A stretch of DNA of 64,000 nt from Vermamoeba vermiformis. Its lineage: Eukaryota. Each line of letters starts with the position of its first letter. The stretch's first letter is position 1. Of this stretch, positions 1-64,000 are shown one piece after another. The translations under genes were made by a program, and so were the position numbers. Location: the NCBI GenBank assembly GCA_045837725.1, contig JBEWZL010000272.1:310001-374000 (forward strand), in the 5' to 3' direction. The notes below the pieces were generated by a model. It saw only the letters and a program-made list of their open reading frames with translations, did no database searches and was not told where the DNA came from.

Positions 1-149
1 TATGCAATTAGAGCAAATTAGGATCTGCTGTAAATATTAAATTCCGCAATTTACGGAAAATTTTAGTTGCCGTCCTCTATAGCGGCCTATACGGAATTGC
101 AATATTTAGTACTCAATATAAATATTCTAATATTATTTATTTTTTTAGA

Positions 150-1901
150 ATGCCGCAAAGGCTAATTTTTTACATGACGATCTGCGTTGCACTTGGTTGC
201 ATTTCAAATTTGTTCTCTTTTACTACATACGATAAAGAAGAGGAATATCCAAGTAAGTATATATTTAGTTTGCTCATACGAACCATTTTCAAATAAAATC
301 TAGTTAAAGTTCAAAAGATCCGGATCTTCCGCGGATCGAACCAAAAATTTGCTTAGAAGTGAATAAAATTGCAAAAATTAATTATGAGTTAATATAATAC
401 GTATATTACCATATGATTACTATATTTCAAGAGTTCTAATCGCATTTTTTTCAGATCTTTGTTACGCGCAAGGATTTTTAGGCCAATTTTTTCTTCAAGC
501 CACATTTCTATGGATGGTCTTTATAGCCCTCAATTTATACCTCGTAGTTGTGCAGCAACGACGAAATTTAGCGGGTGTTGAACGGGCTTATCATATTGCT
601 ACGTGGTTTTTGGCTTCAATCGTAACAATTTTGCCAACGACGACCGGATCTTACGGACCAGGACCGATTTGGTACGCTACTAGTTACTATACTAGCACCA
701 ATGCACTATTACATCGCATTATAATATATTTTAAAGCAAATTGTCGCTAATAACTCCGATTTAAAATTTCGGATCCCGCGCCGAAAAATTGCAGCTAGTT
801 TGAGCCAAAATTATTATGTTATACAACTTAATCATCATTTAGAATTAGTAATATATATCGATCTTATAGAACCAGCTAATTGCTTGCTCTAAAGTTAATT
901 GTTTAAGTGTCCTATATTTACCGTAGTATTTATACTGATTATACGTGGCAGGTGTTGGATTGACGAAGAATCAGCAGGCAAAGTGTGGCGCATAGTAGTG
1001 TATATTCCTATTTACATCTACCTCGTCATCATCATCGTGCTTTACTGGAAAATTATTAGCTCTGTACGCGCATCGCTGAAGGTACTTTATTTCATACTTT
1101 TATATATGCACTCGTAATATATATTATTATAACGTTATTTATGGCCAAATATTCGTTCTTGACGAAAGCAGATCCGTTACAAATTTCTTAAAAAGGAAAT
1201 TTCGAATTTTTTTCGATCTTTTGAAGAGATAGTGCTCGCAAAAAGAGTATTATATATATATAATAGCATCGCCATTAATAGGAGTACTAATTAAACTCTC
1301 TTTTTACTCAGAATCGTAAAGACAACCTTGATGAAGGAGAATTGAAAAGAGCTTCGAATATGTTAGCGCGATTACAGGCCTATCCGCTCATTATTGTCGT
1401 ATTGTATATTTTTCCGACGATTAATCGCATGAATTCTTGGTTTGGCGGCAGTGCTGTAAGTACTCTAAATAACTGAAAAACACTCCGGATCTAAAATTTC
1501 CTACTGCTTCATGTCGCTAGAAAATTCGTAGAATTAATAAGGATCCTTATTATTATTAAAGTATATGATTTTACAGCGATTTTAATCAAATTTTAATTCG
1601 ATGGATCTCGATTGAAAAGATCCGTTCTTAGAGGATGAGCTAATAAATACTAATTACTTTTTTTATCTCATAGTACTTTAGTCTGTACATATTGCACGTA
1701 GTCACTGCACCCATGCTCGGATTCGTGAATTCATTGGCCTACGGCTTCGATCAAGAAATGCGCACCAAGTACCAAGTTTGTTGGAAGAAAAATTGTTTGA
1801 AACAACAAGTCGAGGAGGAAGAAGAACATGGCATATCTGACCTTGAGACTGTCAATACGAAAGAAGGTGATAGTATTGACTCGGTGCAAACTGACTTTTG
1901 A
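150..1901 (+). CDS. cAMP-receptor-like (cAR/Crl/GCR1 family) 7TM GPCR; probably 5'-truncated by the window edge
   Basis: Spliced exons give PQRLIFYM..., LCYAQGFLGQFF..ATFLW...IALNLY, YGPGPIW|CWI, RLQAYPLIIVVLYIFPTINR and GFVNSLAYG, all typical of this family. An acceptor AG lies just before 150. Confidence 0.85.
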
Positions 1902-2188
1902 AAGGGCGAGCAGATCTGACCTGATCGGAACGATAAAATTTATTTATGTGAATAATAAAATTCAATTACAAAACCGCGTGTAATTACAATAATACGAAAC
2001 AATACACTATATAGCTGAATTTATCTTATATGACAAGTTGCAACAGAATTAAATGATTTGATCCGTTCGTTTTTTTTTGCTAATCCGTCAGAGATGAACA
2101 CAACACATAATTTGAACGAAAAAATTGAAAAATATTAAAATTAGAATATACACAAAAGGAGAATAGAAGCATAACGAAAGTCAATGCA

Positions 2189-4386
2189 ATGGAATCATTA
2201 CCAAGGGAGTTACTGGCTGAGATCACGAAACTCCTTCCTTTAAATAGTGCAGCACGGTGAGTTAATAATATAGAATTATTTATAAATTATAATTATGAAT
2301 AAATTAAACGAAACCATGAACTACGGACTTCACTTCGGGAATGTGAAAAAATAATTAATATTAAATCGTATTTATAACGAATCAGATTTGCTTGGAATAC
2401 TTTTTTTCTTATTATTAATAATATTTATAATTTTTTCTTAATTATTTCGCAGGCTGGCTCAAACGTGCAAGTCATTCAATACATTGATCTGGACGTTGAT
2501 TACAATACTCGACACGAAAGACACAAAAAGCATCAACGAAAGCACAACATTAGATAAATTCAAGAATATAGAGGCATTACGTTTCGACTTGTTTTCTAGC
2601 GTGGTGGTGCCGCAAGATCTGAGCAGATTAACAACCTTGCAAATATTACAAATCACTTTCCACGGCACAGATGCATCTGATCCAGAAGCGATTTTTATGC
2701 TGCAAAAATTGACGAATTTACGAGAATTAACGATCAAGTACAAAGACGGATTCAATTTTGATCAGTTTGACGATCTGTTGTTGGCGAATCATTCGCGGTT
2801 AACTTTCTTTGAAATACGGGCCGATAATGTTTCGCGGTTAAGTACGTACTACCAGGTAGTAATATTATTAACTGGTTCAAATTCCTGCGGATCCATTTTT
2901 TTTGTTTCCGACCGAAAAGAAAATCTCGACCTCGCTGCTGCTACACACCAAAATCACGTGGAACCTTCTATATATGGAATATCGGATGCCAGGGTACGCA
3001 TCAATTGATTCCAGAATAGGGATGGGAAGTTGTCTGAGGTTTCACTTTGTTCGTACGAAAAATCGGATCCGTAGGAAGTTGAAACCGGTTAATAATACAT
3101 TACTTATAGAAATAGAGTCTAGATACAAATAAACTAATTTTAATTTTAGATCCGTTTACTTGGAAATTTATGACGAGATTGCGTTGGCTACGTGTGGACG
3201 AAGTAAACTACGCCGGTTCAATACCTAAATTCTCCGCTGATTTAATCCAAAATTTGTGGACTTTAACGCAATTACGAGGATTATCACTTAGCATGCTTAG
3301 TTTGGAACAAAATATTATGGCTACAGGATTATCGAAGTTAATTCATTTAGAAGAATTAGAAATATATGATTGCAAGTCACAAGATGTTGCAAATAGTAAT
3401 TGGTTCGTGGATTACAACGAGTTATTGGATCTGAAAAATTTGACGAGGTTGTCGATTATGGAAGTGGATCTGAACGCAAAATTAACGAATATTCTTTCAA
3501 AAATGACACAATTAGAGCAATTGGATCTATTTGAAATGGAAAATGTATACGAATTAAGTCCCTATTCAAATCTAACAAATTTGAAGCGGATCTGGTTCGG
3601 TCTTGACATTGTACCGGAAGATCCCGGCTTAGAATTCTCGCAAATGCCTAATTTGGAAGTCGTGTCAATTCCATGGTGTCCAAATGTCACGCAATTGGTC
3701 CGTTTGAAGAAACTACGAGAATTATTTTTACGAAAAGGATCCGGAGTACTTCTTGATTTCTTGAATGACTGCGTGACAGTACAAGAATTGACATTATCAT
3801 CGGAGTTATTGCCCGAAAATGGCTATATAGATCTGCAAAGAATGACGAATCTGAGGTACTTCGAGTTATATTTGAACGCAAGCACTGCAAAAAAAATCGA
3901 TGCCCTTAAAGGTAAGCCTAACATATATAATATCAATTTAATAATATTATTATACAACATCATATAGTACTCTATTAAACAAGCTTATTATTCTTAAAGC
4001 TGAACTTCGATCCGAATCCGGATTCGTTCAAAATTTTTCAAGTCTGAGCGAGACCAGATCTAACTAAAATATTTTTTAAATTACACTATTGATGATTGTT
4101 ATATATTTCTTTTAATTCTAGAAATCAGCTCAAACGTTCTAACAAATTTATTTTCATAGAGCTCGTACGAAGCCTATCCGTCTTGCCGTCGCTCTCTATT
4201 TTAAAATTCGACCAAAATTTTAACGACGAATTGCTGCCAGTTATAGCTACGTCATTAAAGCAACTACAAATACTAAGGCTGCCCAATTCAAATCGGTATA
4301 TTTTCAAACAGTTTCCTGGCTACGACGAAAAGCCTTCGTTGTCAGTCGAAAAATATAGATTTACTATTGAATTTAATTCGTATTAA
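2189..4386 (+). CDS. F-box + leucine-rich repeat protein
   Basis: Exon 1 MESLPRELLAEITKLLP..AAR|LAQTCKSF is F-box-like, followed by repeated LxxLxxLxL motifs in ORFs 2484-3008, 3170-3967 and 4096-4386. The exon phase near 2840-2995 is unresolved. Confidence 0.8.
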
Positions 4387-4668
4387 TATGGATAATAATA
4401 AAACATGTACGCAAAACTCGCCAAGGTACTGCGATTAAACAAACAGCGTTGAATCAAATTCCCGTATTAAACTTAATTAACTAAGTACGTCACTTGCCAA
4501 TTAGGCTCGTGGTCAGCCGTGCAAATTTGTTGCAATCAAAGCAGCCGCTGTAACAAAAGAACGAGAACGTTGCTGTCAATCGAGTTGATGTTGTACGAGA
4601 CCAAGTGTCACTTATAATCTCGGTAATTTATTAAATTCGCCCTCGACGCAAGAACACAACAATCAGCG

Positions 4669-6298
4669 ATGTCTGTTGCTAACATTAACTCAGCATTCGT
4701 TGTTGGCAATGTACTAGCTAATCAATTCATCGGTGGAGGATCGCAACAGCCAGATTTGAAACTAGATTTGAAACAGTTTGCTGCTTACACGACGGATGGA
4801 CTGAAATTCGACTTCAAAAAATATAGGAATGAATCTTGTACTGGCACCAGTATAATTACGGATAAATGCTGGAATTTATCGCGTATTGAAACCGAGCCAG
4901 TTCCAGATGCTTATTTCGAAGTCACTTTTACGGAATTCAATCCTTATTACAATAACGACCGAGTGGGAATTGGTATTGGCAATCAAATATTTACTAGCGA
5001 TAATTTATTGGGTCGTCAACAAAACAGCTTTGGATATTTTAATAACGGAACGGTAATTAATTTAAATATTTTAATTCGTTCTGCATTATTAATATACGAT
5101 TATACTTAGGTCCAACATAAATCCAATTATTACAGCGGATTATTTCCTAAATTTAATGGTAGGTAACTTTCCAACGACAAAATCAAATCTGGAATTCTCG
5201 TTTTTTTAACGGTTACTTTTTTTGCAATAGAAAACGATACTATTGGTGTTGGAGTGTTATATGATAGCTTTAACTCGCGTCGATTGTACTTTACGAAGAA
5301 CGGCCAGTACTTAGGTAAGTTAAGGCCAAATCCAGCAGATTCAGATTTGGCCAACCAATGCTCGTAAATCATCCCATTTAATTAACAGAATATTTACTAG
5401 ACATATTTAATAATAACGCTAATATTATTCGTTCTAAAGGCGTTGCGCCTATCGAGATCCACGTTGGTCAGGATTGTTTCCCTGGCGTGACCTTTGTGAA
5501 CGACGCTTATGCTAGATTTTCAGTTAATTTTACTGGTCCGTTCAAATTCGATGCAAAGACACTGCCTAATCATCGATACGACAAAACAAATAGAATTTCA
5601 AGTTTGCCCGACGAGATCTTGTTCGATTGCATTAACAAGGCTACCGATAATTTTATTATCGCTTGCAATCTGCGCATGGTGAATAAGAAGTTGAATGAAA
5701 TGGCCAAAGATAACCGTATTTGGAAACGATTGTTTTTGGCGAGGTTCCCTTGGCAGAATCCGGATTTGAAACTTCGTTCGTGGATGAAATTATTCGAAAG
5801 AAGACAGCGGATAATTGGAAAACCAAATCCACAAGAAGTATTTAGTCAGCAGTTCATTGGTAAGCAGATCCTGAAATTAGATCCGATTTCGTTTTTTAAT
5901 TTTATTTCTTATTCCAGAGAATTGTGAGTTTGAATTTGAATGTCCTATTAGTTGGAAAGCGATGAACGATGACGGCGATGAAGAAGCCACTGAGCGACAT
6001 TGCAACAAGTGCAATAAGACCGTTTATGCTGGTACGTAAATTCGATCCGGATTCAAATCTGAAAAACTACCTTGATTAACTTAAAACCAAATCTTATTGT
6101 GCTTCCCTTATATTACAACATAAGTATATCAAGATAAGTTGATTAATCCCTTTTCTTTGCCTGATAGTTCAAACGGTTGACCAGCTGCACCAATTCACGC
6201 AAATGGGTCGTTGTGTGAGCCTTGTGAACAAAGAGAAGAAGTCTGTCATACGAGGCAAATTTAGTAATACTAGAGTTCGAAGAGAACCCAAACAATAA
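4669..6298 (+). CDS. SPRY domain + F-box + C-terminal Cys-rich domain protein
   Basis: SPRY motifs (AYFEVT, VGIGI, LLGRQQNSFGYFNNG, NDTIGVG, LYFTKNGQYLG, VNFTGPFKFD), F-box ISSLPDEILFDCI...MVNKKLNEMAKDNRIWK, and a CP.SW...HCNKC...GRCV tail. Confidence 0.85.
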
Positions 6299-6536
6299 TA
6301 GCACGATTGTTATACCCCTCCTGAGTGCACAATGTACCTATTTGCGATTAATGCACTTAAAAATAAAATAATTGAAGCCTTGTAGTAATTAGTTACTCAT
6401 ATTTTGATCTTTTACAATCGTGACTAGTAATGTTTAATATTTTCAATTCCTTTATTTACACTTCTGGCTGACCAATAGCGTGTTGACCCTTGTGAGATCG
6501 GTACTACAACTGTACTAATCTCTCAGCCCAGATTCT

Positions 6537-9513
6537 TCACATCGGTGCGTTGTTGATATTACCTCGATTAGTATTGTTGGCCTTGGTATTCTTCACTTGC
6601 TTTTCTTTAGTCTCGCAAGGCTTGTGCTTATTGGACGGAAGCAAGTATCTGGGCTTGATCGTGTCATATTTGTTGGAAGGTGCAGGTGTAGTTATTTTGA
6701 CAGGAGCTTGTTTTGACTTGACAGGTGTCAATTTCGGCTTTACAGTTGTTGGACCTGATCCAGCGACCGTATTGCGCACCACTGGCGTTTTCAAGGCAAG
6801 CACATTAGTTGGTTGAGCCTCGTCTTTGTGGCTCTCTTCTTTTGCAATCGTTTTGTCAGGTGAAAACTTGTTGGGTGAGCCACTTCCTTGAGATACAATC
6901 GGACTCACATTTGCATCGTCAAGCGCCAGATCGGAACTAGGGTGACGAGTAAGTTTGACACCACTCGTATCAACAACGAAATTTGTGTAGTAGTGAAAGA
7001 TGCGAGTGACCTCGTCCAGCACTGCCTGGGGATCGTTAGAGTCTAAAATTTTGCGTCAATAAATGTACGTAAATGAAGATTATTCTGTACCTCGACACTG
7101 AAGGAACTGTGCGACAGGGTTGTCGTATACACTTAGTACTGATTGTTCCGTCAGCCATAGTATATTGCAAGTCATATTCATCAGGTACTTACAACTACTG
7201 CTAACTGCAGCAGGCTTGAAAGGTTTCAGATGCGAGTACAACTCACGTCCAAGCAACTGAATTAGACCGGGCTGCCGCAACACGATGAGTTCGACGTCTT
7301 CTGGAATTGAAGGAAAAGACCTGTGTGTACACCTGATATAGCTGTCGTGGATCTCATCGCATGTCTTATCCTTTAACAATGTTTTGACAGCCTTGTCGTG
7401 GCTCATAGCAGCATACACAAAAGTCAGCTTGTACTCAATAGGTGAGTTCCAATCAGCGATGAATTTTTTGTCGTAGGCCAACTGTCGTACGCCGCGAGAC
7501 TAGTGAAGCATTAGTGTCTAATGGTACAAGTAGTTTATCTTACCCTTAATTTGACCTTGACTTGCGGGCACTTAGCCAATTCGTCCAGTACTTTACTTAG
7601 AGGCAAGTCTTGGGCACCATATTTCACTTGGAAACATAAGAGATTTCGATCCAATCGCGCGACGTCATCAACGACAACCTTCTCTTCTAGGATGATGTAG
7701 GCATCAGGACTGGCCGATGATTCTCTTGGCTGGATTACAATGTCAATTGGAGCACTTGCCAAGTAAAAAGACCAATCTTCTGGATGGATCTGAACGGCCG
7801 AGCTGAATTTGGACGGGTGCCGTTTGCCCGATGACACTTTCGCTGCTGAAGTGACTTTGGGACCAATTAAAATCGAATATACTTGGTGTACTTTGTCGGC
7901 CACAAACGAAGTTGCCAAAAAAGGAAATTTTTTCTTGTAAGGTTGATGTGGTAGAAGTCTATCGACTATCTGCAAGTTTTGTACGACAGCATTCTCCATC
8001 ACTTGCCAAGCAGCACCAGGAGCATGCATTATTTCTTCAATCTTGTCATTCAGAGAGCAGTACAGGTCCTTCAACTTCTCGCATAGTATTAGCACTGATC
8101 CTGCTACAGAAGCGTTGCTGTTGGCCAAACCGCTGCAGTTTAGCACGTCAACAGAACGCGTGCTAAACGTGAATCCGCATGCACTAGCCAAGTCTAGCAT
8201 AGATAGTCCAGTTTTGAGTTCTCGCCAGTGCGGATCAACGGGCTGGTTCATCATCATTAAGATAAATAGTCGCCCAAATATCTTGCTTTCTCTAATCCAT
8301 AAGTATTCATGATGCCCCTCTGCCTTTTCCCACTTGTCGAGGAACACTGGAATTCCCCCAGTCGCGTTGAGTATAGAGCGATGCATGGAAGACTCTTGAA
8401 AGTAGTGTCCCTCTCTTGAATGCTGTTAGTGCTGATCACTTTATTATCATATTTGAATTTTTTTCAAACGTACCGTTCCAAGTCGTGCTGAGTGACGAGA
8501 AATGTCAGCGGCTTGTCGAAGCCAGGTAACAAGCCATTAAAGCGCATATTTTTGCTGAGCTTTACCATCAGATTTACATCGCCGAGCACCAAAGCAACTG
8601 CATTCTTGAATTGCGAAAAGTGATTGGAAATGTTGCGGCACTGTTTGTGATCCGGGCGCCATACCACGTACACGCAAAGATAGTCTTCAGCTGAATCAAT
8701 AGCTGTTGGATCTAGTACTTGCCAATGAATAAGACCAGTCTCGTCGTTCAATTCGCGATCCCAGGGGCACTTGAACATGTACCGGATGTAGTCCAGCGTA
8801 ACTCCTGGCTGGTACGAGACCAGTACGCGGGGCTTATCAGTACTCGTAAGGACTTGGAGGATACGCGAATATGCTCTTCGTGTAACATCTCCCGCATTCG
8901 CTAGCTGATGGAATACTGCGTAATCAGGATTAATATAATTGTCGATGCCGATATTTGGATTCAGAGAATAATAATAATGTTCATGAAGTACTTACATTCG
9001 TTGCTCAGGCTTTTTTCTTGCGGATCCAAATTGAAAGTCACGTTCTTTCTCCTTTTGACAACGGAAGGGTTGATGAGGTTTATTGGAGGAGATTTCTTCA
9101 AGCAAGATCTGATTTGTGGTGTTAGACAAACGGGAACAACGTAATGCGTAGCCAGTACGCGAACTGACAAACTTAATGGTTCTATCTCCGGTCGAGATTT
9201 AACCTGAGATTCGCAATTATCTGGCCTCCTATGCTCAACTAGAGTCAAATAACATACCGAAGCGGCTTCTTTGCACCTACATTGCCGATCAGTTTTTCTT
9301 TGTTCTAAAAATTCATTAATAATTCAAATGCATTAGAATATGTATATACGTAATATAAAAATAATATAACGAGGAATATAGCCGAAAATAAAATTATGAT
9401 AGGCCGTTTTACATCGCGATCCAAGAATCTTAAAATACTGCTAACTTCACTGCTGTGGTATACACGTTCAAATAAAATATACAATTAATACTTACATTGA
9501 TTGCAAGGTTCAT
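6537..9513 (-). CDS. Crinkler/RHS-like protein with a PD-(D/E)xK-type (QxK variant) nuclease domain; possibly disrupted
   Basis: PRESSASPDAYII...LLCFQVKYG...VLDELAKC in ORF 7535-8386 and NATGGIP upstream. The start codon is uncertain, and the strong donor near 8472 is out of phase with the next exon. Confidence 0.55.
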
Positions 9514-10142
9514 GCCGTTTGCAAAGAACTGAAAGGAGTCGATCACTTCCTTTTCATTCCCGAAGCGTGCCAGAAGTATTCAATTGACCTTCAGTTTCAA
9601 ACTTGCCACCGCGGGTAAGTTGCATACTATGCTTGCGGTGTTTATAAGTAAATCAGCAAGCGGAAGAAAAAATTAATTGTGCAAAAGAGTTTGAAAATGC
9701 CGCGAACAGCAAATCGCAATTAATTGCGACTAAATCGAAGGAAATAGTCCTATTTATTTACTATCACTAGGATGCATGATATTAAAATTAACATTGTATC
9801 TAGATCCAAAGAGTTTGGGATTGGAAGGGAATTTTATTTCGCACGGGTTAAAACAAGGGCAGTTGGTTGTTGATTTAGTGAGTGGTATTCGAATATTTAA
9901 AAGATTGATTAGTATTTAAAAAAGTTGAAAGTTTGGATTATTTTTTGGCATTGGATGTGTGGTTGGGTTATTTTCGTTGCTTAAAATATTGCTATATATA
10001 ATATTCGTCTATTATATATTATATATCAATTCGATAGTCGATTCATTCTTCCAGTTGCATGCAAGCCCACGTCAAACTCGAAAAAAATCGCAGCCCTTAC
10101 ACGCAGCTGAATGAAAAATCAACTGCTGTGCAGGTGCTATTT

Positions 10143-13100
10143 TTAGGCGTTGTTGGTGACAGCAGTGGCTTCCGAAGAATTAACTTCAGGAGCGGCAGTG
10201 CTGGTAGTGGCAGTCTCGACGGGCTTGTTAGCAGCAGGGGTGGCAGCGGCTTGCTTGGGCTGAGCAGCAGCGGGCTTCGTGTTGGCCACAGCGTTGGTGT
10301 TGCTGGGCTTAGGCGCGTTAGTCTTAGCAGTCTTCTTGGGTCTCTTGAACTGGTTAGGATCAGATTGTTTGCGCGGCTTAGTCTCTTGCTGCTGTTGTTG
10401 TTTCTGTTGTTGTTGCTTGGCTTGTTGGGCAGCATGGGCCTGTTGCTCCGCGCTCTCTTTTTGCACGCGTTGAGGAGCAGGTTGCGGGCTGTTGTTCGAA
10501 GGACGAGCGATATCAGCGTAGCTCATCGTCGCGCTGGTAGTCTTGGGCTTAACTTCGGCGTGGTGGTTTTCAACGGGCGCGTGTTGTTCAGTGTTGTGGC
10601 TGTGGTTCTCTTTCTCGTTAGGCTTAACAGCGTTGGTGGCAGCAACGGGTTGCTTAGCGGCAGCAGGTTGAGGCTTGTTAGTGATTGATTTGCTGCGGTT
10701 GCGGTGTTCTTGGGCATAAGGATTGTCACCAGGACCAACGCTCATTTTTCGGCTGTTGGCGCGACTTCGTTGTTTTCGCTTGGCTTCCTTGTTCTTAGGC
10801 TCCAAAACCTCTAGCCGAAGGCTGCAACAATCGTTAGTACATTGCCCTAATAAAGTTTCCGGGTTACGTAGAATTTTCAAACCGACATCTTGGTTCACCA
10901 ATACTTTGCACAAATTTTGTAACGGTTCGTAATTCCGGCTTGTGCGTATTAATGATACTTACTCGACGTTGACGGGCTTGTTAATATCAAGCTCAGTGTT
11001 GGCAGTTTCACGGATAGCAGGGCAGTCAGACAGGTGGGCATTAAATTCGGGCTTCTCAGTGGTAGTCAAACCAGTGACGACAGCAAGAATTTGCTCCTTT
11101 GTCCATTGTTGCACTAATATAACGACGTTAACCACAGTATTTACTTTCGATGCTAAGCTTTGCAAGTATTTACCTTCTTTACCGTTGGACTTCTTCGCTG
11201 AGGTAGGAAGAGGAGGGAAATGTGAGGGACCCAATGGGGGTGTGCCTATAATTAGATATCGTTAGTTACTCATTTACACCGTAATAATACGTTGATTAAA
11301 ATGGGACATTAGAGAGCAGATCCGACTAATTCTTAGCAATTCTTAATTTCGAATTCATAATATTTCAGAAGCATTATTAACCTTCTTAATGCTATAATAT
11401 GATAGTATAATATGATTAGCACGTACTTGAGCCAGCAGGCTTCTTTGGTCGCGAAGCATTGCTGTTGCTTCGGGTCGGTCGCTTAGTGGGGGCAGCAGTA
11501 GCAACAGGGGCTGTAGTAGTGGCAGCAGCATCTTAAAATAAACGAGTTAAGACTGTTTCTTATTCATTATAATGTATTTACCTCTGGCGGGACGAGTTCC
11601 AGTGTGACCACCACGTCCTGGATTTGCTCCAGCGTATCTTGTATTTTTGTAGTTGGGGTTGTAATTGTTGCTGAATATTATGTTAGTTAATACGAATACT
11701 CGTAGCATCATTAAGATTTCTATTCCTCCGGCGACCACCCCGAATTTACGAATCCGATCGCGTAGCAAAAATTTTCTAGAAAATGAAGTTCTGGATGTAT
11801 AATTACCCTTTGTAATTGCTGTTAGGTGGTCGTTGAGTATTGTTAGTGTTGTTCCACCAGCCGTTAGTGGCTCCATTTTGTTGGCCAGCAGTGCCTCTGT
11901 TAGCAACAAATCCACCGTTCTGCTGTGATTGTTGGGCTTGGTATGTTTGAGGAGGGGGTTGGTAATACCTTATATATAATAAATCATTAGACGATATCGA
12001 AACGGCGTAAAATCTTTGAGCAAGCTTAAAGCAGATCGCGTTTCAACAAAGAAACAACTGTTGCGGTCCGCGACGCTGAATTTCATTTGCATCATGCTAG
12101 TAATTAAACTTATAACTTTGTGAATAAAAATGAAGCGGTTCGATTGGCATAATTATAGAAGGCTAAAAGATCCAGATCGAATTACCGCCCAAAATTTTAA
12201 AAAATATTCAAAAATAACAGAAAAATATATAAATGTAGTATTTGTGTATATAACGATACTTACACGCTCTTCAAAAGATTTTCAGATTTAACGCGTGCCT
12301 GTACAGGTTTGCCTTGGAATTGTTTGCTTCTTGACAACAAAAACGCATCTGTAGTGGAGTCTTCATCAGCAAAAGTGATAAACCAAGTGTTTCCGACGTC
12401 GCTGTGAATGGAAGTAATCTTATCCTTCAAATTATCGAAAATGTTCTTGAGATCCTGCGTGTTATGGAGCAAGTTAGATCAGATCCAAGCCGTTGTTATA
12501 AAATCAAATTCTAATGCTTGTAGCTCGATCGATGCATTATAGTAAGCTTTATGATACCGATGCACAAAGATTTGAGTGAATTATTTAAATTTTCTGACAG
12601 AGATCTCGCCACAAAAATGCAGATCGACAAAAATCTGTTCGTTAAAGAAGTCTAAACAGCGTAATTTTTTGTCTTATAATTTAAAATATCCTTTCGGTAA
12701 TTTGAAAACGATAAATAATCACTTCGATGATGGGGAAGGGTCTTGATCGGCAGAAAATAATTTAATGTATGCGTATCGAATCTTACCTCTTGAGGGGTGT
12801 CAGGAGCAACGTCTCTAATAATGATGGTGTTTCTTTGTAATTTAAAGCTCGGTTTAACAGTGTTGGCAGCTTCATCCAGAATCACTTTGGTAGTTTGTCG
12901 CATCGCGGTTAAAAGGTGAGATGCATCTTGTGTCAGCTTACTAATACGTGGTGATTCTAATACTACGGGGATAGCTACACACATATCACCGTTCATTTTA
13001 GAAACAATATTGTAGTCCGACATCAGATTCTCTCGTGAGAAAATAATCTCTACTTGTTGCACGAGTGCTTTAATGAGCTCTTCTCCTTCTATTGTATCGT

Positions 13101-13381
13101 CCATATTAGACATTATTTTAAGGTTATCGTAATTATAGAAAAATATGAGATCCAAATTATTTTACCTAACGGGGCTGCCTTGGATTCTGGATTCGTTTCA
13201 TTGTTGACTTGAGTGTTATCTACATTTTTAACAGCATATTTTAATATTTTGGTAATCAAAAGAACTAATTAAACGTACCCGCAACGGTTTGTGCTGCATT
13301 CAGATTCGCATCTTTTTTATCGGTGGTAGGAGCTGTGGTTTGTTGGGTCACAACTTGAGTTGCGTTTTGTTGATCGCTCAT
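10143..13381 (-). CDS. La-related RNA-binding protein (LARP4-like): La motif, RRM and long low-complexity tail
   Basis: La motif LVQQVEIIFSRENLMSD..IVSKM, RRM RNTIIIRD...NTWFITFADEDS...FQGKPVQARVKSE, and HFPPLP motif. There is a 5'UTR intron just upstream of the ATG. Confidence 0.85.
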
Positions 13382-14494
13382 CTATACAAATAAAATATTA
13401 ATATAATACTGCGAATCGAAATAGTGGAACAAAATGGATTCGATCGCAAGGGATGTGTAATAATAGAACCAGAAAAATGTATATCGATAGGGAAACGGTA
13501 CCTATCGATATGATTTATCGGTTCATGATGCTTACCTTGTTTTACGATATTATTACAATTTATAGTCGTCGACTGCCGATTTGGTAATCTGTTATCTGCT
13601 TGGACTGGTCGTGAAACACCAATCGTATTTACAAAAACAAATGATGAGGGAAAAAAAGCGTCCTTAGTACTGAGAAGAACTCTCTCGGTATTAGCCTTTC
13701 TTCACGCAGTGAAAACAAACAAAGCAAAGAGAAGCGCGAATCGAATTTTTCACGCAAAAAAAACCGGCCAAAAAATTCAGGCCAAAATCACCCTGAACTT
13801 CCGTGGATCGGATAATTAGAGCAAATTCCATCGATTAAGCAGACAAGTACTCCTTAATAGTATTCAAACTCAACACGATGCCTTCATTCGAAAGTCAGGT
13901 CGGATCCACTACTTACTATTTTGTTGCTACCTTGGTTATTTTACACTTGGCAGCTCTCGTATCCTTATCTTACATATTTTATACGAATTTTGCACGAGAA
14001 ATTAATCGATAGAATAGCACACTAGCCTCAATCTAGTGCTGTCTATCAAAAATGCTAGAAAAATATTACGAAAAAGTTTCCTTCATTATTACTCGTATAT
14101 TAATTATGCCACATTAATTTGATGATAAATATGGTTGTTATTCCTTAATTCCAGCGCTAGGGTTATTACGTTTACAGACTCGCAACAGATCGAACTCCAG
14201 GCTCTGGTGGTGTAGCAACAATTGACACGAGAAAGGATAAATGACACTGTAGATAATAAATGTTTGTTTCATAGCAGATCTTGTCAAGGTAGCGAAGCCT
14301 TTCCAAGCCGATCAACTTGTCCGAAATTATCCGCAAGGTACAGTTGCTATTTTATGCTCTTGCTCGATAAAGAAATTCTTGTGGTGCTGTAATTGATCGA
14401 ATACCAAGAAATGTCACAGTTCCCGCCCAATTCAAAAATCATTATTCCATTTGAAACGGCTAGGCAACTTGAATCCAGCAGATGAGGCGATAAA

Positions 14495-16649
14495 ATGAAT
14501 TTCAACACGGAAGCCAGTAAGTCATATTCTTATATGCTATTACAAAGCTAATGATAGCGCTTAGAGGTGTTTCCTAATTTTATCAAGACAAAACCAGCTC
14601 TGGATGATAATCATGACGATAAAATATTTTCTACGACAGAGAATCGATCGTAAGTATTAATGCAAGACCTAATTATAGCAAAGTACAGTTACAAATCAAG
14701 CAAAAAATATTTTTTGTATTTTGTATTGACACGCTTTTAGATTTCCAAAAGAGCTGTTGTTCAGTCAAGCCACAGGCTTAGTATCGAAGAAATTTTCAAA
14801 GAATATTCGAAAGAAGTTATTAACTTCCTACAATTTGGTACGTCATGAGATCCTCATTCTCGTCTTCTTACCGCTTAATAGGACGGATTTATTGAAGAAA
14901 TGGAATCTCACGAGACATTCGATAAGTACGTATAAATATGCCTGGGCAAGCCCTTGAACTAATGAGATCTAGGCCTTACGTTTCGGATCTTGCCTTCGAT
15001 AATGTTGGTGAGCTATTTGTATCCGCCAGTACCTCAGGAGTGATCGAAATATTCAATTTTTACCAATACTTGCAATCTTCGCACCGATTCCGACGTTCTA
15101 CGGCTTACAAAAGTACCATTCAAGAGTTGCAGGCAGCACAGTTACAAGCGAGCCAGATCCGTTCCAAGAAACGAAAACGTGAATATGACGATGACGAACA
15201 CGTTGCAAAGAGACCTAAAAGCGAGTCTATAGTACGAATGCAACGGCTATTGGATTTGTACAATAGACCTACTATCGCAAATGAGGACAAAGAAAACAAT
15301 CAAAATCTGTTCAATTTGCGTGGAAATAGCAACCAAAATTCTGCAACAGATATTATATACGATGATATAATGGACGTTGATGAGCCCACGCCTAAAGAAA
15401 CATTTCAAGCCAAAAGTTTGCAACGACAAATCACTGCCTTGCAAGAACGGCTCAAATTTAAGTACACAGAGCCCTCGATTACTTATCAGACGTAAGTGCC
15501 ATATATTTTAATGAAGAAATGGTACTTATAATAATATAGGAGGTACAAGGCGAGCAGTGTTCGGTGGAGTCCTGCGAACCAAGATCTAATGTTCACTGGC
15601 TTTCTTAATTACAACAAAATTTTCGTGTAAGCACGTATATCGTGTTCTATTATGCATTATTTAACACTTTGGTAGCTATGATATTGCCCTGGACATACCA
15701 GATCCAGTTGGTCAGTTTAGCACCCCTGGTTCCGGCACCAATGACTTAGCTTTCTTACCAAGTATGATATATATTTTATAGATGCCGAGTATTGATATAT
15801 TTTTAGATCGAGAGAACGGAGTATTTGCAGGAGGAAGAGACGGAGTGCTCCGAATGTACGATCAGAACTCGCAGTTCGATCGACCGAGCATGTCTTTCAC
15901 AGCACCGAATCAAGCCAATGCTATTAATAGTATCGAGCCGGCGATAGATGGAAACAAAATATATCTAGTGCATCCTGAGTAAGTTCAAGCATAAGTCTAA
16001 AATATGCAGTAAAGTAGCGGATCTGATCTATTAATCTTTAGTTCTTCGGCAACGATTTGGGACATTAGAATAGCACAGAGGCCAGTAGATGTATTATCAA
16101 TGACTTCTATAATGTTCAAAGCGATATACCCTGTCGTAAGTATTTTTAGCATCGTTCGATCTGGATCGGATCACTGATTAGCTGCCATTTTAGAGTCGAC
16201 CAGGACAATTGCTATCAATCAAATCAGTACCCTATGACGATCAGTTGTTGGCAGTGGGCATGGGAAACTGTAGTGGTATTCTAAATCTCGTCACGAAACA
16301 GTTCAAGTCCTGTGGATTGCTGAAAAAAGACACTGAAGCAACTGCTGGCGAATCATTTTTACGAGGCAGATCTGGCTTTTATGGTGACTTGTTCTACACT
16401 ACAGACCCACGTCATGATACGATAACCTATTACGGTAAGTCTACTTGCCAAGTCCTTCATCTTGAGACTAGCGTTAACCTTATCATAGATTTTCCAACCA
16501 ATCGAATCTCCAAGCCGTTCGCATCCGTTCGTGCATCTGGAAACATTACAGCAACTGCGAGACATCCAAAGTTCAATTTTGTATTGGCCGGTCTTGACGA
16601 TAATAGTACTGATGTACTAGGAGCCGTTCATTCTGAAGTGCAATTGTAA
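14495..16649 (+). CDS. WD40-repeat protein with a probable NLS
   Basis: Blade motifs VSDLAFDNVGELFVSASTSGVIEIFN, AGGRDGVLRMYD, ATIWDIR and ITATARHPKFNFVLAG; basic patch RSKKRKR; canonical introns. Confidence 0.75.
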
Positions 16650-16741
16650 ATACAAAGCGTATTTTTTAATTTCGCGGTTTTTTTTATTGCCGATCTGGCG
16701 AACACCACTGGACTAGCGCAGTCTATTTACGTTAACGCAAT

Positions 16742-18590
16742 ATGTTTTCTAGAACGGTAAGCAGTTTTGGTGGCCATTGTTCACTAAATAGTGAAACTGA
16801 ATTCACAATTTTTCAGCTCGCATCTAGATCTGCGCTAGCTCGCCTTCTAAAAAGTTCTAAAAAGGTAATTAAATACCATATAGTGATACTTATGTAAATT
16901 ATGCGTGCGAATCCTTATAATAATTGTGGTGCGATTTTTAAAAATAATTTTTAATTGTAGATCCAAGAAACAATACAGCTACGCCACTACTCGAAGAATA
17001 AAGGCAAAGAATATGTAGATAAAATAGTCAAGTTTGATTATAATAAGAAATACTTCGCTAATACGCCAATCGTATTGCAACGGTTTCCAGATGCCAGAGT
17101 AAGTTCACTTAATTAACGTATTATCAATATTTACCTCGTAAATGATGTTAAAAACAAATTTATAGCATTATATTTTGTATAAATCTGTCATAATTAACGA
17201 GATCTGATGTTTAGGGTCGAGTTCTATTCGCGAAGGAACGGATCGCAGCAGGACAAGTCATTTTAATTTCAAAGCCATATGCAATGACTGTGATAGATAA
17301 CTACAAGTCACAAGTATGCAGTAAATGTCATAATAAGCTCGAACTGGCCGAAGAAGTTATTCCAAGGTACGTCTGGATCCAAACAAAACCGACTAAACTT
17401 AAAAATAGCCCTTACTATTATTATTTATATATTACTATCATATGGATAATTTAATAATAGTACTGATTAATGGTTTATTAAAATAGCAAGTTTGTCAAGT
17501 CCCGTCAATATTGCTGTCGCCATTGTTACGAATCATCGGAATTATTGGATTTTTTAGAAGCGAAACCATTAAAGAGACTCAATATGATGCCTAAAAATTT
17601 CTTAAGACAAGCTGCTGGTGATAGGCAAGTAAAATTAGATCCAGATCTATTTTTGCATCCGAAAATTTTCTTGTTCTAACGACGTTATTTGTTACAGCAA
17701 GGATACGGCGGAATTAATTCTGAGAATTTTAACGAGAAAATTTATCGAAGAAAGACCGCGCTTGAATTTTAAGAATATTCCGTTGCCTCCAAAACTGACT
17801 GACGATGCAAAACCAAATGTCAATAATGACACTTCGGATCTGATTCAAGCATCGAACAAATCTAATTTTGGCGGGAAAAATGGAAGCAATAAAGAACCCT
17901 TATTCGAAGATGGATTAACTTACGAAGACGTTGAACGGTATGAAAAAGAAATGGATCTAGTTTCACATGAATTCTCTAATTATTTTACATAGACTAGTAG
18001 CTAATATGAGCACTGTACCTGAAAAAAGAGAAGATGAAACTGAAGAAATTGTAAAAGCTTTGCATCAGTGCATGGATCCGCGCATGTTAATCTCCGACGA
18101 TGAAATTCGCGAACTCGTTTGCAGAATTGATTGCAACAGCTTTGAAATCGATAAATACGAAAAAAGAATATTAATGGAGCAAGATGTTCCGGATAATAGT
18201 GTTCCTAAGCCAACCGATGTATCTTCTGGTCATGGGTACGACATCCAGATCCGGATCTGTCACAGATCTAACGATATTATTATAGGCTGTATTTAACAGC
18301 GTCATATTTTAATCATTCGTGTACGCCAAACTGCAAATTTTATCACGACATGGACTGCAATCTTGTCATCGAATCACGGCGAGTAATTGATGCGGGTAAG
18401 AAGATCAAATTAGACATTAAAATGGCTAGATATTGATGGTTTTGGTATTATAGGTGAAGAATTGACTATATCGTATGGTCTTGGCGTAAATGGCAATGAA
18501 GAAATTGATGAAATTCGAGACATTTGCAAGCGAGAAGTTCAAAAGACATTCAGATTCAGTTGTAATTGCACTACAACGAAGAAAAATTAA
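16742..18590 (+). CDS. SET/MYND (SMYD-like) lysine methyltransferase with a putative mitochondrial presequence
   Basis: GRVLFAKERIAAGQVILISKP, CSKC...YCCRHC, RIDCNSF, FNHSCTPNC, GEELTISY and post-SET FRFSCNC. Confidence 0.85.
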
Positions 18591-18835
18591 TATCCTTTGT
18601 ACAAAAAAGGCTATTCGATCGAAATCGCGTAATAGAACCAAACCCCAACCCTTAAGCAAGTATTGCAGACCTATCAAGTCAAATGCGGCTTCCTAAAATG
18701 GTAATAAAACTGAATCGCCCTCGATATTATGCTTAATACGATAATATTATCAGTAAAAACTGTATTCTTGTAAAGCTATCTTCTATCTACATTTTATTTC
18801 AGGGTTTGTTTTTAAGGTACATTTGAGGTCCTCGT

Positions 18836-19054
18836 TTAAGCGTGCTTAGCTTGTTCCTTGTAGTGATCGGCCTTGACACCAGAGACAGTTTCTTTGACCT
18901 TCTCGCTGATGGCATGACCGCCAGCTTCAACGCGCTCAGTGGCGGATCTGTTCGAGTCCATGGCTCGATCCTTCGCAGATTCGGCTTGAGCGTGGTGACC
19001 TATCTCAGAGACTTTGTTGGTAACGGCGTTAGCGGCGTTCTTAATGGTTTCCAT
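18836..19054 (-). CDS. 72-aa LEA-like hydrophilin resembling the fungal glucose-repressible Grg1/ccg-1 family
   Basis: METIKNAANAVTNKV...ESAKDRAMDSN..A..RVEAGGHAISEKVKE...KADHYKEQA follows the Grg1 pattern as I recall it; single exon with biased codon use. Confidence 0.7.
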   Translation of the reverse strand: METIKNAANAVTNKVSEIGHHAQAESAKDRAMDSNRSATERVEAGGHAISEKVKETVSGVKADHYKEQAKHA

Positions 19055-19595
19055 TGTTGTTGTTGAGTGTTTTGATTGGTTTTGTTGAATGAATCGAAAC
19101 GACAGCGTTGTCTTTTTATATTTTCGATTCTTTCCGTTGCATAAGCCATAATTGGTAATCCATAGTTATTTCCCTCGAGTTCTACGAGAATTGCACCACG
19201 AAGAGACATCAAAAGCACGTGCTGTCAAAACTGCTCGACATCCACTCGAGTTTTCGATTGAACTTCGGCCCACAGTTATGTTATTTGTTGCTCATTTGTA
19301 CAAGGACATCACAGCCACAACTCTCTTACCGTCGTACGGTATTGGGAAGCTATGAGATGTCAGCCGGATTTTACGTTCAGGATGCGTGTTTACCAGGTGC
19401 TGCACTCTTCAAAGGCAAAACCCCTTTAACGTGAATTTTGACATATTAATTAATTGTTTGGTTTGAGCAATGTCGCGCTACTACAAGCTCCGACAAGTGC
19501 AATAACAAAAGATATTCCAAACGGTTTGTTATTTCGAATTTTCTGGTCGTAGAGTAGAGGACATATTATAATATATTACTCTTTATGTACATAAT

Positions 19596-21073
19596 ATGAT
19601 GGAGTTGCTGGGAGACGATGTAATTTATGAATTAACGTGTTGGATGTCTGTCAAGGAGCTGCTAGCATTCGGGCAAACAAATAAGCGATTTTTAAATATA
19701 ACTAGCGATGAACACTTGTGGTATGTATTATAGATAATTAATAGAAAGGCTTGGAATGGAATTCTAATTTTTTTAAATTTCTTTTTTAAAAATCAAATAT
19801 CCAGAGCCAAGCTTGATTTAAATAGCACCATATAATACTAAAATAGCCCTTATTTTATTTATTACAATAAATAATATCGCAGAATTTGTTTTTTTCTTAA
19901 CCTTGTTGATGTCTCCTTGGTCCAAATACTTAACTAATGTTCTCTCAATACAAATAGGAGGAAATATGAAGATAAATTAATGCACGAGATATATACACCG
20001 GGTGAAGATGAAGAACCTTTTCCTGATGAATTCAAATCCGAAACGATGAAAACTCGGATTCGATTTCTGACCAATTGGAACGATTACAGGTACCTAAATA
20101 TACTTGATTATATTTTATATGTCCTTATACTTCTTCGTTATAGTAAAGAAAATGGTACAGCACTTGCAAGTATACGCGATTGGGCTTATTATGTTAAACG
20201 ACCATTGTGGGGACTGGATCTGCTCATTAGGACTCTTTTTCGCGATGATATTATTATCAATAGGTATAATATATATTATATGTCCAATTCAAACGTCTAA
20301 AATTTCCTTTTCTCGTCAGAACGGATCAAAGTAATGTACCAGCTAAATCTGGATCAAGCCTCATGGAATCTTTTCTCGACGATTAAATATGTATATGATA
20401 CTGAAGGCATTGGTGGCTATTTTTCAGGCTGGCCATATCGCCTAATGCTGGTGGCTCCGTTTTTAGTTGGCGGATCTTTTCGTCGTTATTCAGTTTTGAC
20501 AATTTATTTTTCTTCTGGCCTGGAATTAAGAACGCAATTAGGATATCATATAGATAGTTATCTTAATTTCGTTACCAATATCGCCGTTCTCCTGTTTCTA
20601 AGTAAGATTTCGAAATTTTTTGTCGGATTTGATCTTCAAAACTAATCTGATATGATGCAGGTGCATTCTTGAACAAAAGATTAAGAGGTTTTAAGCAAAA
20701 AATGGCGCTTTCACCTTCAATATTCTCAAGGGATAATATTCTTAAGCACGTAAGTTGAAAATTTCGATCCAGATCTCTTGGTGCCTAATTTTTTTATATT
20801 TTTCTGCAGATTTTTATCTATTTAAATGAAACTATAGCTTTGTATATGCAATGTTGCCAATTCAACGCATTCCAAGCCATATTCAACTTCATTTGGTCCT
20901 TGTTCTCGCGGATGTGGCTTGGCTTTGCGCTTTACGGCGTTAGACTACTCGTACAAAAGGCTCAATATGAAGCGATTAAATATAAATCAAAATTATCCGA
21001 TATTGAGAAGGAAAAGAAGATCTACAAAAAGTACTTGAACAAACCTTTTCAAATTAAGAAATTACGGGTCTGA
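19596..21073 (+). CDS. F-box protein with a multi-pass membrane C-terminal region
   Basis: MMELLGDDVIYELTCWMSVKELLAFGQTNKRF...DEHLW F-box, later hydrophobic helices, and TIKYVYDTEGIGGYFSGW. Confidence 0.65.
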
Positions 21074-21304
21074 AAATAAAACACGAATACTGGTTACGGC
21101 TCATATGACGTAACTTGCATATTAAATAACAATATACTTATCTTACAGCGCTTAAAATAGACGAATGGGCACGAAAAATTCTGATTACCATACTAGGAAA
21201 GAATTTCTTCTTAGTGACCCGGGTCCATCCGGTCGCAAAGCTTTTCGGCAATGTCACGATGAATAATTTAATATAAGATGAGCCTTTATTACTAATAATA
21301 ATTC

Positions 21305-22379
21305 TTAAAGCAAAAGAACGAATCCGGCTGCTAACGAGAAAATTCCGGCAACGACTGAAGATCCCGCTGCTACTTTGCCTTTAGGAGTGGCTGTCGGAGT
21401 GGTAGAAGCAACAGGCGCAGTAGGAGCTGTAGGAATATTAGAACCAGTTGGAGAATCAGAAGGCGGATTTGATGCGATCGGGACAGTGGGTGGATTCGAA
21501 TCAATAGGAGGATTTGATACTATAGGCGTACCTGTAGGAGTATTTTGAGCAACAGGACTGGCTACTGGAGCTGCGGTGGTGGGTGCTGCGGTTGGCGGGG
21601 TTGCGCAAAAATTTTGACCCAAAAGACTATCGCTAACAGCGCACTGAGCCGAGGTAAACTGGTAATTATAGTTGTATGCACATGCAACGCTAAGACCAAA
21701 GTCAAAAGAGACGCCAGTGTTGTCGCATTTGGAGATCAAAAAAGTGGCCCATCCGTTGTTTGCAAGAGGAGCCGCAACGCACGTAGATAGTTGGCCTATA
21801 AAATAATAAATTGTTAATTTGGAGCATCAAAATATTAAAGTTTGGAACTAGACTAGCTTGTTTTGCGTGTCACATCCTTAAATTTTTTTTTTGACGGTTT
21901 AATTCAACGTACCTCCATATAAATTTAACCTATTGCAGTCGGCAGTGTTCGTAGACGAAAGGTGACCGAAGTAAGGAAAGCCCATAGAGTTGAAATTCGG
22001 ATCGAGGGTACTCGAGTTATCGTAAGTGTAGTAGATGGAGTACGAGGAGTCCGCTAAGGTGCAATTGATAGTGCGATTACCCACGGAGTCACCAGCAGGC
22101 TATAAAAAGAATTAAGCATCAGTTTGAACTAAAGCGGTTGGATTTTAACCGGATGCCAAAAAACAAAATCTTTGAAAAAATTTAACGTTTGCAAAAATCA
22201 TGAATCTCCAATATTTATAATCATTTAGCAATACTTACATCTATCCAAGCGAATCCAATTTGGTTAGCGCTGGCACAATCTGATGAAGAATACATCCGGT
22301 AAAGTCCTCCGTTTCCTGCAGCAGCGACTAAGCCTACGCAAGCCAATAATAAAGCAGATACGACTACTGATGCTTTCAT
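21305..22379 (-). CDS. Secreted, probably GPI-anchored, Cys-containing surface protein with a Pro/Thr/Ser-rich stalk
   Basis: Signal peptide MKASVVVSALLLACVGLVAA, 3 exons, P/T/S-rich linker and terminal hydrophobic tail. Confidence 0.8.
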
Positions 22380-22657
22380 GGTGTTGATAGTTAAAGATAC
22401 TTCGGCTAAATAAAATTGAACGTTTAAAAGCTTAGCGAGCACGTGGTATTTTTCAGGAACGTAAAGTTTCTTAAAAGACGCGTTTTTAAATGAATATAAG
22501 CTACGTATTATGAATAAGATCACAATCAAGAATTATGTTATTCACTTCTTATATGAAAATAATACCCGGTATACTTTTGTAAAGGCATGCAAGATCTGCT
22601 ATATACAGTTGCGTAACGTTTGCAAACATTATTAACCGCGTCATATTTAAGGAGAAT

Positions 22658-23607
22658 TATTGTTAACCGGGCTCAAATCCCCCCGTAAACCGTTTTATAA
22701 AACTGTTCAAATTAAATTTAAGTTTTGATTTTATGCAATTGTTTAATTTCCGAAGCGATTTAGAACTTTTTAATTTATTTTGTTGAAAGAATTCGATAAA
22801 TTAAAAATTTTAATAATAATTAAACATTTTAATTAATCAATACTGGCGGTGCGATGCATTGCCCTCGCCCGTTAGCAATAGTAATATCACACGTATTTAG
22901 GGAAGTATATAATATTTATTTAACGTTGCAATACAAATATACAGTACGATCAGCGGGACAGCTGTTGTGCACTTGTGAGTGTCAGTAGCGGTGGTAGGTT
23001 CACTTACCCAAGGCGCCGTGTATCGTGTGGTTTTGTGGCTTACTTCGTGATTAAACTTTGAAAAATGAACGGAAAAGATTCTGCGGTGACGTCAAGCTCC
23101 TTCCAAATATGGTCAAAATGGCCAAATTCATAGGAAATTCTTGTCCGAAAACTAGAATGACCAATCGTTAGCGAGCTTTGATTCGTTGTCACCGCAAGTC
23201 ATGTTTTTCATTGTCAAAGTCAGCACAAGCCACGTAGCCACACGACGCACTGCACTTGGGTAAGTTTATCGCTAATGACACACGAGCAAGCAGAGCAACC
23301 AGCCGCCTTGAACTGTCGTACTGTGCATTGTAATTGCAACGCTAAATAAAATTACGTTCACTAAATACTAGTGTCTTATTCACTGAAGCCACGTGCCGAA
23401 CGTGACCGCGAGCACCGCTGGTATCAATTAATTAAAATGTTTAATTATTATTAACATTTTAAATTTACAAATTCTTTCAATAAAATGTAGAAATCGAAGT
23501 TCTAAATCGCTTCGCAAATTAAACATTTGAATAAAATTAAAACTTTAATTTAATTTGAACAGTTTTATAAAACAGTTTACGGGGGGATTTGAGCCCGGTT
23601 AACAATA
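22658..23607. repeat. ~950-bp imperfect foldback palindrome (possible non-autonomous TIR/foldback element or inverted duplication)
   Basis: TATTGTTAACCGGGCTCAAATCCCCCCGTAAAC at 22658 is the exact reverse complement of the sequence ending at 23607. Complementarity continues inward in blocks to a ~40-nt centre near 23117-23157. Confidence 0.9.
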
Positions 23608-23666
23608 TGATAATTTTTAAATACGCTAATAAATTATTTTAATTTTCAAGTGTCAACAAGTTTCAA

Positions 23667-24962
23667 TTAAATCAACAAATCCAGAATGGATTGTGACACG
23701 TCAATAATATTTTGCACCGCTGTAGCATAATCTAATACGCTCCTGCCACTACTATTCTTGAGCATCACATTGGCCTTTTTTTCCTGAACAAGAAATTTCA
23801 CAATGGATCTTAAGTCAAATCCGACTTTCAATTTTTCTCCAGGCGGTTTGTTAATAAGCTCGTCATTGACCACCGCTAATAACATATGCAATGGTGTAAA
23901 TTTGTCAGGTGTAGTTTGTGCATTGACTTCTGCTCCATATTCAAACAACAATCGGATTTGCTCCAAATCCGGTCTCGCGACACTTATGCCACTCCGACCA
24001 AGCCTTAAACAAGCTATATGAAGTGCTGTAACATCATTTTGTTCGTTTTTGAACGCTAATGGGTTCGTATAATATTTCAAGCAAAAACTAGGGCTGATCC
24101 AAAAAGCCATCTTTGCGCAGGATCCAACGCGCAATAATAATCTCTTGAGCACCTCTGCTTGACGAGTATAACGCATATTTAAATAAGCACATGCTGCATG
24201 AATAGGCGATAATTCTCCTGAGCATCCATGAATCAGTACATCCGCGCCACCGATCACATCCAACGCAATTCCATTAACGTTTAATAATCGATCAATAGCA
24301 TCGTACCACCCCATATAGGCCACACTGATTATAGGCCAGGCTAATCTATACTGAATAAGCTCGTAAATAGGTTTGTAATCGCCTTCAAGTGCCGGAATGT
24401 TGGGATCTGCTCCAGCGGCCAATAATTCTTCTAATAACGTAATTTGGTATGTACCTCCTTCTGAAAATGGTGCACTATAATGACATAAATGGAATAATAT
24501 TGTTCCGTGGAGTCGAGGAGTGGTCTGGTATTGAAAATAAATCATATTGATGTTCGGGATCTTCTTCAAATATTCTCGAATTTGTAGTCTTTGTTCTTCA
24601 ATAGGCAGTGCTATTATAGGACTTGTAATATATTTAACTTCATAGTACGGAAACAGAATTCCTTGTTCGACCAGTTCCCGGGCCACATCCACTGCTTCTT
24701 GCGGATTAGATTCGAACTGATAAGCCGATGAAATTGCGTTGACTATAGTCCGCCAATTAAGGTTTCTATCTTTAGAATACGCCAGCTTTGGATGTAATTC
24801 AATAGCCAATGATTTGAAAATAGATTGCAGATCTACTTGGTTAAATCGTTGGCACGTTGCAAAAAAATTAAATAATTCTTTCACTGCTTTTCTTGCATCA
24901 TAAATATCCTCTATTAAATACGAGACTATTTTTGAAATTAATTCTGTTGGTAGATCCTCCAT
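23667..24962 (-). CDS. Intronless F-box + ankyrin-repeat protein
   Basis: MEDLPTELISKIVSYL F-box; ankyrin motifs LLAAGADPN, SPIHAAC, TALHIAC...LFEYGAEVNAQ and TPLHML; one uninterrupted ORF. Confidence 0.85.
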   Translation of the reverse strand: MEDLPTELISKIVSYLIEDIYDARKAVKELFNFFATCQRFNQVDLQSIFKSLAIELHPKLAYSKDRNLNWRTIVNAISSAYQFESNPQEAVDVARELVEQGILFPYYEVKYITSPIIALPIEEQRLQIREYLKKIPNINMIYFQYQTTPRLHGTILFHLCHYSAPFSEGGTYQITLLEELLAAGADPNIPALEGDYKPIYELIQYRLAWPIISVAYMGWYDAIDRLLNVNGIALDVIGGADVLIHGCSGELSPIHAACAYLNMRYTRQAEVLKRLLLRVGSCAKMAFWISPSFCLKYYTNPLAFKNEQNDVTALHIACLRLGRSGISVARPDLEQIRLLFEYGAEVNAQTTPDKFTPLHMLLAVVNDELINKPPGEKLKVGFDLRSIVKFLVQEKKANVMLKNSSGRSVLDYATAVQNIIDVSQSILDLLI

Positions 24963-25173
24963 TTTGTCCTGCCTTTCGCCCCGTTTTATTCTTATTGTAC
25001 CCAAGTATAATCGATTTCTAAGAATTATATAAATATGAAGCTTTAATAAGTAGCGTGTTGTGGTGCTGTTGTTAAAGCATAATTTCTATCAATTAAAATT
25101 TCTTGCGCTTTAAATTAAACTTAATTGTTTATGAAAATTATTACAAACGGAACTTTACAGTTCAACAAACAAA

Positions 25174-28100
25174 TTACAACCAAGGCTGCCAAGAAATATC
25201 CATATTAGCCAAGTTAGCCTTGTTCGTAGCAGATTCGATCAGTTCGGTGATCTTCGCGTTAACAGGCGTAGTAGTCACGGGCTGTTCAGGGCGTACTGGC
25301 GGCATTAACTCGTCCAATCTCTCCAACACGGACTGAGTATTGCGACGAGTCAATTCATGAACGCTCAATTCAGTGAATCCCTTCGTGTTGACCAGATCAT
25401 GTGCCTCATCGCGGAACATCAAGTTGATCACATTGGCCAAGTTGTCTTTGCGATTCTTCTTGCCAATAGCGAGGGTGCACGCTGTCATTGCGCCGTTGAA
25501 GACACCGACAGTGTACATGCCATTGAAAAACTTTTGCACGTTCATGCCTAATCGGAACGGCACGGCCTCGTTGTTCGACAACAAACCTTTAGCATCGTAA
25601 TCTACACGCAAAAAAACATTAAAAAGACGCTCTTATACTAGTGATGGTATTGTACGTACTCGGCTTGAACTGTTGCAAGTGGACTTGCGCGCTCTCGGGC
25701 GTGAAAATAGTGCTTTGCGCGTGTCTGTTGGTGACAGCGAAGAGGTGCGACATGAGCGAGGACATGGCCCATTGCACAGAGAAGTGACGCTTGAACTCCC
25801 AGCACATCTCATAAGACTCGAGCATCTTATAATAAATATACTAATAACAAACGAATTAGACATTTGCACCAAGTTAAAAACACGAGTGAAACTTACGTCG
25901 CTGAAGATAGTGTCGGGAATGTAGTCCTTAGAGACCTCTTCAAAGGCTTGCAACTTGAGCTCTTGTAACTGTGCAGGGCTCATGAGCTTGGCGTTGGCAG
26001 CCATTCTCTTGCGAATGAACATGTACGGCGTGTCACTCTCCATGCCCTTCTTGTTGCAATAATCCTCGTACAAATCGTACAACGACTTGAAGAATCTCTC
26101 GCTCTGCAACAACAAACCGTCATTAATATCCAAAACTTAATTAAACCGATTCAGGCCAACTTACCACTGAGATCAATCGGGTGTTGTTGTTCAATTCAAC
26201 GATCTTAGGCACGTTCATATTGACGCTACGGTGTCTGCAGCCAATATCACGTTGCGTGACCTTAGTGATCTGTTGCAACAACTGAGCGAATCTCTGTTCA
26301 GACTTCGCGCCCATGTCGTAATCAGGACCAATTGTAGCTCGGTCAAGCGAGTGACCGGTATGGTGCACGAGGAAATGGTGCACATTGCCAACGTTGCTGC
26401 GAACAGACAACAAGCGGAGAGCAGCTGTCTTGCCCTTGAGGATCTTCATAGGTGTCAAGAACTTGTCAATGATGACACCACGTGGCTCAGCTGTCACGTC
26501 CTTTTCGTGCTGCAGAAACAAATTTAGAACTCACTCATTGTCACCACAAGGTACGTTTAAAACTTACGCCCAAGAATGCGCCAGGAAGTTCGAGGTGACT
26601 GTCATTTTGGAAGGACACCAAGAAGTGTGACACTTTCTCCAAGTGCTTCAATTGCTTGACACGACGTTCAGTAGCGAGACTCAACTTGTGGCACCAAGAC
26701 TTCAAGCGTTCGATCATTTGGTTGCTGTTGAACTTGCTAACCTCAACCAAGAGGTCGTTCTCAAACTCAGCCTTGTAGTCTTGCACGAATTGAGCAGTAG
26801 CTGTGGCACCGAAGAAGATTTGGTGAACTTTCTGCAATTGACCGACAATAGTAGGACGATCTTCTTGTAACTATAAAGAGCATTAGCAATACTCTCAATA
26901 TATATTTAGCTGTTAGAACTTACGTTGTAGCACTGATTCAAGATTTGTTTCAAGTGCCAAGTCATCTCTTCTTCGGGTAAAGGCATCAACTTCTCGCTGA
27001 TTTCAGTGGTGATTCGATCCAAGGTGCTAATTAAAGGTCCGTGCTTGGCCTTCATGGTGACCAAGATCTCTTCGGCGGCCTTAAGACCGTGCTGATTGGC
27101 CGGACTGAGCTTGGCCTTAGCACTCTTACGCTCAGTGATGTAAGTGTTGAGGGGCCAGAACACCGCTTGAGGATAGAACGTGCCAAGTCTGGTCAACAAC
27201 GCCTTCATGACAGCTGACTCGAGAGGTCGCTCGAGACCAGTCAAGAGCTGGTTGATCCAAGGCAACCACAACCACATGGGCATGGCGTTGAAGTGCTTCT
27301 CAAGGCTGTCAGCGAGCACTCCTTTAGCACCACTTGGTATGGCGGGCACAATAGCGCTGTTGCTGTTTTCATTGTTGACAACGTCAATGTCCATCTTGTC
27401 GTCGTCCTTGTCCTCGTCATCCTCGCCTTCAATTGGTTTGGCGCCACGAGCAGTTCTTGCACGCTTAGCTGGTGGCTTCTTAGGGTTAACCAATTCACGC
27501 TTGCGAGGATTCTTTTCGGAAGAAGTCTCGGTAGTGGGTTCTTCCTTAACAGCAGGATCTTTCTTCTCGCCATCAGCACCGTCAGTCTTCTTCTCTTCGG
27601 CCTCAGGCTCCTTCTTCTCAATCTCGCCAATCACAAGATCTGAAGGCGTGTCAAACTTGCCAACCTCCTCATCACCATCCAACAACCACAATACACGAGC
27701 CAAGTGCTTGCGAGACGGTGAGGCAGGGTTGCATTTGATGCCTTGCAAATAGCAGTTGACAGCGTATTGAGACCACAACATCTTTGTCTTGTTGTAGTTC
27801 GCATCTCCTTCCTTCGCAGAGGTCAAGTGCGAAGTCAACATGCTGTCACAGAACTTGGCCCAAGCAATCCAACCCTTCGAGAGGTTCTCGTGCAAAGCAA
27901 TAGAGGTTGAGAATGCAGCATTGCTTTCTTCGAAGAATCCCATGCGAGCTAAGAACATGCCCTTGAGCTGGAAGAACTCAGCTTTTTGTTGAGGGTTGAA
28001 CCAATCGATGTTAGTCGTGTTGAGCAAGTCCAAGCCAGATCTGTAGAGCTCAGGTTGGTTGAGGTAGCACTTGGTCTGCTCGCGTGTCTTGACAATGGCT

Positions 28101-31100
28101 TCTTGCACGTCAATGTTGGGCAGTGAGTAGATCTTAGTCAACAAGCTCAAGCACAACTCGGGTAAACCTTGACGGCGAGCAACACGAGCAAAGCGAGCGA
28201 TGGACCAGGCCATCTCGTGGTAACCGATCAAAGTGAGGTTAGGTGCTTGAGGATCAGCCTGACAGGCAGCATTGATCGTAGCATAGGTCTGTTGACGCCA
28301 CTGGAACAAATCAGCCCACAAACCAATGTCATCAAATTCGTTGGGCAATCGTTCACGCCAAGCTCTCAGAGTGACCTTGATGTCTTGTTGCTTTTGAATG
28401 CGATTCGGTGAACGAATTTCACGCAACAATTTGGCAGCCTCGTAGAGTTCAACGATTTGTTGGAATGTCTAGTAACGAATCAGCTCGTCTTCTACTTATT
28501 ATAGGCGTCATTAGTACTTACGTGCAACAAAGGTACGTGAGGCAAGCTCGGAGTCTTTGGCAAGCCGTTCCAAAGAGTGACGAGCACGCGCATGGCGTTC
28601 TTGCAAAGTTGATCGACATCCACGATTCTGTTCTCGTACAACGCCAAGAAACTTTGAATAATCTTGATACGAGGAGCATCAACGTTGAACGAGAACTTGC
28701 TGAATGCTTCCTTCAAGAGTGGCCAGTCTTGCACACGCCACGAAGATTCAACTTGAAGTTCACCCAAGTTGTTCGTGCGAGCGTATTCGGTCAGCACCTC
28801 CCACTGACTCAACTTCTTGGCGCTTTCAATCCATTGTTCTTCCCACAAGTTCATCTCCCAGTTGCTCACAGACTGAGTTTCCTTGCGCTGTTCCGACAAC
28901 AAGGCCTGGTAGAACAACTCTTGGCCACGTTGCCAGAAGTTGTGCTTTTGAAGGACCAAACCAGCTCGGGAAATATCAGTTGTAGCGCTCTGGTAGAGAA
29001 GACCGTAGTACAAGTCTTCTTCGAGAAGAGTCTTGTAGATCTCGCTCAAGTGCGAGATACACTTGTCTTGCTCGTCAATGGACGTAACAGCTCCCTTCAT
29101 GAGCTTTTCTTCGAGCACTTTAATAGCCATGTGCCATCCATTGAAATGTTTGCCCAAGAAGGCAACAAGCTCTGACGGAATCTCGATGCGAGGACTCTTG
29201 CACTTCAAGAATGCACGCATCAAAGCTTGCACAACGTTCGGTTGAACTCGTTGCTGCTTCATATGGTAGTCCTTAGACAAGAGCGTTACGATGGTAGACT
29301 TCAGGCGCTCCTTGTCTGCCATTTCTAGTTGGTTGTCCCAGATCAGAGGGAACAACGTTGACCACATGAAGATTGACAGCTCGGCGTCTTGGTGCACGAG
29401 TTCTCTGAACGGTTCCAACAAGACTCCCAGTTTCTGTGAACGGCAACCACTGAGGAACTCTTCGTGCTTGCTGACTAATTCTTTTGCTTCAGGAGTGAGG
29501 TTCAAACTGCCAGTGTTCATTGAGGGCACCTTGGCTGAAATGTACGACATTTTGAGCGGGAAATCAGTGTCGATGGTGGCGAGAATGATGTCAACGGCCA
29601 AACCAATCCAGAAGAATGAAGGCAATGGCTCCCAAGTTGTTGGATTCAATACGTATTCCACACGCTTGAGAACATCACGCTCGACCTTCTTGTTGAACAA
29701 ATCGAAGAACTTGGCACGAACAACAGGATCACGAGAGACCATGCCAGACATGAGAGTGCCTTCGAGTACTTGGAAGTCAACACGTGGCACAGGCTCCGAG
29801 TAGACAAAGTGAACAATATCCATGAAAAGGTTCTGCAAAGCCGCACTACGAACACGTTCAAATCGCTTCATGCGAAGAACAAACTGTGTGCGGTCTTGTT
29901 GAGTAAGAGAGGACGAAGGAGACATTATCCAGTCCTTCACGATCAATCCTGTTTCAACGAGCAAAGTTTCCTGGAAAAGTTTTGTTAGAACGAAGGTTTG
30001 CATAAAATATTCAATACTTACGTCAAGAGTCTTATCAATCAACAAGTACACTGCGTGCAGTAAGTTTCTCTTGAGGTCAGGGAGTAATGCAGGGTTGTCA
30101 ATTTGTGAAGCACACAACTGCAAGCTGCGCAACAAAGGTACGTGATCACGCTTGGCTTGCTGTTGAGGAACGCTGCCGCGCTTAGCTTGAGCACCAGGAG
30201 GTTGACCAGGCGTCGGTGAAACTGCACCTGGGACAGCTTCTTGTACCGGTGCGAAGTGCTCTTTGGCCAATCGCATCATCATCTTTATCAGATGAGGCAA
30301 GTAAGGCGAAAGAATTTCGGTGGCATTCGATGGTTCCACGATCGTTTTGAACAAGTACAGTAAGTTGAAGACGTTGTGCTTGTCAGCATTGACACCAGAC
30401 TCCAACAACTCTCCAATGCGCTTGAAGATCGCTTCCAAGGTGGAACGGATGCTCGTTGAGTACTCAGAAATGATCTTCTTGAGCACGGGTGCAAGAGCCT
30501 CAGTGATCTTCATGTTGTCAGAAGAGACAGCTGGCAACAAGCTCGTTTGCAAGGCACCAATGTTAGTCGCCAAGAATGACTTTTGTTGGAAGGTCAAAAT
30601 GACGTTCAAAATGTTCAACGAGGTGATCACGTAGTGCGGTTGATCAGCAGTGGGTGACAACAACTTCTCGAAGAACGCGAACTTGATGTTGACTGTAGGC
30701 CACAAAGCCAATGCCTCACGCAACAAGTCAAGTGCATAAGAAGCAACTTGAGCAGAAGTAGGGTCCTTAGGATCAGGTGTGGCAGCCATACGAGTGATGA
30801 AGTTAACGACCATTTCGATAGTCGTAGCTGGAGGCACGTAAGGAGGTTGAGGGGTGCTTGGAGTAGAGCCGTCAGGGTTCGGAGTAGTTTCTTGCGAGTC
30901 TTGCGCACCGCTTTCGTCAACAGCCATTGGTGTTGGCTCCTGCTTGACATCCGAAGTGGGTGCTTCAGTCGAGTTCTTGGCTTCTTCAATACGTTTCTTC
31001 TCCCAGTTAATGATCAACTCGACCAAGTTGCAAGCAAGCTTCTTGTTCTCAGGAGCTGAGTTCGGCAACAAACCAATGCGAGCCAAAGAGTTGCTGATGT

Positions 31101-34100
31101 GTTGCACGAAGTGGCCACGATACTTGTAAAAGATGTCGGAGTGTCTGACAATCAGTTGAAGCACGTGGATGAGAAGAGGCAAGGAGTGGCCGTCTTCGAT
31201 GATGACTTTACGAGTCCATTTGATCCAGTGCGGTGGATCTTGTGGAGCGAACTTCTTAAAAAGTGTGGGTGTCATAATGTCGAGTGCTTCGCGCACCAAT
31301 TGCTTGGCTTCAGGTTGATAAGACTTGAGCAAAGCCACGTAGACTTGCAAAATAATCTTGTCGGGAGTCTCGTAAACTTCGATAAATCTGCAAATCAACA
31401 AGTACGCAGACTGCTTGGCCGTGATATCTTCGTTCTTGAAGTGACTCCAAGCGAATCGAATGATTTCTTTTTTGTGAGTCTGAGGATCAAAATCGTAGCC
31501 CTTGAAATGCACGATCAACGCGGTCAATTGCAAGAACTCGATTTGCATTGATTGTGTGTATGCAGGGCTTTGCTTGCCAATAATGTCCGTGATGAAGCGA
31601 TGCATGAACTAATAAATGAAATTAGTATTAGCCTTAATATCGTCAATAAACTAAACGTACGTCTTTTTCTACGATCTCTTCCTTTCTGTTCAAGCACTTG
31701 TCGATCATTGGTGTCAAGAACACTTGCAAAGTTTGAACGCGGTGTTCATTGGAGTATTGAGGAGAGTGGAAGAACGTTAAGAAGTGGTTAACAATATTTT
31801 TCTTGCGTTCAACCGAGAACTTGTCAGGCAGCTCGTTTTGGTAAAAGTCGCGCAAGAAGTTAAAGTCCACGATTGTCTTTGTCGTGAAGATCGACAAGAG
31901 ATCAAATATCAATGCAACCTCGTCTTGATTCACACGGAAGTAAGCCAAGAAAATCTTGACGAGAATCTTTGACTCCTTCATGTGATGAGAAGGCATGCTT
32001 TCTTCGCGCAAGATTCGTTCCTCTCGCTGTCAGTACGTCAGTAAACGAACAGATCCAAAGTAATACGCTTGACTTACGGCAGGATTGCGCCACATTTGCA
32101 CCAAAGCATTGATGAGTTCTTGGTTATTGAGCCACTCAGGGACGAACTTGATCAACACACGAACCAACAGTAATGCTTGGAACTGCACTTCGTAGTTCGA
32201 TTGATCGTTCAAGTACGTAACAATACGACTGACATTCCTATAAAAGTGTTAAAAATAAATTCTAATTTTTATAGGGCTGAGTAAAACTTACTTTGCGAGT
32301 TCTTCGCGCAAAGGACCAGCAATGCTAGAGCGCAAGATGCCACGGAACAACTTGATCATATCTTCCTTGTCGATATTGCTAAGGAAGTAATTAACGCTGT
32401 CAGTTGCGTATCTGTTCAAGAATTTGATGAGTGGTGGACGGTAAGGGCTGTTCAATTCTCGTGAAGTGTTGTCGTGAGGCATAGAGCTCTCCATTCGCAA
32501 CACGAGGTTGATCAATTCCACCAAGAATCGAATGGCCGGCGTTGGCAACAAATGATAGACCTCTAAACAAGCAACGGCCATTTGAACTTCTTCACCAGGA
32601 GGCCAAGCTCGTTGTGAAGGAGGTGCCTTTTGTGACTCGATCCATTTGTTCATGTGCTCGATGATTTTATCTGCAGGAATACACCGTTAGATTTCTTACG
32701 AATTAAACGAAAAATAGTAAATTATTAAAACACTTTCATACTAATGAGTAATTGTCAATCAGCATCATATCATCGTGATATTGGATAATCATTCGGTTAA
32801 ATTTAAGGTAAACTTGCAACCTCTGGTACTTACCACCAATAGCAATGTTGAAGTACTTCGAATGGGTCTCGAGCAAGCAGGCCAGACCAAGCAACAAAGA
32901 CAAGCTCAACGTGTGCCACTGTCCAAACTTCAGCAAAACAGGACGCAAAGATTCGCTCAAAGCGTTCTTAGGCAAGTTATCGCCAATGTTCAGTGTCTGC
33001 TCCATCGCTCTCTTGGCAGCTTTGCGGAGCAACTCATTGCGAACAATAATGGTCTTCGTGATGACTGAGAACAGCTTATGACGCATTTCAGCTTTCTAAT
33101 ACGAGCAGTAAGTTAGTTAAGAGTGTAATGTCAGAGTATAATAGTAACACTTACGATCTCCTCGGAAGCAGCTGAAGCAGCGAATACCTCCAAAGCAGCG
33201 ACCTTAAACTCGACCAATTGAGACAGACGTTGAGCACCAGCTCCAGGGATAGAGGTAGTAACACCTTCCATATGAACTGTTGGTGAGTTGGTGACACGTG
33301 CTTGATTGTCGTCTTCGGTGTCAGACAAAACTAACACTTCTTCAATGAGTTCGAGAAGCTCATTTGACAAGCGCAACAAAGGTGGACGAAGTTGCAAGCA
33401 GAAAGCAAGGGTCTCTAAGATGGCTGTTTGCTTGGCAATTGGATGAGTCTTCAACGGGAACTCGAAGACAGGTTTGCGAATGTGCTGTTCAGTGAACGGT
33501 TCCAACAACTCCGACACTTCATCGCCGGTGATTTCAGCGAGTGCTCGCAAAGCAGACTGAACAGCAGTACGAACTGCCTTTGTAGTGTTCAATAAGTTGG
33601 CTGCCAAGAAGGACACAACTTCGCGCAAGACCTCTTCTTGTTCTACGCTAGCATTGCGTGCATTGCAACTGCTGATAACATTGGCGAAAGTCTGCGAAGC
33701 GTCTTCGAGGGTAGACAGTGATACTGCGTGAGGGATGTCTTGAAGGGTCTGCAAAAGTCCTTTCAAGAACGGCAATTGGTGCGTGCGAGTCCACTCGATG
33801 GGCATCAATGACACTAAGTGAGATATGCCCAAGCAGCCACCAGCCTTGAAGTACCACTCCTTATGGAAGCAGCAAGCATAGAAGCGTAAAGCTAACTCTT
33901 CAAAGACGGGCAACGAGGCAGCCTTGACCTTATCTCCGTAGAACTTCTGTGCGACAGAGAAGAGGATGTCAATTGCCTTTTGAGCTGCCTTTGCGTGAGA
34001 TCTGTTCTCAGATGTGATTACATCCAACAAAGCTTCAGTGAAGATCATCGGATCCAGCTCCTACAACACAGTTAGCAGCCTGCTACCAAATTATATCAGT

Positions 34101-37100
34101 GTTATTACGTACGTTTAACTTTGCAGTAGAAGGTTGTTTCTTGGTAGCAAATAGAATGGCGAAGTGAGTGCAAATGTCCTCGAAGAATGCCGTGGGATTC
34201 TCTTTCGTCAAATCGTCGAAAGTTGACGCGGTGAACAAGCAGCTCAAAACGACCTTGAGAGTGTTTGACTCGGAGCGAAGCATCTTCTTGGTCTTGATGA
34301 TCTTGTTCTGCTTGCCGTCAATGAACTCGACCTTGATGGGGTAGTTCAACTGAGCAATTTCTTCGTCGGTCAACAAGCTCAATCCTTCGATGGGCTTCGA
34401 GTCCAAAAGTGCAGACAAACAAGACTTGAAGAACTTGAAACCGTATTGTTTGCGCAAAGGTGTCAAGGGAGAGCTTGGAGGTGAAGTCAACAACAGTCTG
34501 CGAGCAGCATAAATGGCCTCTTTCAGACCAATTTCTTCGGTTCTTCCTTGGTCGAATGGGATCACTAAGGAAATGCCGTTGTCCACAAAACGGGTAGTTT
34601 TCTAAGTATTAATTAGTAACTGTCTCAATAACTAGTGCCATCAACTTACGATTTGAGGAGGCAAGCCGAAGTAATCTCTGTCACGGCCAGCCATTTTACC
34701 GAGAATTCTCAGCACTTGAGGTGCGTATGAGTAATAGGGCAACTTCAAGTGACGCCACAAAGCCTTCATCAATCGCGGCTTGATGTCAGCCATGATGGGC
34801 TCGAAGAAGTCAATGGACAGCTTGTCCACGCACAACTCGAGCAAGCGCAAGCCTTGCATCACGATCTCGCTGCCGGACTCGATTGAGAGCAACAAAGGCT
34901 TCATCAAGAGTCTCAAGTTGGGCAAGAGGGCAGACAGACGCACTGGCACCGTCAAACTCAATTCAACGAACAGCTCACGCATTTGTTGACTGTATGAGCT
35001 GTCGTGCAATTGGTTGAGTGTTTCCAACAAACCTAAGGAGCCATTAGCATCAGCTTTATAGTACTTGGCACGAATCTACTTACCAGGCAACAAGGGCGAG
35101 AACTCACGAGTAAACATATCGATCTTCACACTGGCCACGCTCTTAAACAAGTAGCGCAAGAGTTGGAAGTAGTTACCGGCACTCTCTGTGTCTCTGCACT
35201 CGCTGGCATGCTGCAAGCATTGCACAACAATTGTTGCCAAGTGCGGTTGCAAAATGGATTCGATCTCGTTAGAGGGTTGTTGCAAGACAGAGAAGGTAAG
35301 CTTGAATAAGCGCAACAAGATATAGTTCTTGTCGGTTGCAATGTCCCTAAAGTGACACGTTAATGTAAGTCCTCACTGAAGCAGATGTGGTACTACGTAC
35401 TTCAAGCGATTCATCAAGAAACTGACGAGGGTTTCCGCGAAGAATCTATGAGAGTGCGGGCTAGTAATAAACAGCTGTGCAGTATACAGCAACATCTGAT
35501 TTTCGGAAATGCTATTGAAGTAAAAGTCCATGTTGTTCGACATGACCTCTTGGAAGATTCGGGGATCAGGTGAGGTGAAGAGGGCAAAGTAGGCCTCAAA
35601 AAGCTGAATGAATACGTTAGTTTAAGTATAAACCGCATTTGGTAATAAGTTTCATACCTCTTTTTCTTCAGCTTGGCTCAGACTAGGCGGCACAGTGAAG
35701 ATATTCATGCATCTGGTAATGTTCTTGAAGAGTTTGGTAAAGATAGTAGCTTCTTCAACCAACTGGGCCTTGGACAAGGGACCAGCGGGCACTAACGAGG
35801 GAGGTTGCTGTTGACCTTGATTGAGAGGCACAAACTGACTTTGAGTCATGGCGGAGATCACGTTACGCGTGCCCAAGATCAAAGTGCGAATCAAAGTTCG
35901 GCATTCTAAGTAACGAGTTAGCACAATAGGTCTTGCAGTAAACAAGGCACAGTAATCGTTCTTACCTCGATAAGTTTCTGGCAAGTTGAGCGCATCCAAG
36001 TTTTGCGCGGTCGCAACGGTCGGTGTTGGTGATTGTGCCATAGTGAAGGACTGAGCCAATGAAGGAGGCTTCGGAATATTAGGCATCTGCACACTCGATG
36101 TGAGACTGATAGGAGCCAAGCCACTCTCAGCAGCTGGAGTAGCGGCAGCTTTATCTTTTTCAGCAGATGCGCTCGATGCGTTCTTAGCGTTCTCTTTCTC
36201 AACCTTCTCTTTGACTTCTTCGATGAATTTTGGCACCTCTTTTTTGAAGCTAGCAAACTTGCTTGCAAAAGTATCGAGGATCTTTGTGAGAAGCACTCTG
36301 CTGTTTACTTCACCAACGTTCGGATTCGCTCTACTGATGCACTCGAGCAAGTTCAAAATGAGCTTGACGGACATAGTCTGAATAGAGTATGGCAACGTTA
36401 GGTCATGAAGATTGCGTGAGTACAAGTGTGCGATGTGCGACAACTGCTCAAAGCTGAGTTGCTGGCGAACGTGGTGCACGAGATCAGCCAACATGCTGTA
36501 GGCAAGTGGACTAATGTTACGAGTTAGAAAATATATTGTTGATATGCTTTAAGGATAATTGTATTCAAATTCAAAGGCTGAGCTGAGATCTGGTTGGAGT
36601 TTAGATGCATCTACTTACCGCAAAGTCTCGTAGCAGGTTCTGCCGTTACCAATGAGCACTTGTTCATCAATAAGTGTGTCGATATGTGGCACGAATCCTT
36701 TTCTGAATTCAGTGGCGAGTATGTGACGAGTAGCGATCAGCAGTTCACGACGAGTAGATGCGAGTTCTGGCGGGCAGTTACGCAGCAATTGAATGACGCT
36801 ACGAGGTACTTGTTCTTCATAATTACGGAAAGACTCAGCGAAGCTTCGTAGCATATAAGCCAAGAAAGACAAGGTCTGCAAGGTCACGGTTAGATCGAGC
36901 AAGCACGCCGAGAGAATTCTTTAATTTCAGATAAAATTGGTATAATTACCTTCACTTGGGCGGCAATAAAGTCTGTATAGTGTGCACGGTGAGTATTGTA
37001 AGCGTCTGGAGGTGCTTGAAGTGCCAAAGTCTGCACGATCAGCGGCAAAAATTTTGGCAAGTTCGGAGGCAGCAAGCGACTGTAGAGTTGGAGTAATAGT

Positions 37101-37972
37101 ACAACGATAATAGGGCACTCTGTTAGCACCTTGAAAGAGCTCATGGCTCTGATCAAAGGTTGCGATCCCTTGTTCGCTTTCTCGTCGAACATGGGATCCT
37201 TGCCTGAGAGTAATACGTTTAACTTTAAGCTCAAAAATACGTTGATATAATGACTTACCAGGAATAGGCTCGGCAACCTTTGCCGGTGTTTCGCTGAAGA
37301 TCTTGTTGACCGTGCTAGGCAGCTGTTCATAGATCTTGATCACAATGTCAAAGAAAGGCTGTACGTCTTGTTCTAATGTAGGTCTATAGTTCTTGTGTAA
37401 ATCGATGATAATTCTTAAGCAGATCAGTGCATTCTCTTCGTTCTCGCTCGAGAGCAAATACATGACGACTTTAAGCAAGGGTTTGACGACAGCTCTGAAG
37501 ACATCGTTGTTCGGCAATCTATTAAGAATTTCCAATATCATATTACGGAGCTTTTGTTCGGGATTGTCTGCTATGAACTGAGGCTTTGTTTCCTTCAAGA
37601 TGCCGAAAAACACGGGCAAAACTGTTTTCAAAAATTTTTCGTAGTCACTATTTGATGGATGTGCTGTTTCAATATTGTCTCGTAATTCCGTTGTCATACG
37701 GATTTGCTTTCCAATGTCTACCATAAAAAAATTAATATCTCGGCGCCAAAAATAAGTAATAATCAACAAACAGCACTACGTCAATAAATTATTCCAAATT
37801 ATATTTTTTATAGCATTAAAATATAATATTATTGGCGTGTTGGTCGATTCTTACCACCGGCTTTGCCTGCATTGCCAAGCTCGTTGATCCAGACATCATA
37901 CTGATGGCTCAACAACAGCTTTAGGAAGCTTTCTTCCTTCGGCTTTTGTTGTGGTTGTTCAGGTGTTGCCAT
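25174..37972 (-). CDS. TRRAP: TRRAP/Tra1 PIKK pseudokinase (SAGA/NuA4 scaffold)
   Basis: LEILNRLP, ENEENALICLRIIIDLHKNYRP, SFKVLTECPIIVVLL, ELSLTVPVRLSALLP, FAT region WRERLPNEFDD..W, EAVPFRL and C-terminal DISWQPWL. About 22 introns, all read as GT-AG. Confidence 0.97.
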
Positions 37973-38153
37973 CTTGGGCGACAAAGTTGTTGAAAGAACA
38001 GCCAGGCTGACCGTTTTTTTTTGCTCGTAGAAAACTGGGAGAAAACTGGATTTAACCTGCGCCCCCGGTAAAAACCTAGCACCCAAAGTGAGGGGACCAA
38101 TGCACTTTACGGTGCAGCCTTCCTTTTTTCATTCATCCGGCACGATAGTAACA

Positions 38154-39443
38154 ATGCAGCGATTTAGTTTATTTATATTTATTCTGGCTGCCGTAGTTGT
38201 TGCATCTAATGCAGAATCTCTTTGCCAGCGACTGGCTGCAGGATCTGGTTCACAAAGAGCGTTTATGCAACAGCTTCTTGGGTTGTCTTTTACGATCATT
38301 ACAAATGATAACTCCCTTGCACCGTTTTTCGACGGCACTGCGCTCGATCGAAGTGGTAAAAACGTGACCAATTATATTGGCAATAGTACCCTGTATCAAC
38401 AACTTATTGACTCACACGTTAAATACTTCGGAAAGTAAGTTGATGGTCCGATTGATTTTTAATTAAATATTTTCGAATCTGCGATCTAACGCAGCTCCCT
38501 TAGGCTTTTTAACTGCACTGATTCGAGCATCCCTAAATATGATGGTCCTAGTATGGAAGCAGCCCACGCTAACCTGAAAATCAGTTCTATCTTATTCGAG
38601 CACTATCAGGTTCTATCAATGGATGTCTTGCCGATCGCTGCGCTTGGCAAAGTAACCACCGCAATAGAAATCGAAGTATCTGAATTATACGAGAAACACC
38701 GAGGAATTGTTGCTGATGATCAAATCTGCAACGAAGACGACTGTAAGCTTGCTACTTTGACTCTGGACGATTGGGAGAACCTCTACCCTATGTTCTTGAA
38801 TATGGAGCAACAACAAAATGTGACAATCGTGAACCAATACATGCAGGCTATCAATTTTACTTTGTTGAACATTACCGCTGATGGATCGTGCTCCCCAATG
38901 GGTCCTATTATTACTGTTGCTGCTGGCTCAAGCGTCACCACTAGCTCACTTGGAGAGCTGTCAGCTGGTGACTATTACTTTGGCAAGTGGCCTGCAAACT
39001 GCATGCTGCACAGTGCCTCCGTTAGTCCTATGATTACGAAGATCCATGTTCGTTCCTCTGCGGCAGCTCCAGTCGAGGCACCCGTCGAACCGCCCGTGGA
39101 ACCACCTGTGAATCCTCCAGTTAAAGCACCCGTGCAACCTCCTGTCAAATCACCTCAACAGCCACCAACAAGCCCTCCAGTTAAATCGCCTCCCCATGCA
39201 CCGGCAGCACCCATTAGTCCTCCAGTCGAGACACCAATGTCTTTTGGTCCATCTTCGGCTCCAGTCAGCGATCCCGCCTCACAACCTATTGCTGCTCCTG
39301 AGAGCCACGATAACAACGAACACGATTTGACGCCCGTCGTCATTGTCCTCAGCATTGCCGTTGCTGTTTTGTTAGGCGTGGTGATCTTCTTAGTATACAA
39401 ATTGAAGAAGAAAGAGCCTCATTACGAGATCATCAACGACTAA
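38154..39443 (+). CDS. Type I membrane protein: signal peptide, truncated (2/2) globin, cupredoxin-like domain, Pro-rich stalk, TM helix
   Basis: NDNSLAPFF...LIDSHVKYF...YDGPSMEAAHANLKIS..LF matches group I truncated haemoglobins; GDYYF...CMLH..PM..KIHV; TM VVIVLSIAVAVLLGVVIFLV; one intron. Confidence 0.75.
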
Positions 39444-39612
39444 CCAGTTTTGTTTTAATTTTTGCGAATTATATAAATACGCACAATGTATGATTTTAAA
39501 TGTATCTTTATAGTGATAATAATGTGGCACATTAAATAAGAACAAAAGTATTTACATCGCGAGTTCGCTTTGGATCCGATCGGTTATTATTTGCTGAATT
39601 CTATTCTCTTTT

Positions 39613-40886
39613 CTAACAGCAACCTCCTTTCTCAGCCTTAGCAGCACCTTCGCCTTGAACGTCAGGTTGAATGACATTAGAGCGAGGAGCGCTGGCAGTC
39701 TTAGGCAACTTCTTAGCTACACGTGCACGACGTTAGTTAAACGCCTAATAAGTAAATTATCGTAGTCTGTGCACTTACCAATAGCAACGAACAACTCATT
39801 TACATTGGCACTGGTCTTGGCAGAAGTTTCATAAAATAACAGGCCGTTCTCGTCAGCGTAAGCTTGAGCCTCAGCAACGTCAACTTGTCGCTTGTTAGCC
39901 AAATCTAGCTTGTTGCCAGATAAGGCAATAACGATGTTAGGGCTGCCTTGACGTTGCAATTCCTTAACCCAAGTCTTGGCACGTTCGAAACTGTCTTTGG
40001 AGGTCAGATCGTACACAACGATTGCTGCTTGAGCACCGCGGTAGTACATAGGAGCCAAGCTGTGGTATCTGTAGAATAAAGTACATTAGTATTACAATCG
40101 CATGATTCGTTTGAAAGCGATCAGCGAATTCTTGTATTTCAATTTTCGATCGATTATTTACAGTCAACTCTGAAATTTAATTCGCTCAGAGAAATTAATA
40201 TTTTAGGTTCAACGCGTTTAAATAGAATATACGTTCATTTGGAAATTGTCTTAATAATGCAGTAATTGAATTTGAATTTGCGTTTTTGCGATCCCAAATT
40301 TACTTGAAAGAAATTTTCTAATATTCAAATGATAGCGTATAACGGTCGGCGGTGGTCAATAATTAATGATCTAAATACCTCTCTTGGCCAGCAGTATCCC
40401 AAATCTGTTAAAGAAAATGATCAGCCCGCTGTTTCATTATTCCATCTTATTTAAACTACTTACTTCGAATTTAACGGTTGTGTCGTTAAGGCATACTGTT
40501 TGAGTTAAGAATGCAGCTAAATAAATAATTTAGTATTCGTTTATTTCGGAGCAGATTGGTGGTCTGTCTTAAAAATTACGACCAGCAAATTAAATTAGCC
40601 TTATAATTATTTTGTACGTAAAGTTTAACGATAATATTATGAGTCATAATTATTAGTTGCTGGCACATACAAACGGAAAAATAACAAAAAAAATTGCAAT
40701 AAGACTGTTTCTATGCGTAATAGCGATTGTAGCATCCAAAAATATTTTCATTATTTAATTACCTCCAATAGTGCTTTCTTGATATTCCAAAAACTGGCCC
40801 TTTACGAATCGAAGGACCAAACTGGATTTACCAACAGAAGATTCTCCCAAGAGAACTAATTTGAATTGGAATATTTTGCTATTCAT
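39613..40886 (-). CDS. RAB5: Rab5 GTPase
   Basis: [66 protein letters not shown]-terminal GGCC. Confidence 0.95.
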
Positions 40887-41234
40887 ATTTGTTGATTGTA
40901 TGCGTCAGAAGTTAAAAAATTAGTTGGCAAAGCAGAAGTGGGAGCATTAAAACATTTTGCGCAGGATTTCAGCGCAAAACCGAACAATTTTGTTCGCGAA
41001 GTGCCGCAAATTCGCAATTTTAAAGTAATAGCAAACAAATACAGAGTTAGAGGGATTAGTGAGTAAGTAATTATCGATACCGCGCGTTGTTTTCACGATG
41101 GTGATCCTCATACATACATCTGACCGTTACCAATTAATTTTAATATAATATTTTATTATCGATGTATTACAGTAATTATACTAATTATTATTACTGTAGA
41201 GAAGCGTATTTATTGCTTCAAGACCACGAGAAAA

Positions 41235-42290
41235 ATGTCCAGAGAGATCCCTAGTGGTATTTACCAAATTAAAACAGTATTTTTGGGGGCTGCTGGCGTG
41301 GGAAAATCATCCATTGCTCTGCGCTTCGTGCGGGAGGATTTTTTCCCCGCGGTGGAAGGCACCATTGGTGCTGCCTTCATGACAAAGAGCGTGCCATACA
41401 ATCCAAACACAACGCTGAAATTTGAGGTAAATAGAACGAATATTATCAAAAAATAATTGTTATGTGTAGCGTTTTAATTCAATTAATTAATTAATTTTTA
41501 TTTTGATTAGATCTGGGACACAGCGGGCCAAGAAAATAAGTATCAATTCCAATTAATTAGCTGCCGTATCATTTAATATATTTGAACGACCGTTACTAAT
41601 TTTTCTTTTCTATTTACGGTATAACAGCTTGGCACCAATGTACTACCGCGGAGCTCACGTTGGCATCGTCGTATATGACATTACATCGAAGGTAAATTAA
41701 TAATATGTATCATGATATTAATATTTACAATATAATACGTATTTTGAACGAAACTCCGCACGTACATTTTATTTTTCAATTGAGATTTTATTTGTGCCAC
41801 TAGCCATTCGTTACGTTTGACTTACATTTGCTATTTATAGCCTACATTTGAAAGAGCGAAGAAGTGGCTCGAAGAGGTGATGGAGGAAGAAGGACGTAAT
41901 GGCATGGTGATTGTACTCGTTGGTAACAAAGTAGATTTGGCAGCACAACGAGAAATTCCGACGGAAGACGGCAAGAAATTTGCAGATTCAAAGGGCGTGT
42001 ATTTTAACGAAGTTAGTGCTAAGGCTAATATTCAAGTCACGGAGTTATTTGCTGAAATTGGTACGTTCAAAAATTTCCGATCGTTTGACACATCTACCAA
42101 CCACACATTTGATATTCGTTTGCTAATTAGCTAATTCGAGGAAATAGCTCTAATTATATACTATTTTACAGCAAAGCGAATACCATTTGATAAAATGGCT
42201 GGCGCGCCAATTCCTAATTTGGTAAAGCCACGTGAGCCAGAAAGAAATGACCACGCTAGTAGCCGCAAGTGCAACTGTGTAATTATGTAA
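41235..42290 (+). CDS. Divergent Rab5-family GTPase paralogue
   Basis: [15 protein letters not shown]...[14 protein letters not shown][R][24 protein letters not shown]-terminal CNCVIM. Confidence 0.9.
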
Positions 42291-42562
42291 CTATACCATA
42301 CCTGCGACATTATATATCTTATTTTACGAATACTATCAATTTGTTATTCGTGGCGAAAAATTGAACCGTGCTCTTTGATTGGATCTGCACGCGTTTTGGA
42401 AAATTACTTATGATAATTGGTTTTTGATTCAATCAATAACGTAATTTCGATGTAAATATGTACAAAGCTAGATGGACAATAAAATAACGAATTGCAATGA
42501 CGATTTCAATCGAAATTTGATCGTTTGATGGAATATTAACATTTTATAGACACTTTATACAA

Positions 42563-43360
42563 TTAAGGAAATAGCGAGGCCATAGCACTCGGATCAGACA
42601 TTCTTCCCAGCGCAAAAAATAACCCGCTCCATGCGATCCAAGCCGCGACTTTTGCCGTAGCTTTTAACGCACCAGTAGACTTTCTAGGTTTTGGAATAGG
42701 CTCAGTTGCCGCCGGCTCGCCTTCTTCTTCCACATGGCTCTCATTATTGGGCTCGTCTAAGCCTTCGTTAGTAGTTGCTTGCTCACGAGTTGGTTCGGTT
42801 GCCTCGATCTGCTCTTGCGGCTTTTGGTCGTTCTGAATGATGACTGGCGAGCAGAGTGCGTCGCTGGGCGATGATATTGTGATTATAGCAGTAGGAGTAG
42901 TCACTGTTGTCGTTAGCATTTGCTTGGCGACTTCTTTTGGTAGTTCTGGGACTAGATTTGGCTTGGGTTTTTCTTCTGGTAAGTCACCCGTTAAACGACG
43001 CTTTTTCTTAGGCGGCTCATCTTCGCTACTTTTTACAGATGATTGCGAGCTACTATTCGACTCCGAAGACACCGACTCAGACGAAAAATCAACTTCGATC
43101 GAGTGATCCCTGTCAGAGAAGTGTTAATTCTGCGCTGATTCTACTTCTTATTAAGATACTACTTACATCAAATCGCCAATGTCAACGTTTATGGGCTCTT
43201 CATTAGTGCTTCCAAGCTTTCTCTTACGGCTACCTGGGCTGGTTGAAGATTCGGATCGCTCATCGGACTTGTGGTTTGGGCTAGACTGACGCGAGCGAAG
43301 GCAATTATTGACCTCCCATTCGACATCGAATTTTTCTAGACGATCAAGGAAGGTTGCCAT
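42563..43360 (-). CDS. Hypothetical disordered protein with NLS-like motifs and a C-terminal TM helix (tail-anchored)
   Basis: Two exons joined by a GT-AG intron; RKRK and PPKKKRR; terminal VAAWIAWSGLFFALG. Confidence 0.6.
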
Positions 43361-43582
43361 GGTAGGTGTGATTGTTAAATGCGCGAAAATGAAAATTATT
43401 CTTCCAAACCAAAATTTTATTTGTTCCAGGCGTTCCTAACTTGAGAATAGCCACGTGACTTGGAAATTGGCGAATATTTCGCCTTTTTAAACTGATGTTC
43501 GTTCAATTCTTTCTGTCAGAATAGAAAAAGTGATCAAATCCTGATCTTTGAGCCCGTTGGCTTGTCTGAAAACTATTTACAT

Positions 43583-44484
43583 TTATTCTTTGTACAATGG
43601 TACTGATTTTCGCAAATATCGGTACTTATTCAAGTCGCGAGCAGTTCTGATTTCAAAAGTCCTGTTGAATTTGAAGTCGCCAATTGAAACTCGCAGAGGG
43701 TAAGTCCTATTGCACTTAGATAGGACGGCTTCGACTTCTTCTTTAATTTCTTCATTTTTTACTTTCCTCCTCTTGACTTTAGGCGCAGGTGTTTCTTCAA
43801 CAGAATCGTCATCGTTGGTGTTTCGATGTTTTCTTTTTCTCAGCGCGTCCGTCCTAACTTCCGCGCCAATTTTTTCAATTGAAATTGCGTGCACGTTCAT
43901 TGAAGAATTTAAAATAATATCTCCTAAGTGCTCCGGATCTTTCTTTTTGACGTAAAACGATTCTGACGGATCTGTTTTATAATAAAAGTTATTAATTATG
44001 CTTTACAGGCTAAATTAATTACATACCTGATGGAAATGTAACTTGCTTGGTTTCCCAATAGCTTTGAGGGGAGTAGACAAGAGAAAGAATGAGATCTCGT
44101 TCACGGGGCAAATAAAATTCTTCACTCTTCTCTGGTTTATAATAGGCAGTCACGTATACTTGCATATTTGGGGCAGTGCTAGCGTAGGAAATTAATTAGA
44201 TATTTTTTGGATTTAATTCTTAAATTTTAAATCAATTACCTGACTTGTGGTTCTTCAAGCGGACGCGGCACGGGTTCAATTGCATGCAACGATTCTTCGT
44301 TATAATTTGATAAATATTCGCTGGATGTAGGCGCATCCAAGTGCTGGTCCTCTGTATACGCCTGGTAAATGTTCATGCCCGCCACGACCCGATCTACCTC
44401 GAAAACGTTAGGCTCGGTATCCTTGAGATACGCCGAAAATAAAGCAGAATCATCGAAAAAGCTTTCGTTCTCCTCTGTGTTCAT
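43583..44484 (-). CDS. Hypothetical nuclear protein
   Basis: Three exons join in frame with canonical splice sites; acidic N-terminus and bipartite basic motifs RKRKHR and KVKRRK. Confidence 0.55.
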
Positions 44485-44553
44485 CGTTCTGGACCGCGGA
44501 ACAAAGATACTAGAAATTCTCGTTTCGGATCCTTTTTTTATTTGTCTTTCAAA

Positions 44554-47500
44554 ATGTTAAAACGAGCAGCACAATCGCCCATCGATAGTCAACGTAAAAC
44601 TAAAAAACATAAGAAGGAAATAGAAGTAATTCCTGATGATAAAGTCGAGTTTTTAGAGGTAATAATCGAATTCAATCAGTTTTCACTATTTCCAGTAATT
44701 TATTTAATTCTTTTCGAAGGACACTTCGATCAGCTATATTGCGGGCATTAAAAATAATGGGGGTAAGTGAATTAACGAATTTTTGTTGCGCATCTGCGAT
44801 CGAATCTAAAATTCTGTCAGCAATTCCGCTTCGGGATACGACGCTAATACAAAAAGCATTCGAGCAAGTCGAAAAGGTGTATGCAGAGATGCATAAACAG
44901 TCAAGTAAGTTCATGAAAGCTGCGCCTTAGGCGCATAAGGAAACGGATTTGATCTAACGCTTGCACGCAGAGAATACAGATCTGACGAACTTATTTGACC
45001 AACTAAAGAAAATTAATGAACGTATAACGAATACTGAAGTCAAAATGGCCTTGATTGGCTTGCCTGGCGCCGGAAAAACTCACGCAGCGAACCAGATCTT
45101 GTTCTCTGAGAGCTATTTGCGAAAAGTTGACGCCTCTTATGAATGGGGCAAAGTGCCATTATTATCAGCCACGTCTACTATTCATATGACACGAAAGGTA
45201 ACAGAATTAAATTTAACTTTTTTTGATTAATCAATTTCTCCATCCAGATCTATTACATGAAAAAAGGCCCAGAATGGAGCATAAAAGTCCGATGGGACAA
45301 AAAAAATATGACGGGGGCTCCTGCAGAGGTCAACTTGATGCAGAAATATACTTCTAAAGGGTTACATCCGTTCGATGTTATGACGTAAGTCTAAAAATCA
45401 AATTAATCGCAATTTATTAATAACCAATATTATTTATTAGATCTATAATAAGAAAAATGGATCCGACTTTGGATCAGACAAATTTTATCTACGAGAAGGC
45501 TGCCAAAGAACATTGGACCGAAGAAATGAGAAGAGAGGCGCTGAGGGACGTGAGACAACAAGGAGCTATTTTTAGCCTTGAAGAGTGGAATAATATTACA
45601 GGCATCGATATTGAAAGCCCTGATTTTGAATTGGCACCTGGATTCGTTTTGATGGATGTAAGTTTGTTGACGCGTGTCAAAAGTGTCATTCGTTTAATTT
45701 CATATTTTTAGACACCGGGCTGGAACTTTGAAGACAAAACCGTGTCACGTGACATGGTTCATGGCGTCGTTAGTGCTACTAAGGAGGCAATCGAGGAAGC
45801 GGATGCGTTGATCTATGTCACCACAAGATTGCCAGATATCAAGCAGATTAAGGTATACTATTGTAATATAGACCTTAATAGGGACTTAGTATCATATTCA
45901 ATAGGCACTATTCGATACGGATATTGGCGCCATTAACACTTTCCGCGAGGTTCCAGTCTTGGTCTGTCTATGGAAATCTTACGTCGGCATCACAGAGTAC
46001 GTAAATTAATATTATGGTCGTAGTATACTAACGATTGAATATAGAACCGATGCCAAGACAATAGTCGATCACTTAAGGCGATTGAAAAGTGATTGGAACA
46101 GTGTTTTGCCTCGTGCTTCAGCCGCGTCAAAAGTCAACACACAATTCGACTATTTCTACGAAAGAAAACGGATTTTTGAGCAGTTAGAGCAACGCACATT
46201 GTTGTTCGCGATGCCTGGTACAATGCTCGGCCTTCAAAGTTTCTATCAAAACGTCAAAAGTCGCGTGCTGATGAACGACGTCGTGTCATTTACACGCACT
46301 GTGACGACGTTCTATTACGGAGGCAAGCAGTGGGCCCGCAAGATGTTAAGTAAGAGCAAGAGTCGCATTCCAGCTGGCCTTAGTTCAAGCGAAGAAACGG
46401 AACACGCGTTGACCACGGCCTATCAAGAACCCATTGAAGACGCGAAACAAGCCTTCGTTCAAACCCTCGAAGATTACTTCCAGTTCCTGATTCAAGAAAA
46501 AGACGAGGAAGTTGATATCTACCTCGACAATCTTTGCAAAGATATTGGCACGTGTTTCGCCCAGTTCTTCAAGGACATTCAGACTCAGTCCCTGAAGATG
46601 GTTGACAACTTGATCAAGCGCGTTGCTACAGAGCTCAGCGAGGCCAATCAGCGCGAGGAGACTGAAGTCTTTATCACGAGTATTATGGACGGCATGGAGA
46701 CCCAGACTCGCGTGTTTCACACGATGAGATTGCGCAGCGATAGAATTTTTGACACGGCCAAGAAAGATATCATTCAAGTGTACCATTCAATGAGCCATGA
46801 AGTCAAGTAAGTCACTAAATATAACGTAATTGACTCATTAATTATAATGCTTTTTTTGGCTTAGGGGCCTGCAAGATTTCGACGAAGATGAAATTGCGCC
46901 TTACAAGAAAAAATTTGTTAATGAATCGTTCCAAAGGCTTGTTCAGCTCATGGAGCGATGCTACAAGCAAATGATTAACCGCACACACGGAATTATTGAA
47001 AAGTGCGGCAGTGTCTTGAAGGAGTTTGCCGAGCTTCGAATAGACAACACAGCGCAATTCGAGAAAAATTTGAACGGTCTTCGTGAAGCAGTTGACGCCT
47101 ATAAAGCAACACTTAAGAGCCAAACACCAACGGAGTTCAAGGAATTTAGCATTCATGATCCGATTCCACGTGTCATCAAAGGTGCGGATTTTTGGACGGT
47201 GAATGGCGACAGGAAAGACAAGCCCGCTGAGAAGTAAGTCAAACTCGTCGGTCTTATTATTATATAGCTTATTAATGATTAAATAGGCCTCCTACAATTA
47301 AAGAACTCGAGGCTAAATCTGACCTCGCGGACAACGTGATCCAAGTCTCGATGCCTGAGAACCCTGCATTCTCGTTCAATCTGAGCATGAAAGAAGAATT
47401 CAAAAAGAAGATTGAAGAGTTTAAAACGATCTCAGATGCCAAGCTGTCAATTAAGGACAAAAAAGAGGAAGATGTCGCTGATAAGCAGAGCTTAATGACT

Positions 47501-49118
47501 GACATTAGTAGCACCCCGCCAGGGGCCAAACGAAAAATTATTCCCGAACCAATAGTTTTATTAGGCGACGTAAGTATAGTACTATAGCTAATGATCGTAC
47601 TAACGTTTTCATAAAAATCTGCAGTTCAGTGAAAAAGCACCGATTGGCTTGAAAAATGTTGTCGGTGCCAAAGTGCTGGTTGTAGTCATCGTGCTAGAAA
47701 AACACTTGAAAAAAGTTCAAAAAGCACTTAAAGAAGAGGACGTGCCGCAAGAGATCAAAAATGACGTGTTGATTGTTGCTGTCCAACATCCAAAGGACCT
47801 GTCAAAAGTGACAGTTTATCCGACCTTGCTCGACGTGTCAAAAATGTTGATGGAACATTGGGGATTTTCATTGTAAGTAATCAGAGGAATTCATCTCAGA
47901 CTTGCCTAATAGAAATTAATAATCTATTTTTAGTTACTGGCGATTTTCACTGAACGTGTTTAACACGTGTCGCGAGTATTATTTGCCCGTTGACACGACG
48001 CGTAATTCTCCGCTGGTCCGTTGTTTGAAATTTCACTCAGATGTATTGTCGAGCTACTGCAGCGTTTGTATCGAGGTACGTCAAAAAACGAATTCATTTT
48101 TTTTGCAAGATCCGATCTAATTTTTATTTCCTTATTTAGAAAGTCCACGCATTATGCGACGTGCCTGCAAACAATGAAATTATCAGCGAATTGTACGTAG
48201 CTGGCACGCCCCGAAGTTTGGCTGGAAAACCTTTCACGCCAGAGGTAAGATCCACTCGTTTATTACCATAAAGGCAAGTCCGTTTTACTGACTGCCATTA
48301 CAAGATGAAAAAAGCGTTACGAGCGAAAAACTTCCAATTATTGGACAAACTGAAGAAAAAAGAATGCTCTTTCCAAGAACTGATTGCATTTGTCGAGTAA
48401 GTTATTGCCAAATATAGCAACCTTAGGCACATATACTATGATATACAAATTTATCAAATTTATTGCCCGCCGTGAAATTTTTGACTGTCAAAAAAAACAA
48501 AATTGTCGAATCCATTCGGAGCAATCGGTTTGTCTCCGGAGAAGTATACTAATATTTCCTAATTAGGAATTTGGATGATTTGGTCGACAAGCTCAGCGAG
48601 GAGCAATATCTCTTCGTAGAATCGTTGAAAGACGTGTTGAAAAAAGTCGCGACTTTTACGCTGGTCGATGAAAAGACCATGTTGAAAGAGACTCGTGCGG
48701 CATTTCCAATGTTATTCCGCAAGTGCAACTCAACATCACGTGTCACATTGAATAATACCTACGCCATGAAAGGTCTTTGGTACCGCAAGAAAAAACCGAT
48801 TAACCCGTTCGATGCCAAACCGGTAAGTAAAAATGAAACAATATTATAATATACCTAACAATAATAGTATATATATTATTACTATTAATATAATATTATG
48901 ATGGTTGATAGATAGATTATAATATTTTTTTTTGTTCAGAGCGATCCGGACAAAGATTTCTACGATGGCTTGAAGAAAAGTGAGGCTAAAATATCACGTG
49001 ATTTGAGAAAGACTGGCAGTTTATCGATCAAAGTTACTTATTTTGGTTATGTTCGTACAGGCTAATTATAGTTGTAAATTTAGTACCCGGAGTTGACCAC
49101 AGCTTAGCATCAATGTAA
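44554..49118 (+). CDS. Large dynamin-superfamily (NUGGC/SLIP-GC-like) GTPase with helical region and unknown C-terminal domain
   Basis: G1 ALIGLPGAGKT, G3 FVLMD|TPGW, EADALIYV, long helical region and N-terminal RKTKKHKK. The last exon junction is uncertain. Confidence 0.6.
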
Positions 49119-50416
49119 TTAAACGCGAAAGTTATTATTCGTCCTAAGATAGTTTGTGATATAATTTAAGGCAGTGCACACGAGATATGTTCATAAGAAA
49201 TCAAAAAGTCAGAAAATAAATCGCTTCGCCAAAAAAGGGATCCCGGGAGTACGAATGAGTTACTTTCGTTGGAACGTGTCGTTTGTGCTGAAAAGATATT
49301 ATACCGTGTTAGTGTAAATACTATATATAGGTGAATATGACCTAACTGATCTTCTCGGCGAATGTTGAATCCACATCCTGAACGTCGGCGACTACCACTT
49401 GCTTGTCTTCAACAATTATACTTAGATGACGCAGTAGAAGGACGGATGCACTGAATTGATAATCAAATCTTCTCGAAGCATTTTTGGTTTGCCGAATTAA
49501 CGCGAGCTAACGAAAATTCTTTCGTTTTAAAGTTCGAAGCAAGTGACTAACTCTGTAGACATTATAATAACTTGGATTCATAACGTTATGAAGGGATCGT
49601 ACTTTTATTCTTCTAATACAATGCTAAACTTCAGTACACAATACAAATTCTGGTACAAGACAAAAAAGTGTTACGCTGCTCACTTTGATAATATCTTGCG
49701 GACTTGATCAGTTTCGGGACCTTCGTAAATGAAGACCCATGCCATCTCGCCGTTCATGTCAGGGGGTCGCTTTTTCGCGATTGAGGAGCAGGCTGTGTGC
49801 ATTTGGTGGCGAAATTATAGGTCGACCACATGCAGGCAATTGTATCATCTGTAACAACGCTGCGTTTGTTCTATCCAGATCGAAGCTCAAATCGTTCGAA
49901 AGCACTGTTTAATGCTGCCGTTTGTGGCAGAAGAATAAACATTAGAATACACAGTGCACGGCAAGAAGCCTCGATTTGCCACAGCGACCGATGCCCTTCC
50001 ATTTTTGGAGTAAACTATTACGCTATTGGTCAGTTATTTTAAGAGCGGCCAATAGAATCAATAGGCACCTCCCTAAACAAATTTTAATGTACAATGCAAT
50101 CGAATGCACAGTTTATTTCGCTACACGAGGAGTACATTTATGCTCAGAATGGAACGGATCTGTTTTTCTTCTTCTTCGGATAATTGCGTCACGACTCTGG
50201 TACAACACTTGCCCACGAGGATTTTAGACCTTAACCACCTTCTTGTACTAATGTTGTGTTTTAAAGAATGAAATTTAACTAAATACAGCGAAACTATTGG
50301 CAGGCTTATTTTTAGAATGGACCAATCGCATTTTACCGATTTTCCCTACAAAAAAAGAAATTCTGCACGAAATTTTTCTTTCAAACTCACTTTTCACATA
50401 AGCACAACACTTCAAG

Positions 50417-50551
50417 ATGGGAAGCTCTTCAAGCAAGCAACCTCAGTTCGTTAGCACCACCCGCCAATTCTTTTCAAACGATGACGACCTTATGAAGGAG
50501 TCCCCCCAAATTGTACCTGCCACTATAGCTCCCCGTGCCTTCTCACCTTGA
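50417..50551 (+). CDS. Putative 44-aa N-myristoylated microprotein
   Basis: MGSSSSKQPQFVSTTRQFFSNDDDLMKESPQIVPATIAPRAFSP*; CAAG ATG context as in the histidine kinase gene, CCAAT near 50322 and AATAAA near 50614. Confidence 0.5.
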   Translation: MGSSSSKQPQFVSTTRQFFSNDDDLMKESPQIVPATIAPRAFSP

Positions 50552-50802
50552 GTCAGATGAACATTAGTAGATAGTAGTATAAGGCTTGACTCCAATTTTG
50601 TAATTGTACTCTCAAATAAAAGGACTTTGCACGAGTACATTCGCGAAACTACTTTGTAACGGGACTATCGAAAAAAAAAACTACTAAATGTTCAAACTCG
50701 CTGTATTTTGCATTCCGTAGCGTTCTCAAGAAGCATACCTGGGATTTCATGTCACTTCAAGATGGAGGCTAAAATGATCCGGTTTTTATAATAAACCTCG
50801 CA

Positions 50803-50889
50803 TTCTGATTGGTCAATTTTATTTAAAGAATTTCTGATTGGTCCAATTTATTTTTGGAACTTCTGATTGGCTCGTTGTATTTATGGAAC
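50803..50889. promoter_or_regulatory. Three 29-bp tandem units, each with an inverted CCAAT box (TTCTGATTGG)
   Basis: TTCTGATTGG starts at 50803, 50832 and 50861. Confidence 0.6.
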
Positions 50890-51450
50890 CCCGCGAGGGT
50901 AATCTCCGAGTAAGGAGATGATAAAACTTTGCTACCTGGTCGAATACAGCTCACTCCGCTTTGCCCTACTTGGTGCTGTCGGATGTCGTCTTATTAATTG
51001 CATTAATGTTCCGTACATATGATGCTATTATTGGACTTATGTCCTCCAAAATCCTTACTCTCAATGCATTATGAGCCATGGATAGAAATTCTGTCAATTG
51101 CAATTCGCTCTAGGTGGATCACGACCGATAAACTCGTACGCTGTTGTAACTACCGTAAGGAGGTCACTATTTGCTCAAACGGATTTTTTGACCTTGTGCA
51201 CGCCATAAACATGCCGCCCTATGGCACGTTTACGTTCCCAACTTATCGCCTCAGGCGTACGTATGTTTTGTTACAATTTCGTTTAGAACACGACATTAGC
51301 TTTAAAAATGATCTAAACGAGCAACGGTCATTTTGAACTTGTTTATCGGGAGGCAACTCTGTACCTTCTTCACTAATGAATTTTAGAATTGAACTCTAAC
51401 GCGTAAGAAACAAATAAATAAAGTTTATAAAATACTCCTCGTATTTCTTG

Positions 51451-52935
51451 TTAGAAATTGTAAGTAATGTCGTAAAAAGTGCGCACAGCCACGAGATTTT
51501 CATCGATCCACTTGGCCAGCTCTGCATCGACTGGTTGATATTGCCACAACGTCAGCGAGTGCGTCGGATCTGCTAACAGCGCTTGAGCCACATTCCACGA
51601 GTCTAATAATAGAGTAATAATTAATACATTATTATTAGCAAAATTCGGAAAAATGCTCAAAGGACGATGGTATTTTAAAATGAATTGAATTTTCCGACTC
51701 GGCCGATGTTTTCCATAGAAGGAAATGCTCTAACGCGAGATATACTATGTTTGGTAAACTCTATTTAAGGCGACACTTACTGCGCAATATTCTAACTTCG
51801 AGCGCGAAAGTGATGTGCGTGATTTCAGGCGAATATCTGTTGCTGTAGTAGAGCATGTCGTTGATGTTGGTCGCGCTGTATCTAATAATAGGAACAAAAA
51901 AATATAAGATTTATATATTATCAGCGATGTACAATAGAACTTCGAATTCAATTGAAAAATTAAGAAAAAATTTGATTGGACTCTAATAATATAGCTATTA
52001 TTATTGTTATAGCTATTTTAGGCAATCGAATAATTAATGAATTAATTAAGCTAATAATTTCACGATCAATCCACGAAAGCATGAAAATTACAATGAAATT
52101 GATTCGAAGATAAAATCATTGAGCTTGATCCGCCTTATTATACTAAACTCAAGTGGTATATGACAATATTAATGCACTTACTTGGCAGTCGTGGCGTTAG
52201 TGACACCACTCATGGCCCAGCCCAAGCTGAGTGTCGCACTCGGCAACAATTGGCGGCACGTGTAGATGAACCAGTTGGGGTCGAATAAGGAGCGACCACC
52301 GCCTAGTGTAGAGAACTCGGATTAATAGGCGTATCATATATAGTAATATTTGTTGTTAAGTTCCGTGAGGAGGTTTGGATCTCTATTACCAAATAAGGAG
52401 AAATTTAATTACTGTACGTAGTAAAATTAGGAACGTATAAAAATGACTCGAATTTTCATAATAAGCGTCTATTGTAATTTCAACGTAATTAATTCGATTG
52501 ATTTCCTTTTTTGGTAATTTAAATGTAGAGTGTCAAGAGGGCGATCTGGCCCGTTCTTGCATTGTACGTACCAGGACCAGAGACAATATCAGCATTGAGC
52601 ATAATAGGCATCTTATTCGTATTAATGGTTTTGAGCCAATTCAGCGCTGGTTCAACTGCCGCCATTTCTTTGAAATCCAACTTGAATCCTCTTTTCGGTC
52701 CAGATGTGGCGTTCAAAATCGACAAAACGAATTCATGTAGAGTTAAATCGCTAGTCTTATTAGGCGGATGAGCCATAATTAATTCGCCAGTTGAAGACAA
52801 GCTCACATCTGCCTCGATCATGTTCGTTACGTTGTTATTCAAAACTTGTCTTAATGTCGCTCTATCATTGACCCCGTGGCTCCATTTAATTTGTGTGCCA
52901 TCTTCTACGTCAAAATATTCATATAATACACTCAT
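51451..52935 (-). CDS. FAM151/Menorin-family (PLC-like phosphodiesterase fold) protein
   Basis: IKWSHGVN...MIEADV...IMAHPP..SDLTL..F...GFKLDFK...PIMLNADIVSGPG, ATLSLGW, HSLTLW, TFYDI. Confidence 0.85.
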
Positions 52936-53599
52936 TTCAAGGCCTGGTCGTGCATCTGAAAATTGAGATCGTTAGATCAACTTTTCTATCGAGGTTATAG
53001 CATTATTTTGCACGTATTTAGTTTCAAAATAATATTTAAAGTAACATATTACAAAAAACAACGTATGAAATGCAAGACAGTTTTAAATCTGAAAGGGCAA
53101 ACCAAATTTCGGATCTGGTATTATTCTGCTTTAAATAACTTATTGCACCAATAATAAATATACACTCGCTATGTTAATGTTATTTTGAGTGATACGATAA
53201 ATATCCGGAATTTTTTGAATTATTTGAATAAATAGCCGTTGGATCAACTTACTTCGATGCACGTATGAGAACAGGCCCGTGAATAATATAATAAATCCAA
53301 TAAATAAAAATCCGACAGCGTGGAGTATTCTTTTTTCCCTCTGCGTGCTGTTGTCAAGATGAGATTAGCGGTTAGCCAAACAAACCAGATGTGAGCTTAC
53401 TAAGGGTCTAAATTAGGGTTATATTCTTCTTGCATGGTTATACTGTAGTTGTTGTTTTATATACAGAAGCACGAACAGTAATTGGGACCGCTAAACACAA
53501 AAAGGCAAGTATGGCACGTGCTTTTTTGAATTTGATCTGTCTTGACTCCTTTATGTTGTTTGGATGGAAAAGAAGGACTTGCAGCGGTTATAGAGCGTT

Positions 53600-54760
53600 T
53601 CGCTGTTTATTCAAAGCCACTCTCGCCAAGAGACTGATCTCGAGATCGTACTTCTCTCCGCATCTGGCAACTCACCAGAGATTGACAAACAATAACGAAG
53701 TCTAGACGATCGTAGAGAGGTCCTTAAAGAAAGAATTTCCTCAAATTGAAGCCAATGCCTGAAGGCGAAGCTTATTCTTCGGTCCTCAACGCATTTTTGA
53801 GCTTGACGCTGGAACGAGAGAATGGTTGGACCAGCGAAACGAAAAAGACTGGCGTTGTGGTTCATGAACGGCAGTTTTTCATGAAATAGCAAATCTCGCG
53901 TTGTATCTCCGGCTTCTCCAAGGCAGTAATCATTGGAAATCTGGCTTATTAGAGCTCACAGCTTTCGTACCTCGGTCAAATTCGACAGTCTACGATCCAT
54001 ACTCGAAGCTGAACCAGGTTTAGTTTCGGATGCGGATTTGTAACGGCTCAGATCTCGGCTTGGCAGTATCCTGGAGCATTCCGAGTAGTGAATATGTTGC
54101 ACTTATGGCATGTTGATAACATGGCAACAGCTATTTAGCGTCCACAACGTAGTGGCTCGTAGATCCGCAATCGGCCTTGGTTCCTGTGATGAAGAATCAG
54201 CTCGTAGTTGCATATTATCATAGTATAAGACTGACCTATTAATTTCCTTGGATTAGCCAACGTTTACACGAGGCAGAGAGAGGAAACGAGCGAAAGATTG
54301 CGCAGTAAATTTCGTTCCAACCAAGTTCTTCGGCAGACCAAAACAAAAGTCCAGCCAAAAAGCGTGTAACGATTCATGAACGATTTTGTTCTCAGAATAT
54401 TCCTATTTTTATCGGCTATTGGCAAGCCACAAGCGTGCTCAGATCTCGGTTTGCCGACATCGTAGAGGTACTAAAGTTGCTGTTAGTATACTGAATAGAG
54501 TCATATAATGCTATGCATTACTTGATATTTTGAAGAAAGCGAGCAGAGTCCGGATGTTGAGTCAGAGTAACCTAAATCTGGCTTTGTCGAAGCCTATCTT
54601 CAACAGACTAGTTCAATGACGAACCATTCATGCTTATCTCGTTATTAAACTTAACTTGCTGCTATAGAGCCATCAGCATGCTCCTGAACAAATAACCAAT
54701 TAGTTTGTTTGAGTAGTTCGTTGCTCTTCGACCCAAACCAGCTCAACTCAAAGTACTTAT
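53600..54760 (-). pseudogene. Degraded intron-containing gene fragment of unknown family
   Basis: Coding-like composition and residual splice signals. Segments such as YFELSWFGSKSNELLKQTNWLF and KIVHESLHAFWLDFCFGLPKNL are broken by stops and frameshifts. Confidence 0.35.
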
Positions 54761-55361
54761 ATAATTATTAGCGAATGGTTGTAATACAATATCTCTAAAG
54801 GATCGGAGAACGGTTGGTTGTCTTAGCCAAACCGGGGCTTACTTGGACTATGATTAAAATTTTCTATTCTACTGGAATAATATAAATCCTATTATATTGA
54901 AAGTTCCGTACGTAGGTAAGAATCCTTTGCTGCTTAAAAAAATTTGAAAATTAAAAAGTTTCAAATCTCCGATCCCGAGCTGTAATTAATGTAATAAATT
55001 CTCGTTCGGGTATTGCGATATTTACGTGCACAGATGTTAATTCTTACCAATAGTATTTAAGAGAAAAAAGTTCCGCGCGAGATTTGGTAAACTAAATCCA
55101 CTTCGGACCTTTCCGTAATGCTCATTGATTAGCAATGGTACGCTAGTATGTTGTATAGTTCATCATATTTAATTCAACTAACCGGGCAAGGTACCAAAAT
55201 TCCTTCATGATGAAATCCGGCTAGGAAACTCGATTAATTTTCGATTTTTCAGGCAAAGTGTCACATACTGACGCGTGGAGCAGTTTGAATTACACAAGAC
55301 CAACTGTGGTACATAAATGCGCTTGTCCACGTCTTAAATTCGGTTATATTCATCCAACAAG

Positions 55362-58300
55362 ATGGCATCCGAAACAAGAGAAGAATTATTGAAAGAACTG
55401 CAACGTTTACGCGAAGAAAATAAACAACTCGAATGTAATACGACGCAGCAAGCTAAAAATGCAAAAATTATTCTTGATGGCATGCAACAAATGGTTTTAC
55501 TTTGGGATCTGGAAGGAAAAATTCTGACGGCAACTTCAACTTGTTTAAAGACAGCAAATATATCGATAGAAGAGTCTAAAAATAAGCCAGCATGGTAATA
55601 TTAATATTATATTACATACTAGCGAATATTCGATTCAAAGTTCAAATAACTGGTCGATAATCTTATTAATTTATTTTAATTGCGTTAAATTGAATCAATT
55701 TGCTGGTTTAATACGCCCCATATTACATTATTATATAATATGATGGCTAATATAAATTAGTTCGGTTCAATATCGAAAGTCAAGATTCGATCTGCTGAAC
55801 TAACGACATTTTTTCAGGGATGTTGGAATGTTCGATGATAATGAGCGCAAAAAAGTGCAAACATATTATACGAACCTTATTCAAACGAAAAAACCTCAAT
55901 TACAACGGACTGCTGCGTGGGATCACTTTTTTGGATCGAAACAAAAAATCATGATGGAGATGCTCTTAAATCCAGTATTCAAAGACGGTACGTATATATT
56001 AGTTAGTATTGTTTCAAAATATTAGGGCACTGTTTGAAATTAATTTTGTTTGTGGTCGTATTTTTCGCAGATTCGATCTGTAACACTGACTTTTTGCTAA
56101 CCTTCCCTTAAAATTCAGAAACGAGCGAAGAGCTCGAATATATTATAGTCGAAGCGTGGAATATAACCCAAAAACATCTCGCGGAAACTGAATTGGCAAA
56201 GAAAATTGAAGAAATGCAAAGTTTGACAAGTCGCGTCCAAGAAATCGATGCACTGCGCAGTAAATTTCTTGCTAATATTAGCCATGAGCTGAAGACCCCT
56301 TTGGCACTTATTTTAGCTGCGCTGGATAAAATGAAATCGATCCACGAAGGCGAAAATGGTTCGGAAAATTCGTTGAGCACATCCAGCGAAGATGATGCCA
56401 AATCATTAGAAGTCATCAAACTCAATTCATTTACACTACTAAAGGTATGTATATGATATATGGACGATTAAGAGCTCTTCGTAAATTAGTTTGCCGTAAT
56501 CTAATTGATGTAGAAAAATTCGTCACAGAGAATTCTCCTTTTATGGCAAATCGCAATATATTTTCATCTTCGAATACATCTTAGTATTACCTATATATAA
56601 TATAGTGCCGTTATCGTTTATTCTTTTCACTAACGAATACTTTTTTTCGGATGCATCCAGTACGTGAATGATCTGCTGGAAATTTCGAAGTTAGATACGG
56701 GCAAAATAGAAATGATATACAGCCAAGTCATATTCACCGATTTTATCAAAAGAATTGCTTCACATTTCGAATTACTAGCAAAAGAAAATCAAATCAATTA
56801 CGAGATTCAAATGCCCGATCCATTCGCAGCGCACATCGATATTGATAAGATGGAGAAGACCTGCTTTAATTTAATATCAAATGCATTCAAGTTCACGCCA
56901 CAAAATGGAAATATAAGAATAAGGTGCGTAATTACATCGTAAAATTATTTTCAATTTGGTATACCGCAACAGTAGATCCGGTATACAATTAATTAGATCA
57001 ACAAATAACGGTATTATTCCATATTAGTGAATTTCGGATTATTGTTTTTCAATTTTTTTCTTGATTTTCTTTGTTTGGCCGTTTATCGAAAAAACTCGAA
57101 TCGAATCAAAAATATTTGCATTAATTTTATTACCAAATAAAGAGTTCGCTCCGAATCTCCGACGATAGAACAGTTGCAAGGATCAGTCGAGGTCTCCGTG
57201 TCAGATTCGGGGCCCGGATTAATTCCCGAAGTTCAAGATCGCGTGTTTGAACGGTTCAATCAAAACGTGCCACGTGCCGCTGGTGGCACTGGGCTGGGTC
57301 TATCAATAGCCCACGAATTTGTGCAATTACATGGCGGCAGCGTGACGATCGCTACATCCGAATTTGGTGGCGCGGAGTTTTTACTGAAATTTCCGATGTT
57401 TGCGACAGCAGGCACCAAGATCCACTACAACTTTGTAAATAATTCAACGAGCAATACGAATAAGACTAAAGATATATATAAGAAGATAGAAGACATCAAA
57501 AAATCATCGCCCATCTCGGATGTAGCGGCGCAGACATTAGCCGATCTGAAATTGAACAGAACCAACATGCCCGATGAAGCAGCATACGCAGAAGCGGAAA
57601 AACGGATAAATACAGTGACACGTGTCAAGGGCCCGTTCTCGAGTCAGCCCCTGCCAGAAGGCGCGGAAAAACCTTTAGTCCTGGTCGTGGAGGACAACAT
57701 TGCCATCGGCGAGTACATTCAAAAGATCTTGCGCGAGGACTACAGAGTGGTGTATGCCTATAACGGTGAAGATGGACTCATGAAGGCGAGGAAATATCGA
57801 CCTGATTGCATTGGTACGTACTACTCAGATCTTGTTGTAGTTGGATCCGGATCCAAACCCTTTAAAACTCCCTTTTATTATCGACCTTATTGATCCAAAT
57901 AATAATATGATCTTATGTTATAATCAGTATTATTTGATCGAAAGCGGATCCGGATGTGATTGACGATCGATGACTTTAACCGCGTTGAGAGTTTGACACT
58001 AATGATTGTTTTCCTATTATAGTAACGGACTTGATGATGCCGCTCATGACGGGAGATCGAATGATTGCAGAAATTCGTAATAGTCAAAATATGGATATTA
58101 TTCCGATCATCATTTTGACGGCCAAAGAAGACGATAAAATGCGCATTGCATTGCTACAAAATGGCGCGCAAGATATCATTGAAAAACCATTCAACGCATC
58201 AGATCTGCTGGCACGTGTCAATAATTTAGTCCGCACGAAAGTCATGTGGCAACAACTCGTCACGGCCATTGCGAAAAACAACGAGGGCATTGAAGAGCTC

Positions 58301-58456
58301 ATGGACGATTTGTCTTATTTATTTAAAAATCCGCAATTGTTGGATGAAGTCTTGACCAAAGAAAACGAAGATAGTAATAACAATAATAATAATAATAATA
58401 ATAACTCTCAAGGTTCTTCGTCACGGCGTGGATCTCAAACTCGAAACAACAAATAA
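55362..58456 (+). CDS. Hybrid sensor histidine kinase (PAS-like, HisKA, HATPase, receiver)
   Basis: FLANISHELKTPL, NLISNAFKFT, VSDSGPG, GGTGLGLSI, VLVVEDN...TDLMMP...ILTAK...IEKPF. Confidence 0.95.
58376..58405 (+). repeat. (AAT)n microsatellite encoding poly-Asn
   Basis: Ten consecutive AAY codons in the kinase tail. Confidence 0.85.
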
Positions 58457-58587
58457 ACGCGGAACAAAACGTAATTAATCGGCAATCGAGTCAATCATCA
58501 AAGTCTAGTAAGTATAAACTATATTACAGTTATATAAATACAAATATACAGTTTTTCGCCGGTGTCAAATAGACCGAGCACTTCGTT

Positions 58588-61099
58588 CTATTTTCTAACA
58601 AACAGGCCTGGCGTACGTTGAACAACAACGACGGGAGCAAGCGCATTCGGTGCAACATTTTCTTTGTCCTGTGCATAGGCCTGCTTTGTTTGGCTCACCC
58701 CAGACGCAGGACTAAGAGCTTGACATTGAGGCTTGGCAATCACCTTCACGGGCACTGTTCGTTGATTCAACGATGCCTCAATCTTCTGGCACTCTGTCAA
58801 CGCGTCTGCAGCACTAATGCGTTGCGTCGAGTCCTCTTCAAGCATTTGACGAACAAGCTCAACTGAGAAAAGATAGTAAGTACAATGGCTAAGCAATAGT
58901 ACGCTCAATGAAGATACTCACTTAGCGATGTAGGAGCCAATGGCGAAGCGCGCAAAGATATTACCTCGGACAAAATATCAGCCCGATCTTGGTTGTTTGC
59001 AATCTTTCTGTTGTAGATCTATCGCCAAATGATTAGTTCAAGTAAGAATTTCAACGAACGCTGCAAGTTTACCAAGGAAGCAAGAACAAGGCCCATGGAG
59101 AACACATCCGACTTTTCACAGATCGGCTCTCGTCTGAGCATCTCGGGAGCCATGAACAGCTTGGTGCCGCAGTAGAACTCAGCTTTCTGGCCCGGAACAA
59201 TCCGCCGTGCAGTCTACAACAAGTTAGCTTCATTTGGTATTGTAAGTTTTTAAGTATGCGTACCTCGAAGTCGATGAATCTCACTCGCTGACACTCAGTG
59301 TCATAGACAATGTTGTTCAATTTGACATCGCCGTGCAGGTACGATGCCTCATTGAGACTAGACAGCGCCTAATTAATCATGATTAGCGCTTAGCTTTACT
59401 CTTCGAAGATAATGTATTACCGTTAATAATTGCTTGCTCAGTCGTACAGTCTCCTTTGCTGACGTCGGCTGTGGTACTTCATCGTACAACGGTGTGGCTA
59501 TGGCAAAAAAATTGTCGCCCTTGTCCAACCACATCAGCGGAGCAACATACGGACCTATGGAATAATCGTGAGTCCAAAGATTATGAACGCTCTTCTAATA
59601 CCTTTCAAAGCTTGTAACCTCCTTGCTTCCAACTTGATGCGATCACGTGGGCCGGCTTTTCGCGCAAATAGTTGGTTATTGCACGATACCACCTGCACGT
59701 TATCTGCAATCTAAAAGGTGTCAGTTAACGATTGATTTGTTGATTGTACTAGCTCACGTCTTCCACTGCAGAGCATTGCTTTGGATTGTATCCAGAATGT
59801 TTGTTCGGAGGTTGGTTCTCTTTGCTAGCAGACTTAATTGCTTTAACAGGGCTCGATTTCTCTGTGGAATTCGTAGACCTTTTGGAACGTGAAGAATTTG
59901 TGTTTGTACTTCGGGGCAACGCTTGCTCTTCTGCCATCGCTGCCTTCCTTCGCTTGACTATATCGAGCAGTTGGTTGATAATCTCCAACCTTCGTTTGTG
60001 GGATACCATCTTCACGCCAAGCAGTATGTGATGGATGTAAACAGCCAAACGGTTGAGGACGGTGACAATATAGGCCCGATCCAAATAAGTTGTTGCTCTG
60101 TGCTGGAACAGCAGCGTATCGAGCAACTGGCCGTCTGCATCGCGCTTCATGGCAAAGATACGCCATTCTCTGTCGTCCACAAAATAGCCAAAATTGAATT
60201 CTGGAGCGTTTTCCCAAACAAGTTCCATCATTTCTCTGGTGTAACGCATCTCAGCGAGTAACTTTGATCTAGCAACGTTTGTTAATTAAGTGTGTTAATT
60301 GAACGAACGGTAAAAAACTTACACTCCGTCGCTGTACTCGCTAGCATCGTCTTCCTTCATGTGTTCGCCAATGAATATTGGTAGAGGAAGGACGGTAGTT
60401 CCTAAGTGCTCTTCAGCGATTGTGTGGAACAATTGTAGGAACTTCGCCGTTGTGTTTAGATCTGGGGTGTCGATTGCTGAGCACACAGATTGGGAGGCTT
60501 CGTTGTAGTAGAAGGGACCGGCGGCGCAGTCTGGCTTTAACAGAGGCATGTCGGGGCACATAAGGTTGCTAAGTAGATGATTGTTGCTACGTAGCAATCG
60601 TCAGTATTCATCTGAACTCAATGCTAACTCGATCGATCTTACCCAACGTGAAAGAGTAAGCTCTGCATGATTGATAATGCATTCCTACCAAGGCATGAAC
60701 CCTGCATAGCCATTTTCATAACGACAACGGAGGAATGCGTTGGGTACCACAGATAATTCCAAGAACCATCAGGAGTGCCGAGATTAGTCGCTACTGCTGC
60801 AGAATTAACCTCGCCAAATTTAACGGCGATGTCTGACTGTTTGCTCTGGCCAGAGTTAGCTTCCGAATCCGGATTCGATCTGAACTTACCTGCTCAGTCA
60901 GCATCTCCTTATAAGCCTCCCATAGGTGAGGAAACGTCACACATTCAGGCGTGAATATAACTTCTTTTTCATCGAAAGAAGGCAGGTCTTCGAAACCGTT
61001 TTTGAGCAGATTCGTTTCAAACTTGATGCCCTCTCTGGTCAGTATGAAGCGCTCCATATCGGCGGACCAATTTTCAGGTGTTAGAGTTGACTTGCTCAT
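58588..61099 (-). CDS. Ser/Thr protein kinase with a large uncharacterised N-terminal region
   Basis: YLHGDVKLNNI, VRFIDFE, CGTKLFMAPE, KSDVFSMG and MLEEDSTQRISAADAL across spliced exons. Confidence 0.8.
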
Positions 61100-61438
61100 G
61101 GTTGTTTGAATAATCAAATGAACGAAATTCAAAAATAAAAATTGTAACGGGAGGGAAATTTTATCAATTTTATTTCAAAATTCGACCAATCAGAGTTATA
61201 CGATTCCTCAAATGGCGTAACGGCTAGAAAACTGTTTCAAAAAAGGCGGGAAATTGGAGTTCGGTTCGCCAGCGTTAGGAACAAGAGCCAATTATCAATT
61301 GCGCCAGCTTTTCGCGCAACTGAAAGACAGGAGGAACGGAGTAAATAAGCTGCACAACCTGCATTATTGGTAAAGAGGGAAACTGTGGACGGTAGTTCGG
61401 TCTCGTGCTGTTAAAGATTAAAAAAGGTTGTTAAATGG

Positions 61439-61472
<34 letters not shown>

Positions 61473-61473
61473 A
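61439..61473. repeat. T14-A21 homopolymer junction
   Basis: Seen directly in the sequence. Confidence 0.9.
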
Positions 61474-61789
61474 CTGCTCTGAACAGTTCCAGCAGCGGAG
61501 CTTCATCGACGGACATTGTCAGGGATAAATGGATGCACCTAAGGTAATATATGAGCCGTTGAGTCCGTTGCGAGTGCGGGGTTACAACAAAAGCTATGAA
61601 TGAAATGAACTAATTTGAATGAAAAATTAAAAAACACTTGTTTTTTTTTTGTTGCCCAAACGAACATCACTTTGAAAAAATTAAAATTCTTTGATACAGT
61701 ACGCGAAGATAATACCAATAAGCTGTCTTATACACTCGAATTCATTATTTATTACGATGGATCAAAGCGTAATTTATTCCAAAGCTCGC

Positions 61790-63016
61790 TTAGAATTTAA
61801 TCATGTTGTTACGACCATCGACGCACATGTAAGATGTAGCAGCGTTCTGGCACTCATTCGTGGTAATCGAATCATACACCTCGCAGTTCTGGCAGAACGG
61901 ATTGTACTTGCAATCGAGGAACTGGACCTCGTCCTCATCGCAATCAACAGCGTAGCGGATAAGGTCGCCGTAGCAAACATCAGTAGCAATGTAAGTGACT
62001 GACGTAGGACTATGAATTAAATTTTTAGTCAGATCCGAATCTCGTCGTCCACATCCAAAAAAACTTACTCGAAGTTGCAATTGTTATCATTGTCTTCAAA
62101 ACGAACAATTTGTACCCACTTCTTCTTGTCAATTCTAAGTTGCTTGCCACAAGTTCTGTAGATGGTGTAGTCCGGTGTTTTGATGCACTGTTCCTCGCAG
62201 CCCGTAGCGTACATTTGGTCGATCGTGTACGGCAAGCTGTCATTGCACAAGTGATAGTAGTTGTAGTAGTCGATCTGAAGGACGGGCTCTGATGCAACAG
62301 GGCTAGTTGGGTCCACTGGGGGTGAAGGGAAGTTGCAGAACCATTCACCAACAATAGTGAGATCCGCATCCGTCGGGCTAATGACGGTAGTATTTTCAGC
62401 TTGAATAATGCCTTCTGGCACTATATATGTAATTAATATATATATACACCTCGTTTTATAACTTACAAAACTGGTTGCAGATCAGCTTTAAGGTCGTTCT
62501 TCGGGTCGATCCGCCGGAACAGCCAGTACAATTAGCACCGTCATTGTAGGTAATGAGAATACCAAGACCATTATCTAAATATTATTAGTATAATATTATA
62601 CAATTTATTAGCCATACCTAACGGCTCAACCACAGTTAAGGGATCATAAGCTCCGAAGCAGGTTGCACCGTGATCCGGCGCAGAACCGCAGGCGCTGCAA
62701 GAATCGACGCCGCAATATTCATCAAGAGCCCCACATATAGTCACGTTGACTACGTAGTCGCTGTACTCGTTGAAGACTTGGATCTTCCTACAACGAAAAT
62801 CAGAAAAATTTATTTTTCTTACCCGCAGAGGCGTTTTAACAAGAATAATATTGTCAAAAATAGTAAAATGCAATAACAATATTCTTACTGTCCCATGAGC
62901 CAGCTGATATCGTAAGCTGTTCCATCCGAAGCAACCACAATAGTCTGGTCGCAAAAAGCATGAGACAACGCTACGAAGCAGCCAAATACCAAAAAGAAGC
63001 TTAAATATGCCTTCAT
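61790..63016 (-). CDS. Secreted Cys-rich protein with an MRH (mannose-6-phosphate receptor homology)-like N-terminal domain
   Basis: Signal peptide MKAYLSFFLVFGCFVALSHA, then DGTAYDISWL, VTICGAL, GILITYNDGANC...RRTTLKLICN and IVGEWFC. Confidence 0.6.
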
Positions 63017-63168
63017 TGTGCTGATATACACTATTTAAGACTTTCTGGGCTGCTACAAATTTTGCTAGCAACAAAAATCTGATCGCGGTCAGAAAAAGTC
63101 AACGGACAATTAAGGCGCAAAAAAATCAGAATTCCAAAGTACATATTGTCGTATATAATATTACCACT

Positions 63169-64000
63169 ATGGACACAGAAAGCTTTCCATTTTTCTCGTT
63201 GCCAAATGAGCTCATCCACCAGTTGATGCAGTTCTTCGAGCCGTTGTCGTTGTGTCGCTTATCACAATGCAGTCACGAGCTAAAAGAACTTGCAAATGCT
63301 GATCATCTTTGGCAGCGATTAATTCCTGTCTATAAGGGCAAGATTATTGCGGTTAGCCAGGATGTAACAGGTATCCATCATTACCGCTCAATAATTAATT
63401 TATTAATGCTTATTATTTTCATTAGTATTATTTTCATTATTTTGCTTGCTAAATGAATAATTTAATTTTGTGGCGTAACTTTTCAAAATAAAATTTAGAT
63501 GTGACGTCGTCAATTTACTTACCCTTTATTAATTTTAGGCTGGAAAAATATATTCAAGGACGCCCAAGTGCACGAAATCATCGAGGATGCGTTGGAAACA
63601 ACATTTAATCCCGAAGAGATTCTTGAAGGCAAGCCGATGCGCGTTGGCATCAAGCGCGTCATTTTGAGTCCTGGCGTGTATAACGTCGAGCTCAAATATA
63701 CGGGCTACTCTCCTGTGATACTCGAGGGCTTATATGACAATCCTTGGAGCGAAAAGGAAGAGAATGAAAAAACATTTTTGACGCAGGTAAAAGACAAAGA
63801 AAACCCGCTGTTTGTGACTTATGGAGACTCGACTTTAAGAGTAAGTAATATATAAATATGCCTAGTATATTTAATTTTTGTGCTTTAATTGTTGATTTCT
63901 GGATTTGCTCATGCTCACAAGTTTTTGTTCAAAACTTCCGCAATTTATTCAGCGAAACGAATTATCTAATGTAATCTAATTATAGAACTTGGTAATGAAA
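63169..64000 (+). CDS. F-box protein, 3'-truncated by the window edge
   Basis: FFSLPNELIHQLMQFFEPLSLCRLSQCSHELKELANADHLWQRL. Confidence 0.85.

Follow-up and report, generated by a model that had tools for sequence, protein, structure and literature searches.

U2-type AT-AC introns are a known, rare class. A survey of five genomes counted 24 of them (15 in human, 6 in mouse, 3 in fly, none in worm and none in Arabidopsis), or 0.003% of introns (Sheth et al. 2006, PMC1557818, counts and Table 1), and fungal annotations hold few AT-AC introns as far as the available text of PMC7072748 goes. Described members have a strong /ATAAGT donor consensus (PMC5029451, available portion) with a G at position +5 (PMC2831892, available portion), and introns whose first base has mutated from G to A are rescued when the last base goes from G to C (PMC1557818, same sections). 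The origin of these introns is debated, the two proposals being relics of U12-type introns and double mutants of GT-AG introns. Debated, too, is whether single-base intron sliding occurs at all; in the accessible part of PMC10639083 it is regarded as very rare at most.

Here we describe an 82-nt AT-AC intron in a Rab5-like paralogue of Vermamoeba vermiformis, found in a stretch of 64,000 nt (hereafter the window) to which all coordinates refer unless another locus is named. The junction is present in RNA, the intron is conserved, the gene is under purifying selection, and the intron is offset by 1 nt from the GT-AG intron of the adjacent Rab5 gene. Judged from its sequence, the locus appears to be a further case of the U2-type AT-AC class, with clean 1-nt intron sliding. 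An earlier sequence-only reading of this DNA had suggested the same combination, and the RNA junction, the U2-like signals and the exact 1-nt offset bear it out. Because a GT-AG intron after base 2 and an AT-AC intron after base 1 of the same codon occur in one head-to-head gene pair, both debated questions become testable here.

Like the U2-type AT-AC introns of SCN4A, SCN5A and TAF2 (human/Drosophila), as far as these are covered in the consulted sections of PMC1557818, the intron has AT-AC ends, a U2-type donor (/ATAAGT, G at +5) and cross-species conservation. Unlike them, it lies in a Rab5-family gene of a microbial eukaryote, beside a 25-nt microexon. The SCN4A and SCN5A introns have been shown to need the major spliceosome, whereas for this one the need is predicted from sequence. 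The positionally homologous intron of its paralogues is GT-AG and 1 nt off, which points to a GT-AG, U2-type origin; for the sodium-channel introns, the available part of PMC2831892 suggests descent from U12-type introns instead. With U12-type AT-AC introns the intron shares terminal AT and AC and a phase other than 0, but it lacks /ATATCCTT (4/9) and TCCTTAAC (5/8), and has a pyrimidine tract and TACTAAT. That the major spliceosome can splice A...C introns is also seen in engineered double mutants (G1A plus last G-to-C) of yeast and human and in the nested AT-AC intron of S. cerevisiae RPL30 (PMC5029451, citing Parker and Siliciano 1993). According to the accessible portion of that paper, however, these are laboratory constructs or a 1–2% side product with an atypical donor, whereas the junction described here is the sole productive one of a conserved gene and has a consensus-like donor. 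As in known 1-nt intron sliding, a single nucleotide separates the positions of the paralogue introns within an invariant motif that aligns without gaps; unlike in known cases, the shift is coupled to a change from GT-AG to AT-AC, with both states side by side in a head-to-head pair. In the literature searched, we met neither an AT-AC intron reported from a Rab5-family gene nor a case in which sliding went together with AT-AC ends.

Structure and product of the Rab5-like paralogue

Four data sets were aligned to positions 39300–42700: X21 and X23 are raw-read RNA runs, X1 consists of DNA contigs, and X5 consists of contigs that behave like RNA. The RNA runs bear the same species label and stem from other individuals, of strains 95–99% identical to the window. 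The paralogue is encoded on the plus strand in five coding exons, from an ATG at 41235 to a TAA ending at 42290, with an intron in the 5′UTR ahead of them:

41063..41199, plus strand: 5′UTR intron; GTAAGT...TAG, TACTAAT 15 nt from the 3′ end; joint 41062→41200 in a spliced X5 contig
41235..41426, plus strand: coding exon 1, ATG at 41235; MSREIPSG...TLKFE with P-loop GAAGVGKS; X5 contig 12 spans 41200–41424; spliced translation
41427..41510, plus strand: GT-AG intron, phase 0, position as in Rab5; X5 contig joint 41424→41509, cut +2
41511..41535, plus strand: 25-nt microexon encoding IWDTAGQE plus base 1 of the Arg codon (ATC TGG GAC ACA GCG GGC CAA GAA A); RNA and translation
41536..41617, plus strand: AT-AC intron, 82 nt, phase 1; RNA joint 41535→41618, conserved in L001 and L032, signal scores
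41618..41691, plus strand: exon 3, beginning GG TAT AAC AGC TTG GCA CCA ATG TAC TAC; X5 contig 13
41692..41840, plus strand: GT-AG intron with no counterpart in Rab5; joint 41689→41839, cut +2
41841..42060, plus strand: exon 4; X5 contig 13, 90% identity to P0001
42061..42171, plus strand: GT-AG intron, phase 1, position as the last Rab5 intron; joint 42059→42171, cut +1
42172..42290, plus strand: final coding exon; the protein closes with the CaaX-type tail ...SRKCNCVIM before the stop; sequence, RNA and translation

A search with exon 4 found one close protein, P0001 (207 aa, from a 1020-nt contig, 90% identical), which is transcript-derived and represents a third lineage. It carries the same switch-II reading as the AT-AC-spliced product. 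The encoded protein is a Ras-fold GTPase: P0001 matches Pfam Ras at 2.7e-53, and its best relatives of solved structure are RABF2b and Rab5A/B/C (1e-50 to 1e-52). The paralogue is closest to Rab5 and has the switch II motif in its spliced product, as expected of the Rab5 subfamily. Rab proteins are prenylated at a C-terminal double-cysteine motif (CC or CXC); the paralogue does not end in one, its tail being ...KCNCVIM, of CaaX type, in the window (42270–42290), in the related locus L032 (1956–1976) and in P0001. Apart from P0001, a full-length search of a 5.8-billion-protein collection returned no relative above ~60% identity, so the paralogue appears confined to a narrow clade. We classify it as a divergent, lineage-restricted Rab5-family GTPase gene.

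The AT-AC junction in RNA and its alternatives

The microexon ends ...CAA GAA A at 41535, after base 1 of the switch-II Arg codon (A|GG); the intron, 41536–41617, opens ATAAGTATC and closes CTATTTAC, and exon 3 starts at 41618. The donor ATAAGTAT occupies 41536–41543, the branch site TACTAAT 41594–41600, the pyrimidine tract 41600–41615 and the terminal AC 41616–41617. Enumerating every GT-AG, GC-AG and AT-AC pair near the site that leaves the frame open gave 30 candidates. Only the removal of 41536–41617 (ATAAGT...TTTAC) restores switch II, just as the sequence-only reading had stated; the other 29 (GT-AG, GC-AG and other AT-AC pairs) destroy or lengthen it. That reading had also named 41540–41627 as the only nearby GT-AG choice. 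This pair is indeed in frame and gives QENNLAP, with switch II lost, but it is not the only one: 41566–41653 is a second in-frame GT-AG pair, and it loses switch II as well. The donor at 41540, GTATCA, is a poor U2 site, and the in-frame pair 41540–41627 is present in L032 too.

The joint 41535→41618, which skips the 82 nt bounded by AT and AC, was found in two X23 reads with two different starts and in one spliced X5 contig; X21 had none. The X5 contig (302 nt, depth 5.6) divides without remainder into 27 nt of UTR exon, then exon 1, the microexon (25 nt) and a 23-nt piece of exon 3, and a second X5 contig begins 7 nt ahead of 41618. With 'both' = 0 at this joint, the cut is unambiguous. All remaining introns of the two genes appear in RNA as GT-AG joints. 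Junction mapping, the check proposed earlier, thus recovered the AT-AC joint and not 41540→41627, which is absent from all four runs, as is any other joint across the AT-AC site. The competing GT-AG isoform that had been envisaged thereby goes without a single joint, at a very low depth of two reads and one or two contigs over the site, at which a minor isoform could be missed.

Paralogue depth was at most ~1–2, as against 20–30 on Rab5 exons. The far lower expression of the paralogue was seen in both X21 and X23.

An assembly error, which the sequence-only reading had listed as a possible source of the unusual ends, is not borne out. X1 contig 6 spans 41197–41740 with 0 differences to the window, which speaks against an error at the site, although X1 may be the source sample itself and would then lend no independent support. 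The ends are identical in L001, which belongs to a different assembly.

Conservation of the intron and selection on the gene

A metagenome scan with P0001 gave 72 loci, whose intron positions were read from the DNA sequence. L001 belongs to a near-identical strain and has the same 82-nt AT-AC intron, with three differences, all in the intron's 3′ half. L032 comes from a more distant species (88% protein identity) and has an 87-nt intron, ATACGTATC...CTCTATAC, at the same place, with the ends ATACGT...CTATAC and the donor ATACGTAT. A second contig of an L032-like species, L058, stops 7 nt into the intron (...CAAGAAA|ATACGTA), its donor starting as in L032. AT-AC ends were therefore present in all three genomic sequences that span the intron (window, L001 and L032), and the donor alone in the partial L058. 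The two genomic lineages of the paralogue that we found are both already AT-AC.

Between the window and L032, the spliced coding sequences have 102 identical codons, 83 with synonymous differences only and 22 with non-synonymous differences, and under the AT-AC model the reading frames are intact in both. The paralogue is under purifying selection. The excess of synonymous over non-synonymous differences (83 versus 22) indicates that the gene has been kept functional, so that correct splicing has been needed in both lineages. This matters for how the RNA is read: a GT-AG intron after base 2 in the RNA strain would give an identical mRNA, and the use of AT-AC ends does not follow from the reads by themselves. 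It is the conservation of the genomic AT-AC ends, together with purifying selection, that argues for their use. Another intron has changed between the two lineages, as the L032 paralogue (971–1133, aligned to 41235–41426 of the window) retains a TIG|G intron that is also present in Rab5, and the window paralogue has lost it precisely.

The AT-AC intron itself is 67% identical between the window and L032 (58/87; z 8.2 versus shuffles), whereas three neighbouring introns are 49–53% identical after gapped alignment (z 2.4–4.5). Its first 52 nt (41536–41587 in the window, 1279–1330 in L032) align without gaps and with 39/52 identities, for which the binomial tail is 2e-4 to 2e-2 at neutral identities of 0.5–0.6. 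Conservation at +5 to +8 fits extended pairing with U1, and that at +9 to +52 may reflect an intronic enhancer serving a weak intron beside a microexon. Folding of the intron with its flanks gave no structure beyond shuffled sequences (z +1.10 for the window, +0.66 for L032) and no covariation; the window does not preserve the UUCCAA/UUGGAA stem predicted for L032.

Splice signals resemble the U2 type

As a yardstick for the intron's signals we used eight GT-AG introns from the two window genes, each supported by RNA, along with four introns of L032. U1 pairing was scored against the canonical U1 5′ end, which is assumed to hold for this genome. The AT-AC intron matches the U1 complement at 8 of 11 positions, seven of them contiguous (+2 to +8) and with G at +5, and is the sole window intron to match U1 at both +7 and +8. 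The donor begins /ATAAGT, with G at +5, in the window and L001 (ATAAGTAT in both), and the L032 donor ATACGTAT likewise fits the U2-type consensus apart from position +1. The branch A is 18 nt from the 3′ end, as compared with 15–18 nt in neighbouring introns (17 in Rab5_i3, 15 in the UTR intron), and the pyrimidine fraction of 0.83 is the highest of 15 introns scored, so that both branch site and tract resemble those of the introns nearby.

Matches to U12-type signals were at the level of the controls. Against the U12 donor ([AG]TATCCTT / RTATCCTTT) the intron scored 4/9, with most GT-AG controls at 3–4/9 and L032_ib at 7/9; against the U12 branch site (TCCTTRAC) its best score was 5/8, with most controls at 4–6/8 and Rab5_i2 at 7/8. 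The higher scores of these two controls concern one motif each and are due to chance. The intron thus has neither a U12-type donor nor the U12-type arrangement of a branch site ~10–15 nt from the 3′ end without a tract. A Physarum-style branch motif, TTTGA, does occur, but with the A 32 nt before the 3′ end instead of 9–12 nt, and it is not conserved in L032, which has TTGGA. An Rfam scan of the 64-kb window hit no family; neither an snRNA nor an embedded small RNA turned up there. The ATAAGT donor and the TACTAAT, set against U12 scores of 4/9 and 5/8, agree with the earlier description of these signals as U2-like and not U12-like, and the tract points the same way. Taken together, the signals make the major, U2-dependent spliceosome the most likely one to remove the intron.

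The neighbouring Rab5 gene and the 1-nt offset

The Rab5 gene starts with an ATG at 40886 and reads along the minus strand, head-to-head with the paralogue; it is a typical Rab5 with the tail GGCC. Two of its features matter for the comparison:

40069..40378, minus strand: Rab5 intron, GTATTT...CTACAG, after base 2 of the Arg codon (AG|A) and followed by A TAC CAC; TACTAAT 17 nt from the 3′ end; X5 joint 40068→40379
40379..40404, minus strand: 26-nt Rab5 microexon (IWDTAGQE plus AG, ending GAG AG); sequence and RNA

Two bases of the Rab5 microexon are different in X21 and X23, so it is seen there as letters between 40070 and 40464 (a 393-nt skip), not as two joints. Both genes carry IWDTAGQE on a microexon of 25–26 nt (40379–40404 on the minus strand, 41511–41535 on the plus strand). 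The arrangement of the pair (39613–42290), with starts ~350 nt apart, is kept in L001, L032 and L058.

Around the Arg codon, Rab5 and the paralogue align without gaps in an invariant motif, with the intron after base 2 in Rab5 and after base 1 in the paralogue. The two genes share a phase-0 intron (KFE|IWD) and a phase-1 intron near the C-terminus. Introns 1 nt apart in an ungapped alignment, with other intron positions in common, are what 1-nt sliding should leave behind. All four other Rab5-family loci with an intron at this codon (Rab5, L058, L068 and L053) have GT-AG after base 2, their codons being split AG|A, AG|G or CG|T as against A|GG in the paralogue. The L058 case is the Rab5 of the L032 species, the L068 gene has RYAALAPLYYRGAG and is one that we take to be plant ARA6-like, and L053 is the CG|T case. 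In L053, from another organism, the intron at ~490–520 is only 26 nt long (GTAAAC...TCTAG). Two further loci (L067 and L071) are interrupted one codon earlier, and in the rest of the 72 the motif region is uninterrupted, interrupted further downstream or uncovered. None of the 72 has a U12-type intron at this codon.

The GT-AG intron stands after base 2 in Rab5 and in three more loci of the family, so the 1-nt offset is genuine, and the spread of the phase-2 GT-AG intron across the family makes that position look ancestral and the AT-AC position derived. The contrast that the sequence-only reading had drawn between a phase-2 GT-AG intron in Rab5 and a phase-1 intron here is upheld by the Rab5 intron (40378–40069) and by the three other loci, and the comparison of intron positions in relatives that it had called for returns the same 1-nt offset in each of them. 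Its further suggestion of a relic of U12-to-U2 conversion fared worse, with GT-AG one base away in all four other loci and nothing of U12 type among the 72; as read from the sequences, this pattern argues against such a relic.

Origin of the AT-AC intron and alternative explanations

We consider it likely that the intron at 41536–41617 is genuine and constitutive, most likely U2-dependent, and derived by a 1-nt shift from an old GT-AG intron of the Rab5 family. In such a scheme, U1 would dock at +2 to +8 (UAAGUAU), where the uninterrupted match, G at +5 included, is unusually long, and U2 on TACTAAT, 18 nt upstream of the 3′ end and followed by a strong pyrimidine tract. The first-base A and the last-base C would stand in for the usual non-Watson–Crick contact between two Gs that is needed in the second step. 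The old GT-AG intron of Rab5-family genes, which splits the switch-II Arg codon behind base 2, would have been the ancestor; both borders would have moved one base upstream and the ends changed from G..G to A..C, leaving the mRNA reading unchanged. At least three mutations separate ...AG|GT...AG|G... from ...A|AT...AC|GG..., and no intermediate state was seen among the related loci found. The acting spliceosome, the compensation by U1, and the direction and steps of the slide are what we infer from signals and positions. The fuller scenario, to which we give an even chance, is a birth independent of U12: a GT-AG Rab5-family intron would have become a stable U2-type AT-AC intron during a 1-nt slide, held by U1 pairing at +2 to +8 and a conserved element in its first 52 nt, and kept while ~45% of the amino-acid-identical codons changed synonymously.

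We regard as unlikely a U12-dependent intron, or one left over from the recent conversion of a U12-type AT-AC intron to U2 type. AT-AC ends elsewhere are mostly of U12 type, existing U2-type AT-AC introns have been argued to stem from U12-type ones (Lin et al. 2010, PMC2831892, available portion), minor spliceosomes occur in some amoebozoans, and phase 1 is a phase that minor introns favour (both in the accessible parts of PMC10639083, the former also in those of a Physarum preprint). Against these general expectations stand the U12 scores of the intron, no better than those of most GT-AG introns compared, the strong tract and TACTAAT, a TTTGA that is misplaced and not in L032, and the plain GT-AG state of the homologous intron in 4/4 other loci, with no U12-type intron at the codon in 72. 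A very unlikely reading is that the AT-AC ends go unused in the window strain, because the copy is disabled or spliced at other sites such as 41540–41627, the RNA joints coming from strains with canonical ends. The RNA runs are indeed 95–99% and not 100% identical to the window, expression is very low (depth at most ~1–2 versus 20–30 for Rab5), and the in-frame GT-AG pair exists in L032 as well. Yet AT-AC ends are common to the window, L001, the distant L032 and L058, so strains nested between them most likely have AT-AC too; with frames intact and 83 against 22 codon differences, a disabled copy is hard to reconcile, and the GT-AG alternatives delete or replace invariant switch-II residues, depend on the poor GTATCA donor and have no joint. 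Extremely unlikely, finally, is a library artefact, whether template switching by reverse transcriptase or a mis-assembled contig. What speaks for it is that just two reads and a contig with short sides (27 and 23 nt) carry the joint; template switching is rejected because the joint is without microhomology, the same joint comes from two unrelated data sets (X23 reads and X5 contigs), and P0001 has the same reading, the product restoring the invariant motif exactly.

Returning to the genuine, U2-dependent AT-AC intron as the preferred explanation, one consequence is practical: annotation pipelines that accept only GT-AG will mis-predict this gene. We give little chance to the broader idea that the lineage might tolerate such AT-AC introns more widely, missed by GT-AG-only gene finders; such tolerance would fit the absence of the paralogue protein from the 5.8-billion-protein collection but for one transcript-derived entry.

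Other observations in the window

Two further discontinuities were recorded in the RNA. Position 40379 is joined to 41860 on the opposite strand in four X21 reads, seven X23 reads and one X5 contig (depth 29); the join links the border of the Rab5 microexon to 21 nt of paralogue exon 4, and unrelated sequence follows from 41880. The 21-nt short side suggests another locus or a chimera. Downstream of the paralogue stop, a 79-nt skip at 42363–42443 with the ends AA..GT (five X21 reads, one X23 read) is probably a strain deletion, not an intron. Among the other genes of the window, Grg1 (a family described from fungi) and the hybrid histidine kinase at first pointed to a fungus, but in a search with a Tra1 exon the best named matches were amoebozoan (Balamuthia at 37% identity, dictyostelids and Pelomyxa, within 31–37%), narrowly ahead of plants and fungi, which makes an amoebozoan source probable, though weakly so, from gene content. 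The genes recognized elsewhere in the window are as follows:

~12.7–13.2 kb: La-domain gene
~18.8–19.2 kb: Grg1 gene
25177–38128, minus strand: Tra1/TRRAP gene (Tra1_central, Tra1_ring, FAT, FATC) with many short introns
~52.5–53.0 kb: Menorin gene
~56.1–58.5 kb: hybrid histidine kinase gene
~63.0–63.5 kb: F-box gene
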